Shown: one piece after another, positions 1-64,000 of the stretch | Numbering within the stretch: the stretch's first letter is position 1 | How the letters are laid out: each line of letters opens with the position of its first letter | Source of the DNA: Dipteris shenzhenensis | Lineage: Eukaryota | Assembly: GCA_047967505.1 (NCBI GenBank) | Contig: CM106538.1 | Direction: 5' to 3' (one strand) | DNA: 64,000 nucleotides | Notes under the pieces: generated by a model | Told to the model about the DNA's origin: nothing | Database searches by the model: none | What the model saw: the letters and a program-made list of their open reading frames with translations, nothing else | Position numbers and translations under genes: made by a program

Positions 1-1
1 G

Positions 2-1036
2 GGAAGCCTGCTGGAGTCGCTGAATGGAGGCGAGGTCCCTCCGAAGAGCTCTCTCTCTGCCCCACCAATCCTGTCGAACCTGTAAAGCTGCGAGCTGGCA
101 GATCTGGCTAGACTCCTGCAGAGCCTGTGCGACTGAGTCTACCAGATCCACGCCCTCCCCCCAATCTCTGTCCCAAAGACTGCATATGCTGCTGCGCACG
201 TCCACCCTCGAGAAGATGGAGTCGGGAATCCTGCATGATCGGGAGGGGAGGGTCTGGGCTGCCGAATCTAAGGAAAGGAGCACAGGCGCATGATCGGAGA
301 GTGTCGTCCCTGGAACTATACCCGCCTGGCCGCCTCTGCTGATGGCCCAGTCACTGACATAAAATCTATCAAGCCTCTCCAGGAGTCTGCCTCCTTCCCT
401 GCGGAAGCCCCAAGAGAAGTCCAGGCTCCCGTGCCAACGCCGGAAGGACGGGTCTCTCCAACTGTCCCTCCCTCCCGTCTCGAAGATGAAAGAGTCCCAA
501 GCTGACTGCTCTGCCTGGGCCATACCTGTGAACTCCGGGCCTCTGCCCTGCTGGTCCTCCAGGGTCTCCAGGTTGTTGAAGTCTCCTCCAACAATCCAGG
601 AATCCATGTCTGGAAGAATCCCTGTAAGTGTCCTCCAGAAGGTGGCTCTGCAACGGAGGTCTGTGGGGGCATAAATGTTGAGGATGCCTATTTTGGATCC
701 CTCCAAGTCCAGGCCTACCCAAAGGGCTCGGCCAGGAATCAACGTGCCGTGACCAAAAACTCCCTGGGCTAACTGCTCGCACACGGAAGTACAGACACCC
801 CCACTCCTCCCCTGAGCGCCGATCGAGGGCTCCCAATAAGTGTAGGACCGTCCAGGGAGAATCTTCCCGCAGCTACGGGAATGAGCCACAGAAAGCTTGT
901 GCTCCTGGAGCAGAAGTACATCCAAACGACCAATCACTGCAGGCTGAAGTTCCTGCCGCAAAATGAGCTTCCTGGGACCACGGGTGCCAGAGGAGTGAAA
1001 CCCGTTCACATTCCAGGATACGAGGTGTAAGCTCAT
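2..1036 (-). CDS. L1 ORF2 N-terminus, AP-like endonuclease domain (partial, no stop in window)
   Basis: Hand translation from ATG 1036: MSLHLVSWNVNG...LLLQEHK...ILNIYAPTD...WIVGGDFNN...ERLDRFYVSDW...LSDHAPV; open to position 2. Missing from the ORF track because it runs off the window. Confidence 0.95.
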   Translation of the reverse strand, partial: MSLHLVSWNVNGFHSSGTRGPRKLILRQELQPAVIGRLDVLLLQEHKLSVAHSRSCGKILPGRSYTYWEPSIGAQGRSGGVCTSVCEQLAQGVFGHGTLIPGRALWVGLDLEGSKIGILNIYAPTDLRCRATFWRTLTGILPDMDSWIVGGDFNNLETLEDQQGRGPEFTGMAQAEQSAWDSFIFETGGRDSWRDPSFRRWHGSLDFSWGFRREGGRLLERLDRFYVSDWAISRGGQAGIVPGTTLSDHAPVLLSLDSAAQTLPSRSCRIPDSIFSRVDVRSSICSLWDRDWGEGVDLVDSVAQALQESSQICQLAALQVRQDWWGRERALRRDLASIQRLQQAS

Positions 1037-1836
1037 GGAGAGGGAAGGGGGGCTGCGAACAACTGTCTGCTCGCGGTCGAAGTCGAAGAAGAACCAGACG
1101 TATCGGAATGGAGGCGCTGCCGCTTATGAGAAGGTTTGGAGGGGGAGACGGGGTCGTCCTGCCCGTTCTTCAACACCTTCAGCAAAGGCGAGAGGCCTTT
1201 GGTGCCATGAGCAAATGCTTTCTCGAGCCAGCTCGAGATCTCTGAAGAGGTCATCCCGTAGAAGGTTCGGAGTTTCTGCTGGGACCAAGCTCTGACATCC
1301 TGGGGGAGAGGCCATGACAGGGGAGGTCGGAGGATCACTATCAGTCGGAAGCGTTTGGCGGCGCAACGCCACCGCAAGCGCACGTCGCCCTCGGACCACT
1401 GAGTCTCGAGGAGCTGCCCACCGGACGGGCCTATCCAGGAACACACCTGGGCGTGCGTCTGCTCTCTGAGAGCCTCCCAAACCGAGTCGTCTGTCCAGGT
1501 CTCGGTGCCATCACTGAGGAACGTGAAAGCGAAGCTAGGGCCATCCCTGGGAGCCAAGGCACCAATCCTCCCATCCGCCCCTTTGCGGAGCAGGAAAATA
1601 CTGATGTCGAGACAAGCCGGGAAGGTCCCAAGGTCGGCCACATCCAGGTAGTCCCAGGGGCCAGATCTGTAGAAGTCTCGTGGAAGCTCTCTCTCATGGA
1701 GCTGAGACCCAACTGAGTCTACCACTGAGGGGCTAGCGGGAAGGGAAGCCTGCTCCACTGGTGGTGTAGACTCCGGGTGTCCTGCCAGCGAGGGGGGAGG
1801 GGGAGGAGGCTGAGGGATAGGCAGCTCTGACTCCAC
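1033..1836 (-). CDS. Probable C-terminal part of L1 ORF1 (frameshifted at a G/C homopolymer) or a separate middle ORF; unknown globular domain
   Basis: 267-aa open frame that stays open upstream into the Pro/Ala linker (LVPLASPSELAAPPASQP...); its stop TGA (1035-1033) overlaps the ORF2 ATG (1036-1034). Confidence 0.7.
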   Translation of the reverse strand: MESELPIPQPPPPPPSLAGHPESTPPVEQASLPASPSVVDSVGSQLHERELPRDFYRSGPWDYLDVADLGTFPACLDISIFLLRKGADGRIGALAPRDGPSFAFTFLSDGTETWTDDSVWEALREQTHAQVCSWIGPSGGQLLETQWSEGDVRLRWRCAAKRFRLIVILRPPLSWPLPQDVRAWSQQKLRTFYGMTSSEISSWLEKAFAHGTKGLSPLLKVLKNGQDDPVSPSKPSHKRQRLHSDTSGSSSTSTASRQLFAAPLPSP

Positions 1837-1907
1837 GGAGGCGACTGGCGGAGGAGGTGGAGGAGGTGGAGCGGGGGCTGCACACGGCTGGGAAGCCGGT
1901 GGTGCAG

Positions 1908-3896
1908 CTAACTCTGAGGGAGAGGCGAGGGGGACCAGGGGGGGGGGGGATGGGGGTGCAGCTGGAGCTGGGGCTGAGAGGGAGGAAGAGAAGACTGAGG
2001 AAGAGGAGGCGGGGGCTGAAACTGCGGGTCGGGCGACGGGGGGGGGGGGGGGGGAGACTGGGGAGGGGGCTGGGGCGGGGAGGAAAGGGGCGGGGGAACG
2101 GGAGAGAGGGGGAACTGAGGCTGTGGAGGGCGGGCTGCCGTCGAAGAAGAAGCTCTCCCAGACCCCTGGGGCGGCTGCCTGACAGGTCTCTGGGGTGCTG
2201 CTGCAGGAAGGGTGACCTCTGCCTCCTTGCCTTTATCCGAAGTCTTCTTGTTCTTTCCCCTTTTCCTTTTAACCTCGGTCCAACCGCCCACTACCTCTGG
2301 ACCCGACTCCTGCTGTCTCGGCTCCTCCTGACGTGGCTGTCCAGGGGGTGGGGGTGGGGGCGGAGGGGTCGGGGGCGGGGGAGGTCGAGACGAGCTGGCG
2401 AAACGTGGACAAGCAACCGCCAAGTGCCCAAAGCCGTGGCACCGCAGGCACTGACCTGGCTGTCCGGTGACTATCATGCTCTGGGTGATACTGCCGGCAC
2501 CTGTCACAATCTCGATCACAGCAGGGAGAGTCGCAGGATCCGCCACCGCCACTCGGACTCGGGGGGCTCCTGCCGTGGTCACCGCGTCGGCAAAGGTGTC
2601 GTGCATAACCCAGCCAAAATGGGAGCCCAAGTCCCTGACAATCGGGCGCAACTCTGCAGCAAGCCCTGGAAAAACAAGTGTCACTGGGTGTCGAGGTATG
2701 CGGAACCGAGCATCGAACTCCGCTGCGCTGAATCCACGGTACCACGGGACTATCATGATAATCTTCCCATCCACCGAGGTGGGGGAACTGGCAATCAGGT
2801 TGCTCGCAGCTTTCTCAGTGGAGAGTTTGAGCCAGAAGATGCCCCTTCCCATAAGGGCCACCTCCTCAATATGGCCATCCTCTAGCAGGAGAGTGGACTG
2901 GAGCCAGTCCCTGATGGCTAACCTGGAGGGGGAGTGACCAATGACTCTACCGTAAACAGAGGTACGCGCAAAGTCAATGGCAACCTCCTGAACACGAGAT
3001 GACTGTCGCTCTGTCAGGATAACGCGGTAGGCATCTGGAGAGGGAGGGTCCGACTGGGCCTCCGGATCCGGGCAGGGGGCCGCCAGACCGCCAAGACTAA
3101 CTGCAAGCTTCCGATGGGGAGTATGAACAGGCTGCCACCCCAAAAAGGGGGGACGAAGCGGGAGGTGGAGCCTGGGGGTGAGGCGGGCGAGGCGGGGTGA
3201 GGGGGCGGGGGGGGTTGGAGCGGAGGGCGGGGTGAAGGGATCGGGGTGCGGGGAAAAACGGGGGGGCGCGGGAGGGCGGGGGGGGGTGGCGGGGGCGGAG
3301 AGGTAAAGCGGGGGGCGGGGAGAGCGGAATGGAGGCGGGGGGGCGGGTGAGGTGAGAGGGGACGGCGGGTGAGGCAGAGCGGGGGAGGGAGGGGGTGAGG
3401 CGAAGCGAGGGGGGGGGAGGGGTGAAGCGAGGTGGGGCGGAGGGGGGCGGAGTGGATGAGAGCGGAGGGGGGGTGAGAGGGCGGCTGAGACGAGGGGAAG
3501 GGGGGGGTGGAGGCGTAAGGAGGGGGCGGCGAGGGTGAGGTGAGAAGGAGCGGGGGAGAAGGGGGGAGTAGAGGCGAAGGGAGGGGGCGGCGGGGGTGAG
3601 GGGAGATGGAGCGGCGCGGCGGGGCGGGGCGGGAGAACAGTGAGGGGGGCGGGTTGGAGCGGAGCGGCGGGCGAGAGAGAACAGCGAAGGGGGGGGGCGA
3701 GAGCGAGGCGAGGCGAGGGGAGGGGCGCAGCGAGGTGGCCGGCGGGTGAGGGGGAGGGGGGGCGGGGGGCGAGGGCGGAGGGGGAGGGAAGGGAGCGGAG
3801 GTGGTCGCGGCGGGGGGAGGAGCTAAGGGGAGGTAGAGCGAGCGGCGGTAGGGAGGGGAAGCTCACAGGAGCACATTTATTCCTGCCCAATGGCAA
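1908..3896 (-). CDS. L1 ORF1 (DUF4283/RRM-like region + zinc knuckle + Pro-rich linker); the N-terminal Pro-rich part may be 5' UTR
   Basis: SVYGRVIG...MGRGIFWLKL...IMIVPW...HPVTLVFPGL resembles plant L1 ORF1; knuckle CLRCHGFGHLAVAC (CX2CX4HX4C). Track start is a non-ATG codon, true start uncertain. Confidence 0.85.
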   Translation of the reverse strand: MPLGRNKCAPVSFPSLPPLALPPLSSSPRRDHLRSLPSPSALAPRPPSPSPAGHLAAPLPSPRLALAPPLRCSLSPAAPLQPAPLTVLPPRPAAPLHLPSPPPPPPFASTPPFSPAPSHLTLAAPSLRLHPPLPLVSAALSPPLRSHPLRPPPPHLASPLPPPRFASPPPSPALPHPPSPLTSPAPPPPFRSPRPPLYLSAPATPPRPPAPPRFSPHPDPFTPPSAPTPPAPSPRLARLTPRLHLPLRPPFLGWQPVHTPHRKLAVSLGGLAAPCPDPEAQSDPPSPDAYRVILTERQSSRVQEVAIDFARTSVYGRVIGHSPSRLAIRDWLQSTLLLEDGHIEEVALMGRGIFWLKLSTEKAASNLIASSPTSVDGKIIMIVPWYRGFSAAEFDARFRIPRHPVTLVFPGLAAELRPIVRDLGSHFGWVMHDTFADAVTTAGAPRVRVAVADPATLPAVIEIVTGAGSITQSMIVTGQPGQCLRCHGFGHLAVACPRFASSSRPPPPPTPPPPPPPPGQPRQEEPRQQESGPEVVGGWTEVKRKRGKNKKTSDKGKEAEVTLPAAAPQRPVRQPPQGSGRASSSTAARPPQPQFPLSPVPPPLSSPPQPPPQSPPPPPPSPDPQFQPPPPLPQSSLPPSQPQLQLHPHPPPPWSPSPLPQS

Positions 3897-4826
3897 TCCT
3901 CAGTGCATGTGAGACTCCTTTGTCCTCGAGATACTGCCATGCTCGGATTGATAGATTCTATGTGGATGACTGGGCTCTTGATAGAGGGGGGACAGTTTGC
4001 ATTGCACTTGGTGTCTCCACCTCCGATCATTTTCCGATAGTTTTGTCTATCTCAGAGCCCCATCTGAGAGGACGGTCTCACAGCATCAGGATCCCCGATG
4101 CCTTATACACAGATGAGACTCTCACAGAGGCAGTCTTGGAGATTTGGGTTTCTCACTTGCAGGGGGTGGCCGGTCCCTCACATGTGGCCACAGCACTTGC
4201 CAGACTGCAGTCAGGTGAGGACTGTTTGGAAAGGGGTTGCTCGGATACTCAGCATTTTTCCTACTTCTCCTTTCTTCATGACTTGGGGCTCGGTCACATG
4301 GTTATCCCTTACTGGGCCCCAGGTGTTTTATGAGGGTGAGCCTTCTTCTTGGGCGCTCTCGGTCCGCGGGCAGGTGATAGAGCCCTGCTCTCTTCAGGAT
4401 GTACCACTTACTCCCTTTAGAGCTTCCTATGCTTCAGTGGACACCTCTTGGGAGATTTTGGCTAGCATTTCCTCTTGGCACATTTGGAGAGCCAAATGTA
4501 CAAAGGCATTGGATGGCACGCAGATACACCCATCACAGGTGTTCATGGGTATTTGGACTGACATGGTTCACACGTTGATAGCCACTTGGGTTAGCATGTA
4601 GGGCCCGTGAGCCTCTTCTAGGAGGACTGTTTTTCTTCGAGTTTGGAGGGATTCTCCCTTTTTCTTGGAGGGTTCTAGTGGATTGAGATAGCACTATCAG
4701 CCACAATCCTTTCTTTTTGGCTCTTGAGCTTTTCATGCATTGCATGGTGTATCCGTATGGAGCTTGCTCTAACGGTTTTCTTTAATACTTAATAGAAGTC
4801 TCTTTTTGCAAAAAAAAGAAAAGAAG
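3865..4826 (+). mobile_element. Degenerate, internally deleted L1 related to the adjacent young LINE
   Basis: ARIDRFYVDDWALDRGG...SDHFPIVLS...IRIPD parallels ERLDRFYVSDWAISRGG...SDHAPVLLS...CRIPD of the young copy. It then jumps to the ORF2 C-terminus (HLPDCSQVRTVW...WHIWRAKC) and ends in an A-rich tail at ~4810-4826. Confidence 0.85.
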
Positions 4827-4829
4827 TAG

Positions 4830-6440
4830 AGACAATGCTGATCCCGTAGCTTGCCCCATGCTCTGCACATCTCTGTCTTCTTCTCATCATGCTCACCTCC
4901 AATAATGTCAGGTATATGGCCAGCACTTGGCTTGGGCTTCTTGCCTCTGGGGTCCTCTCTATTGCCTTGATTAGTGTCAGCCTGAGTTGCTGCAGGTTCT
5001 TTCCTCTTCTTGTTAGGACAATTTGCTGCCCTATGACCCGTCTCTTTGCAAAGAAAACACCTCCCTTCAGTAAACAACTTGTTCCTCTCCTTAGGAGTGA
5101 GAGAAGAGGGTTGTTGTTTTCTCCTTTGTCCTACCACAAACTTTGATTTAAGAGGGACTTTTCCAGCTTGCTGTGGTTTCTTTGGCTCCTCCTTGAAGTT
5201 GCTCTTGAAACTTGAGACTCTGCCCTACATGAGTGAGTAAGCTGTGTTGGCATTCTCTATCAACTGTGACATGCTAGAAATATGTCTTGGTGCAATAGTC
5301 CCTCAACTCTTTGGGAAGACCACAACAATACTTTTCAGCTTGCTCTGAAATAGGGACTGTTCTGTAGAGCTCACAGGTAGAAGCACATCCCAAAACTTCT
5401 TGTTGTAATCCTCAAGATTCCTGCATTCCCTGAGTCATGACATCCACTTCAAAAGTAGTGGTGAGCCATGCGGTTGAGAATGCCTTTTTGAATTCAACTC
5501 ATGTAGCAGGTGTTTGGCCCTAAAGGAGAAGGTTAGACCACCACTGCATGGCATTTCCCTTGAGGAATGTGGCTGCCTTCCTAATTTTCGAAGACTCTCT
5601 GAAGTACCCTCCATCAAAAGCCAAATCAAATTGCTGCAAGAAGTAAGAGCCTTCATTCTATCTGCATGACCATTAAAGGTCTCAAACTTCAATGCTGCCC
5701 CCCCTTCCTTGTAATCCTTCATGAAGAACACCCCCCACAGTTGGGTTTGCAGGCATAGGTGGCACTAGCTGAGTGTGTGACATGATAGGGTTGCCTCCTT
5801 GCAATCCAGGCTGTATCCCCACATTAGCATACAAAGAATTTGGGGCTGGCTGTGAGGTCATGGCCTGAAAAATGGAACCTCCTCCAAAGTGTGTAGGCTG
5901 AACCACATATTGTGGTTGGGCTTGCTGCCCTTGCTGCACATTCTGAGCATTGCTACCATGCTCATTCCCATTTGGTCCCTGCCTCTGTGGCACTGCAAGT
6001 GGCTGTACCACTGGTGTAGGTGGCTCTGATAGTGGCTGTACCATTGGTGTCGGTGGCTCTGGTAGTGGCTGTCCCACATGCATCTATGGACCTTGAATGG
6101 GTTGTGCCTCTGCCCTTGGCATCAAAGCTGGATTATGCACAATCTCAACAAAGCTCTAAGTGAGCTGAGTCAAAACTTGCAACACAGAAGCCATCTGTGT
6201 TTGCATTATTGCCATAGCATTTGCCTGCACACTTGGGTCAACACCCAATGCAACTGTACCCACAGGATTTTGCATTTGTGGAGCTGGCTGCCCCAATGCA
6301 TCAGCTTGAACATTCTGCCCTTCATGGGCTACATTCTGCACTCTTATTCCGGGGTGTGCTCCCTTATTTGTGGCTCTTGGTCAGACTCTGAGTGTGCATC
6401 ATATCCAAGCCTGATATTATCCATATCCAAAAGCAATGGA
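4830..6440 (-). pseudogene. Gypsy gag, frameshifted, with a 33-bp tandem repeat (VQPLxEPPTP) at ~5999-6078
   Basis: ORFs 6156-6341, 5682-6083, 5435-5731 and 4769-5137 are collinear fragments ending in a CCHC knuckle. Confidence 0.75.
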
Positions 6441-6515
6441 TGGCTGTACCAAAATCAGCAAAGGCTTTCTCTATCCAAGCTTCCCAGGGACTCCTCTGGA
6501 TGATTTGGTGAGGAT

Positions 6516-6531
6516 CCCGGCAATGGAACCA
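6516..6531 (-). promoter_or_regulatory. Primer binding site, probably tRNA-Glu
   Basis: Minus strand TGGTTCCATTGCCGGG, 1 nt from the LTR end; complement CCCGGCAATGGAACCA fits the plant tRNA-Glu(UUC) 3' end as I recall it. Confidence 0.75.
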
Positions 6532-6532
6532 C

Positions 6533-7902
6533 TGTAACCAGCCTTAGAACACTAAGAGCAGTGTATCTGTCTCTACTATCTCACAATGATGAAAATACAA
6601 CCAACTTAATTGATTGCCTTTGTTCACAAACCAAACTCAAAGCATAGAATTTCATTGCACGGCATCATGGAACCATTCAAGACAAGGGAGGCTACAATGC
6701 CCCTATTCAGAAACATAGAGAGTGACACCTGTTGGCCCCAACACTTGGCGCCCCTTGCAGTATTTATTTAAATTGGTTAGCTCAAAGATATAAAGGGACT
6801 CCCTTCATGAGCTCACCCGCAAGTGCAACCCAGCACAACGCCAACCCGTGGTTGTGCTAGTGACCAACTCCTAGTGCTATTACCTTGGTTCCTTTCAGTA
6901 GAATGCATAATCACAAGTAGATCAGTCTGACAGCGTACCAAGCAATGCATTACCCATTTCCAAACCATTACCGAGCCCAAGGCCAACCACTGCACCTGCA
7001 GGTAGAGAGTATCACAACCAGTGCCCCAATCCTCTCCCGGGCCAACGGCAGGGCATCCAACCTAGCAGGAACTCAGTAGGAATGGCTGTAGCAAAGAGTG
7101 TAGAAGGAAGATGAGAATTCAACCAACAGAAAGAGCCTGTTTCAGCCCAAAACAGCTCTAGAAGTAGGATGAGAAGCAGACAGCAAACTCTGGTAGGAGA
7201 GAGAGCTGTCTAGGAGTGTCTTCCAACACCAGAAAAGATCAGAGAAAAGTGCATCCAGCAAGCTGTAGCAGATCAGCCAAGAATTCGTCCACTAGAACAG
7301 TGTTTTCAGCCCACAAACAGCTCCGTTTTCAGTGCACCTTGCACGAGGCAAGAGGAGGAAGAGAGGCGCCCATGAATATGGCTTTAGATTCAGAAAAAGA
7401 GAAATTTTGTCGCGAAGAAAGTCAAAAACAGCTTTAAAAGTGGCCTAGAATGAAGGCGTCCAGGTCCGGGAAGCATGCTAGAAAAAGAGGGCACCAAGGG
7501 GAGGAGAATTGTCGCGAAGAAAGCTCAAAAATCGACTTCAGCAAGTAGAGGGAGAGCTGCAGAAATCCGCCATGAAGAGAATGAGGCTGCTCTGGTAGGG
7601 GTGAAGTCTCAAAACAGAAAGGAGAGCCAAGGAAGGGATCCAGGGCCTTCCAGGGGCTTCCAACCAATGACCCTATTTTGAAGGTTCTCTAGGGGGTCAA
7701 TTTTTAAAGGATGGCCCCACTGAACCAAACCAATGACCTTAGAAAATGAAACCACTCTAATAGCAATGAGAGTTGCACTTGTTGCACATAAAATCATAGG
7801 TACCTTTTGGGTATTAACTAAGGCCCCTAGCCTGGTACCCTAGGCCAACTTCAGTGACAGTTAGTTTAGACACTTCACCATGACCACCACGTCCCCGTGA
7901 CA
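6533..7902 (-). repeat. 5' LTR (~1370 bp) of the Gypsy element
   Basis: Begins TGTAAC and ends GTGACA on +; adjacent to the PBS; collinear with 8044-9525. Confidence 0.88.
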
Positions 7903-8043
7903 CTGGGTAGGAGTGCACCATCAGAATCAAATCTTCCATCGGATTGAACAATCTAGTAATTAATTATGAGGTTCCAAATTTGAAGGGATTGGTTCCTTAT
8001 GGGATTCCAGATATGAAGGGATTGAGTTGTCAGAGGATGATGG

Positions 8044-9525
8044 TGTAACTGGCCTTTGATCAACAAAGGGCAATGTAACTGACTCTATTATCTCACAAAT
8101 CTGAAATACAGCCAACTTGAAACATTGCCATTGCCCACAAAGAAAACACAAAGCATGTAACTTCACTGCATAGCATCATTGAACCATTTAAGACAAGGGA
8201 GGCTAGAATGCCCCTACTCAAAAACATGAAGAGTGACACCTGTTGGCCCCAACACTTGGCGCCCCTTGCGGTATTTATTTAATTATTGGTTAGCTCAAAT
8301 ACAAAGGGGCTCCCTTCACGAGCTCACCTGCAGGTGCAACCCAGTACAATGCCAACCCGTGGCTGTGCTAGTGACCAACTCCCAATGCTATTCTCTTGGT
8401 TCCTTTCAATAGTCAAGCATAACATAAGTAGAACAACCTGACAGCATGCCAAGCAATGCATTCACATATATCCAAGCCATTACTGAGCCCAAGGCTAGCC
8501 ACTGCACCCCCAGGAAGAGAGTATCACAACCAGTGCCGGGAATAATCCTCTCCCGGGCCAACGGCAAGGCATCCAACCTTGCAGAATCTCAGTAAGAATG
8601 ACAATAGCATAGAGTAGAAAGAGAAGATAAGAATCCAGCCAACAGAAAGAGCCTGTTTCAGCCCGAAACAACTCCAGAAGTAGGTTGAATAGAAGACAGC
8701 AAATTCTGGTAGGAGGGAGCTGCCTGTGAGGGTCTTCCAGCACCAGAAAAGATCAAGAAAGAGAGGGTTCAACAAGCTGAAATAGATCCGCCATGATTGC
8801 GACCACCAGAATGGTGATTCCAGCCCACCAACACCTCCGTTTTCAGTGCGCCTTGCACCAGGCAGGAGCAGGAAGAGAGGTGTCCAAGAATATGGCTTCA
8901 GAATCAAGAAAGAAAGACTTTTGTTCGAAGAAAGTCGAGAAAAGCTCCAAAAGTGGCCCAGAATGGAGGCGTCGAGGTCCAGGAAGCATGCCAACAGCAA
9001 AGAACACCAAGGGGAGGAGAACTGTCGCAAAGAAAGCTCGAAAAACGACTTCAGCCAGGAAGAGGGAGGCTGCAAAAATCTGCCATCTTCAGAATGAGGC
9101 TGCTCTGGTAGGGGAGAAGACTCAAAACAGCAAGGAAGGGGATGGAAGGGCTCCAAGGGCTTCCAAGGGTGACACCTAGGTGCCACAAGGCAAGCAGAGA
9201 GGCCACACACAGACACATGTACAAAATGAGGCGTGGGATTTTAATGCCCCTAGGGGAGTCAGATGGCACAACATGACCCTAATGCTTGGGAACCAATGAC
9301 CCTAGTTTGTAGGATCTCTAGGGGGTCAATTTTTAAAGAATGACCCCACTGAACCAAACCAATGGCCTTAGAAATTGAAACCACTCTAATAGGAGTTGCA
9401 CTTATTGCACATAAAATCATAGGTACCTTTTCAGCATTAACTAAGGCCCCTAGCGTGGTACCCTAGGCTAAATTCAATGATAGTTAGTTTGGACACTTCA
9501 CCATCACCACCACGTCCCCGTGATA
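8044..9525 (-). mobile_element. Solo LTR (~1480 bp) of the same Gypsy family
   Basis: Collinear with 6533-7902 (TGTAACTGGCC...CACGTCCCCGTGATA); perfect 5-bp TSD GATGG at 8039-8043 and 9526-9530; no PBS. Confidence 0.92.
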
Positions 9526-11597
9526 GATGGACCCAAGCCTGGGTAGTTTTTGTCAATGTATCCTCTGTCTCATACCTCTTTGTATAAAGACTGATTGAGG
9601 CTAATCATTTAATAGTCTACATTATACTTTTTGTGTGATTTGACTCCTTGTAAAAGGCTATTTTGGCAGCAATTCGAACTGGCGTCCATGATCTTCTCAC
9701 CACCATGTCATCCCAAAAGGAGGTTCTCCATAGCTCTGCGTGCTGGCTCTTCTAGCATTTGCAGTAAACCCTTGAGCATTGGAGGATTGTGCTGTCTTAC
9801 ATGCATGGAAGGGCATCCTCCTCATCCTTATCGTTATCCTGCATGGCTTGCTTGCTATTATCTTACTGGAGTTGTTTGATTCCTCCTTGTTCATCTTGCA
9901 ATATGGTTGTAAAGTTTTAATATCCTTTTGTTTATTGTGCCTGCTTCCACTTGATTATGACGGCCTCTGCTAACATGCGACGACTCAACCGTTTCCCAAA
10001 TGCTTAAACCTTAGATCCATGGCCATGATTAGCTGATCTTTCTCCTGTCCTGCTGGAGCGGGCATTACATCACTGTATTCTTGTTATGGTGTCTATGGGG
10101 GATTTTGTGACTAGCACCCTCTGTTCTTATGAGCAGGCTGTGACATTTCCTCCTGTGATTGGCTTGATATGATGTGTCTCATAGGTCTATGTTCTCACGG
10201 ATGAGGTTTGCTGCAGAGAAGACTCCCAGTAAGCAGCAGGGCAGCTTCCACAAAAGAGCGATGCGGGATTTGTTCACAATCTGGAATGAAATGGCAGGCA
10301 GTAGCAAAAAAACTCTGTAACATTAGGAATAAATATTGGAACGATCCCCTTTCCTCTTTCCAATATTGCAGTACTGTGTTGTAGGGACATTGTATTGTCT
10401 GTTCATTTGGATGCTGTATGGAAAGACTCTGACGTTATCAACGCGACTCCTTATCTGTCCTGGGCAGTTATAGTAGACAATGGAGAGGAGCTAACAAGAA
10501 GCTTGTATGGTGCTGCATAGGCAAATAGAGCAGCTCGTGCAGTTCTTCTCGTCCATGACCAAAGCGGGGCTGTACAACATGTGGTGTAGCTCAGAACTAG
10601 TTGCATTCATTAGGTTGTGAGGGAGCAAGTGGCAAGCAGTGATAACTGGGGGAGTGAAAGGAGAGGACAAGACCAGCAATGTATTCCTCAATAACCAGGT
10701 ACATCTAGCTGAATTTAACTTCCCTATTATTACATCGTGCCCATAACATGATCATTGAAATCTTGAGAAATAGATTTCCTCATGCAATTAAAAGTTAGAA
10801 GTAAATTGTGCTTGTGCACCAATGTTGGTGGACCCGAACCCAATAACTATGTGTCACAATGCTTTAACACAGAATCACACTCTTTCAATTTGTGTGCACG
10901 TCTCCTGCACCTTGCTGCTCCTACCGTGTAGCTCCCCTATCAACATTACTCTCTTCTTTGGCCTTTCTAACCATCCTTTTGACATATACATCTCATATTC
11001 TTGAAAACTGTTTTTTACAAAATGTTTTGTCCCACACAAACACAACAAACGAAAATTTCAAATTAAAACGTTAGGACAACTGAAATGACTGCTCTGAAGG
11101 GTTGTCTTAACTAATTTGGTACAATGTAAGGTGACTGGCTTGTAAGAAGTTGAGATAACATTTACTTAAAAGCAATGATGTCTTATGGACGGGAAGAGTG
11201 GGGCATGTGCTATATGTTGCTTTGAGTGGTATCCGTAATATGTCTATACCTGCTAATTCATTTTCTTTTTCAATTCACTTTTGGTTTAAAATCCAGATTG
11301 GTAACAAACTATCAATTGGGCATTGATAAATCATTACCATCCCTTAGATGTGGAGCTATGATTAGTGTTAGTGCCCAGACATAGTTGTTGTACCCACTCA
11401 TTATTTCACACCTTGATGCTACTTTTTTGCAATGTTTGAAGTTGGGAACCCTTTTAAAATACAGTATTTCTGATAAATCGAATTTCCAGTATGTGCTCCA
11501 CGGACTTATTTGGATATGGATGGAGGGATTTGAACCCTAAAAAAGCTCAAAACCGTTTCCAAAAAGGTTTATGATTTTTCTCTTTTCTTTTTAGCAG

Positions 11598-11679
11598 CCG
11601 CATTGTTCCTGAATATAGTTTCTTAGATGCTCGTGGACTTGGAGCTTATGAAGGAAGAAGCCTAACACTTCTAGATAAG
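11598..11679 (+). CDS. Phosphoglycerate mutase-like (histidine phosphatase superfamily) protein, internal exon
   Basis: Pyrimidine tract + TAGCAG acceptor, GT donor; encodes RIVPEYSFLDARGLGAYEGRSLTLLDK, which I recognise as the At5g62840-type plant family. Confidence 0.92.
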
Positions 11680-12052
11680 GTGTGTTATCTCTTTCGGTTT
11701 ATCTTCCTTGCTTTGATCTGGTCTCCTTGTTTACTCCTCTATTAAGGCACTTGATATCATGTTGGCTACCTTGTCAAGAAGGGTGTGTATGTGTGTCAGA
11801 AAACCCCAAGGTAGCAAGTTGAGAGCGATATTTTATTTGGTTTCTGGAAGAAGTATGGAGATTGAATGCAGGGTATAAATTGCCATGGCTAGGAAAGTTG
11901 ATTCTTGGAGTTATCTTTTGTTTTCAATCTTTTTCTTTGCTGGCCTTTTTCATTAAAATGTAAATTTGTCATACCATTTCATTAAGGACACGATTTCCAT
12001 TGGACAGTTGCAGAGTGAATAAGCCTGAAAATTAGGCTTGTTCTTTGAGCAG

Positions 12053-12267
12053 GTCTATGAGACAGATTCTGAGTCTCCAAACTTGCGGCCTCCTCCTTTC
12101 ACAGATGGTACTCCAAATGAGAGCGTGGCAGATGTCTTTGTGCGAGTAACACAGCTTATGTCTGTTCTGGAGACGCAATACTTCGGTGAAAATATCATTA
12201 TTGTTGCACCTGATTCTGACAATTTGTCAATTCTCCAGGCGGCATTGACTGGGCTTGATCTGCGTAG
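12053..12267 (+). CDS. Phosphoglycerate mutase-like protein, penultimate coding exon
   Basis: CAG acceptor, GTAAG donor; VYETDSESPNLRPPPFTDGTPNESVADVFVRVTQLMSVLETQY...APDSDNLSILQAALTGLDLR; phases match both neighbouring exons. Confidence 0.95.
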
Positions 12268-12350
12268 GTAAGACACTGGCATTTGGTTCTAGTCCAGCTG
12301 TTTCCAGGAGCTTTCATGTTCACTTTCTAATAGTTCTGCATGCAAACCAG

Positions 12351-12474
12351 GCACAGTGTGCTTTCTTTCATCCCAGGTGAAGTGAGATATGTTGATATTG
12401 AAAGCGTACCCGCTGTTCAACGCACTCCTATGTCAGGACTCATCAAATGTGAAAATCCTCCACAGTGTGGCTAG
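12351..12474 (+). CDS. Phosphoglycerate mutase-like protein, last coding exon
   Basis: CAG acceptor; (R)HSVLSFIPGEVRYVDIESVPAVQRTPMSGLIKCENPPQCG then TAG at 12472-12474. Confidence 0.92.
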
Positions 12475-12501
12475 GCGCAACAGAAAAACGTCTGTCTTAA
12501 G

Positions 12502-12646
12502 GTAAGAATTACTTGTTTTTTATTGGTCTTTTTTAAAGAGTATTGCTTTTACCCCCTCTTCAAGGTAATTGGGAAATCCATATGATTGCTGTGTTGTTTT
12601 CTTAAATGTGTTCTAGTCTACATAAGGATGTCATGCCCTTTTGCAG
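12502..12646 (+). other. Probable 3' UTR intron of the PGM-like gene
   Basis: AAG|GTAAGA donor 27 nt after the stop, T-rich body, TTTTGCAG|G acceptor. Confidence 0.6.
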
Positions 12647-13275
12647 GGCATTTTGTTTTAAGCCACTGCTGAAAAGGAAACAGAGGAATTGTGTGAAGAT
12701 GTTATACGTGTGGATACTGGCTTGAAGGTGGGGGACAGATCATAAAATCATGCCTCGGCGTATTTGAGAGGGTTTCCCGTGTTTTTTATTGGAAAATGTG
12801 GTATTCAAAGGGTACCCAAGTAGTTGGATGTTTCTCCGTCCACTTCCTAACAGCAAGAACTCCAAGGTAGCTGGCTGATGATATCCCCATGACATGCCTG
12901 TAGGGAGCCTTCCTATGAGGAATATCTTTTGTGTATCGTGATCGGTGGTGGGGTTTTTCCTTGACAAAAGTATGTTGGTGTCTCTTTTATTTATCCCTAG
13001 CTAGGTTTTTCAGAGGATTCCATGCAGGCCTTGAGCAGAATTGTTCGACTTTGAAAGATGGGAGAAACGGAAAGAGTACCGAGTCTTTGAGCAATCTTAC
13101 TTTGGGAGAGTGATGCTTTAAGACAGTCGTGGTAAAATTTAGGTTCCAACAAGGTCGTTGTTTGATTGATAACCTGTCTTGGAAACGCACAGGTGTAGCA
13201 GTTCCTCTTACAATTTAGTCCATCTGATTTTAGGTAGAGTCTTAAATCTAAGCTGGAGGAAGTCAAATGCCAGAA

Positions 13276-13353
13276 ATAATGGAGAACCACTAGTGACACA
13301 CCTTTAGAGACCATAATGGAGAACCATTAGTGACACATATTTAGAGACCATAA
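13276..13353. repeat. 37-bp tandem duplication
   Basis: ATAATGGAGAACCAYTAGTGACACAYMTTTAGAGACC twice. Confidence 0.9.
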
Positions 13354-14771
13354 AGAAAGAATTAGAGCCCATTTGGAGTTGTGTCTCTTTATCCGTGAGT
13401 GTCATTCAATCCACAAGTGCTTGTTGTCTGTGCCATGTTCAAAACCTAAGGTTCTAAGGTTCCAATCTCAAAGGAACATAAAAGCCTTGGATAGTTATGT
13501 CTGTATTGAGAAGGAAAATTCTCTTCCGATGTTGGATAGGTGGGGAAATTTAACTGCCTGTTTGCAAGGAATTTTGCATTCTAGTACCACAGTTTCTATT
13601 TTCCTTGAGCATAGATTCGTCTATTGGCTCCTCTGTTTATGCTTGCCTTCCTCATGGTAAGAATGCTCCATTCTTGGGCCATCTAGATTCCATGTTTTCA
13701 GTCAATAACAGGGCTTTTCTGGTTATGAGAAAAGAAAGATCCATAACAGATCCAATAATTTTGGTATTATAAGATTACAGCAAAGGCTGCTACAAGTAAA
13801 TGCATAACTGGAGACATTGTTTCATTATGATGGAGGGCATGTCTTGGTCTCTTTATATTCTACATACTAGAGCGATCTAACCGAGCCTTTAGGCCTTTGT
13901 TTTTTCCCATTTTGGAATTGGCTGTATTGCATTATCATTAATAGACCATCCTTTACTGATAAATTGAGGAGAGGTTTTCTTGGAGATGTGTTCTCCCATC
14001 ACTTTCAGTCCGAGCCATTGTTGAGTTGGTTGCATTGCATATATCATCAATAGACCGTCCCTTAGTGAGAACGGATCTTAGGTTTTCTTGGACACTTTTT
14101 AATCCCATGAATCAAATGCTTCCTTCCCGTCATTCAAATAATTTCCTAAAGATCAAGAATCCTGCCATAACTGCATCCATCAATCTTATTCGGGTCTCCA
14201 AGAAGAGAGATTTTTAAAACCTACTTGAGTTTCTATGAGTTTTTATAGGTAGTTGCCATCACATTTGAAAAAATAGATCACCTTTTCTGAGAGGAATCCT
14301 GATTTACACATGTGAAAACTAACCTCTGCAGGGCCTTAGCTCTGTGTGGTTCAAGATGAGTTGGAGTCCAAATCTAAATTAGGATCATTTGACATATGGT
14401 CTTTATGAGCCAAATGATATAGCAGAACGAACAATAAGGTAAACACTGACATTCTACACAACAATGATAGAAACACAATTTTGACATTGCCAACCCTATA
14501 GAAAATATCTGCAACCTTTTTTTTTTTGGGGGGGGGGGGTCCTGTAGAAGTTCGCAACATGCAATGTCCTACAACAATGACAAGAGGACTGCTCGACTAA
14601 TCCTCGCTCGAGGATCCCTTACTATGTTTTGCTTTGAAGTTTTGGCAGCTAACTACAGAACACACACGCTAGAGATATTGCAGAAGCTCGGTTGGCAAAG
14701 AGCTTGACACAGGTGGCGACACAAGTGAGTTTCTTCTGCATTTCTAATAACATGAGAAGTTTGAGTCTTGC

Positions 14772-15105
14772 CTTGCCTAAAGAGTTCACAAATCTAAGGG
14801 CTTTGCCCTTGGGTTTCTCGTGCCCATGGATTAAAGCATCTGAGAATGAAGCCATCTCCTAGATCTTCCTCGTTAAAAGTCAAAAGTTACTCAATGCCTA
14901 AAATGTTCACAAACCTAAGGGCTTCGCCCTTGTGTTTCTCGTGTCCATGGACCAAGGCGTTTGAGAATGAAGCTATCTCCTAGATCTTCCTCGTCAAAAG
15001 ACAAAAGTAATGCCTAAATCTAAGGGCGATTCGCCCTTGGGTTTCTTGTGCCCATGGATTAAGGCATCTGAGATCTTCCTTGTCAAACCCAAGATTTACT
15101 CAATG
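14772..15105. repeat. ~120-bp imperfect tandem repeat, about 2.7 copies
   Basis: Recurring CTAAGGGC..GCCCTTGGGTTTCTCGTGCCCATGGATTAAGGCATCTGAGA...AGATCTTCCTCGTCAAA. Confidence 0.85.
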
Positions 15106-15974
15106 TATTTTAAAAAATCTTGGGTTATACGTGTAGGTGGTCGACAATGGTTTGCTCTACTTGATGGTGATGATGGGCAAGAGGTGCATACAGGCGCTGC
15201 TATTGCGCCTGCTTGTACTAGTGGTGAAATTAGGCTCTATTTTGGGTCATTTTAGGCCATTTTGAGGGGCCCTTTGGTTGCTTCCACTAAGCCGCTTCAT
15301 CAACTTTTATCTCGAACCTCTCCAGTTGTGTTTTGGGTTTTAGCGCACACCATACTAGGTGCCTCTCTTCAGCAAATTTTGCAATTTATTTCATTTGAGA
15401 TCTGCATCTCTTCCATTGCACTGCAATCATACTTGTGGGGCGTTTGTTAGTTTAGGGACTTCTCCTAGAGATACCTAGTCACACATTGGCAATTCTTGGC
15501 ATTGCATCATACTATGTCTCTGAAACATGCTTCTTGATCTTCAAATGCGTTCTTAGCAGGCAATGATGCACATGCGAAGGCCATTCAGCGTGAGCAAGTG
15601 CTTGCGAATGGTGTGATCACCCGCAAATTACAATTGGCATGGGAATGCCTTTCTGTCTTGTATCACCTCCTTCAACAAGTGCACAGGCACAATTTTTTAG
15701 AGGCACTGTCTTTGTTGCTTTAGGGCACTCTTTTGCAGATGGGACAAGAGCTTGGTCAGCAAGCAAATTGATCAGCATATAAATCAAGTTGCTGTCACTA
15801 TTTTTTACGATAAAGGCTAGCAACCTATGCCCTAGCATGTGGATCACCATGTGGGAGGAATTTTTAAGGGCTTCATAGTCACCACTTTTGCTTTCCCACT
15901 CATCCGGGAGCGATACTTGACTGTTATGTATGAATGGCATCGTCCACCCTCTTTGTGCATGACATATTGGAGAT

Positions 15975-17944
15975 TGTAGGGAATTTGTGCTCATCCTCAT
16001 GAGGATTACTTGTGGTACTAAGGTTTGGAGGGGGTGATCTGATTCACACCTCCATTGGACATACTCGTTGGAGCACCTTTGTGATTGGATCATACAGGCA
16101 TGCAAGATGATTGACTGCCTTTGAATGCAATGATACATGGCAACTTCATGTTCCATGATGGACGTGGTCGAGACCTTTGGAGACTCTTGGTGTTTCCTGG
16201 CTTCTATATTTGCAGATCGTCAGAGCTCTTTGTAGCTCTCTTCAACTGACCTGCGCAGGCTTGGTGTGTGTGTGAGTAGTTATAGATGGGAGTCGCCTCT
16301 CGTGAGGTGAGTGTGTCGCCTCTTTTTGCAAGAGCAAAAAGCCTGGTCGGGATGAGCTCATGTGCTTGATCAATTGAGTGCTTTTGTTCTGGTTAAAGCA
16401 TCACCTTCTCTCGGTTCTGAATTATTACGTGAATTTTGTTATTTCACGTCACTATTTTATGTAATTAACTTGCATCTCTGATTTACCACCAAGTGGTATT
16501 AGAACTGTGAGTCTGTGGTGTGCATGTCGAAGAATTCACGTTACAAAGCATTCACAATTCCCAGAAAGCTGAGAAGGAGAAGATTAAAGAAACAGTGGTC
16601 GTCGCTTGAAGTGCTTGCAGAAGCCTACTTCCGTGCTCGACTAAATCCTTCGAGTTTCTAATGCATATGTCACAAAAGGAAAAGCTTGGCGGAGTTATAA
16701 TTACTTTTAATGGCAAAAATTTCCTCTCGTGGCAACTTGCTACTCGGTTGCTGTTCATGCAAAAAGGACTCTGGGGCGTGGTCGTTGGTACAGAGAAGAA
16801 GCCGAAAGAACGTTCCCATGATGCTGATAAGATTCCTGTGTGGGAGGAAAAGGATGAGAAATCAATTGGTTACTTGGGTCGAGCTTTAGGACCTGAGTAT
16901 TTTCACCATCTTGATGTGAAAGCTTCGGCAGCAGAGAACTGGCACACATTAGAGACCTTGCTTGGAGTCCGCATGAAGCATTCTAAAGCTAATCTCAAGC
17001 AGGAGCTATTTGATCTTCGGATGGAAGAAACTGAGTCCCTTGGAGTTTTCCTTAATTGGATGCAGGCACTCCTCAGACAACTACAAGAGCTTGGAGCACG
17101 TGTAGATGATGAGGATAAAAAGGGCATTGTTCTAAAGAGCCTACCTTCTGAAATTTATAGAACAAAATATAGATATCCGTTGAGTGCAGCGCTAGTACAG
17201 ATTGAAGATGCTGATTATGCCTTCTGAATTTATTTGGTTCTTTTTGGACGCACTGTGTTTGGTCTTTTGTAGACAAGTGCTCTGTGTTGGCCTTTTGTAG
17301 GCATTTCATGGTCTTTTGTAGACGTTCATTACTGTTGGCCTTTTGTAGGCATTTGTCTTTGGGTAAAGCACCTTGTAGCGTGCCTTTTTTGGCTCTGGTC
17401 TTTTGTAGACAGGTTATTGCAGCTCAAGTCTCCCCCCATTTCGGCTGAGGGGGGATTGTAGGGAATTTGTACTCATCCTTAACAGGATTACTTGTGGTAC
17501 TAAGGTTTGGAGGGGGTGATAGATTCACACCTCCATTGGACGTACTAGCTGAAGGAGCTTTGTGATTGGACCATGCAGGCATGCAAGATGATTGGCTGCC
17601 TTTGCATGCAATGATACGTGGCAACTTCATGTTCCATGATGGACGTGGTCGTGACCTTTGGAGACTCTCCATGTTTCCTGGCTTCTATATTTGCAGATCA
17701 TCAGAGCTCTTTGTAGCTCTTTTCAACCGACCTGTGCGATGAGAGTCGCCTCTCGTAAGGTGAGTGTGTTGCCTCTTTTTGCAAGAGCAAAAAGTCCGGT
17801 CGGGATGAGCTCATGTGCTTGATCAATTGAGTGCTTTTGTTCTGGTTGAAGCATCACCTTCTCTCGGTTCTGAATTATTACGTGAATTTTGTTATTCCAT
17901 GTCATCATTTTATGTAGTTAGCTTGCATCTCTGATTTACCACCA
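15975..17944 (+). mobile_element. Non-autonomous gag-only LTR element A (TR-GAG-like, Copia-type gag)
   Basis: LTRs 15975-16491 and 17457-17944 (TG...CA), PBS TGGTATTAGAAC 16494-16505, PPT GAGGGGGG before the 3' LTR, one gag ORF, no pol. Confidence 0.93.
16661..17227 (+). CDS. Copia-type Gag (UBN2-like), 188 aa, no zinc knuckle
   Basis: FNGKNFLSWQ...KGLWGVVVG...LKQELFDLRMEE...IVLKSLPS; uninterrupted; ends EDADYAF*. Confidence 0.9.
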   Translation: MHMSQKEKLGGVIITFNGKNFLSWQLATRLLFMQKGLWGVVVGTEKKPKERSHDADKIPVWEEKDEKSIGYLGRALGPEYFHHLDVKASAAENWHTLETLLGVRMKHSKANLKQELFDLRMEETESLGVFLNWMQALLRQLQELGARVDDEDKKGIVLKSLPSEIYRTKYRYPLSAALVQIEDADYAF

Positions 17945-18498
17945 AGGGAAAAGTTGCTGCAATTTATTCAGGTGCTACACCCTTCCCTGGCATCTCATGT
18001 GTGGGCTTATGAACTTGAGGGAGCTGCCAAGCTTGCTGGGGTATACAAGCTATACTTAGTAAATACAAGCAAGCTGGGGGCAGCGTTTATGGGATTGCAT
18101 TGGAGGCTGAGAAGGAGCGTTGAATGCTTGAGTGGCATGACAAGAAGGCAGCCCCATTTCCCTGGTATCCGACAATATCTGGTGGAAGAATGGCTTGTGT
18201 GAGGCTATATACAGACAATCAGATGCAAGATGTGGAACAAAGCTTAATGCTGTACCAGAAAGATGAGACATTAAGAGGCATACTAGGGACAGTAGAAAGA
18301 GGGCTAATATATGCTTCAAGTGTGGTGAGACGTGGACTCTTGAGCACAAGGAAGTATGAAAAATGAGAAATGCTGATTGTGGAGTTGGCAGATGATGAAG
18401 AGGAGCTTGTGGAATCTGGATGCTCCTGAGATTCTTGATGTAATTCACGAGGAATCAGATTGTGCCAATGATGAGGTGGCTGGAGCTGGAGATGGTTC

Positions 18499-21117
18499 TG
18501 ATGGGATATCTCAAGGTATATGCCCCAGGCACACCTTGGTTTCTATGTGTGCGTGCTAGAGGCATAGTTAGGTGCCCATAAGCACTGTTAGGTGGTGGTT
18601 GATGCCACATAGGATGATTGAGAGAATCTAGGAGCTGATTGAGGAGATGATTGTGGAGCTTGGTGGCTCATGTAAGAGGTGCCTACATATGGACCTCACC
18701 TTTCTTCATTCCATAAGCAAGCAAGCAAGCATTCTCATTTCGTGTTCAACTTCATGCTTTCCTTTCAGTTCTTCAACATGGTATCAGAGCACTATGATCC
18801 TCCTTGAGCCCATTTATGCCATGTCATCATCTTCTTCTTCTTCATCTTCACCATTTCTTCCCAAACTTGTGAGAGCTTGTTCTCCCTCGTCTTTCTGCCA
18901 TTCTCCAAATCCTCTGAGCTATAGACTCCTCGTGTATGGGCGAACTTTCACGTCAGAGGAATTAGAGAATGCTGCCCACGAAACCGCGCAACAGTCATCT
19001 TCCTCCTGACGCCTTTTCTTGCAATGCGACTTGCTGGAGCAGCCATTCCAAAATGCCTCTGAGCCAAGCTTGCACAACAGTATGAGCTTGCTCCTGTCCA
19101 GATTTGAAGGGAAATGGTCCACCAGGGAGGGAGAAACAGCAAAAAAACCAGTCGACTTTCAAGCTGCTGGCTATGGCGACGTGACGCGGCATTTCGCCTC
19201 TCCTCCTCAGTGGCTCTTCTCTGGTATATCAGCTTTGTTTCTACCTAGAAAGCCCTCTTTTCTTTGCTTTGAAGAGTGAGATACAAGCCCTCCAAGTTTA
19301 GGCCTCTGTTTTGGAAAGTTTTGACAATGTTGTGAGTTTGATGCTACATTAGATGCTACTTTAGCATTTCTGATGTTTTAAAGTGTTGAATAGCATCAGT
19401 ACAACTGTGGCTACAACTTTCCTTTAAGTTGCTATACCTGGATTTGCTTGGAATACTTTCATTTAGCCACCTCTATGAAGCATGCAAGTGGAAGCATCAT
19501 TTCCATTATGATTTGTAGTATGGAATTTTGTTGCAAGTCTTTGCTACTCTAAATGCTTGTACTTTGAAGCTCTTTAACTCTTTCTAGCCTTGTAAGAGAG
19601 TAGATACTGCCCATTTTGGGTTAGACCCTCTCATGGCTACCTTCTTGAATATGGATAAGTTCAATGGTAAAGGCTTTCACACATGGCAGATGAAGGTTAA
19701 GTTTGCATTGATGAGGGAAAACCTCTGGGGGCTTGTCAAACGTGCTTCAACTTCTTCTTCAACAACCTCTAATGCTGAAGAATCCTCAGCTCCAACACGC
19801 CCGGCACGAGATCCTGCTAGAGAGGAGAAAGCCTATGGCATCATTGCTCTTGGCTTAGGAGATGACTATATTCATCACATTTCTGATTTGGAGTCTTCTC
19901 TGAAGCTTGGCAGAAGCTTGATATTATTTTTTGTGCTAGCTCTCACATCTTAAATTGTCACTTAAGATTGCTTTCTTTGAATTGAAGATGGCTAGTAGCA
20001 CTCCTTTGGCTGCCCATGTCAATCACATGCGGAGTCTCATGACTCAACTTGCTTCTATCAACTCTTCAATCACTACATATGATGCAATGGCAGTGTTGCT
20101 CAAAAGTATGCCTGAAGATTATGATCATATTGTTACCACTTTGAAAAATCTTCCTAATCCTACTCTTGAAGGTCTTATTACTACTCTTCAAGAAGAAGAA
20201 AGGCACATGGAACTTCGGAGAGGCAATGACACAGCCTATGCCATAAAAACTCAAAAGGGCAAGTTTTCACCTTGCAAACATTGTGGGAAGACTAATCACC
20301 TCTCAAAAGATTGCTTCAAGATCAATCCTTGCAAACATTGTGGCAAAAACAATCACCATGAAAAGTATTGTAAGGCAAAAAAGGAAGCAACTACAAAGCC
20401 AGAGACTGCTAATCTACTTTCAGTTGATGTGCCTCCACAAGATGAGGCATCCTATGAAGATTATGCTTTTTGAACCATCTCCATATATGCTTCAGATCTC
20501 TCTTTTTATGTTGAGTCAAGGTACTCAGCTTGGATAGTCCTCCAAAATGAATGAAATAAACTATTGTGTGATTTGTAAACATCTCTGGTCACCATATGAT
20601 GTAGGCCATGTGTATGTGTTTTGCTCCATGGTACCTCCTGCAGACATTGTGTACATGCAGGGGAGATAACCATTGGAAGGTCTTATGTGTCCCTTTTGTT
20701 TACTTCACACCCTTGGGAACCCCTTGCTAGCATGAGAACCTAGCCATAGATTTATCCTTGACCACCATGAGATGGCATGAGAAACTATGAGACTAGATGT
20801 ATCCTTGACATAGCCTGAGGCATTCGCTTGAGGGGGGGTATGATGGGATATCGCAAGGTGTATGCCCAAGGCACACCTTGGTTTCTATGTGTGTGTGCTA
20901 GAGGCACAGTTAGGTGCCCATAAGCACTGTTAGGTGGTGGTTGATGCCACATAGGATGATTGAGAGAATCTAGGAGATGATTGAGGAGATGATTGTGGAG
21001 CTTGGTGGCTCATGTAAGAGGTGCCTACATATGGACCTCACCTTTCTTCATTCCATAAACAAGCAAGCAAGCATCAATTCGTGTTCAGCTTCATGCTTTC
21101 CTTTCAGTTCTTCAACA
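18499..21117 (+). mobile_element. Non-autonomous gag-only LTR element B (TR-GAG-like)
   Basis: LTRs 18499-18778 and 20841-21117 (about 9 substitutions + 1 indel by eye), PBS TGGTATCAGAGC (tRNA-iMet) 18779-18790, PPT GAGGGGGGG, perfect TSD GGTTC (18494-18498, 21118-21122). Confidence 0.96.
19633..20473 (+). pseudogene. Copia-type Gag with two CCHC knuckles, one frameshift near 19900-19955
   Basis: KFNGKGFHTWQMKVK...NLWGLV; VLLKSMPEDYDHIV; CKHCGKTNHLSKDC and CKHCGKNNHHEKYC; ends SYEDYAF*. Confidence 0.9.
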
Positions 21118-22139
21118 GGTTCTTCCTTTCCCTTTGACCGAGGTGGTACTGAATGACTCAGGGTGTATGCTCAGATCACACATAGGATTGAGGATGAGGA
21201 GAGAAATACATCTCAGCCCAATGTTGGTAATCAGCATCAGATTTCTAGAGTTGCATCCGCTGAGCACCACATCGCGATGCCATTCTGTGCATGGAATGAT
21301 GCTGAGGGTAATACTCCAATGGATGAGGAGGGGCAGTATTGGGATGCCCAGTCAGAGCTCTATTCAATATCCCTTGATGCATTGAATGATGCTAAAGGTG
21401 CAGGGACACTCAGGTTGATAGGTGACATTGATGGTAGGATTGTTCATATGTTATTGAACAAGAGTAGCAGCCACTCAGGTTGAGAGGTGACATTGTGGTA
21501 GGATTGTTCATATGTTATTGAATAGCAGGAGTAGCCACAGTTTTCATTGTCGACGCTACGACCTGGCAGACAGTTAGGCTTGCAGCCACGGAGACCGACC
21601 ACGGGTTGAGAGTCCAGGTTGCCAATGGACAGCACATGATTAGCAGACTATGTTGTGAAATGATTGTGCTTTTGCAGGAGATCTCTTTGCCTTGGACATG
21701 GGTCCCAATGGCATTGTTCTGGGATGTGATTGGATGAAATCATTGGGGGAGTTTAGTATCAATCTGAATGCCTTCTGTCTCCACTTTGTATGCAAAGGGG
21801 AAACAGTGTGTGAAGGCCCCGAAACGCAGCTGATCTCAACAAGGCAGCCGGCCTCTGAACTCAAGAAAGAGAGCGTCTTTTATGCACTGCATGTGACAGA
21901 GGCATAGATAGGGAGGGTCCAATTGGTGGAGGATGCTCATGTGCAGCTCTCAGAATTTGCTGGTACGACACTTAGATACTTTCTTATGCAGTCCCAATTC
22001 ATTACCCAAACAAAAGATATGGTTGGCTTCAGTGCAGTACATGACTTTGACATTTAATAAAGAAAATGTGGTTGCAGATGCCTTGTCCAGAATTTTTGCT
22101 TGCACATTGTCTACTGTCTCCACAATCTACCAGAGTATA

Positions 22140-22278
22140 TACATTTTACCAAAAAAAGTGTGTACATGTATATACATATATTGTACATGTATACACGTAT
22201 ATATACATATAATGCATATGTATGTGCATGCGCGTGTACGTGTGTGCACACACCAGTGCACACACACACGCGCACACA
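22140..22278. repeat. Alternating purine-pyrimidine low-complexity tract (TA/TG/CA)
   Basis: Direct reading; similar tracts at ~27490-27620, 40975-41102 and 63300-63670. Confidence 0.85.
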
Positions 22279-23372
22279 AATTAGAATCCCTTAGGATACC
22301 TTCAATTACTACGTGTAGGTAGCTAATGTCCAAATGACATTTAATAGTATGTCAGCATAGTGGGCTTGACCATCAGCTAGATAATGATCATCTTACTCCC
22401 CTAGATACCCTCCTAACACACGTTTCCTTAGAAGGTTGGCTCTAGATGTTAATTACCATTTTCATCCTTGACATCATTAACCACTAGGTCCACTAAAGGG
22501 ACTATGGTAATATGGCTGTTCCTTTAGGATTATCACGTTTCTTACATATAAGGATCCTATGCTGAATAAAAGACCTTGCATTCTTTGGACCATTCACTTA
22601 ATTATACCCTTCAAAGTACATGGTCCTACTCCTAGCACTTATGAGGAAATCAAATATGGTAGCATAGAGCCAAAAAAGCCCTGAATCCCCTATCTTTCAC
22701 TTAAGGACATCTCCTACTATATTTCTCTCGCGGGCCTTCAGTGCCTCCACTTCCTTGTCGTGTGAGCTCAATGGCTCTCGTGCTTCTTTCTCGCCTTTCT
22801 TTTCCCACTTTGCTCCTCCTAGCTTCCACTTTCCCCCCCTTTTCCTCTCCCCTTACACCTCTTGATTCTCACTTAATGAGCTCGATCCTACGAACCTTCA
22901 CTTCCTGCAACCCTTTATTTCCTCTTGGCCCTTACCTGAGCTAAGGCGTTTCAGACATAAACATGGAGTCGTCTCTCATGGTAGCCAATCCTGTAGGCTC
23001 ACGGAAGCGAAAGGATGCAAAGAGAAGAGCAAGGAGTGAAAGCCATCACATCAACTATAAAAGAAATGAAAGTACAAAGTACAATAAAAGGGAACCCTAA
23101 GACAGTGTGTCCTAGTGGTAGCACTAGTACTAGGTGTCATAAGACACTAAAAGTACTAGGTGACCTAAGTGCCAATAACTAAAGCTACATGGCACATACC
23201 AGGGCCTAGAGGGCATCAATACGATCGGGAGAAGATGGCCTGCAAACCCCCTTCCATGGTATGGGCTAAAGTATTCTGGAAACGTCTCAAAATACCTAGT
23301 ATTTTTTGGTCATGGTGGCACATGTTCATCTCAAGGGATATAGCCACCTATGAATGTACAGGGTATGTCAGA

Positions 23373-25335
23373 TCATGTAACAAAGGGAACCAAGTGTAAA
23401 TCCTGTCGAAAGACTTCAAACTTGGGACGAGGAAGTGCCTTTGTAAACATATCTGCTATGTTGTCTTCTGTGGGAACGTAGGACAACTCTATGTCTCCTG
23501 CTGACAACCGCTCTCGAACATAATGATAGTGAACCTCAATGTGCTTGGTACACGCATGAAACACTGGATTACACGCAATAGCCAAAGCACTCTGGTTGTC
23601 AGTGTAGACCATAGTGGAGGATGTCTGGCGTATACCAAGATTTGTAACTGTCGAAGCTAGACACACTCTACTGTAGTGGTGAAGGCTGCCCTGTACTCAG
23701 CCTCACAGCTGGATTTGGCAAGTGTTGGCTGCTTCTTGTTGAGCCAAGAGATACATGAACTGCCAAGCAAAAAACAGTTGCTAGTATGTGACACTCTAGT
23801 GTCAGAACAATCTGCCCAGTCACTATCCGTGTAAACACGCATGGTGGTAAGTGAACCCTGATCACCATAGAATAGGGTTAACTCCTGAGTGCCTTTGAGA
23901 TATTTGAAGACTCTCTTCACTACCTGCCAATGCTGTGAACTGGGCATGTGCAGTAACCTGCTGAGCTGGGATACCGCATACTGTAAGTCAGGTCTGGTGT
24001 GGCACAAGTAAATGAGACATCCAACAGCCTACTGGTGAAGGGTGATATCACATGGTGGGCTCCCATCATGAGCTGAAAATTTGAAGCCAGGGTCCACTGG
24101 AGTAGAGATTGGCTTGCAATCGTCAAACTGAAAACGATCAAGGAGCTGTCCAATATACTTGGACTGTGTCATCATAATACCCCCTCAACATGAGCAAACT
24201 GAATGCCCAAATAATAGTGCAGCTGTCCCATGTATGACATTTCAAAAGCTTGCTGCAAATCAGCCTTGAAAGCTGCAATATGCTGAGTATCAGGGGCAGT
24301 GATCAGCATGTCATCCACATATAAAATCAGTACTAAAAAATCAGATCCACTCCCACGGACAAAGAGTGGGCTCTGTTGGGCTATTTTGAAAACCAAGGGA
24401 CAGTAAGTGTGCATGAATTTTAGCATACCATGCCCTGGGTGCCTGCTTCAAACCATAAAGGGCTTATCTCAGCCGGCATACCTTGTTTTCAGAGCCAACA
24501 ACCTCAAAGCCAAGAGGTTGTGTCACATAAACTTCTTCTTGCAGATCCCCATGAAGAAAGGCAGTCTTGATGTCAAGCTGGTGCACTTGCCAATGGTGAT
24601 GGGCTGCAATGGCAATGACACATCTAATAGTAGTAATCTTGGAAGTGGGAGAAAAGGTCTCCTTAAAGTCAATGCCTTGTTGTTGGGCATATCCTTTTGC
24701 AACAAGACGGGCTTTGTGTCGATCTATGCTGCCATCAGATTTCCTTTTTAATTTGTAGACCCACCGGGTACCAATGGCGTGCTTGCCAGTAGGTAGATCT
24801 ACTAATTCCCATGTGTCATTTTTGGCAATAGATTTTAGCTCAGCTCTCATTGCATCCATCCACTCTTTGCTGTCAAAAGCATCTTTATGGCATAAAGGCT
24901 CTTCATTGCAAGCTGTAGCAAGGAGTGCAAAATCAAGAAAGTGACCATGCATCTGTCTATTCCATGATCTTGTCCGGGTAGCAAGAGGTTGATCTTGTTT
25001 GCTGTCCCTCAATGTGTCAACTAAGCCATCTGAGAACTTGCCTTTGCTGTCTATTGACAGCTCTTTCTTCAATCACTGCGTCATGAATATTGGGATCATT
25101 TTGTGCTGGAGGAGGAACCTACAAATCAGCATGTGTTGCTGGCTGATCATTGCTTGTTGGAGGGCCTGTAGGAGGCTCATGTTGCTGGTCAAAATCCCCT
25201 CCGAGGGAAGAAGAGGTAACCAGGAGTCAAAAGGCATCAAACATGTCAACTTTTGGCTTTGCTTTGCAGTCCACAAGAGGAGAAGCTAAATGTTCAGCAA
25301 AGATTACATCTCTACTGACAATAATCTTCCCAGTG
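23373..25335 (-). mobile_element. Ty1/Copia pol fragment (integrase C-end, RT, RNase H), several frameshifts, no LTRs
   Basis: GKIIVSRDVIF; NDTWELVDLP...HKARLVAKGY; HQLDIKTAFLHG; LYVDDMLI; YTDSDWA; DNQSA...TKHIEVHYHYVRE...ADMFTKAL. Confidence 0.95.
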
Positions 25336-28011
25336 AAAGTACTAGGTGACCTAAGTGCCAATAACTAAAGCTACATGGCACATACAAGGGCCCAGAGGGC
25401 ATCAATACGACCGAGGGAAGATGGCCTACAAATCCCTCCTCGGATAGCCAAGTGAAGATGCTCATCAGGCTAGACTTGCAGCAAGCAAAGATCATCCACT
25501 TTCTTTCTCCTTAGCGTATAAAATGGATCACCATTTGTAATATATGGTACCTGCATATGGCATAAAACTAAGTGTGCCCAGCTTTCAACCCTTCTTCCTT
25601 TAAAGGTGTCATTACTCTTTCAGACTCTCGATGATACCTTGCATCATTGTTGCTTTATTGGATCATATGTGGTTATTAAACTATTAGAAGGCCTCTCAAC
25701 CTCTTGTTGTGGCATCCTACGTGACCATTCAGTGGTATCTGAGTTGTTTATGGCGAATTGCTTATATCCAAATTAGACTGGTCTTATGAATTCTTTCAAG
25801 AGCCAAACATTGAGTGTACTGCAACAACTTGTGCAAACCTCTCGTTCCGAGTGACCAAGGATATTTGCCTTAGGAGTTTTGTCGGTCAGTTCTAGGGTAA
25901 AACTAAAGGATGTCCTTCCCCTTGAAAGATTGATATAACTCGGCCATAGCCTCCTTGATGCCACTTCCACATTTGAGCAAAGTCCTTGCATTTTGTATGA
26001 TTTGAGTAAGCCAAGAATTGTCTATTTGGGCTCTTTGACTCCTTTAAAGTTGGAAACCAAGTGACTGTTTATCGGAGCTCTTTGAGCATATACCTCTTGC
26101 TTCATCATGGTTTTCAAAGTGGTATTCAAAGCCCACTTGCTAGGACCAGTTTGATTGTGTTGCCCTTCTCCTTTGGGGTCCCTACGTATGGTTTGGGATA
26201 CTATCCAATAGGACGTAGTGTCTCTGCATCCCTGCTTCATGTCCTCACTTTGAATTAGTTGTCGTGCTCTCGGACTCTTAAGTATCAGACGATGCGAATC
26301 TCGTGGTTGGCGTCAATCGTCTTATACACTCTAGTTGACCTCATTGTTGCTTTATTTAGTCATGTGTAGTGATTAAATTGTCGAAATGTTTAGTTTTCTT
26401 CGATCCTAATTCTCGAACGCACTCGTAGCAATTCGACTCAAGAAAGCTAGGATCACGTTTGATCCCTAGATTCCAATGGTTGAACCTCATTAGCTCGGGT
26501 GGATATAGCCCCTCTTTGATCAAGATGTTCTAAAAGTCGTTGCCCTTACTTACGTTATCTTTTTAGTGTTGCGTGCATCACGATGACTTACAACTTACAA
26601 CGTCTTTCAAAAGCCTCTGCTAGTCCTTTTTCCATTTGACTGTTTGCGCGCATAGTCGGTGCTTTGGCACTAAATTCACAACTATTGCTTGCCATTAAGT
26701 AATTGTCGTGTATTGCAGGGAGTCCTATCTACTAATATGGATGAAGATGTCCATGACCAGTATACGTGATGCAAGCGAGTCCAAGCTCTGATAGTTCTTT
26801 TAGGATGAAAGGTCTTTTTAATGTCTCAATTAATTGGTTGGGGTGATGTTGTGACCTCAACTAATTCTCCATGCAAATTTCTTTAAAGTTAATCTCTTTA
26901 ACGTTAATTTTCTTAATGCCTAGAACCTATGGTTGTTACATATATTAAAACAATCTTTTACATGCGGTCTCGTACACTAAAAGCTATTCATGTTTTCCCC
27001 TTCTCTACCTAAAAGATGGTATCTCTAATGAGGTGATATCAAAATATTGTAATATCCTCAAATAAGCTAATCCCTTGTGAGAGGCCCTACTTTGCTCCTT
27101 TCTGTCCTTGGCAAAAAGTTTCTTTTCAAATTTATAATATTGCTAGATTTCTTGGTTGACTGCCAGTGTGTATTTCTGATTGCAATAATAGGCAATTGAG
27201 GTCTCTGACTCCTACAGTCCCAAGCTAGAAGTTGTCTTTGTTCTAACACCACCTTCTCTTGGATGCAGGCATCAGTCCCCAACATTGGAATATGCTTTGA
27301 TGTAGCAGCCAATGAGATGGTCTTTCATTGCTCTCCTTTCTCGCCATCACCCCAAATTAGGGGTTGTAATTTTTGAAGGAATTTTTACCTTATTGTATTT
27401 CTAATGTTTCACAAGTGTGATATCAAGAACTACAAGAATTTTTTTCACTCACGATATCAAGCCTAGAAGGGAGAAGTCTTATAGCCCTATCACGCGCGTG
27501 TACACACAAAATGTATGTATGCATGCAAGCACGCTTGTGTGTGCGCGTGCATGCGTGCACGACTTCACAAAAAAAGAAGTGTGTATGGATGCATGCATAT
27601 ATATCTATATAAGACAACATATGCAAAAGTTTGAGAAGCTATTCAATTTTTCTGGCATGAAGACCTTGGGATCCGATTTTTGGGAGTCATCGCCCCTATA
27701 GACTTCTCCTTTAGTGCTAATCTTTTTCACAGCTGAGTTTGCCCTTCACCTCTGGAGTGTCGACATAAACTCAGTACGCAAACCTTTGTATAAATGTATG
27801 TTCAGAGTATGTTGGTGTGTCGATTTGTATGTGAGAACATATGTTTCTACTATGGTCTAAATCCACTGTTGGGCATCGATGGTGTCAGTGGGTGATGTCA
27901 TAGTAGCTAGCCCCTCCTATGTGATGGAGTTTATGGTTTTCAATCTTATGAGTGACTATCATGAGATTGAAGCTGCACTATGTGTTGTGTCTTTAGAGGA
28001 TGAGTTTGAAC

Positions 28012-28048
<37 letters not shown>

Positions 28049-28049
<1 letters not shown>

Positions 28050-30829
28050 GAGGACTCAAAGCAACGGGACAGGTCGGTTTCAAGCGAGATCATGGGACCA
28101 TGGATCATATTCTCGTGCTCAGATGTATCATCAAGGAGGCGAGGACACGGAAGCAGAGGGTTTATTGTTTCTTTGTGGATTTTTGTAAGGCATTTGACAA
28201 CATTTCGAGAGCCCGTCCCATATTATGCCTACAGGATTTGGGTTACGACCAGGACATCATTTGCGCTGTCATGGCACTTTATGAGCGAGTTTTAAGTAGA
28301 GTCCGGATTGGATCTGGATGGATCGACAAGATCATGAGCATTATCGGGGTCAAACAAGAGGCCTGCTCATTATCACCTACCTTGTTTGACCTCTACATCG
28401 ACGAGCTCGAGATAGTGATGCAAGCACAGGGTGAGGTAGGTTTCTCTCTTGCGGACACGTTGATTCGGATATTACTTTACGCAGATGACGTGGCTCTCTT
28501 GTCCTCCTCAGCAGAGGGGCTCTAGAGACACCTTGACGCTCTACAGTCCTTTTGCGAGTCTCATGATTTGAAGATCAACTTGGGTAAAATCAAGGCTATG
28601 ATCTCCTATACATCTCGAGCCGTCATGCACGATGAGCATTTCACAATTGATGGATCCCTTGTTGAGGTAGTTTCATCATACACTTATCTTGGGATCGTCT
28701 TTTTCGGACCCATCTTCACCATGAGACCCGCGATGCGTGCACACTTGAGCAAAGGATATGCTTCATTGGCTAGGTTAGAGAGACAATGCTTCTGCTCACT
28801 TTCAAGATCCACGGACCAAAGGGTTGCTTTTTGAGTCCTTGGTCCGCCCAGTAGAGATGTATGGCAATCCATGTTGGGGGTTAGACTTGTTGGATACGGA
28901 GTGGGTCAGGATGGATCACCTACAGGTTCTCATGTTATCACGGATGATCCGTGGTAAGCCATCCGTCCCTCACTAGATCATTCGGGTGGAGTTTGAGTCA
29001 CCCTCATTACAGCTAGATGCTACATTTTCAGTCGTTACGTATCTGTATCGAGTCAAGGAGTATGGGGATTACACATTCGGACGTAGCATGATACCATGAC
29101 TAGCATTGTCCTTTTCTATTGCACTTGCAGCAAGGGAGGACCAGAGGTGCTGGTATGTACACATAGAAAGATGGTTTGCAGGACTAGGACTCCACATGGA
29201 TAGACTACCTTCTTTCTAGTACAGCATGGATGTTCCTTTCTCTCCCCTCCTATCACTAGGTCAACCAGGTTATCCATGAGAATCTACTATAGCTACATAT
29301 TCCGGATTTGGTTAGACCCGAGTGATCTTCTAGTGAAGCTGGGCTTCTACGAAGATTACTCCTTACATATCACAGCGGAGGGTTTCATTGATCCACTAGG
29401 ATACACACAGATTCACCTACCCCACTCACTGAGGATCTCTCTTGGGCAGTTCTGGGTCTCTTCACATAGACTTCATATCGAGAGCGACAGAGCAAAGCGG
29501 TTACCCAGGGAGAGGCGCATATACACAGTGTGTGACATGCAGGAGGTTGAGACAGAGGAGCATTTCATCTTCATGTGTCATGTTTACTATGAGATTCGAG
29601 GGCGTTTCTACCGCCTCTTCAGAGATAGTTATGGAATTTTGGCTCATTTCCTCTTCTACCTAGATCAACGATGTTTGGCTGGTTTCATTCATGAGGTGCT
29701 TAGACACCGCGATAGGATACTCCGAGAAAAAAGATAGGAGCGGACTTCTTCCTTGAATTGCATTTTTTGGGGGCTCGAATCAAGCCTATATTTTTGTTAC
29801 TCCATTTTGAATCATGTACAAAAGCATTGAGCTAATATCATCACTTTTGGCTACTTTTGAGTAATTTTGTCATGATTTACCTAAATTATTCTTCAATAAA
29901 TCAGTCTTCCTTTGGAAAAATCAATTATATCGTTACGAAAACAATGTTCTTTTGTCAGTGTCATTTAATAGTCTCTACCTACCAACATAAACACTTATGG
30001 CTATTTTTGGATCTTTCAATTATCAGTTAACTACATTGAACTTTAAAACACTACAAAATAAATTAGTGTTTGTTTCTCATTTGACAATTAAATAAAAACT
30101 GCAAAAAAAAAAAAAAAACCAGCACAGTTCGCAGTGCTTACGATTACGCCTCACTGTTTGCCTACCGCAGATCTAGTTTGGCTATGGGCTATTGTTGCCA
30201 AAGATCACAATAGTCACCTTTAGGAAGGGGGATACTTTGATAGCCATTGTATGCATTGGAGGCTATACAATGGTAACATTGGCACGAAGGACTCTATCAC
30301 GGAGTTCTTTCAGTGAGATCAGATAGACCCCCATGAGGCGAGGCCTCCACATGATCGTGACCCGGAGCTTGTGATCTGACAGCTCAGATAGAGGGTTGAC
30401 TCACAGGTCATACTTGGAGACATCCTCTCCTTGTTTAGGGTCGGAGCCCGGACCGACGGGATCACAATGGCTCTGGTTAGATACAGAGCTACGATCAGGA
30501 GACGTACCAGGACTACACCCTTGGGGGGGCGACATCACTTTATTGTTGACCTCATGTCTCCACTTCCACAGCCTCATCTATCCTGATGTTCTGCTACTGA
30601 TGATGATGATGATGGTTATGATGATATTGACGATGATGGCGAGATTGATATATATAGTCGAGATATGACTACGTTGTACTTAAGAATTAGTATTGTCATT
30701 TTGCATCTTTTTGCATTCTGCATTGGTATGGATGCTCATTTAGTAGCTCCACTACCATAACTCATTGTATCAAGTTTTTCATAGTCTCATAGACCCATCG
30801 GTCTTCTGAAGACTTTAATAAACTTTCTT

Positions 30830-30830
<1 letters not shown>
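28049..30830 (+). mobile_element. 5'-truncated RTE/RTE-X-like LINE (RT, C-terminal Zn motif, 3' region)
   Basis: GQVGFKRDHGTMDHI...FVDFCKAFD...GVKQ..SLSPTLF...LLYADD...YTYLGI; C-terminal RLHIES...CDMQEVETEEHFIFMCHVY. AATAAA then (CT)n at ~30817-30870. The 3' extent beyond 29740 is inferred. Confidence 0.85.
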
Positions 30831-30832
<2 letters not shown>

Positions 30833-30885
<53 letters not shown>

Positions 30886-30894
30886 CACACACAC
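30833..30894. repeat. Compound (TC)n(AC)n microsatellite
   Basis: Direct reading; similar compound tracts at ~59184-59233, 63244-63284 and 63968-64000. Confidence 0.95.
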
Positions 30895-31099
30895 TTTTTG
30901 GGTGAAAATGTTGAATGCTTTATATTACAAGGTAGCTATCCCAAAATTGGGAAGGTGAAAAAGTATATCGAGAAAATCTCCATGTAGGACAAATATACAT
31001 CATAGTCTATGTAGTGAGTTTGCAGACATTACTTGGAGATGACTATGTCACTTGTTTAATGTATAGAAAGCTCCATTGAGGGTGCATGAGGCTAGAGGA

Positions 31100-32735
31100 T
31101 CCGACTTATCACTAACATATATTAGAAGGGTCAATGCGTTGCTTTCTCCATTTCTCGAAAGAAGTGAGGTGTTCTTGAGGGCAATGGTATTCATAGTTCG
31201 TTATAGCCATGTCGCTGAGATAAGCTAATGAAGCTAATATCAAGACAACAAGCCGATGATTGTACAATATCCCTTCAAAGGTCTTTTTTGCTTGCATGTT
31301 TGTTGATTTCAAATTGCAGAAGCGACCTACAAGTTGTTTGATAAAGGTTGAATCAAAACATTAAACTCTTCAATCGAGATGGGAAATGAGTCATAAGAGC
31401 GATTGCTACAAAGAACGACGAAAGAAAACAAAAGTAGAAAAAATAGGATCACCAAAGAATCAGTGGTTTCGTTCTTTCTAGAGAGTCCAGAGTGCCTAGT
31501 AGCGAAGCTAGGTAAAGAACAACTCAAAATTGGGTCGTTGAGGATATATCCCAAAAAGCCAAAAAAGCTTTCCGAACGAAGCTTGATGAAATCTCAGTCG
31601 TAATCTCTACTGAAGAATGCCCAAGGAGTCTCGTGTCTCGGGGCAGTGCAAAAAATAATGAGACACATACTCCCTCCGAGCCAAACCCGATGATAAATTG
31701 TCGGAGCAATACGTTTGCATGATAAAAGCTGTCCGGACGAAAAAACCCCCAACAAAACACGCCATAAAAAGACCTGTTGTCAAAGAGGGACCTTGGAGTG
31801 CTAAATCTGTTTCAATTTTTTACTCCACCATTGACCGGACGATGCAAACACCAAATCTGATTAGCCCTATCTGACGCCCAAGGTGGAGACATCAGAACTT
31901 TATATAAAGATGCCACTGTAATATGAGACAGGTTCAAAGGACGAATGGACGAGTGTGTTGGAAAAAGAGTCAAATCTTGAAGCTTGTCTTGAAGTTTTAA
32001 AGGCGGTACTGGCTGAAAAGGCTGAAGCATCCGAGTAATGGCCTGCCATACAGGACGATAATGCATTCCTAAACAATATTTTCCAGTAGTCAAAGGGAAG
32101 GATAGAATAGTGCCATCATCATGAATGACATCTGCAGAGTGTCATCATCATGAATGACATCTGCCACATAGGAGATCCCTTTTGAATTGGGAAAATATGA
32201 GGGTCTGGGCTCCTACAAAACCAATGGTGGAGAAAAAGCCCGGGACCAGTGGATGCTCTCAGCTCTCAAAGAGTTACCCTACAAAGAGTCACAGCCATGC
32301 TAAGCCAAATACGAGAAAATATGTTTCCAATCCAAAAACATTTGAGAAACAAGAGGGAAACCTTTGACCTTGCCTTCAATACTGCCCAATAGAAAATCCC
32401 ACTGAGTAGGTTGCCAATAACCAAAATCAGGAGTAGTAATTTGAAGAAGCAAGAAGCGCATCATAGCAGCCCAAGGGTGATCACCATGTAGGAACTGTAG
32501 CATCATTTTTCCCTTATGAGCTAGAATGTGTACGTGAATATTGATATTATTCAACCCCATGCAATTTTGGTGAACATAACGGTTGTACTGGAAGAAAGCG
32601 CAAGCTTTTCCTGCCATGCTTTGAACGCTAGAAAATTTCCACGATGGTGGACATAAAGGATGTAAGATCTCGTTTGGTAAAGCAGTCTGGTACACAGGTC
32701 CATCCTTGGCAACACCTAATGGCACCACCACCATT
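31100..32735 (-). mobile_element. Degenerate, possibly rearranged L1-type ORF2 remnants
   Basis: KMMLQFLHGDHPWAAMMRF...DWK resembles the post-RT L1 region; FPISIEEF resembles the pre-RT region; many stops. Confidence 0.5.
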
Positions 32736-33700
32736 ACCCAGCAATAACCTTGCCATCCTAGTCGAGTAAGTCCTTTGACCAACTATCGCCAGCTGATCCT
32801 GCACCACCTTCATCTTGGTGGTGTGTTCCTGTACCGATTTCCCTTCATCCGTCCTCAAGCCGTACATCTCTATCTCGAGGTCCAAGATTCTTGCCTCGTT
32901 ATTGAGCTCATACATATCCCTTAATATCATCCAGGCCTTGAGAGAGGAGTTTGCCATCGGAATATGAGGAAGGACCATATCCACCGTCATACCCACAATG
33001 ATAGCCTCCTGGATCTGCCACATGACCTCACTGAAAGACGGTCCGTTGGTGTCAGCACTGCTACCATCTTGTCAATGTGGTTGGGATAGTCATGGTGGCC
33101 TAAGGCAATAGCTCTATCCCCGCTTACAATCCCCCACACTAATCGATTCCAAACCTTCATCTTCCACATGAGTAGTTGGTCCTGTCAAGCTTGCCTGTCT
33201 TACCAAAATTTGGGATCTTATATCTATTAGCCATGATAACCAACTGAAAGAGGGAAAGAGTTCAGAGTGTCGTATGCCTGTTTGAACCGAAGCCTCCCAC
33301 CTAGGTACAATCCACTATCCTTCAAATTCTTGCTTGAACTTGAGCCTCCCGCCTGGGTACAATCTTTCAAACACCGAATCTAATTCCTTTGAGCAATGAA
33401 TCAAGGGCGTTCTTAAGCAAGAACCTTTCCTTCAAGCTCCACTTCTCAAGAACTTCCGTGAGGGCTCTGATACCATGTTAGAGAATGAAATCCCACCAAA
33501 GGGTATCCTGCAGAAGTGGAAGATTGATGGATGAGCCCAGGAATACACGTGGAAGTGTGTCACTATGGAATCAAGCTTCATTAACATGTGTGTACTTCAC
33601 AACCATTCATGTGTGTGCAAGCCAGAAAATAGACTATGCATCAAGACAAATATAGAAGCAACACATATATTTCGGTCTGTTGGACACAATACAATTTTCT
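32735..33700 (-). mobile_element. Ty1/Copia 5' fragment (LTR end, PBS, truncated gag)
   Basis: PBS GCTCTGATACCA at 33464-33475 next to TGTTAG; gag MANRYKIPNFGKTGKLDRTNY...KAWMILRDMYE...QDQLAIVG. Distal LTR boundary unresolved (may reach ~34680). Confidence 0.8.
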
Positions 33701-34332
33701 CCTACTATATGCTTGGCACCTCTAGATCTTTGAGCCCATGAGCTCCACTGAGCTTATGTAGACTCTTAGTCCAAAGGATCCCTTCCACTTTGTTGTCCTG
33801 AAAGCCGGTCTAGGTGGGCAACCCTTGCTAAGCTAAGTCTGCAGGTATCTAGCCCAGTTCACTCCTGGATAAGGCCGAACTGCTGTTGCTAGTGTTGCTC
33901 CTTCCTACTCTTCAAAAGCTCTTCCAATTGTTGAGTAAAGAAGCACCAAATGGCCCATCACAATATAGGGCTATTTGCCCTTGCCAAAAAGCGACAAGAA
34001 TAGACCCTGTAGTGGTCGACTGATCTAGTTGACTCAAACATGCCTCAAAATTGCAGCCTATAAAGCCCCCTTTGGGGGTAGACTTCTAGCCTTTAGCTGG
34101 CCCTACCTAGCCATGTGGCAGGTTGCCATTGGCCTAGGCAAGCCTGCCCATATCTAGCCTCATTCCCAAGCCTATGGGCCCCCCAAAAATTGATGCATCT
34201 GTTCACCCTGTTCCACACCCTCGAAAGCATCCAACCAGTCCATACTGAGGTTTCCCCACACATACTTGTCCTCTCTATCCATGGACAACCCTGTGGCACT
34301 CCTTCTGCCCACCATGGTAGTCCTGATCTACC

Positions 34333-34364
<32 letters not shown>

Positions 34365-37300
34365 CACCCACATGGTAGGCCATGTTGTAGCCCCATGCCT
34401 ACCCCTATTTCTATGGTCTACCACCCCATGCACTCCACATGCAGGGGCTCACAGGTGGGGAGGTACCAACCCTATTCCACCTCATAGATCAAGATTGGTT
34501 GGGCAAATGCCAATAAGTCATGCCAATTGTAGCACTATGTGGAAGCTAGAGAAACTCTTTGTGGATGCATCACACCCTCGAAGTAGCACCTTGGATGTGA
34601 CATTTAGTTCGCTTGCCTCAACGTCCATGTGCTTCACAAGGTTCTTGGTGTGGTGTTTCAGGATAATTCTCCCTATTTCTTAGAAAATCCAAGCAATCAT
34701 GCCTTTGCAAAATGGTGTGGTTTGGTTAGTCACTTGTTGGAGATCCTTTAGTGGAGATCCTTTAGTTATTGGGGAAGTAATGGCAACCCTACTCAATTGA
34801 CCTACATAGTGGCAAGGAGGGTTACCATCAAGGTTCGTAATTGTAAATGACTTTGCTTAAATAGAACATTTAGTACTATCGTGGGCATCCAAATCAGAGG
34901 TGGAACCATACTAGACCTTAATAACTTGAAAATGAATTGCTTCTTGACACGAGGCATCTACCATCACATTGCTATGGAACTCCTCATGCATACTGAAAAC
35001 TTCTTGATTGTGTGAACTCAAAGTTCCACTTCAAAACAAGCTTTGAACCTTCCAAATTGATAGCAAAGTGTGCTTTCATACACATGTATTGTTGGAGATC
35101 TTTCTTTTGGCCTTTTCTAGGTGTGAAGGTGTATCTATAAGGAGTGGATATGGTTCCAAGCCATGCTTATCTTAGGACTTTTGCGTACTAGTATAGGTAC
35201 TTTGGGTATGGCTTGTAGGATGTTATCACGATGTACTCTGAAGTGGGTTGTTTTTTGCATCTTCTTTCAACATATCATTTTTTTTTTAATTATATTAATT
35301 CTCATCGGTTTAGTAATCAAGTTGCATATATGTTGCCATAAGTCAATTACTCTCACCTTTCATAGTTAATTCTACTATGTGCATATTATAATGACTAAAC
35401 CAAGTTGCATATATTGTGACATATGTTATTGGTTTGATTTATGGGTATCTTTTATAGCTTATCATAGTGTGTGCCGCCCATCTCCTTGAGAATATCATCG
35501 CACTCGCATATGACACAATGTTGCACATTGGGAGCAAAGGCCCTTTGCATATTGTTATTATGGATGATTTTTCCATGAAAGGGAGGGAATATATCTGCAT
35601 GTAAATGAAACACTATGGGTGGTGGCAGGGAAAAGGTACAGATCGTCCTTGAAAATAAAATGCTCTTGCACAACGATGTGCCTTTGTAAATTGGGTTGAG
35701 TGGATATTCATATGTTGATTGATTTTGTCCCTTGTATCTTGACATCCCTAACAATGGGTTGACCTTGCAATTTTTGGGTTGGTTCTTAAGTTGGGCTTGG
35801 CCTAACTTGGTATGTTCCTTTCCCTAGTATTTAACTTGCATGGTCCTTTGGTGGTTCTTCCATTCTCAAGTCTATCGACCCCTTGCTCATTGGTTGCTTG
35901 AAACTGGTCCTTTGTTGAGGTTTGTCTCAAAGCATGGTGCCTTATTAAGATTCATCTTGACTTTGTCTTACTCTACTACGGTTGAGCAGATTTGGTATTG
36001 TATGAAGTTTTTGTACCATAGATGCTATTTTCGATAGAGAAAGCTAGGGTGTTATCTTGGATATGTGTCTTGTTGAATTGGTGCCTTGGTACTTGTATGG
36101 GTTACCTTGCCTAGATCATAAGGGCTTGCATGCTTTCAAGCTTTCTAGAAAATAACGTCATAATGGCTAGTGCTATTCTCTTGCCCTTATCATTTGGCAT
36201 GTGGTTACCTTGAGCTATAGATGTTGAGTATGAGGATTATCTTGATCTTGACAATATGATAGATTATGTAGGATGCGTTTCTATAATTGTATGTTGCCCT
36301 TTAAGAAATTTAGCAAAATTGTACCTTACGTCATCAAAGAATTAGGAGTGATGACAAAAGGTGCTCATTTTTTTGTGCTCATTCATGGTGGAATGTGGCG
36401 AAGAATTTGCTAGAATACTTGAAGGATCTACACCATTGATAGCTTCCCAATCCTTCAAGTTTGTGATTCTTGTGAAAGGGTATGCCATCTTTGTTTACAA
36501 TGCTTTCATGAATCACAATCAAGAACTCTTTGTGTGGCATTATCATCAGAATTCTTTACATGCCAATCCATGAGTTTTAGTACTGATTTACAATAAAATA
36601 TGTCTTATGCCAAGAATCATAAACATGTGCTGGAAAACTTCTTGAGATATAAATGTATATGATACAACTTATTATATTGATCTATACCACTTTTACATTG
36701 CCATATGCTCCTCTGACAAAAAGAGACACAATCATTTAGATAAGAATGAACGATGTCATAATACATAATACCATTTTTTTGTGCACCCAACCTTGAGTTT
36801 GAAAGTATATGTGGGATTGGTAAAAAATCCTATCATGAAGCAACCTCTTTGTAGTAAGAATTGAGAAAGTAAAGAAAAATAATGGCTGGACATTTAGTTG
36901 ATAAAAAGAAGCGTACTAACCAGACTCAATGAAGTTGCATGCATTTAGATGCTCTCAACATCCTAGCACCTTCATATATGAAAGTGTTTTAACCTCTTCT
37001 TGTTTTCTTGATCAATGCTAATTGAGTTCATTATTTGCATTTTCTTAAATGTACAAAAAGTGCATCCATCATCTCTTTCATGATTGGATAATATGCGAGT
37101 TCAAAAACTTCATCCTCATTCTCAATGTCATTATCAATGTCTTGTAGATGTTTGATTCATTATCATGGAAACAAATGCAAAAATGAGCTTCAAAATTACT
37201 ATGAATAGCACCTTGGAATAAAATAAATGAGAAACACAAATAATAACAAAGTACATGGAAGTTTCATTGGCATTATTAGGCCACATAGGCATTGGTATGG

Positions 37301-38704
37301 GTTAGCGATGGCATTTTTGATTTGATGTAGAATACGATACTTTTATTTATTTTTAACATGCATTATGGGAAACAAATGATTAGGACCCATTTGGCCAGTG
37401 GCCTTTGTGGAATGTTGTAAATATCTCATAAACATGCATTATGAATACAAAATCGTAAGAGTAAGAGTTCCCATTTTTTCATGACATGCAAATTTTTTTG
37501 GTTGTTGATCATCTTTCTATTGCGGGACATCCTCGAACAAGCTCTAACTATCAAAGAACGATAGTTAAATATCCGCCATGAGTTAATCTTTGATTTTGAT
37601 GAAGGCCCCTCCTACAAGCAGTAATCCGCATGCATGTACCTCCAAGTGTACAAACTTCATGCTCATCGCATACACACTTTTGAGGACATGCATGACACTC
37701 AGTTCTGGGAGCCCCATTTTCCATTTTGTTGGATCTCTCAATGACTACTCAATCGGCATCCCTTGTCCAAGCAACACAAACTTCAAGTCTAATCAGGACA
37801 TGTTGATCTAAGGATGCATCAATTGAAGGGGTGAATGTTAACCATTTGGGTTAACATTATTACATTTGTCACCTTCTTGCAACTCTTGTGAATATGTGTA
37901 ATGCACCCATGAATTTTGTTAGAAGTTACCTTGGAGCTGTAGTAGCGGCCCAAAAGGGTTGTAAAACTAGGAATAAGATAGTAGAATGGTAGGAAGCGGA
38001 GTGAATATAATGTTGGACCTCCCTTCAAAAGGTGTATTATATAAAAGGCCAAAAGGCAAACTTTAGTCTTCAATCGTTGTTACTTGCAAGTTTGAGGAAT
38101 ACAAGCTCTCTTCTTCGAAGAGTATGTATATGTTCTTCTTGCTCTTGCCTTTGTGAATGCCTCTCACCCCATTGCTACTCTCTTGCTTCATTCTTTCCAC
38201 TCGCTCTCCCTCTCCTTCCCCTCTCTTTCTCACCCCATTGCTGCTCTCTTTACACACTACCATGGGAAGGGGCCAATCCTCTTCAAAATTTCAAATTAAA
38301 AAATGTCTTCCACCTTTCTCCTACCATCTAATCACTTCGCCTCTAGCTGTCTCCTACTCCCTCCTCCCACCAATCTCCAATTCCATCTCCCTCCTCCTCC
38401 CTCCTACTTGCAAGATCCTTCTTCCTCCTTTCCCCACTTGTGTGCTCCTTCGTCCTTTGTCTCCTATCCTTCTCTCCTCATCTTCCCTCATAAGAGCTCC
38501 CTCCTTGTCCATGCCTGATCCTCCTCTCTTTTATCCATACTCCTCCTCCCTTCTCCTTTTTCATCCTCTCTAGTCTTCACCAACATGTAGATCTCCTACA
38601 ATGCATGATTTTGTTTCCTCCATATCGTACTTTAGAATTACATTTCCCTTAACTTTCCTCTACTTTATCTATTTGAATCTACTATTAGGGGTTCCCACGC
38701 TATA

Positions 38705-40905
38705 TCTTCAATTGTCCCCAACCAGGGCACCATTTGAACTTGTATTTGGAGGGCTCAAAATGCAAACTCATAGAAGTGCCATTTGAGCTTATAGTTGGAG
38801 GCTTGATACGCAAGTACACAAACTTGGGGGGTAAAATATTTGATGAAAATTTGTGCCACAATATTCATTTACAATAAAAAAAGACATCTACTAACCTTTT
38901 GGATGGAAGGAAGCTTATATCCCATTGAACTTTCTACACAATAGATCCTTCTATTTTATACTATGCATGATTTTGTTCAATCTATTTGATATGGGAATGT
39001 TGTATTTATTGATATTGCAATTGATAAAATAACAGCTATACAAGAGAGGTGTGAAAGGATCAAGAAAAATAACTGGTGCATTTGGGGGATCATACAATTG
39101 TTAGAATACAGCACTGCATAAAAGATCTTTAGTTGTGTAAAACAGAAAGTTTCATGTCAAATACAATACTTTGGCCTTGGAGTGAGAGGGATTTCAAGAC
39201 TCACTCTATGACCATTATGAGATATAAATATTCATTGGAAAGATCAATAAACTCCAAGAATTAAGAGTTCCTATATAGAAGAAAAGGGAGAAGATGACAA
39301 AACAAGTAGAAGAACAAGGGGACACCAACGGGATTCAAGAATAGGAAAATGCATATTAAACCTATAGAGTGCTAGAAATAGGTGGTGGTGGAAGAGGAGA
39401 ATCTAGGCTATAAATTGGTATTAAATTCTATGCTTAACCTATCTAGTTCTAGAACATTCAAAATATTTCTTAATTCTATGCTTAATCTATCCAGTTGTAG
39501 AACATTCAAAATATTTCTTAAATTCTATGCTTAATCTATCCAGTTCTAGAACATTCAAAATATTTCTTAAATTCTATGCTTAATCTATCCAGTTCTAGAA
39601 CATTCAAAATATTGCTTTATTTGTTCTAAGACTTTTCCTTTTTCCTTATTTATGAACTTTATGAAAAACAGAACCGGAGCAATTGGCATGGATAAATTGA
39701 AATTTCATCTCCTTTGAAAAGTATATTGAAGCCATCACATATATTTACAATGTTAAAGGAACCAAGACACAAAGGCCTCTTTGTGCAAGTTTCTTGAGAA
39801 ATCATAAAGGACTTTAAGGGAGTTATGGATAAAAGGAGATTCTTGGAGCTTGTGACATTGCTAGTGTGATCTACGATGTTTACATAGAAATTCTCAAGTC
39901 TTCTACTAGAGCAAAGTCTTTGAAATCTATATTGCCACTACCAATACCTTGATTTGTAAATCTTGCCTAACTTAGAAACAAGCCATCGTGTGAGAGAAAA
40001 GCAAGGAGGATGTTGTTGTGTAAGTGGCACAATGACTTGGAAGCTGGCATGATCAAAAGCTACCTATGTCATTTCATATGAATGCTCTCAATGATGTTTA
40101 CTTAGATATTCAAAATTTGTAGAATTCCATGGTTGAATTCCATGGAAGTGAGAACATGGTAACAATGAATTACTTCTTTGTGTTGTAATATTTCTTAGTT
40201 TCTTCTTATGCTTCCAAACAAGTTCCTGTCCCACCACAACTTCAAGAAACAAAACCTTACCTTGCCTCACAACATTTTGGGTTGGCAATACTAGAATTCT
40301 TTGTTCAATTTCACTAATATTAGGCTTCACAATCTCAAATAGCTACTTTTGAGAGTAAAAGTGTGGGCAAGCTCAATGTGGTAATGGGGAGAGTCGATAT
40401 CATATAGTTGATGGTAAAATCATGGGGAGATTTGCATATCACACATTACATGGTAAGCCTACCATTGTGATTTGGTGAACCTGCATCACTTTAATTTTTA
40501 TTGCCACCATTAAGACATACATGCTTCATCTTGATGTTTACACCATATCCTTTACACACATGTACCTACTTGGTTGGTGGAGAAATTGGGGCCGTTTCCA
40601 TTTGAAACACTCAAGGCATGAAGAAGTCCCATTGTATAGCAAAGGCAATCTACCTCAACAATTCAAGGCATGGTGGTGGTATCACCCGTAGTAACAATGT
40701 ACTACATGATATGCTTGAGTGGGTTTATGGATGTTTTTCAGGAACGACTCTTAAGCACAAGAAAACAAAGTAATTAGAGTTACAAAAGTAGCTCATCTTG
40801 TGGGAATGACCATGATGAGGGCTTCTTCAATTGTCCCCAACTAGGGCACCATTTGAACTTGTATTTGGAGGGCTCAAAATGCAAACTCATAGAAGTGCCA
40901 TTTGA
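38705..40905. repeat. 82-bp direct repeat pair (38705-38786 and 40824-40905) enclosing ~2 kb
   Basis: TCTTCAATTGTCCCCAACYAGGGCACCATTTGAACTTG...GAAGTGCCATTTGA, one mismatch. Confidence 0.9.
39423..39613. repeat. 48-49-bp minisatellite, ~4 copies
   Basis: Unit AATTCTATGCTTAATCTATCCAGTTCTAGAACATTCAAAATATTTCTTA starting 39424, 39472, 39521, 39570. Confidence 0.95.
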
Positions 40906-42948
40906 AGTTGTATTTGGAGGGCTTCTTGGAAGTTCTACTTAGAGGTAAGGAGTTGCACTTCGGTTGCAATATAAGATGTGTGTGTGTGTGTGCGCGCAAG
41001 CATGCATGCATGCGTGTGTGTGCCCACATGTTTGAGTCCATGCACTCGGGTGCATGTGCACATGTTTGTGCACATGTGGATGTGTTAGCTTGCATGCATG
41101 CGACAAGATTGTAACTAAAGAGAATAATGTTGATGATTCATCTCAACCTCATGTGTTCATATGATCATAGCACTAACACAAAGAGCACTAAAAAGGCACA
41201 AGTGTTGGAAACCCTAACCCTAACCCTAAAGGGTATGTATATATTCATTTTTTCAACTAATATAGTGTATATCACTATATTCATTCTTTTCAACCTCCTG
41301 TGTTCATTTGTGCATAGCACTAACACAAAGAGTGCTAAAAAGGCACAAGGGTTGGAAATCCTCACCCTAATTCTAAAGGGGTATGTATATATTCATTCTT
41401 TTCAACTAATATAGTATATAGTTAGTCATTTGTGGTGTGCTCTCTAGCTCATGCCCTCTCTCTACTCTTCTCCTCTCCCTCTTTATATTTGTTCATGGTA
41501 TGCGAGCATGGTTGTGCCTTCCACCACTAAGGCACCATCCTTGATACTATGAGAGAGATTGAGTGTTTTCTTCTTTCATTCCATTGGTGAGAGAAATTTT
41601 GTTTAGGTGAAAAATATTTTTGTTCATCCCTTTGAAAATTTCCATCCATTATTTGAGAGATGTACAATGAGAGAGAGGTTTCCATTGAGAGGGAAAGAGG
41701 TAGCTTTGTGATTCTCAAGAGTCTCTATTCCATGAGCAAAAGAAACAATTCTTTCATTTCTTTACCGATTGAGATAGTGAGTTTCCAAAGCTTTGACTTT
41801 CAGGTAGTTTGCAGCATTGCTAAGCTTTGACTTAAAAACCTAATTGATAAATAATGCTAAAAGCCAAAGAACAAAACGCTAGAATAAGCCTAATCAAACA
41901 TTGTTGAATTATGGCTAATTCAGTGCCATGCTAAATTAGCTAGTGGACTGGCAGTTGACCTCAAGTTGACTCTTAGCTCACTTTTATAGCTTGTACCTAC
42001 GGTGTTCACTTATACTGCTTGGCTAGGAAGTCACAAGGGGATGTCGCCCCTTGACCTCGTGTCAAAGTGGAATCAACTTAGAATTGGGTCTCAAGAGTGC
42101 CGAACAATACATAAACTTGAGATCAAGAAGAATCCTAGAGGCTAGGATCTCTAACCCTAATTTAGAGGACAGTGCCTCAAATACCCTCTTGTCAACCTAT
42201 ACACCTAGCTCTACATCCTTAAGTTCAACAAGCTCGAAGATCAATTCTTATGCCGCGCATGAACCACCACAAATTGACATGTTCTTAGTGTCCTCAAACT
42301 CTAGCCTTAATGATCCCTAGTCTCCTACCTCTTCTACAACAAATAGATTAGGGGTACCTTTTCCAATATGATAGGGAGGTTTGGAATATAAGACCCCAAC
42401 ATGGTGAGCCCATTCGCAAGGAAAACCAGAGTGCCAGTGAAGCCACAAGGCCCACCATCATGGACTATGCTAGAAGGCATGCGAAGTATTCCAACTTCCT
42501 TCGTGAATACTATAGCCCTGCATGTGCACTTCTATGAGGGAGGATCATAATTTAGTGACATGTTTGAGCCTAGGATACTAAGTGACTATCCCTTGTAGTG
42601 GGATACATAGTGACAATCATTCATAGTGGGATTTTCCCCCAGTGGACCCAATAGATATCAATGCTCCACTCTTGTGTAACTACGCTGTGTAACTACGCAG
42701 GAACCAGCTAACTCTACTTGTAAGCCCCCCATATGAGGAGAAGGCATTTGAGTAGCTTGGTTATCCAGTAGGTCCTGGTTTGGACACCAGATGGGGGCCA
42801 TGTGTGGCCTGATGGCTAGACGGCTTCAGATAGAGTTGGCACATTGCCAACTAGGCTACATGCAAGTGTAGGAAGGCATCCCATGACTGACCGCACTGAG
42901 GGTAGACGGAGCATTTCCCGAGGCAGCCCACTCTCGGGTTGCGGGGTC

Positions 42949-45040
42949 TGTTAGGAGCCCCAAATGATCTCGGATGGCTCTGGGCTGAACGACGTCCATA
43001 GGTCAGTTGCTCTATTCTGCACCATGGTTCTAACGTGTGGTCGGTGGCCTATTTCGAGACTGACCTCCACTCGGCCGTTTTGGGCTGAATAGGTCGGTCT
43101 CCCAATTGGGTCTAATCGACTACGACTGGTGGCTATATAAGAGCAAGCCCATATTCATCACTGGCTATAACAACCCTGATTCCTTAGCATCCAGCCTATG
43201 TCCTCTACTATTTCTAGCATGCCATCAAAGCTTCTCACACAGGAGCACATGGCTAGGAGGCAGCGCCATCTATTGTATCAGTTTTATAGTAATCAAATTT
43301 TTGATTCTCCATACTATCTACTTTTCTCTCTTGCATACGAGATCCTATTATCTGTTGAGCACAGACGTTGTATTTTTTTCTTACATGGTATCAGAGCTTG
43401 GGCTCTAGCAAGAAGATTTGGTAGTGTCTTTCTGTTTGCGAGCAGATTATGAGAGATGGCCCAGCCCGCAAGACTGCGAATCCCACTGTTCGACGAAAGC
43501 GGAAAGTTGGACGGCGCTAACTATCCACTCTGGAAGTTCAAGATGAAGACCATCCTAAGCGCATATGAGCTTTGGGATACTGCTACTGGGGTGGACGTGA
43601 AGCCGGTTGTGAGACCGAATCTAGCCAATGCAGGACAACAGATAGTACCAACTGCAGATCAGATTCACCTACCAAAAATTACAGAACTGCCTGATGTATG
43701 TGAAGCTTGCATGATGGGCAAGTAGCATCGGTAGCCCTATCCTAAAGAGGCCAGCAAGGCAAAGGCTCCTCTAGAGCTCGTTCACATGGACCTCTGTGGA
43801 AAGATGGAGATGGAAGCTTTGGGTGGTTCCTACTACTTCATGACACTGATCAACGACTACAGTAGAAGGATATGGATATACTTTCTGAAGACTAAATATG
43901 AGGCTTTTAGTAAGTTCAAAGAATGGCATGTAATGGTCGAGAAAGAAACGGGGAGGAAGGTGAAGAAGTTGAGATCATACAGAGGTGGTGAGTTCACATC
44001 AAGTGAATTCAAAAGTTACTACAAAAGTCACGGGATCAAGAGGCAGAAACCTCATCCACATACATCACAGCAAAATGGAGTAGCAGAGCGCAAGATGCGC
44101 GTCATCTGCAAAATGGGTAGGAGTATGATGAAAGGGGAAGATTTGCCAAAGACTTTCTAGGCTGAAGCATGTAACACGGCCATTTACATTCTGAATCGTA
44201 GCTACACGAAGGCTGTGAATGGGATGACTCCACTACAGGCCTTTTCTGGTAAGAAACCTTTAGCTGCACATTTCAGAGTTTTTGGATGTGACTGTTTTGT
44301 GCATGTCCCTCATGCTAACAGGACCAAATGGGAACCGAAGAGCCGAAAGTGTATTTTCTTGGGCTACAGTGAAGAGGCAAAGGGTAACCGTCTCTATAAT
44401 CCTGTTACCAAGAAGGTAATAGTAAGTCATGATGTCATCTTCTCAGAATAGCCGCATCAATTGGAGGAGGATGCTTCCTTCCCAGATAGCCAGGACTAGG
44501 ATATCCATCTAGTACAACCACCAACAATAGACCGAACTCCCCCAATGGTGCTTGGGAGGATTCAAGATAAAGATGAGGAAGAAGAGCCTATAGAACCACA
44601 ATGGCAGCGACCATTCCTGAAGTGGGTAAAGCAGCTTTTGGACGGCAAAGAACCTCCAGCCATTGAGGAGGAACCATCCGAACACCGCCGGTCCAAGAGA
44701 TTAGAGGAGTAAAGAAGGGTGCAGGAACACTTGGTCAACTATGCTCTGATGAAAGGAGGATGAAAGAGGTCATCGGTGCCAAAGAACCCAAGTGTCTTGA
44801 AGAGGCACAGGGTGATGATAGGTGGATGGAGGCTATGCAGTCGGAGTATGGCTCCATAATGAAGAACAACACTTGGGACCTTGTAGATCGACCATCAAAA
44901 CGCAAGGTAATCAGCACCAAGTGGGTGTACAAGACCAAGTACAAGTCCGATGGCACATTGGATAAGTACAAGGCTCGCCTCGTGGCAAAAGGATTTGCAC
45001 AGGTACATGGTTTTGATTATCAGGATACTTTTCTTCCACA
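42949..45040 (+). mobile_element. Nested Ty1/Copia fragment (5' LTR, PBS, deleted gag, integrase, start of RT)
   Basis: LTR ending TTACA 43385, PBS TGGTATCAGAGC 43386-43397; KLDGANYPLWKFKMK; MDLCG...NDYSRRIWIYFLK...QQNGVAER; NNTWDLVD...YKARLVAKGF; truncated ~45040. LTR start approximate. Confidence 0.88.
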
Positions 45041-48000
45041 GCATAGTTATTGCCACACTTTCTGATTGGACTATGGGATTTGAAGCTTCATGATCATCCC
45101 TTTACCGTGAATCCCATGTATTCGCGTTGTGTAGCAAGGCTACTATGTGCTTAGATGACAACATGAAAGAAAAGTCCCAAGGAGGAAGGATTGCATCTAT
45201 CTCCTCAGAAGTATCGACAGCAAACTTGAAGGTCACTACGTCAAGTTAAGTCAAGGAGACGACCATGCCCACCAAGGGCATGAATATGGGGGAACTGGCT
45301 ACTAATTTATTAAATCAGTTAAGCCAACAATTGAAGGGAGGCAAGGCCAAGGAAGCCCCTAGTAATCCCCACCTGTTCATAAGGTGTGATAATGTGTGGT
45401 GTGGGATCTGAAATGGGAACCATCCTACCAATGAGTGCCCTCACTCTTGAGCAAGGCCTGCACTCTAGTGCATGCATTGTGCACGATGGGGGAGCCATGA
45501 GACATCCTAGTCAGTATCCCAAGGTCATCTCCTAGCCGATGTACCAACAATGGCCACCTCTTACTTTACCCACACTGCCAAATCCATCCAATTAGGGACA
45601 ATTAACAATACAAGGAGCCACTCCTACCAACCAAGTGCAATTTAGGGATCAAAATCTCTCGTTACCCCACCTACAATGGAACCTCAACCACCTCCATCAG
45701 AAATCACTCCTATGAAATAGGTCTTAGTGGAGGAACTATCTAGGGATTGGGAAGAACTGGCTCACAAACTTAGTGGAAGTGATTACTCTCAATACAATAA
45801 TACTACGAGTTAGTCCATCTATATAAGTCATTATGTCACGCACAATGACCAACATATCCTTATCTACTGAATGGTTCCTATCTGTTAGCTGGTGAGAGAT
45901 ATGAACACCTTGACAAGGAGATCATTTGTTCAATTGTATTCATGTCAAGGAACCCATAGGGCTGGTAAATAACCATACAAAATGGTGACCAACCAGCTGA
46001 TATTGTGCTACAAGTACCAAGGACCTCACTTTGTAAAAGATTGCCCATACAAGGATGATCAAACCATACAAGTGGTAGCCACATCCAATGCAAGTGCATT
46101 GCTGTGTTTTGGTTGTGGAATGGATCACCTTTACATGCATGTCCTATTCAAGGGCCACCTAGAACTACCAATGATCCTAAATTTAGCATTAACTTGTTGA
46201 GTGTAGAAAGAGGCCAACTATCCTCGGTGCCCTCAAATGTGATAACCAGTTCCCAAGCCAAGGCCTTCAGTATGGAGCTGATAAGCAAGCAAAAAGAGAC
46301 AAATTTAATACATTACAACCTAGAGAAACAACTCAATCTATATGCAAAAATACTAAGGGTGGCACTAAGATTGGAAAGGGCCATGATAAGGTCATCCTTT
46401 AGGACAGGTCTGATGAGACGACACTGCCACCCTAGCCACATCATCTTCTTCTAGTGTACTTTCTCAAATGGAGGCTTGATCAATCCTCCTCCTCCCATCT
46501 CCTACCAAGGTAAGAGAGTGAATGCAATCTTGGATGGAGGAGGAGGTGTAAGCATAGTTACTAAGAAGTGCTAGGCCAAGTGGGGATGACATAAGATGGA
46601 CAGCACAAAGCTTGTAGTACCCAAGCCAACCGGATGTCTATGATGTGACATTGGGTAGGCATTTCATGTGTACTGCAGGATTGGTCCATGACTGGAACTC
46701 AAAAAGAATATACTTACGTAAGGATGAGAAAGTTATGAGGGTGGATTTCCAATGTAGAAAGCTCACCTATGTCCAAAAATCTATTTGTAGCACTAAAACC
46801 ACCAATAGGTCGACATCGGTAAATGTGTTCAAAGCCTATAAGGAAGAAGACAATGAGAAGAGTCATGAAGACTCTTGATGTGCTCCTTTACAAGAGCTAG
46901 AAGACTTCCTAAATTGGATGCATACACCGGCCATAATCAATCCACTAAGTGCTAAAGGAACTCAGATGATGCACCTTGAAAATAATCAACCTATTGCCAT
47001 TACACATTTTTACACCATAAGGACAATTTTACTTAATGAAATTGAACCTACAATTGATAACTCCTTCGATACTAAGGAGATAGATATTACTCCATCTCAA
47101 ATTTGGGTAGAGCTAATATCAATAGGTGCACCATGCTGAATATAGGCCATGGCATATGCTCAAGCAATCTCGTCTCCTTGGAAACATTCAAACATCTCAG
47201 CTAGGTACTCCTTGAAGTTTGTGATTCTAAAATTCAATCCGTAGGAAGTACCTCAATTAAGGTTGTTAGTTCTTTAATGATAAAGGTTTCCATGGATAAG
47301 CACGTTGCACCTTGCAAGTCTTTTGTAGCACCTTAACAAAAGCCGCAATTCTTGGTAGTGTTGGATCCAAGACATTAAGGGTTGTTTGGTGATGAATCAT
47401 TCCATCAAGATGCTACCAAATGGACCAACATTCAAATCATTAACATCAACATTGAATTCCAACTCTCAACCTCTACAAGCACCTCACCAACAAAGAAGAC
47501 AAAGAAGAAGAGGAACCAAGCAAGTGTGGGTCCAAAAGGATCTACTAGAGCCACAAGGGTACTTTGAAGGTGAATCATATGTTAGGATTCCAACCAAACC
47601 TCACCATCAAAAGCCATCCCATTATGGAAACAACAAACATCAACATTGAAGAACAAAATGACTCTACAATACCATTGGGTTCCCACAAGACTACTAGAGG
47701 CCCAAGGATATTACCTTGAAAACACTTATATTAAGGTACCCAAGGTACTAGGTGTAACAAGAGCACCTCCATCATTTTTAAGTAGCAACAACAATGTGCG
47801 CAACAAAGATCAAAAGAAAGAATGGATGCCCAAGCCTCTAAAATCATCATCATCAACAAAAGAGAGGAAACCATCAAATTCAGGACTATTGAGATTATGA
47901 AAAAATCAAGACAAAGATCAGAGAGCAGAACCACAAGAACCTACCTTGAAAAAGGTAGAACAACAAGAACCTGCTCACAAGGGAAAAGCACCAATATAAG

Positions 48001-49530
48001 AGGATCATACACAAAGAACATCCTCTATCTCCTACCGAGTAGTTACAAAATAACTTGTCTTCAAAAAAGAGAGAATAACACAAGAACCTAGTTGACCACT
48101 ACTAGTCTATTTAAATGGGGTTGAAACACCATAGAATTTACTACATCATCGGCAAGGCAAATGGCAGTTAGACAAGAACCTATCTTACAAAAAGGGACAG
48201 TAATACAAGAACCTACCAAGGCAAAAAGAGAATCTACTTTGGGAGCTATGCAAGAACCTTTCTTGGTAAAAAATTTGGCATCAATCATCATGGCAACCAC
48301 ACAAGAAACTTCCGATGTAAATGGCAAATTATTTTCATTGGCAAACTTTTCAAAAGTTACTTGAGGTCAACAAAAACAAATCTCTGAGACATTGTAGTCC
48401 TACTCACATTTGCTACAAAGAACATATATCACATTATTACTATGATATAATGGAAGAAACACGGGAGAGGATATACCTGATAAAGGCAATAAAAAGTTGG
48501 GATCACGAAGGAGCTACTCCAAGGTCAAGGATATTATGATAGCAATGTGGATCCTTGAGTGTAATCATCACCACATCCCACTTTCTCTTGCTTACCTCAT
48601 GGCTAAATGCACCTCTCCCCTAGTATAGCCAAAACACTGAGAGTGGAGACCCTAAAAGTTTGAGCCTACAATACTGACAACCAAGAATACACTAGCAGCT
48701 ACTACACAAGAAACTACTACTAAAAATGGAGTAGATCCACAAGAACCTATTGTGATGGAAGATACTCGAGACATTACTACCATGGAAAGAAGCTCCTCAC
48801 TAACAAAGGGTATGCAATCCTATTAACTTCATCAAGGTCTAGGAAGTCAAGGACATCTCAACCCCCAATGTCCCAATGCACTCCTCCATATATGGAACAA
48901 ACAAGTGGTTCTACACTAATAGCTCCAAAGGATGAGTGGATTGTAGGGTGAATTTTATGACATCAAAATGGGTATGGATGAGTTCTTGTGATCCTCAAAT
49001 ATTTTTTCCCGACTTCATTTACGAACCCCACCCTCCATTCCCTAGTTCCAAATCTCTCTCCTTTTATTATTGTCTTACGGTTTTGCTTTTTGTTGCTTAA
49101 CACTAGTATCAATTTAACCATTTGAGCTTCCCAATGTAAGATCACTTTTAACTAGAGGACTTTCCTAGAACCAAGATGCTATAAAACTCTTTAGGCATAG
49201 TCCTTATTTTAGAAGTTTGTATGGTGTATTATTAGACTCCTTTGAATTTGATGACTTAGACAAATAGAGCTCCAAATCACACCACGACCTTTTTTTTTTT
49301 TTTTACTTCCAAGAACAGACCTCAATGACATGTAATCCATAAAATGGATTTAGAAAGAGGCTCTATATAGAGAAGCAAGACAAAATGTCATGCACAACTC
49401 TAGATGTACAAAAATGGCATGTCAAAGATGAGGTCTCATGAGAATTCAATACAAGTCCAACTCAAATTAATTATGTGACTTAAGGAGAAGCATGATAATA
49501 CACTAGTACTTACTTCGCTAATGCTAACAC

Positions 49531-50654
49531 GGGGGTTTCCATTTTTTGAGCAAAAACCCCTGAACGACGAGCGGACAAAAGGTAGGAGGGGTCAAAATAT
49601 ATAAGCTCAAGACATTTTTGGGGAGCAAAAAAATCCAAATTATTTCAAGGAATATGTAAGTAAATATGAAATACTAATAAACAGATATAGATATAAATAT
49701 ACCTTTATATAATATACATATATAATGTCCAAGTGGTGACTTATTTTATCACTTTCAAAAATCCTTTCTTTTCCTTTCACCATTGGTTGGATCATGAAAT
49801 TTTGGGCAAATATCCTCTTTATAGTTCCTCAGGATGACCTAAGAAAATAATATAATACTTTTTTAATAGACCCTCTAAGTGTATTTTTCCAGAGGAATAT
49901 GGTTTGAAGAGCTTGCCCCCCAACCCTATTCCACCGGTGGAATACCCTTGGAGAGCCTACGCAAAAGGGGTCATAACTTTTGCTCCTTATCTTAGATTGA
50001 GGAGCTATAAAAAGGAAAAATGTTCAAAATTTCATGATCTATGCAATGGTAGGCTTAAAATTATACTTTTGATAGTTATAAAAGATAAAAAGTAAAAATT
50101 TCAAGATGTATATGAGAGTTACAACTTCTCCCTAATTCATATTATGTAGGAAGGAGTTCAATAGAGACCACATTTTCTTAAAAGTACTTAGGTTTGGAGA
50201 ATTGGGAATATTTTGAAAATTCAATCCTTGCCTTCCCATATTTGATAATGTATTAGAGATTAATTTATGATCGATTAGAATGGCCTCAAGTATGAGGTTT
50301 CCAATATCTTTTTCCTACTCATCTAAGGAATATGGTATACATTGTTATAAATATGGGATTGCTAAAGATTAGGGAAACTCTTTTAAATTGATTTAATTAC
50401 CATAATCCTCAAAAGAGAGTATGGTAGGGAGTTATTTATAGGAGTTTCTAAAGTGTTCACTATTTGTTCATATATAAATGATGTTCTCTAAAATGAGGGC
50501 TATAATGAAAAATAAGTAAGTATATGGTTCCATAAATGAGAAATTAAGAAAGAATTGTATATTCCTTTGAGAAATATACAAGCATGGTTGGTGTCAAAAA
50601 TTATCGCTCGGACTTTTCTGCTCGTAGGTTTTTGCTCGGAAAGTGTGCACATCC
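49531..50654. mobile_element. Non-autonomous Mutator-like TIR element
   Basis: 9-bp direct repeat TGCTAACAC at 49522-49530 and 50655-50663; ends GG...CC; GAGCAAAAACC starts 18 nt in from both ends in inverted orientation; AT-rich non-coding interior. Confidence 0.75.
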
Positions 50655-51755
50655 TGCTAACACCAATAGGATCGTACATCACCCCCTATTAACACCTTCT
50701 TCCTACTAACTTACTCCTCAAATTCTTCTCTTTCTTCTTCTTTCTTTGAAAGGTCACAAGTACTTAGCTCCAATCCATCCACCCAATGTCTACCTATTAC
50801 AATCACTCATGCCAGGAAGTTCCCATTATAGTGGAATTTGGTCCTAGAACCAAGCATCACTAGATAAAATATCCATCCTACTAGAAATAATTCCATAACA
50901 AAGGATCCACTAAAGCCCTATGAAGCAATGTAGTCAGGGAAGGTTTCACATGGGCATAAAAGAATGATTATCAACAACAATCCTCCAACAACCATGACCT
51001 TTGCATGATCCAAGGGAACACAATAAAACTACACAAGTGCTTGCTGTGTGGGCTTCAACAAGCAGCACACACTCCACCAAATAGATGCGAAAAGTTGGAT
51101 GGAAGGAGACAGAGAAGAAGATGGAATCTACAAGATTTTGATGGAATCTCAAAGATTTTGATGAACCTTATCACCCGAGGTTGGTCATCCCACTAACACA
51201 TGGCCACATTTCAGCCACAACTAGGTTTGGTCAAAGATTTAACACATCGCAGTCATGTTAGCACCATCTACCATGTCAACCTTATCAACAATGTCATCTA
51301 ACATGTGGCATAGGCCACATCATCACAACAACCAATGCCACATCATCAAAAGTTTCCACATCCGTTGGCCATGTCATCAAGTCCACATCATCATCTATCA
51401 TCAGTGACACCTTAGTAGTCTACATAATCAGGCCATGTCACCAGTAACACATCATTAGGCCATGTCGACAGTACACCTTAGCAACCGTGTCAGCACTACC
51501 ACATGCATATTTTTTTGGTGGGTTGGCTATAGATTAACACTTCATACCACCATTCTAAAGCTTTATTGGCTATTTTTTCACATTTTGTGCACGATATTTG
51601 AGCCTTGTAAAGCCTTCATGGCTATTCTTGGCATCTATTGCCACAAAATCCTTGTAACATATTGATATATATTGTAGTTCTATCTTCACCACCAGCTCAA
51701 TTGTAGTTGATACAGATTGTTTTTTTCACAGGCACATTGAGTACTATTTTGCATC

Positions 51756-54700
51756 ATGTCTACCACTAGCAACCTCAATTTGCAGACACCTGCTAAGTTA
51801 GAAAACTCCAATTATGTTACATGGAAGTATTGAATGGAGACCATAATTGCACTTCAAGATAAGTGGGACTATGTAGATAGGTCTACACCTAAGCCATCTA
51901 GTAAACCTAAAGCAAATCCCATCATTGCCAGAACACAAGTAGAAGGGTCTACACTTGCACCAACTGGGTCTACATCTGGAGTAGATCCTGCCATTTTCCA
52001 ACCACAAGAGGATTGTGACAAGAAAGATAAGTATGCTCATCATTAAGTCAAGAAGAATGTGCAAGATTTCATGCTTGTATAGCTCAATATGGTCAAGACA
52101 TCAAAAGAAGCATGCAGCTCTTTATGAGTCCAAGAATGCTTCTAGATTCTAACACTTAGAAACCTTATTAATCAGAGTTTTTACAATAGCACTGAATCTG
52201 TTCATCCTTATGTACTCATAATTAAGGATTACAACAATCAATTTGCAGCAAACAGGAGAGACCATAAGCCTATAGAGATGGTTTAAGTCATCCTGAATGG
52301 ACTAGTAGAGGGATATGAGAATCTAGTCCAAATTATTTCCATTCAAGGCAAGTTCCAACACTAGAAGAGGTTATAATTAGTGTTACTTGGTGAGGAACTC
52401 ATGATGTAGGCCATTCAAGCACAGAAGGGTCATTCTATGATCAGCCATTTACAGTCGAGATAGAGGCAAAGGAAGAGCATCTTAGAGGATTGGACATCGG
52501 CATCAAAATCCCAACATTTGCAGAGCACCAACATCAGCATCCAAGAGGAAATCATTCCAATACCAGGAGATTTCAAGGAAGAGGGAATGCATCCATCACC
52601 AACATGTTAGAGATTTAGTGCAGCTATTGTCACAAGTTTGGACATTATGCATGAGATTGCTGCAAGAAGCAGTATGACCAAGGAGGTCAATCTAGTAGCA
52701 ATAGAGGAAATTCTCATGGAAGAGGAAATCATCATGGCGGACTTCAAAGTCACTGTCTCATTATGGTGGCAATGGACCCAACACCATACAACTTGTGTGT
52801 AAGGATATGCAGAAGACTAACATAGTGTATCTTGACATTTTTTGTGATTCTAAGGAGGAGGAATGCAACTATCAAGTTGACCATGTCGATCAAGATCCTT
52901 GTTACATTGGTAGTGGTGCATCTTTTGTCAGTTGGACAACTGATGGAACATAACTATAGAATCTTCTTCGATGGAGACGAATGCACAATCAAGGATACGT
53001 TTTGGGATATGAACTAGTGGGAAAAGTAGTCAAAGAAGGATGATTGTTTAGGACGCTAGCTTCAATACTAGACTTGCATGCCATGTCAACTCAACAGGAT
53101 GGCACTTTTTGCAATATGGCACAAGAGATATGGTCATTTCAATTTCAAAAGTTTGATGCAATTGAGAAATTAGAATATGGCACTTGGCATTCCTAAACTT
53201 ACAATTTCTTGGAAAAGTTTGCGAAGCATGTTGCTTTGGAAAACAAAAAAGAGAAACTCTGAGAGAAGCACCTCTCAAGCAAGATGTATTCTTGATTTGA
53301 TTCATGTAGACGTATGGGGTTTTGCATAGACCCACAACATTAATGGTTCACTTCATTACTTGACTTTCATCAATAACTATAGCAGATATTGTTGGGTCTA
53401 TTTCATGAAGCAAAAATATGAAGTCTTTTCCAAATTTTAAGAATTCAAAGACGTGCTAGAGAACCAGACAAGCAGAAAGATCAAAGTCCTTAGATTAGAC
53501 ACATGAGTTGAATACCTATCTTTAGCATCCATGAAATTTTGTAGAAGTAATGGCATTCAAAGGCAATTCACATGCATGAATCCTCAAATCCCCCACTAGC
53601 CGATCAAGCCTCCTTGCAACCCTCTGTGGCTGAAACATACTCAACCTCTATGGTAGACAAACCAACACGCTTGACCCACAACATTGATGGTTCACTTCAT
53701 TACTTGACTTTCATTGATAATTATAGCAGATATTGTTGGTCTATTTCATGAAGCAAAAAACTGAAGTCTTTTCCAAATTTCAAGAATTCAAAGACATGGT
53801 AGACAACCAGACAAGCAGAACGATCAAAGTTCTTAGATTAGACACAAGAGTTGAATACATGTCTTAAGCATTCATGAAATTTTGCAGAAGTAATGGCATT
53901 CAAAGGCAATTCACATGCATAGATACTCCTCAACAAAATGCAATGGCTAAAAAGAAGAATGGGACTTTAGCAAATAGTGCTAGAGCAACAATGCTCAGTG
54001 AGAAGCATCTTCCAAATCAATATTGGGTAGAGGCAATTCATACTGCAAAGTACTTGCTTAATCGGCTTCCAACAGAACCAATTCAGGGTATGCCGCCTTA
54101 TATGGCATAAACTAGATACCAGCCATGCATTGGGAATCTCCACTTCTTTGGTTGCATAGCATATGCCCACATACATGATGATCTTTGCTGAAAGTTGGAT
54201 ATTAAGTCACATAAAACACATCATGGTTGGCTATAATGAAGAGAGAAAAGCATACAAGTATGATTCCATCATTTGAAATGTTATAATCTCTAGAGATGTA
54301 GTGTTTGATGAAGAATAAGAATGGAAAACATCAAATACATAGGAGATAGTCACACCAAATACCACCTACCAAGACGGTTTATGAAGAAGAGCAAGAATTG
54401 CAGGAAGTTCCCTGAGAAGAGCAACAAAGCAGATGGTCTACAAGAGAAATCAAACCACCAGCCAGGTTGATATATGTTTAGAAAGGCAAAGCAATTCAGA
54501 TTGAAAACACCAATTATTCTCTTATGACTACCATCATGGCTATAGAAGAGCCACTACACTTTGAGGATGCAATTAATAGGCTAGAATGGCAAACTTCTAT
54601 GAATGAAGAGATGTGATGCTTGTACAAAAACAATACTTGGGATCTATGCGACCTTCCACTATGAAAAAAGGCCATTGCAAACAAATTGGTTTACAAAGTC

Positions 54701-56050
54701 AAATACAATCCAAATGGTAGCATTAAAAGATACAAAGCTAGACTAGTGGCAAAAGGTTTTGCAGAGCAATATAGTCAAGATTATGAGAAGAATTATGAGA
54801 GAATTATGCTCCAGTAGCAAACATGGATTCCATAATATTTTTTAGATCAAGAGCCACACTCAGCACATGGAATGCCTACTAGCTAGATGTCAAAAATGCT
54901 TTTATCAACAATGATTACCTAGACGAGAAAGTCTACATGCAACAATTAGCTGGGTATGTTGAACTAGGAAAAGAGAATCAGGTTTGCCATCTCAAGAAAA
55001 GTCTTTGTGGCTTAAAGAAAGCACTCAAAAGTTGCTATAGCATAATTGGCAAGTATTTTGCTAATTTGGGAGACATCAAGTCCATTGCAGATCATACTCT
55101 CTACTACAAAGCTCAAGGGGAAGACATTACTATTGCCCTTTTGTATGCAGGTAATCTGATTTTGATAAGAAGCAATGAGAGCTTCATCAACAAGATGAAA
55201 CAAGAATTATTTGTAGAGTTTTATATGAAAGATCTTGGACTTGTGCATTATTATCTTGGCATTGAGTTCTGGAGAGACTCAGACAACACCTTCATGAGCC
55301 AGCAAAAATATGTGGATAGTCTCCCAAAGAAGTTTCATATGGTGGTTTGCAAGATTATAGCCACTCCCATGGAGTAGAGTTTTAAACTTACCAAAGTTCC
55401 AAAAAACCTACAAATAAGTACCATCAGTATCTCATCAGATCTCTTATATCTATGACTATCACAAGGCTGGATATTTTGATATGCAGTAATTTCACTAGCA
55501 CAATTTATGGCACATCCAAAATAATCTCACTAGAATGCATCCAAGAGATTCTTAAACTGCATTAGAGGTACAAGAAAATTTGGGATATAATATAGAGGAG
55601 GTCATCCAAGATTGCATGGATATTGTGACATTAACTAAGTAGATCATGAGACCAACAGATCCACATAAGGATATGCATTTTTCCTTGATCAAGGTGTTAT
55701 AACAACTGTTTCCTTGTATTCAATAGGAGTAGAATATAGTGTGGTCGTAATAATTGCATGTGAGGCTATATGGCTCAAAAGACTATTATAAGAAATAGAC
55801 TACTTTGATGAGATAAATCCAACAACAATATACTACAATAATCAATTGACTCAAGCATAGCCAAGAATCCAATATATCACTTCAAGGCAAAGCACATTGA
55901 TGTTAGAGAGCACTTCATCAGAGAAAGAGTGTTACTTGGTGACATCTTATTACAACATTGTGATAGCAAAGAGAATGTTGTAGATATCTTTACCAAACCA
56001 CTTGAGAAATGGGTTTTTGTGAAACATCGACAAGCTCTTGGTTTGACTTA
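51756..56050 (+). pseudogene. Copia gag-pol (gag, knuckle, integrase, RT, RNase H), heavily mutated
   Basis: KLENSNYVTWKY; CSYCHKFGHYA; CEACCFGKQ; TPQQNAMA...YWVEAIHTAKYLLNRLPT; YKARLVAKGF; MKDLGLVHYYLGIE; KHIDVREHFIRE; DIFTKPL. Confidence 0.92.
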
Positions 56051-56999
56051 GAGAAAGGATATTCCCATTAAAGGGGTGTGATGGAATGTAATCTTCAGTC
56101 CTTATTCCATTCCCCATAATCATCATCTTGAGGGAAGGCCGACTTCATGGTGTTCATCTTGAGGGAAGGTGTTGAGGATTCATATCAACACCATGTGTTC
56201 ATATGTGCATAGCACTAACACAAAGAGTGCTAAAAAGGCACAGGGTTGGAAAACCTAACCCTAATCCTAAAGAGGTATGTATAAATTCATTATTTTTAAC
56301 TAGTATAGTGTACAATTAGTCATTTGTGGTGTGCTCTCTAGTTGTGGCCTCTCTCATCATCTCCACTCTTCTCCTCTCCCTTTTCATATTTGTTCAAAGA
56401 AGCCCTAATTATATTGTGTTGCGAAAAACAAGGGCTAAAATAGAGCTTTTAAAAAGTCTATAAGGAACCTTAAGGTTTAAACTCACACTTTAATCTCAAT
56501 TTTTATGGCAAGGAGTATATTTCTAGACCAAAAACTTATAATGCCCACATTGTAGCCCTTGATAGGATACCCTTGATAGGGTACCATTGTAGCCCTTGAA
56601 AGGATACCCTTGATAGGTTTGTAGCATGAGCTAAGGCTTCTTCTTTTAATACTCATACATCCCTTAGAGTTCTCCTTGCAAGTCCCCTTAGTCATTCTAT
56701 TTGTGATCTTCTAGAGAAAGTCATCATACAACACGTTGCCCATCCCCCCCAAGACCCCTATAGACCCCCCTTGTAAATCTCCTCACACAAAAAATCATAT
56801 TGATTGTTTGCTTTGCAAAGGCAAAACCGATTCCCCCAAACAACGATATGATCCAAACACATGAATGAAGAGAATCATGCCTTCATAATTATAGAATTTA
56901 TTACAAGGAGGCTTCATAACCTATCTAGCATAATTATGCCTGTAAGCTATATAAAAGTTGTTAAAGGGGTTTAGAATCATTAAATATGTTCCAAGTCCA

Positions 57000-58200
57000 A
57001 AATCTACTATGAAGTAATGAGAGTCTGTTCTTCAAGATCATTATCCCATTCAAGGTTGGCCATAAACATTGAAACTGCAGGATCAATTGGGATTTTAGGC
57101 ATAAGTGGAGATTCTACTTGCATGACCTTTGCATCAATTTGTGGGAGGACTGGATCTAGTGCATGGCCATTGTCGATTGTCACTAATGCTTGGATCCAAC
57201 TGTTGATATTACTTTGTGTGTCACCTACCAAGGCATTTTGTTGTGGAAGGGCTGATTTGCTAGATACCACGGTCGAAGAGGTATTATCGAATGGTCTCGA
57301 CACAATGGCTTTGATTGCTCCTATCCCCACATTGATTCTCATTGCTGTGCCATGATTTTTTATCGTAAGCTGATCAATACCCCAATCATGGAGCAGTGAT
57401 GCTTCTCGTGGTAGCCAAGGGCCGAGTAAAACTTGATAAAAGTCTTGGGTCCCAAGAGATCCAAGACTGTGACCTGGAGGGAAAATCGTATCCTTGCTAC
57501 CTTTGTGGATACCCCATTAACTATACCCAAGGATTTTGTGTGTGAATGATTTGCAAGGCAGATGTTAAAATGATCTTTCTTCATCGTGGGAGATCCCATG
57601 CATTATAGAGATTGTTTGATAAGACATTCACACCTACGCCTCCATACACAATGTCCTAGACCTCATCATGTGCTCTATGGATCAAAGGCATAGTGATATT
57701 GCATATATCATCTCTCTCATGCAATCAGACTGGGTTGTCTTTTGTTTCTTCCATAGGTGGCGGGAGATTTGCTGATTTTACCCATCCCTTGAAACTTGCC
57801 CAAATGTTGGGACAATTCCATAAGAGGATTCCAATGGGGATGGAGAGGGGGCAACTCAGGAAGCTAGAGAGGGATGCACCTTCCAGTTGGTATAGTGAAA
57901 CATTATGTTGTGGCCCTTGTTGATGGAACAGAGGTTCGATTATGGTATCAAGACTTGGTGGAGACAAGTCAAGGACTGGATCTTGCACTTTCTTTTTAGC
58001 TTCAATTCGGGCTTATTCCTTCTCCACCCATTGTCAAAAATTGAGCCTTCTCCAATTCGACGTTAGGGTATACAGCTTCTTTGACAAGTGGATCTGAATG
58101 GTGGTTGACGTACTCGACACGTCTTTCCTTGGTGGAGACTTGTGCTTTCTTTTGGATAAGCTTTTTGCTTGAACAGGTAATGATTAATTAGTGTCGATAG
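57000..58200 (-). mobile_element. Gypsy-like gag/protease remnant
   Basis: IVYGGVGVNVL at ~57620-57652 resembles the DGGxGVN protease motif seen at ~46530, followed by MGSPTMKKDHFNICLANHSHTKSLG. Confidence 0.55.
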
Positions 58201-59184
58201 TGTTACAAGATGGTTTTAAGCACCGCACAGTAGTGGTCTATCAAAAGACATTAATAGGTTATGGGAAAGCATGCCATCGGGGTATTAAGTCGGATATCTA
58301 TGGCAATGGCATTGAGCATAGTATGGGATCACATAGGTTGGCTATGGATGTTATTTCTCCGTGCAAAAGAGTATGGCGACGTGGACCTTGGAGTCCCAAG
58401 CTCAAAGAATGATGATATGATAGATTAGTGCCACGTGGCTCAATGTTGAAACAACACATGGTAGGCTATGAGATTGGCATGTAGGTGTGCATTTTAAAAA
58501 AACATTTGTAGTATTTCTTGTTTTTTTTAAATTTGCCTCTATGCCTTTCTTGCTTAGACTTGAAATCTAGATCTCACTTTGCTATAAGGACCACCACTTT
58601 AGGCCTTTGTTGAAGCTAGATGGGCACTACATAAAATTGTTTTCATCTTTTGATCTAAAATTCCTTTTGGTTATAACTCGTCATGCATAATGAATTTACC
58701 ATGATACAAAAAGTAAAATTTTCTCCCTCTTTCCCCTTTGCTTTGAGATTCATAAGATGAAAAGGGCTTCAAGGAAATATAGTTCAGATGTGTCAGGAAG
58801 TTGTTCAAGGGATACTATGGCAAATTGATTAGAATGATTCCAAAAGGAGCCTTCAATGCTCTTTGCTACTATTCAATCATGTTGAAAGCATGGTGTGTTT
58901 AATTCCTTAGGTGTTGCACATAAAATACGTCATAATTTTGGAAAATATATACCTTTGTGAGGTAATATAGATCAAGGTGAGATAAAAAGTAAAAATGGGT
59001 GCTTTTTTATGCTTTAAACAATGGTTAGGTATATTTTTGCCAAAAATGGTGCATGAGGTCATTCCAATGGGATATGCCAATTTTGCTATGTGATGTTGTG
59101 GGAGTAAATGTTGAATATCTTTTGGTTCATGCGTTCAATAAAAGGGATATTCTCTAGACAAGTGTTTGCATCAAAAGTTTGCCC

Positions 59185-59237
<53 letters not shown>

Positions 59238-61598
59238 TCCCTTTTTCTCTTGCATCCACTTAATTTCTTAAAATTTTCCTTACATTTCTTACTCTTCTTA
59301 ACTTCCCTTAATTTCTTCCTCTTTTACTGTATTTTATCATAACTTCCCTAAAATTTCCTCTTATTTTTTCCTAAACTCACCTTAGCTTCCCTTAAATTTT
59401 CCCTAATCCTATCCTTTCTTTTATTTTCTCTCTCTGCCCTCTTACTTTCCTTTTTTTCCCAATATTTTTCCTATATTTTCCTTAATTTTTTTCATTATCT
59501 CCCTATTTTGTCACTAATCTTTTGTTCCCTAATTTTCTCTAAATTCTCCAATTTAATTTCTCTAACACTTCCCATTTTCTCCCCTAATTCCCCTAATTTT
59601 TGTCTATGTTTTCCTCTTATGTCTCTAATTTTTTATAATTTTCTCTTAATTTTTATTGGTTTTTTCCCATTCCCCCCTTTTTTCCCCTATTTCTCCTCGA
59701 CTATTCCTCTCCCACAACCTTGTCTACCTTTCTGCTGGACCTGACCATTCCCTTCCATACTCACCCCCGACTTTGGATCACCTCCTATTTAAGTTTCGTC
59801 CTCCCTTCCTCTAATTTCAACCTATCCAATATCCACGGTCCACCAATCGCTCTACCCTGCCTGCTCTAACGCCACTCCCAACCCATCTCCCCCTGGCTGC
59901 TCGCCGTCTTAATTACTCTCAGGACTCAGTCCCCTGGGCCCTGGCGCTGCCTTCCAAGTCTGTGCACGGCTTCTACAGCTTTGCTCTTCGCTGGCCGCGC
60001 CCGTGTTCTCCTCTAGAATATCTGGAGTCTGCATGATGGTCGCACGCACACTTTTTCCTACTTCTCGCGCCTTGTGCAAGAAAATCTCCCTCGGTTATAC
60101 TGCCACCTCCCTCCAAGCCCTCGTTGGAAGTTGGACTCACGTGGCAAGTCCATGCTTTAATGCCACTTTTCATTTATGCCCTCCTTTTTAAAATTTAAAC
60201 CCCCTCCCTTTCTTCATTTCACGTGTTTTTTAATCTAACCCTTGTCCCCCTTCACCTCACTACTTTTCATTATCTCTATGCCTTTTCCCCTTTTAGTTAA
60301 AATTAAAAAAACCATGCTCAATTCTTTCCTTTGATTCTTTCCCTCTTTGATTCCTTTACAAAGGCTGCTTATTTCCCTTCTAACCTCTTTAACCTATTAA
60401 ACCTATCCACCTCTTAAACCTATTACCCTTCTAACCTTTTTAAACCTATTAACCTCTCTCTTTTAGCCTCTCTATCAACTTATTAACTTCCCTACCTCTA
60501 TGTACTTACCCTACCCCTTCGCTTTTACTTCTTATCTCTTAAACTTACTAGCCTCTCTATTATTTAATAACCGTACGTCTAGTCTCTCTATTAACTTATT
60601 ACCCTCTCTAGCTCTTTGTACTTATATCCACTACTCCAACCATTCGTTCAAGCTTCTCTATCCCTTATCTCCCTAGTCCCTCTTATCTCTTTTGCCATTG
60701 ATTTTATCTTATAACAATTATTGATTTTTTCTTATGACTAAGCTTGTTTCTCTTTAGTTCCCCTTTGTCTCTTTGGTCTCATGACTAAAATTGGTTCGTT
60801 CCTTCCTTTAATCTTACTCTCCTTTGTCATATGAATTGCCTTTTTTCAAAACCCTTTTTTCCACTCTCCCTACACACACATATCTATGTCATAACCCCCC
60901 TCTTCTTCATTGTACCACCCTTAAATGTCCCATTCACATTACTTTCAAATTAATTCAGTTCCCTAAATAGATCGTCTTTCATTGCATTTATAAGTATACA
61001 TTGAGTTGTATAAGTTTGCAAGTTTCTATTTTTATGGTGACCCCAATAACAAGGGAGGGGTGTTTATGACACATGTCTTCCCAACTAAGGTTTAAGTGGG
61101 TTCTCACCACATTTTTCTGGTTGGATGGTGGCAGGTAGGCAGACTCCCTTCTTCAATAAAAGTGATGCTTGCCAGGACTTATCCAAGCTCAACTTCTATA
61201 CACTTTCCACAAAGTCATTTCTACAAAATGGCACACTACTGGTTTCCTTTATAAACAGGGATTCACCGACTTATACCAACTTTTTCATTAATGCAATTAG
61301 TCCTATTCCATTGTCTAGCTTCGTTCTTTTGTCTTTTCACTATGCAAAGGGATGTTGTCAAGTCTTCCACACACACACACACACACACGTTTTTTTCGCC
61401 TTGCAATGGTCTTAAATGATGGTGCTGATTAAAGAATGTTAGTCTAGCTCATAGTTCAGAATGTAGTTCATTTGGTCAAGTTAACCGTGTTATGGGGCAT
61501 TTAGTATTAGGGTTAACGGTAGTTTAGGCAATTTTTAGGCTTAGGTTTTTGTCTTTTTGTGAGCCCCTAAAGGACTTTGTCACTTTGTGTGGATTAAG

Positions 61599-62058
61599 TT
61601 TTTTTTTCTTAATACAATTAAATAAAATTGTTGAGTGTATTGCAAGGGTGCAGCCCAGAACTAAAATAGACCATAAGTACAAAATTGGTCCAAAAGGGGC
61701 TTCCTACCTAGGACCAGCGCTGCACGCAACCAATACCTATCGCAGTGCCATATATCTTCCTAGATCTCCCAGTGCGGAGCTAACCACTGGGTCCTTACAT
61801 GTCGTGATAATGCTGAAGTCTTTCAAGTATGTGCCTACCTCTTTCATGATGGCCATGGCCATGAATCCTTTCTCCGTTTGGTGTTGAAAGACCGATTTGT
61901 TCCTGGTTTCCCATACCGCTAGAAACACGGCCGCATTGATGAGATGGGAGCTTCTGAGTATCTCCTAAAAGAGCAGTCCTCCACCTTGGGCCAATACTGA
62001 ACCACGACATTAGGCATGTCTTTCTCATCGCATCCTCCACCATATACCAAACTTCACA
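61599..62058 (-). mobile_element. 5'-truncated L1 3' end (460 bp)
   Basis: Poly(T) 61599-61607 on +, ORF2 C-terminal FLAVWETRNKSVF, 11-bp TSD TGTGGATTAAG at 61588-61598 and 62059-62069. Confidence 0.9.
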
Positions 62059-63242
62059 TGTGGATTAAGCTTTTGGCCTTACATGAGGGCTAGCGAATTA
62101 TTTTGTCATTTAGCTTGTATGACACCACCTTTATTATAAGCATGTGATATTATTTAAATGAGGATCTCTTGCCAAAATGGCGAGGTCCCCACTCATATTT
62201 AATGGTCCATTCCCCCCTAGTATGTCTCCCCAAGTAGTGAAAAATGGGAGATTCGTATTCATTAGTGTACCCCTAAGCTAAGTTAAATGCGTCCCTTCAA
62301 ATGATTGAAACAATTAAAAAAAAAAAAGAGGTCCATCCCATCTTTCATCTCTTTTCACTCCTCTCTTTTTACTTATCCACCTTTCCCATATTCATTCACC
62401 TTCATTTGCATTTTTTCCTTTCCCTTTCCTTCCAATTTACACCTTTCTTTTCCCTTTTACAAGTTATTGGATAATTTTATTGTAATATTTATCCGAGCTA
62501 CTTTACATTTTGGGACTTAGGGCCAGTGAAAAAATGCTCAACTGGTGTGACTTTGATTCTCAACTCCAATTATCTGAATTTATCGCGCATGAACCAGATG
62601 GTGGCATTCAATACGAGCGGCAGAGTTTGTCTAACTATTGCAGTGGGGAGCTGTGTGAGATGCAGAGTTGCACCTGTCCATTTTTCATTGGTTTGGATAG
62701 AGCAGGAAGAAACATTCAATGCAATGGTAGTGCCAAATGTCAAGGCGCTATTGGGTGGAGAAAAAATGGCGCTCCAGTGCCCAAATTCGCACCCTCCAAA
62801 ATCAAGGTGCCAATTTGAGCACCAAATGCACAATAGAGTCGCATGAGTTGGGGAAACATTTAGGTGTGTGAACGGAACTATTCACAACAACCAGAGGCAC
62901 ATTTTTTGCTGTGCGTGCATTGGGCCTTAGTGATTGTGCCACCTTGTTGAAAGCAAGGCCGTAGTGGTCACTTCAGCAGAGATGCCTCCCACAATCAACA
63001 AATCTACAAACCATGATGGACTACTTTCACTTCAATTGAGAACTAACAACTTAAGACTCTCATTTAGACCATATTTGGAGCAACCTTGACAAACCCAACA
63101 ACCAAGCACATACCTCATTCGCATATGGGACAGATCATTCCATTGCATACATTTGCACAAAATGCACACTAACACTTTCACCTACTATAACATTCTAAAA
63201 GGCAGGGCCTTGGTGGGATCCCTAGCTTGCTTATTTTGTAAG

Positions 63243-63283
<41 letters not shown>

Positions 63284-63427
63284 ACGCATCCACAATGAAC
63301 TTCTCTTGCATGCATGACCATGCACCCCGCATGCACACGCACACACACACACACCATACATACACATGTCCGGCCGACCCCATCCCCCCCTCCCCCTCCC
63401 CCCACACACAAGCATACACCTTCTCTC

Positions 63428-63473
<46 letters not shown>

Positions 63474-63967
63474 TGACAAGCATATGTGCATGCCCCATGG
63501 GCAAACACAAGTGAGTGCTACGAGAGGCATATGTTGGGATGTGCATGCATACATGCATTGAACACATACATGCAACACTACACAAGTGCGTAAGATGCAC
63601 ATGGAAGATTGGTACAAGTGGCAAGAAGTTACGAGTAAGGGGGAGTGCACAATGCGCACATACACCCACATGTGTGCGATCTTGTGAAATAACACCAAGA
63701 TGGTTGGGCCAGAAGTAGGCAACAATAGCGATCCAGAGGAGCAGAAAGGAGTTACAGTCTCACATGGCACCTTCACTCTCTGTCAACCTCCATGCTCTCC
63801 TGGCTCTAGTGTTCTGGGAACCGTCCGATCCGGATGTGCGCATAGGCTCATAAAGGCAATTGGAAAGGCCATTCTCGTTGTCGTTCGTGGCACCTTGAGT
63901 TCTCTCAGCCTACATGCTCTCCTGTTGCTCATGTGTTTGGGCTACGTGCCAATGCACATAGCAATGG

Positions 63968-64000
<33 letters not shown>

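What the first reader, a model, noticed from the sequence alone, without database searches (positions are those of the whole stretch)
1033..1836. Unexplained ~170-aa globular domain between L1 ORF1 zinc knuckle and ORF2 (weakly Nudix-like)
Seen: after the knuckle and a Pro-rich linker there is a stop-free, non-low-complexity segment (ELPRDFYRSGPWDYLDV...ISIFLLRKGADGRIGALAPRDGPSFAFTF...DSVWEALREQTHAQV...FRLIVILRP...SWLEKAF), ~1190-1690. Established: plant L1 ORF1 is usually RRM/DUF4283 + knuckle + disordered tail, and some LINE ORF1s carry captured accessory domains such as esterase or PHD. Inference: this is an accessory domain kept intact in a young element. The strand-strand-helix pattern with EALREQTH loosely echoes the Nudix box (RELxEExG) but lacks key residues, so it would be a degenerate RNA/nucleotide-binding fold at most.
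Basis: partly seen in the sequence, partly recalled or inferred. Interest (0 to 1): 0.8.

Follow-up and report, generated by a model that had tools for sequence, protein, structure and literature searches.

The report
Nudix-like domain in LINE ORF1
A jumping-gene (LINE) copy carries, between its RNA-binding gene and its enzyme gene, a conserved folded protein domain that looks like a Nudix fold without the catalytic motif, a domain type not listed among known LINE ORF1 parts.

Summary
On the minus strand, 1036-1836 is stop-free. Residues encoded by about 1165-1689 form a non-repetitive domain. It has 23 relatives in 1.84 billion representative proteins, all short unnamed fragments, 26-81% identical. 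A second sub-lineage exists. The domain is far better conserved than the linker before it: 240/388 against 20/107 identities. Its TGA overlaps the ORF2 ATG (ATGA, 1033-1036). The stop sits at the same place in 6 of 6 copies that reach it. Pfam and PDB sequence searches find nothing.

My reading is a non-catalytic Nudix-fold binding module at the C-terminus of ORF1p. This copy is not intact. The domain lies in the -1 frame relative to the knuckle, with C17 and C12 runs in the overlap, and ORF1 has no upstream ATG. The fold is predicted only, and the function is inferred.

The parts
2..1036 (-). 5' part of ORF2 (apurinic-type endonuclease). It starts at ATG 1036-1034 and runs off the window's left end.
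   Evidence: Translation. Pfam Exo_endo_phos PF03372, E 1.9e-11, residues 35-278. Best PDB sequence match is a plant chloroplast AP endonuclease, E 2.5e-9. Of the listed differences to related contigs, 14 of 17 fall on codon position 3.
1033..1036 (-). ATGA overlap: the TGA stop of the domain-bearing frame shares two bases with the ATG of ORF2.
   Evidence: Read directly. The stop position is the same (7 residues after the QLF motif) in 6 of 6 sequences that reach the end.
1036..1164 (-). Conserved C-terminal tail after the fold. It is predicted to be disordered, is basic and Ser/Thr-rich, and ends at the stop.
   Evidence: pLDDT 43-51 for the last blocks. The tail still aligns well in P0012, P0024, P0028, P0029 and P0033.
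1165..1689 (-). Nudix-fold-like globular domain (residues 15-189 of the 205-aa query). Element order is strand-strand-strand, helix-helix, strand-strand-strand, helix-helix.
   Evidence: AF2 model with mean pLDDT 73.2 and pTM 0.66; blocks covering residues 41-180 score 67-92.
1441..1509 (-). Position equivalent to the Nudix box (loop plus first long helix, query residues 75-97). The motif is degenerate.
   Evidence: In this copy the stretch reads G-x5-D-x7-R-E-Q-T-H-A-Q-V. The two metal-binding Glu positions are His and Ala, and the closing Gly is Val (read). These positions vary between lineages. The best local hhalign alignment to 14 E. coli Nudix domains falls here but is not significant (P 0.063).
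1690..2232 (-). Pro/Ser/Ala-rich linker in the domain's frame. Over 1911-2232 it overlaps the tail of the knuckle frame.
   Evidence: The linker is not conserved between copies: 20/107 anchored identities.
2038..2054 (-). C17 homopolymer inside the frame overlap. A second run, C12, lies at 1938-1949.
   Evidence: Such runs are indel-prone and hard to sequence, so they are the likeliest place of the frame change. That last point is inference.
1908..1910 (-). Stop codon of the knuckle-bearing frame.
2409..2450 (-). CCHC zinc-knuckle pattern (C-x2-C-x4-H-x4-C).
   Evidence: Read from the translations. Pfam did not report zf-CCHC for it.
2451..3041 (-). ORF1 core, weakly DUF4283-like.
   Evidence: PF14111, E 0.15, 12.2 bits, below the 27.2-bit cut-off; the matched part is 2721-2870.
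3042..3899 (-). C-rich (G-rich on the + strand) degenerate tandem repeats at the 5' side. All three minus-strand frames are open, and there is no usable ATG.

Best explanation
The segment encodes a genuine folded domain of about 175 residues that forms the C-terminal module of the first protein (ORF1p) of a LINE retrotransposon. It lies downstream of a weakly DUF4283-like core, a CCHC knuckle and a variable Pro-rich linker. Its reading frame ends in a TGA that overlaps the ORF2 ATG. The domain most likely adopts the Nudix alpha/beta/alpha sandwich but has lost the Nudix catalytic box. I therefore read it as a non-hydrolytic binding module. It would then resemble CFIm25, TIRR/NUDT16L1 or the MutY/MUTYH C-terminal domain; the roles of those three proteins are recalled, not tested here. 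In this reading it helps ORF1p recognise the element's RNA, a 5' end or cap, or a nucleotide during RNP assembly. Shown: the open frame, the conservation, the position in the element, and the absence of the Nudix box. Predicted: the fold. Inferred: the binding function and the fusion to ORF1p. In this copy the domain sits in the -1 frame relative to the knuckle. The likeliest cause is a length change in one of two long C runs in the overlap.
For: Relatives and their lengths. 23 relatives at E<=1e-3 in 1.84 billion representatives, 17 of them at E<=1e-10, 26-81% identical, all 55-173 aa. 5 in the length-matched search. 15 with a profile, including a sub-lineage (P0026, P0031, P0032, P0034, P0035) that is only 21-32% identical to the window copy.
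Conservation against the linker. Anchored at the domain's N-terminal motif, 5 copies share 240/388 residues downstream and 20/107 upstream.
Synonymous differences. One search shows 40 of 424 differences. 8 of the shown ones lie in 1117-1731, and 6 of those 8 are synonymous.
Position in the element. ATGA overlap with ORF2. The stop is in the same place in 6 of 6 sequences reaching it. P0031 also shows a low-complexity linker followed by the domain at the protein's C-terminus.
Against: Both models rest on a shallow alignment of 20 mostly fragmentary sequences. The two models share that alignment, so they are not independent.
No sequence method sees Nudix. Pfam gives no NUDIX hit at E<=10 in any of 20 members. 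A profile against PDB sequences finds nothing below E 0.6. hhalign against 14 E. coli Nudix domains gives P 0.063 and probability 0.9%.
The synonymous-site test uses 8 sites. The codon-position test for domain plus tail is not significant (5 of 9 at position 3, p 0.14).
Fusion to ORF1p is not shown. This copy has a frame change, contigs of relatives are under 1 kb, and no protein longer than 241 aa carrying the domain was found.
The LINE context of the distant sub-lineage is unknown.
No binding or expression data exist.
Confidence: 0.6

Rival explanations
1. It is a real, conserved ORF1p domain, but with a fold of its own. The three-layer alpha/beta arrangement only superficially resembles Nudix, and there is no common descent or shared binding mode.
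Against: The hit lists are nearly pure Nudix in four searches with two aligners and two models, and enriched for Nudix in a viral library. The order of secondary-structure elements matches the Nudix order. The best local profile alignment falls on the Nudix box region.
Confidence: 0.2
2. It is an active Nudix-type hydrolase with a divergent catalytic site, for example an RNA decapping or nucleotide-sanitising activity carried by the element.
Against: The two Glu of the REUXEE core are His and Ala here and change freely between lineages. The Arg is K, L, Q, H, T or Y in others, and the closing Gly is absent. Rows within 1 Z unit are ties, so a preference for decapping enzymes is not established.
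Confidence: 0.07
3. The domain is not part of ORF1p but a separate product. It would be either a third ORF, or a -1 frameshift extension made from only a fraction of ORF1 translations.
For: In this copy the domain frame is -1 relative to the knuckle frame, with a 322-nt overlap. One search lists a frame-changing gap at 2156 in only one contig of X1 and none of X2; 5 further indel rows are not shown. Poly-C stretches formally fit the X XXY YYZ pattern.
Against: There is no ATG in the domain frame before the domain. There is no canonical slippery heptamer with A or U (0 of 6 candidates). C17 and C12 runs are classic sites of indels and assembly error. One related contig has a 2-nt gap at 2156 that puts the two frames in register. 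A Pro-rich linker reads as Pro-rich in either frame, so a shift there costs little.
Confidence: 0.12
4. It is a chance open frame in GC-rich DNA with no function.
For: GC is 0.60, and neighbouring low-complexity stretches are open in all frames.
Against: 24 of 20000 shuffles stay open. There are 23 relatives down to 26% identity with conserved hydrophobic and Trp/Gly/Pro positions. The core of the model is confident.
Confidence: 0.01

Closest known systems
NUDT16 / X29 snoRNA-decapping Nudix hydrolases and their inactive paralogue TIRR (NUDT16L1)
   Different: Identity is 8-12%. There is no Nudix box and no Pfam NUDIX signal. Here the fold is a terminal module of a retrotransposon protein, not a free-standing cellular enzyme. 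Z differences to other Nudix families are under 1, so they are ties.
CFIm25 (CPSF5/NUDT21), a non-catalytic Nudix-fold RNA-binding protein
   Different: No sequence similarity. RNA binding by the LINE domain is untested.
MutY/MUTYH C-terminal domain
   Different: It belongs to a DNA glycosylase and recognises 8-oxoG (recalled). The context and partner domains differ.
Accessory domains of LINE ORF1 proteins (Khazina and Weichenrieder types I-V: RRM, CCHC, coiled coil, CTD, PHD, esterase; also DUF4283 and HTH_1)
   Same: The same logic applies: an extra folded module in ORF1p besides the RNA-binding core, in a type-I-like layout of core plus CCHC knuckle (passages read in PMC4120745, and PMC5203782).
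   Different: None of the listed domain types is a Nudix fold. The domain matches no Pfam family. Human L1 ORF1p structures do not appear among the top 50 rows of either wide fold search.

Membership tests
Nudix superfamily (fold level) | An alpha/beta/alpha sandwich with the Nudix strand and helix order. | tested here: met
Nudix hydrolases (Pfam PF00293) | The Nudix box GX5EX7REUXEEXGU with its metal-binding Glu residues. | tested here: not met
   The window copy reads G-x5-D-x7-R-E-Q-T-H-A-Q-V. The Glu-Glu pair is His-Ala, and the final Gly is Val. The positions vary among lineages. The motif itself is recalled from general knowledge.
Nudix hydrolases (Pfam PF00293) | A significant match to the family's sequence profile. 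| tested here: not met
   No NUDIX hit at E<=10 in any of 20 members, nor for the window protein at E<=1. hhalign against 14 E. coli PF00293 domains gives P 0.063 and probability 0.9%.
Nudix hydrolases (Pfam PF00293) | Pyrophosphohydrolase activity on a nucleoside diphosphate linked to X. | not testable with these tools
   This needs a biochemical assay.
LINE ORF1p type I (RRM or DUF4283 core plus CCHC knuckle) | A CCHC zinc knuckle. | tested here: met
   The C-x2-C-x4-H-x4-C pattern at 2409-2450 was read from the translation. Pfam zf-CCHC did not report it.
LINE ORF1p type I (RRM or DUF4283 core plus CCHC knuckle) | An RRM or DUF4283 domain upstream of the knuckle. | tested here: inconclusive
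   DUF4283 reaches E 0.15 and 12.2 bits against a cut-off of 27.2. No structure was predicted for this part.
LINE (non-LTR retrotransposon), L1 clade | An ORF2 with an AP-type endonuclease followed by an L1-clade reverse transcriptase. | tested here: inconclusive
   The endonuclease is present (PF03372, E 1.9e-11). The reverse transcriptase lies beyond the window's left end, so the clade could not be assigned.

The most novel reading that the evidence does not exclude
This LINE family has recruited a decapping-enzyme-like Nudix fold (NUDT16/Dcp2 type), stripped it of catalysis, and uses it in ORF1p as a reader of the RNA 5' end or cap. Such a module could tie the protein to its own capped transcript or shield that transcript from host decapping. 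That would define a new ORF1p type beyond the five described. A bolder sub-variant is that the module is added to only a fraction of ORF1p molecules by slippage at the long C runs.
Probability: 0.15. Interest if true: 0.8.

Novelty: new variant of a known kind. Interest (0 to 1): 0.55.

Why it matters
ORF1 proteins of LINEs are modular, and their accessory domains (esterase, PHD) point to how the RNP is assembled or targeted. A conserved Nudix-fold module would add a domain type not listed in the ORF1 classifications I read passages of. My full-text searches combining Nudix with ORF1, retrotransposon or non-LTR also turned up nothing relevant (listings only, 3 and 11 papers). Nudix folds handle nucleotides, caps and RNA. 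The module therefore offers a directly testable link between a retrotransposon's packaging protein and the 5' end of its RNA. The family also has no Pfam model and no annotated member in the collections searched, so it is currently invisible to automatic annotation.

Tried and rejected
1. Pfam on the domain, ORF1 and ORF2: no family for the domain, none relevant in 20 family members at E<=10. Single members gave weak HTH_23, DUF1153 and WHD_MCM8 hits at E 0.1-0.32, and 4 members hit Phage_P2_GpE at 0.004. I take these as noise.
2. PDB by sequence (best E 0.11) and by profile (best E 0.61): nothing.
3. ESM Atlas: best score 0.79, below the level the tool treats as meaningful.
4. Longer proteins carrying the domain: none among 1830 candidates. 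This is weak evidence, as the tool says.
The single-protein scan gave 88 pattern matches and none confirmed. No DNA of other copies could therefore be fetched, and no proper dN/dS could be computed.
6. Cluster look-up of 6 relatives: all are singletons without names.
7. Sequencing runs: 2 coded runs hold small shares (0.10 and 0.09), and no RNA holder is listed. Laying them showed 347 and 223 contigs at >=80% likeness. Depth differences between parts were not used, as the tool advises.
8. hhalign against E. coli Nudix domains: not significant.
9. Programmed -1 frameshift: no canonical slippery heptamer, only poly-C.
10. The window holds no second copy of the domain.
13. A paper search with 'fern' returned only unrelated L1 papers.

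Full report
ANATOMY. The element lies on the minus strand and runs off the left end of the window. Reading 5' to 3' on that strand, its parts are as follows.
- 3899-3042: a C-rich block of degenerate tandem repeats (GC 0.69-0.73). All three frames are open there, and no ATG leads into ORF1.
- About 3041-2451: an ORF1 core with only a weak DUF4283 match (E 0.15, 12.2 bits against a cut-off of 27.2).
- 2450-2409: a C-x2-C-x4-H-x4-C knuckle pattern.
- A Pro-rich tail of that frame, which stops at 1910-1908.
- 2232-1033: a second open frame, -1 relative to the first. It reads as a Pro/Ser/Ala-rich linker down to about 1690. A conserved tail predicted to be disordered lies at 1164-1036.
- 1035-1033: the TGA of that frame overlaps the ATG at 1036-1034 of ORF2 (ATGA). 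ORF2 carries an AP-type endonuclease (PF03372, E 1.9e-11; best PDB sequence match a plant chloroplast AP endonuclease, 2.5e-9).
The reverse transcriptase is outside the window, so the LINE clade was not determined.

- An exhaustive phmmer scan of 1.84 billion representative proteins found 23 at E<=1e-3, of which 17 are at <=1e-10 and 2 at <=1e-30. All are short (55-173 aa), from unnamed ENA or Logan contigs, and 26-81% identical.
- A length-matched search added 5.
- A profile search gave 15, including a distinct sub-lineage (P0026, P0031, P0032, P0034, P0035). Its members are 69-85% identical to P0026 but only 21-32% identical to the window copy.
- Several fragments change abruptly into unrelated sequence (for example P0008, P0010, P0020, P0023). 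This is expected for decayed copies of a repeat family.
- Two coded runs of one coded organism hold 347 and 223 contigs that are 80-100% like the first 4 kb of the window. 53 of them are at >=99%. The family is therefore multi-copy there.

IS IT UNDER CONSTRAINT? Three lines of evidence bear on this, none of them a full dN/dS.
(1) I anchored on the conserved N-terminal motif of the domain (L-P-x-x-F-Y) and compared the five relatives that extend upstream with the window copy. They share 240 of 388 residues downstream but 20 of 107 upstream. The boundary is sharp, and the linker is free to vary.
(2) The distant sub-lineage keeps the same pattern across the whole domain: Gly-Pro-Trp near the start, hydrophobic strands, a Trp before the long helix, [WY]-[IL]-G-P after it, R-L-x-W, and the C-terminal W-[LM] helix.
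(3) One search lists 40 of 424 differences between related contigs and the window. Of the 8 listed ones inside 1117-1731, 6 are synonymous. For comparison, 14 of 17 in ORF2 lie on codon position 3 (p 5e-5). The codon-position test for domain plus tail is not significant on its own (5 of 9, p 0.14).
I could not fetch DNA of other copies, so a proper dN/dS remains to be done.

POSITION IN THE PROTEIN. The stop lies exactly 7 residues after a conserved Q-L-F motif in all 6 sequences that reach it (window, P0012, P0024, P0028, P0029, P0033). In the window it overlaps the ORF2 ATG. In the distant sub-lineage, P0031 shows a Ser-rich linker followed by the domain and then the end of the protein. This fits a C-terminal module of the protein encoded upstream of ORF2.

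In this copy, however, knuckle and domain are in different frames that overlap over 1911-2232. The domain frame has no ATG before the domain, and the next ATG in the ORF1 frame lies inside the core at 2852. The overlap holds a C17 run (2054-2038) and a C12 run (1949-1938). There is no canonical slippery heptamer. One related contig differs by a 2-nt gap at 2156, which brings the two frames into register. No such gap is listed for the contigs of the other run at that place. The simplest reading is a length change in a homopolymer or nearby, either real or an assembly error. A constant -1 arrangement cannot be excluded with the data at hand. This copy is therefore not shown to be intact.

WHAT FOLD? 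No sequence method names the domain.
- Pfam: no hit at E<=1 for the window protein, and none relevant at E<=10 for 20 members.
- PDB sequences: best E 0.11 with the single sequence and 0.61 with the profile.
- ESM Atlas: best score 0.79.

An AlphaFold2 model built on a 20-sequence alignment has mean pLDDT 73.2 and pTM 0.66. Its blocks covering residues 41-180 score 67-92. The element order is three strands, two helices, three strands, two helices. The structure searches gave these results.
- Foldseek against the PDB: no hit at E<=1e-3 (best 1.2e-3, TM 0.2-0.35). But 34 of the 39 rows shown are Nudix-superfamily proteins by title or by my recollection of the family.
- Viral BFVD library: no hit at E<=1e-3, but 24 of 50 rows carry a Nudix-type name.

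IS IT A NUDIX ENZYME? No evidence says so. But the two metal-binding Glu are His and Ala, and the closing Gly is Val. Across lineages the Arg is K, L, Q, H, T or Y, and the best-conserved acid is one position off. I aligned the 14 PF00293 domains of E. coli K-12 and compared the profiles with hhalign. The best local alignment does place this stretch on the Nudix box, but with P 0.063 and probability 0.9%, which is not significant. I therefore do not file the domain as a Nudix hydrolase. I describe it as Nudix-fold-like with a degenerate box.

HOW IT MOST LIKELY WORKS (inference). Nudix folds without catalysis are known to serve as binding modules. Examples are CFIm25 for RNA, TIRR for a protein partner, the MutY/MUTYH C-terminal domain for a damaged base in DNA, and NrtR/AraR for small ligands. 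These roles are recalled; the PDB titles agree for CFIm25-RNA, TIRR-53BP1, MUTYH-DNA and AraR-arabinose. ORF1 proteins coat and chaperone the element's RNA. The most economical mechanism is that this module adds a second binding surface for RNA, an RNA 5' end or cap, or a nucleotide, next to the knuckle. The conserved basic tail and the ATGA overlap suggest that the end of this ORF is also constrained by its coupling to ORF2 translation (inference). The ranking of decapping enzymes near the top is suggestive of cap or 5'-end recognition but is statistically a tie with other Nudix families.

COMPARISON WITH WHAT IS KNOWN. I read passages of Metcalfe and Casane 2014 (PMC4120745) and Ivancevic et al. 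2016 (PMC5203782). They list RRM, CCHC, coiled coil, CTD, PHD, esterase, zinc finger/leucine zipper, DUF4283 and HTH_1 as ORF1 domains. Nudix is not among them. Full-text searches for Nudix with ORF1 and retrotransposon (3 papers) and Nudix with non-LTR (11 papers) gave no relevant title (listings only). The supplementary tables of PMC5203782 were not opened. Subscription papers are not covered, so 'not described' is limited to these searches. On this basis the finding is a new variant of a known kind: a type-I-like LINE ORF1 with an added module that is orphan by sequence and Nudix-like in predicted fold.

VERDICT. The domain is real (about 0.9), the Nudix fold is probable (about 0.7), a non-catalytic binding role is plausible, and the exact ligand is unknown. 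Interest is moderate to good for transposon biology. The claim rests on predicted structures and fragmentary relatives.

Noticed in passing
window 3827-4333 (+): A fragment resembling the C-terminal part of another LINE endonuclease lies in the opposite orientation and abuts the 5' repeats of the element. tblastn of ORF2 residues 250-335 hits 3944-4198 at 38% identity, E 2e-12. Pfam finds nothing at E<=0.1.
   Followed up: partly
window 4769-5224 (-): A 151-aa open frame carries a zf-CCHC knuckle (PF00098, E 3.8e-5). It is probably a gag-like remnant of another retroelement.
   Followed up: partly
window 3042-3899: A block of degenerate tandem repeats, G-rich on the + strand (periods 5-61, GC about 0.7, GC skew 0.57), in which all three minus-strand frames are open. 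It reads as a long Pro-rich N-terminus of ORF1 but has no ATG, so it may be 5' UTR or repeat expansion rather than coding.
   Followed up: partly
window 1036-1164 (-): The tail after the fold is predicted to be disordered. Yet it is about as conserved among copies as the domain, with a basic K-R-x-R-L stretch and a T-S-T-A-S-R-Q-L-F motif just before the ATGA overlap. This could reflect a nuclear-localisation signal or an RNA element for ORF2 re-initiation. Neither was tested.
   Followed up: no
window 1165-1290 (-), last two helices of the domain: Single family members gave weak helix-turn-helix-type Pfam hits (HTH_23 E 0.1, DUF1153 E 0.1, WHD_MCM8 E 0.32). The sequence pattern of the last two helices looks HTH-like by eye. 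The hits are not significant.
   Followed up: no
window 1821-2885 (+): A 354-codon antisense open frame runs through the linker and knuckle region. It is Gly/Arg-rich low complexity and is most likely a by-product of the C-rich sense strand.
   Followed up: no
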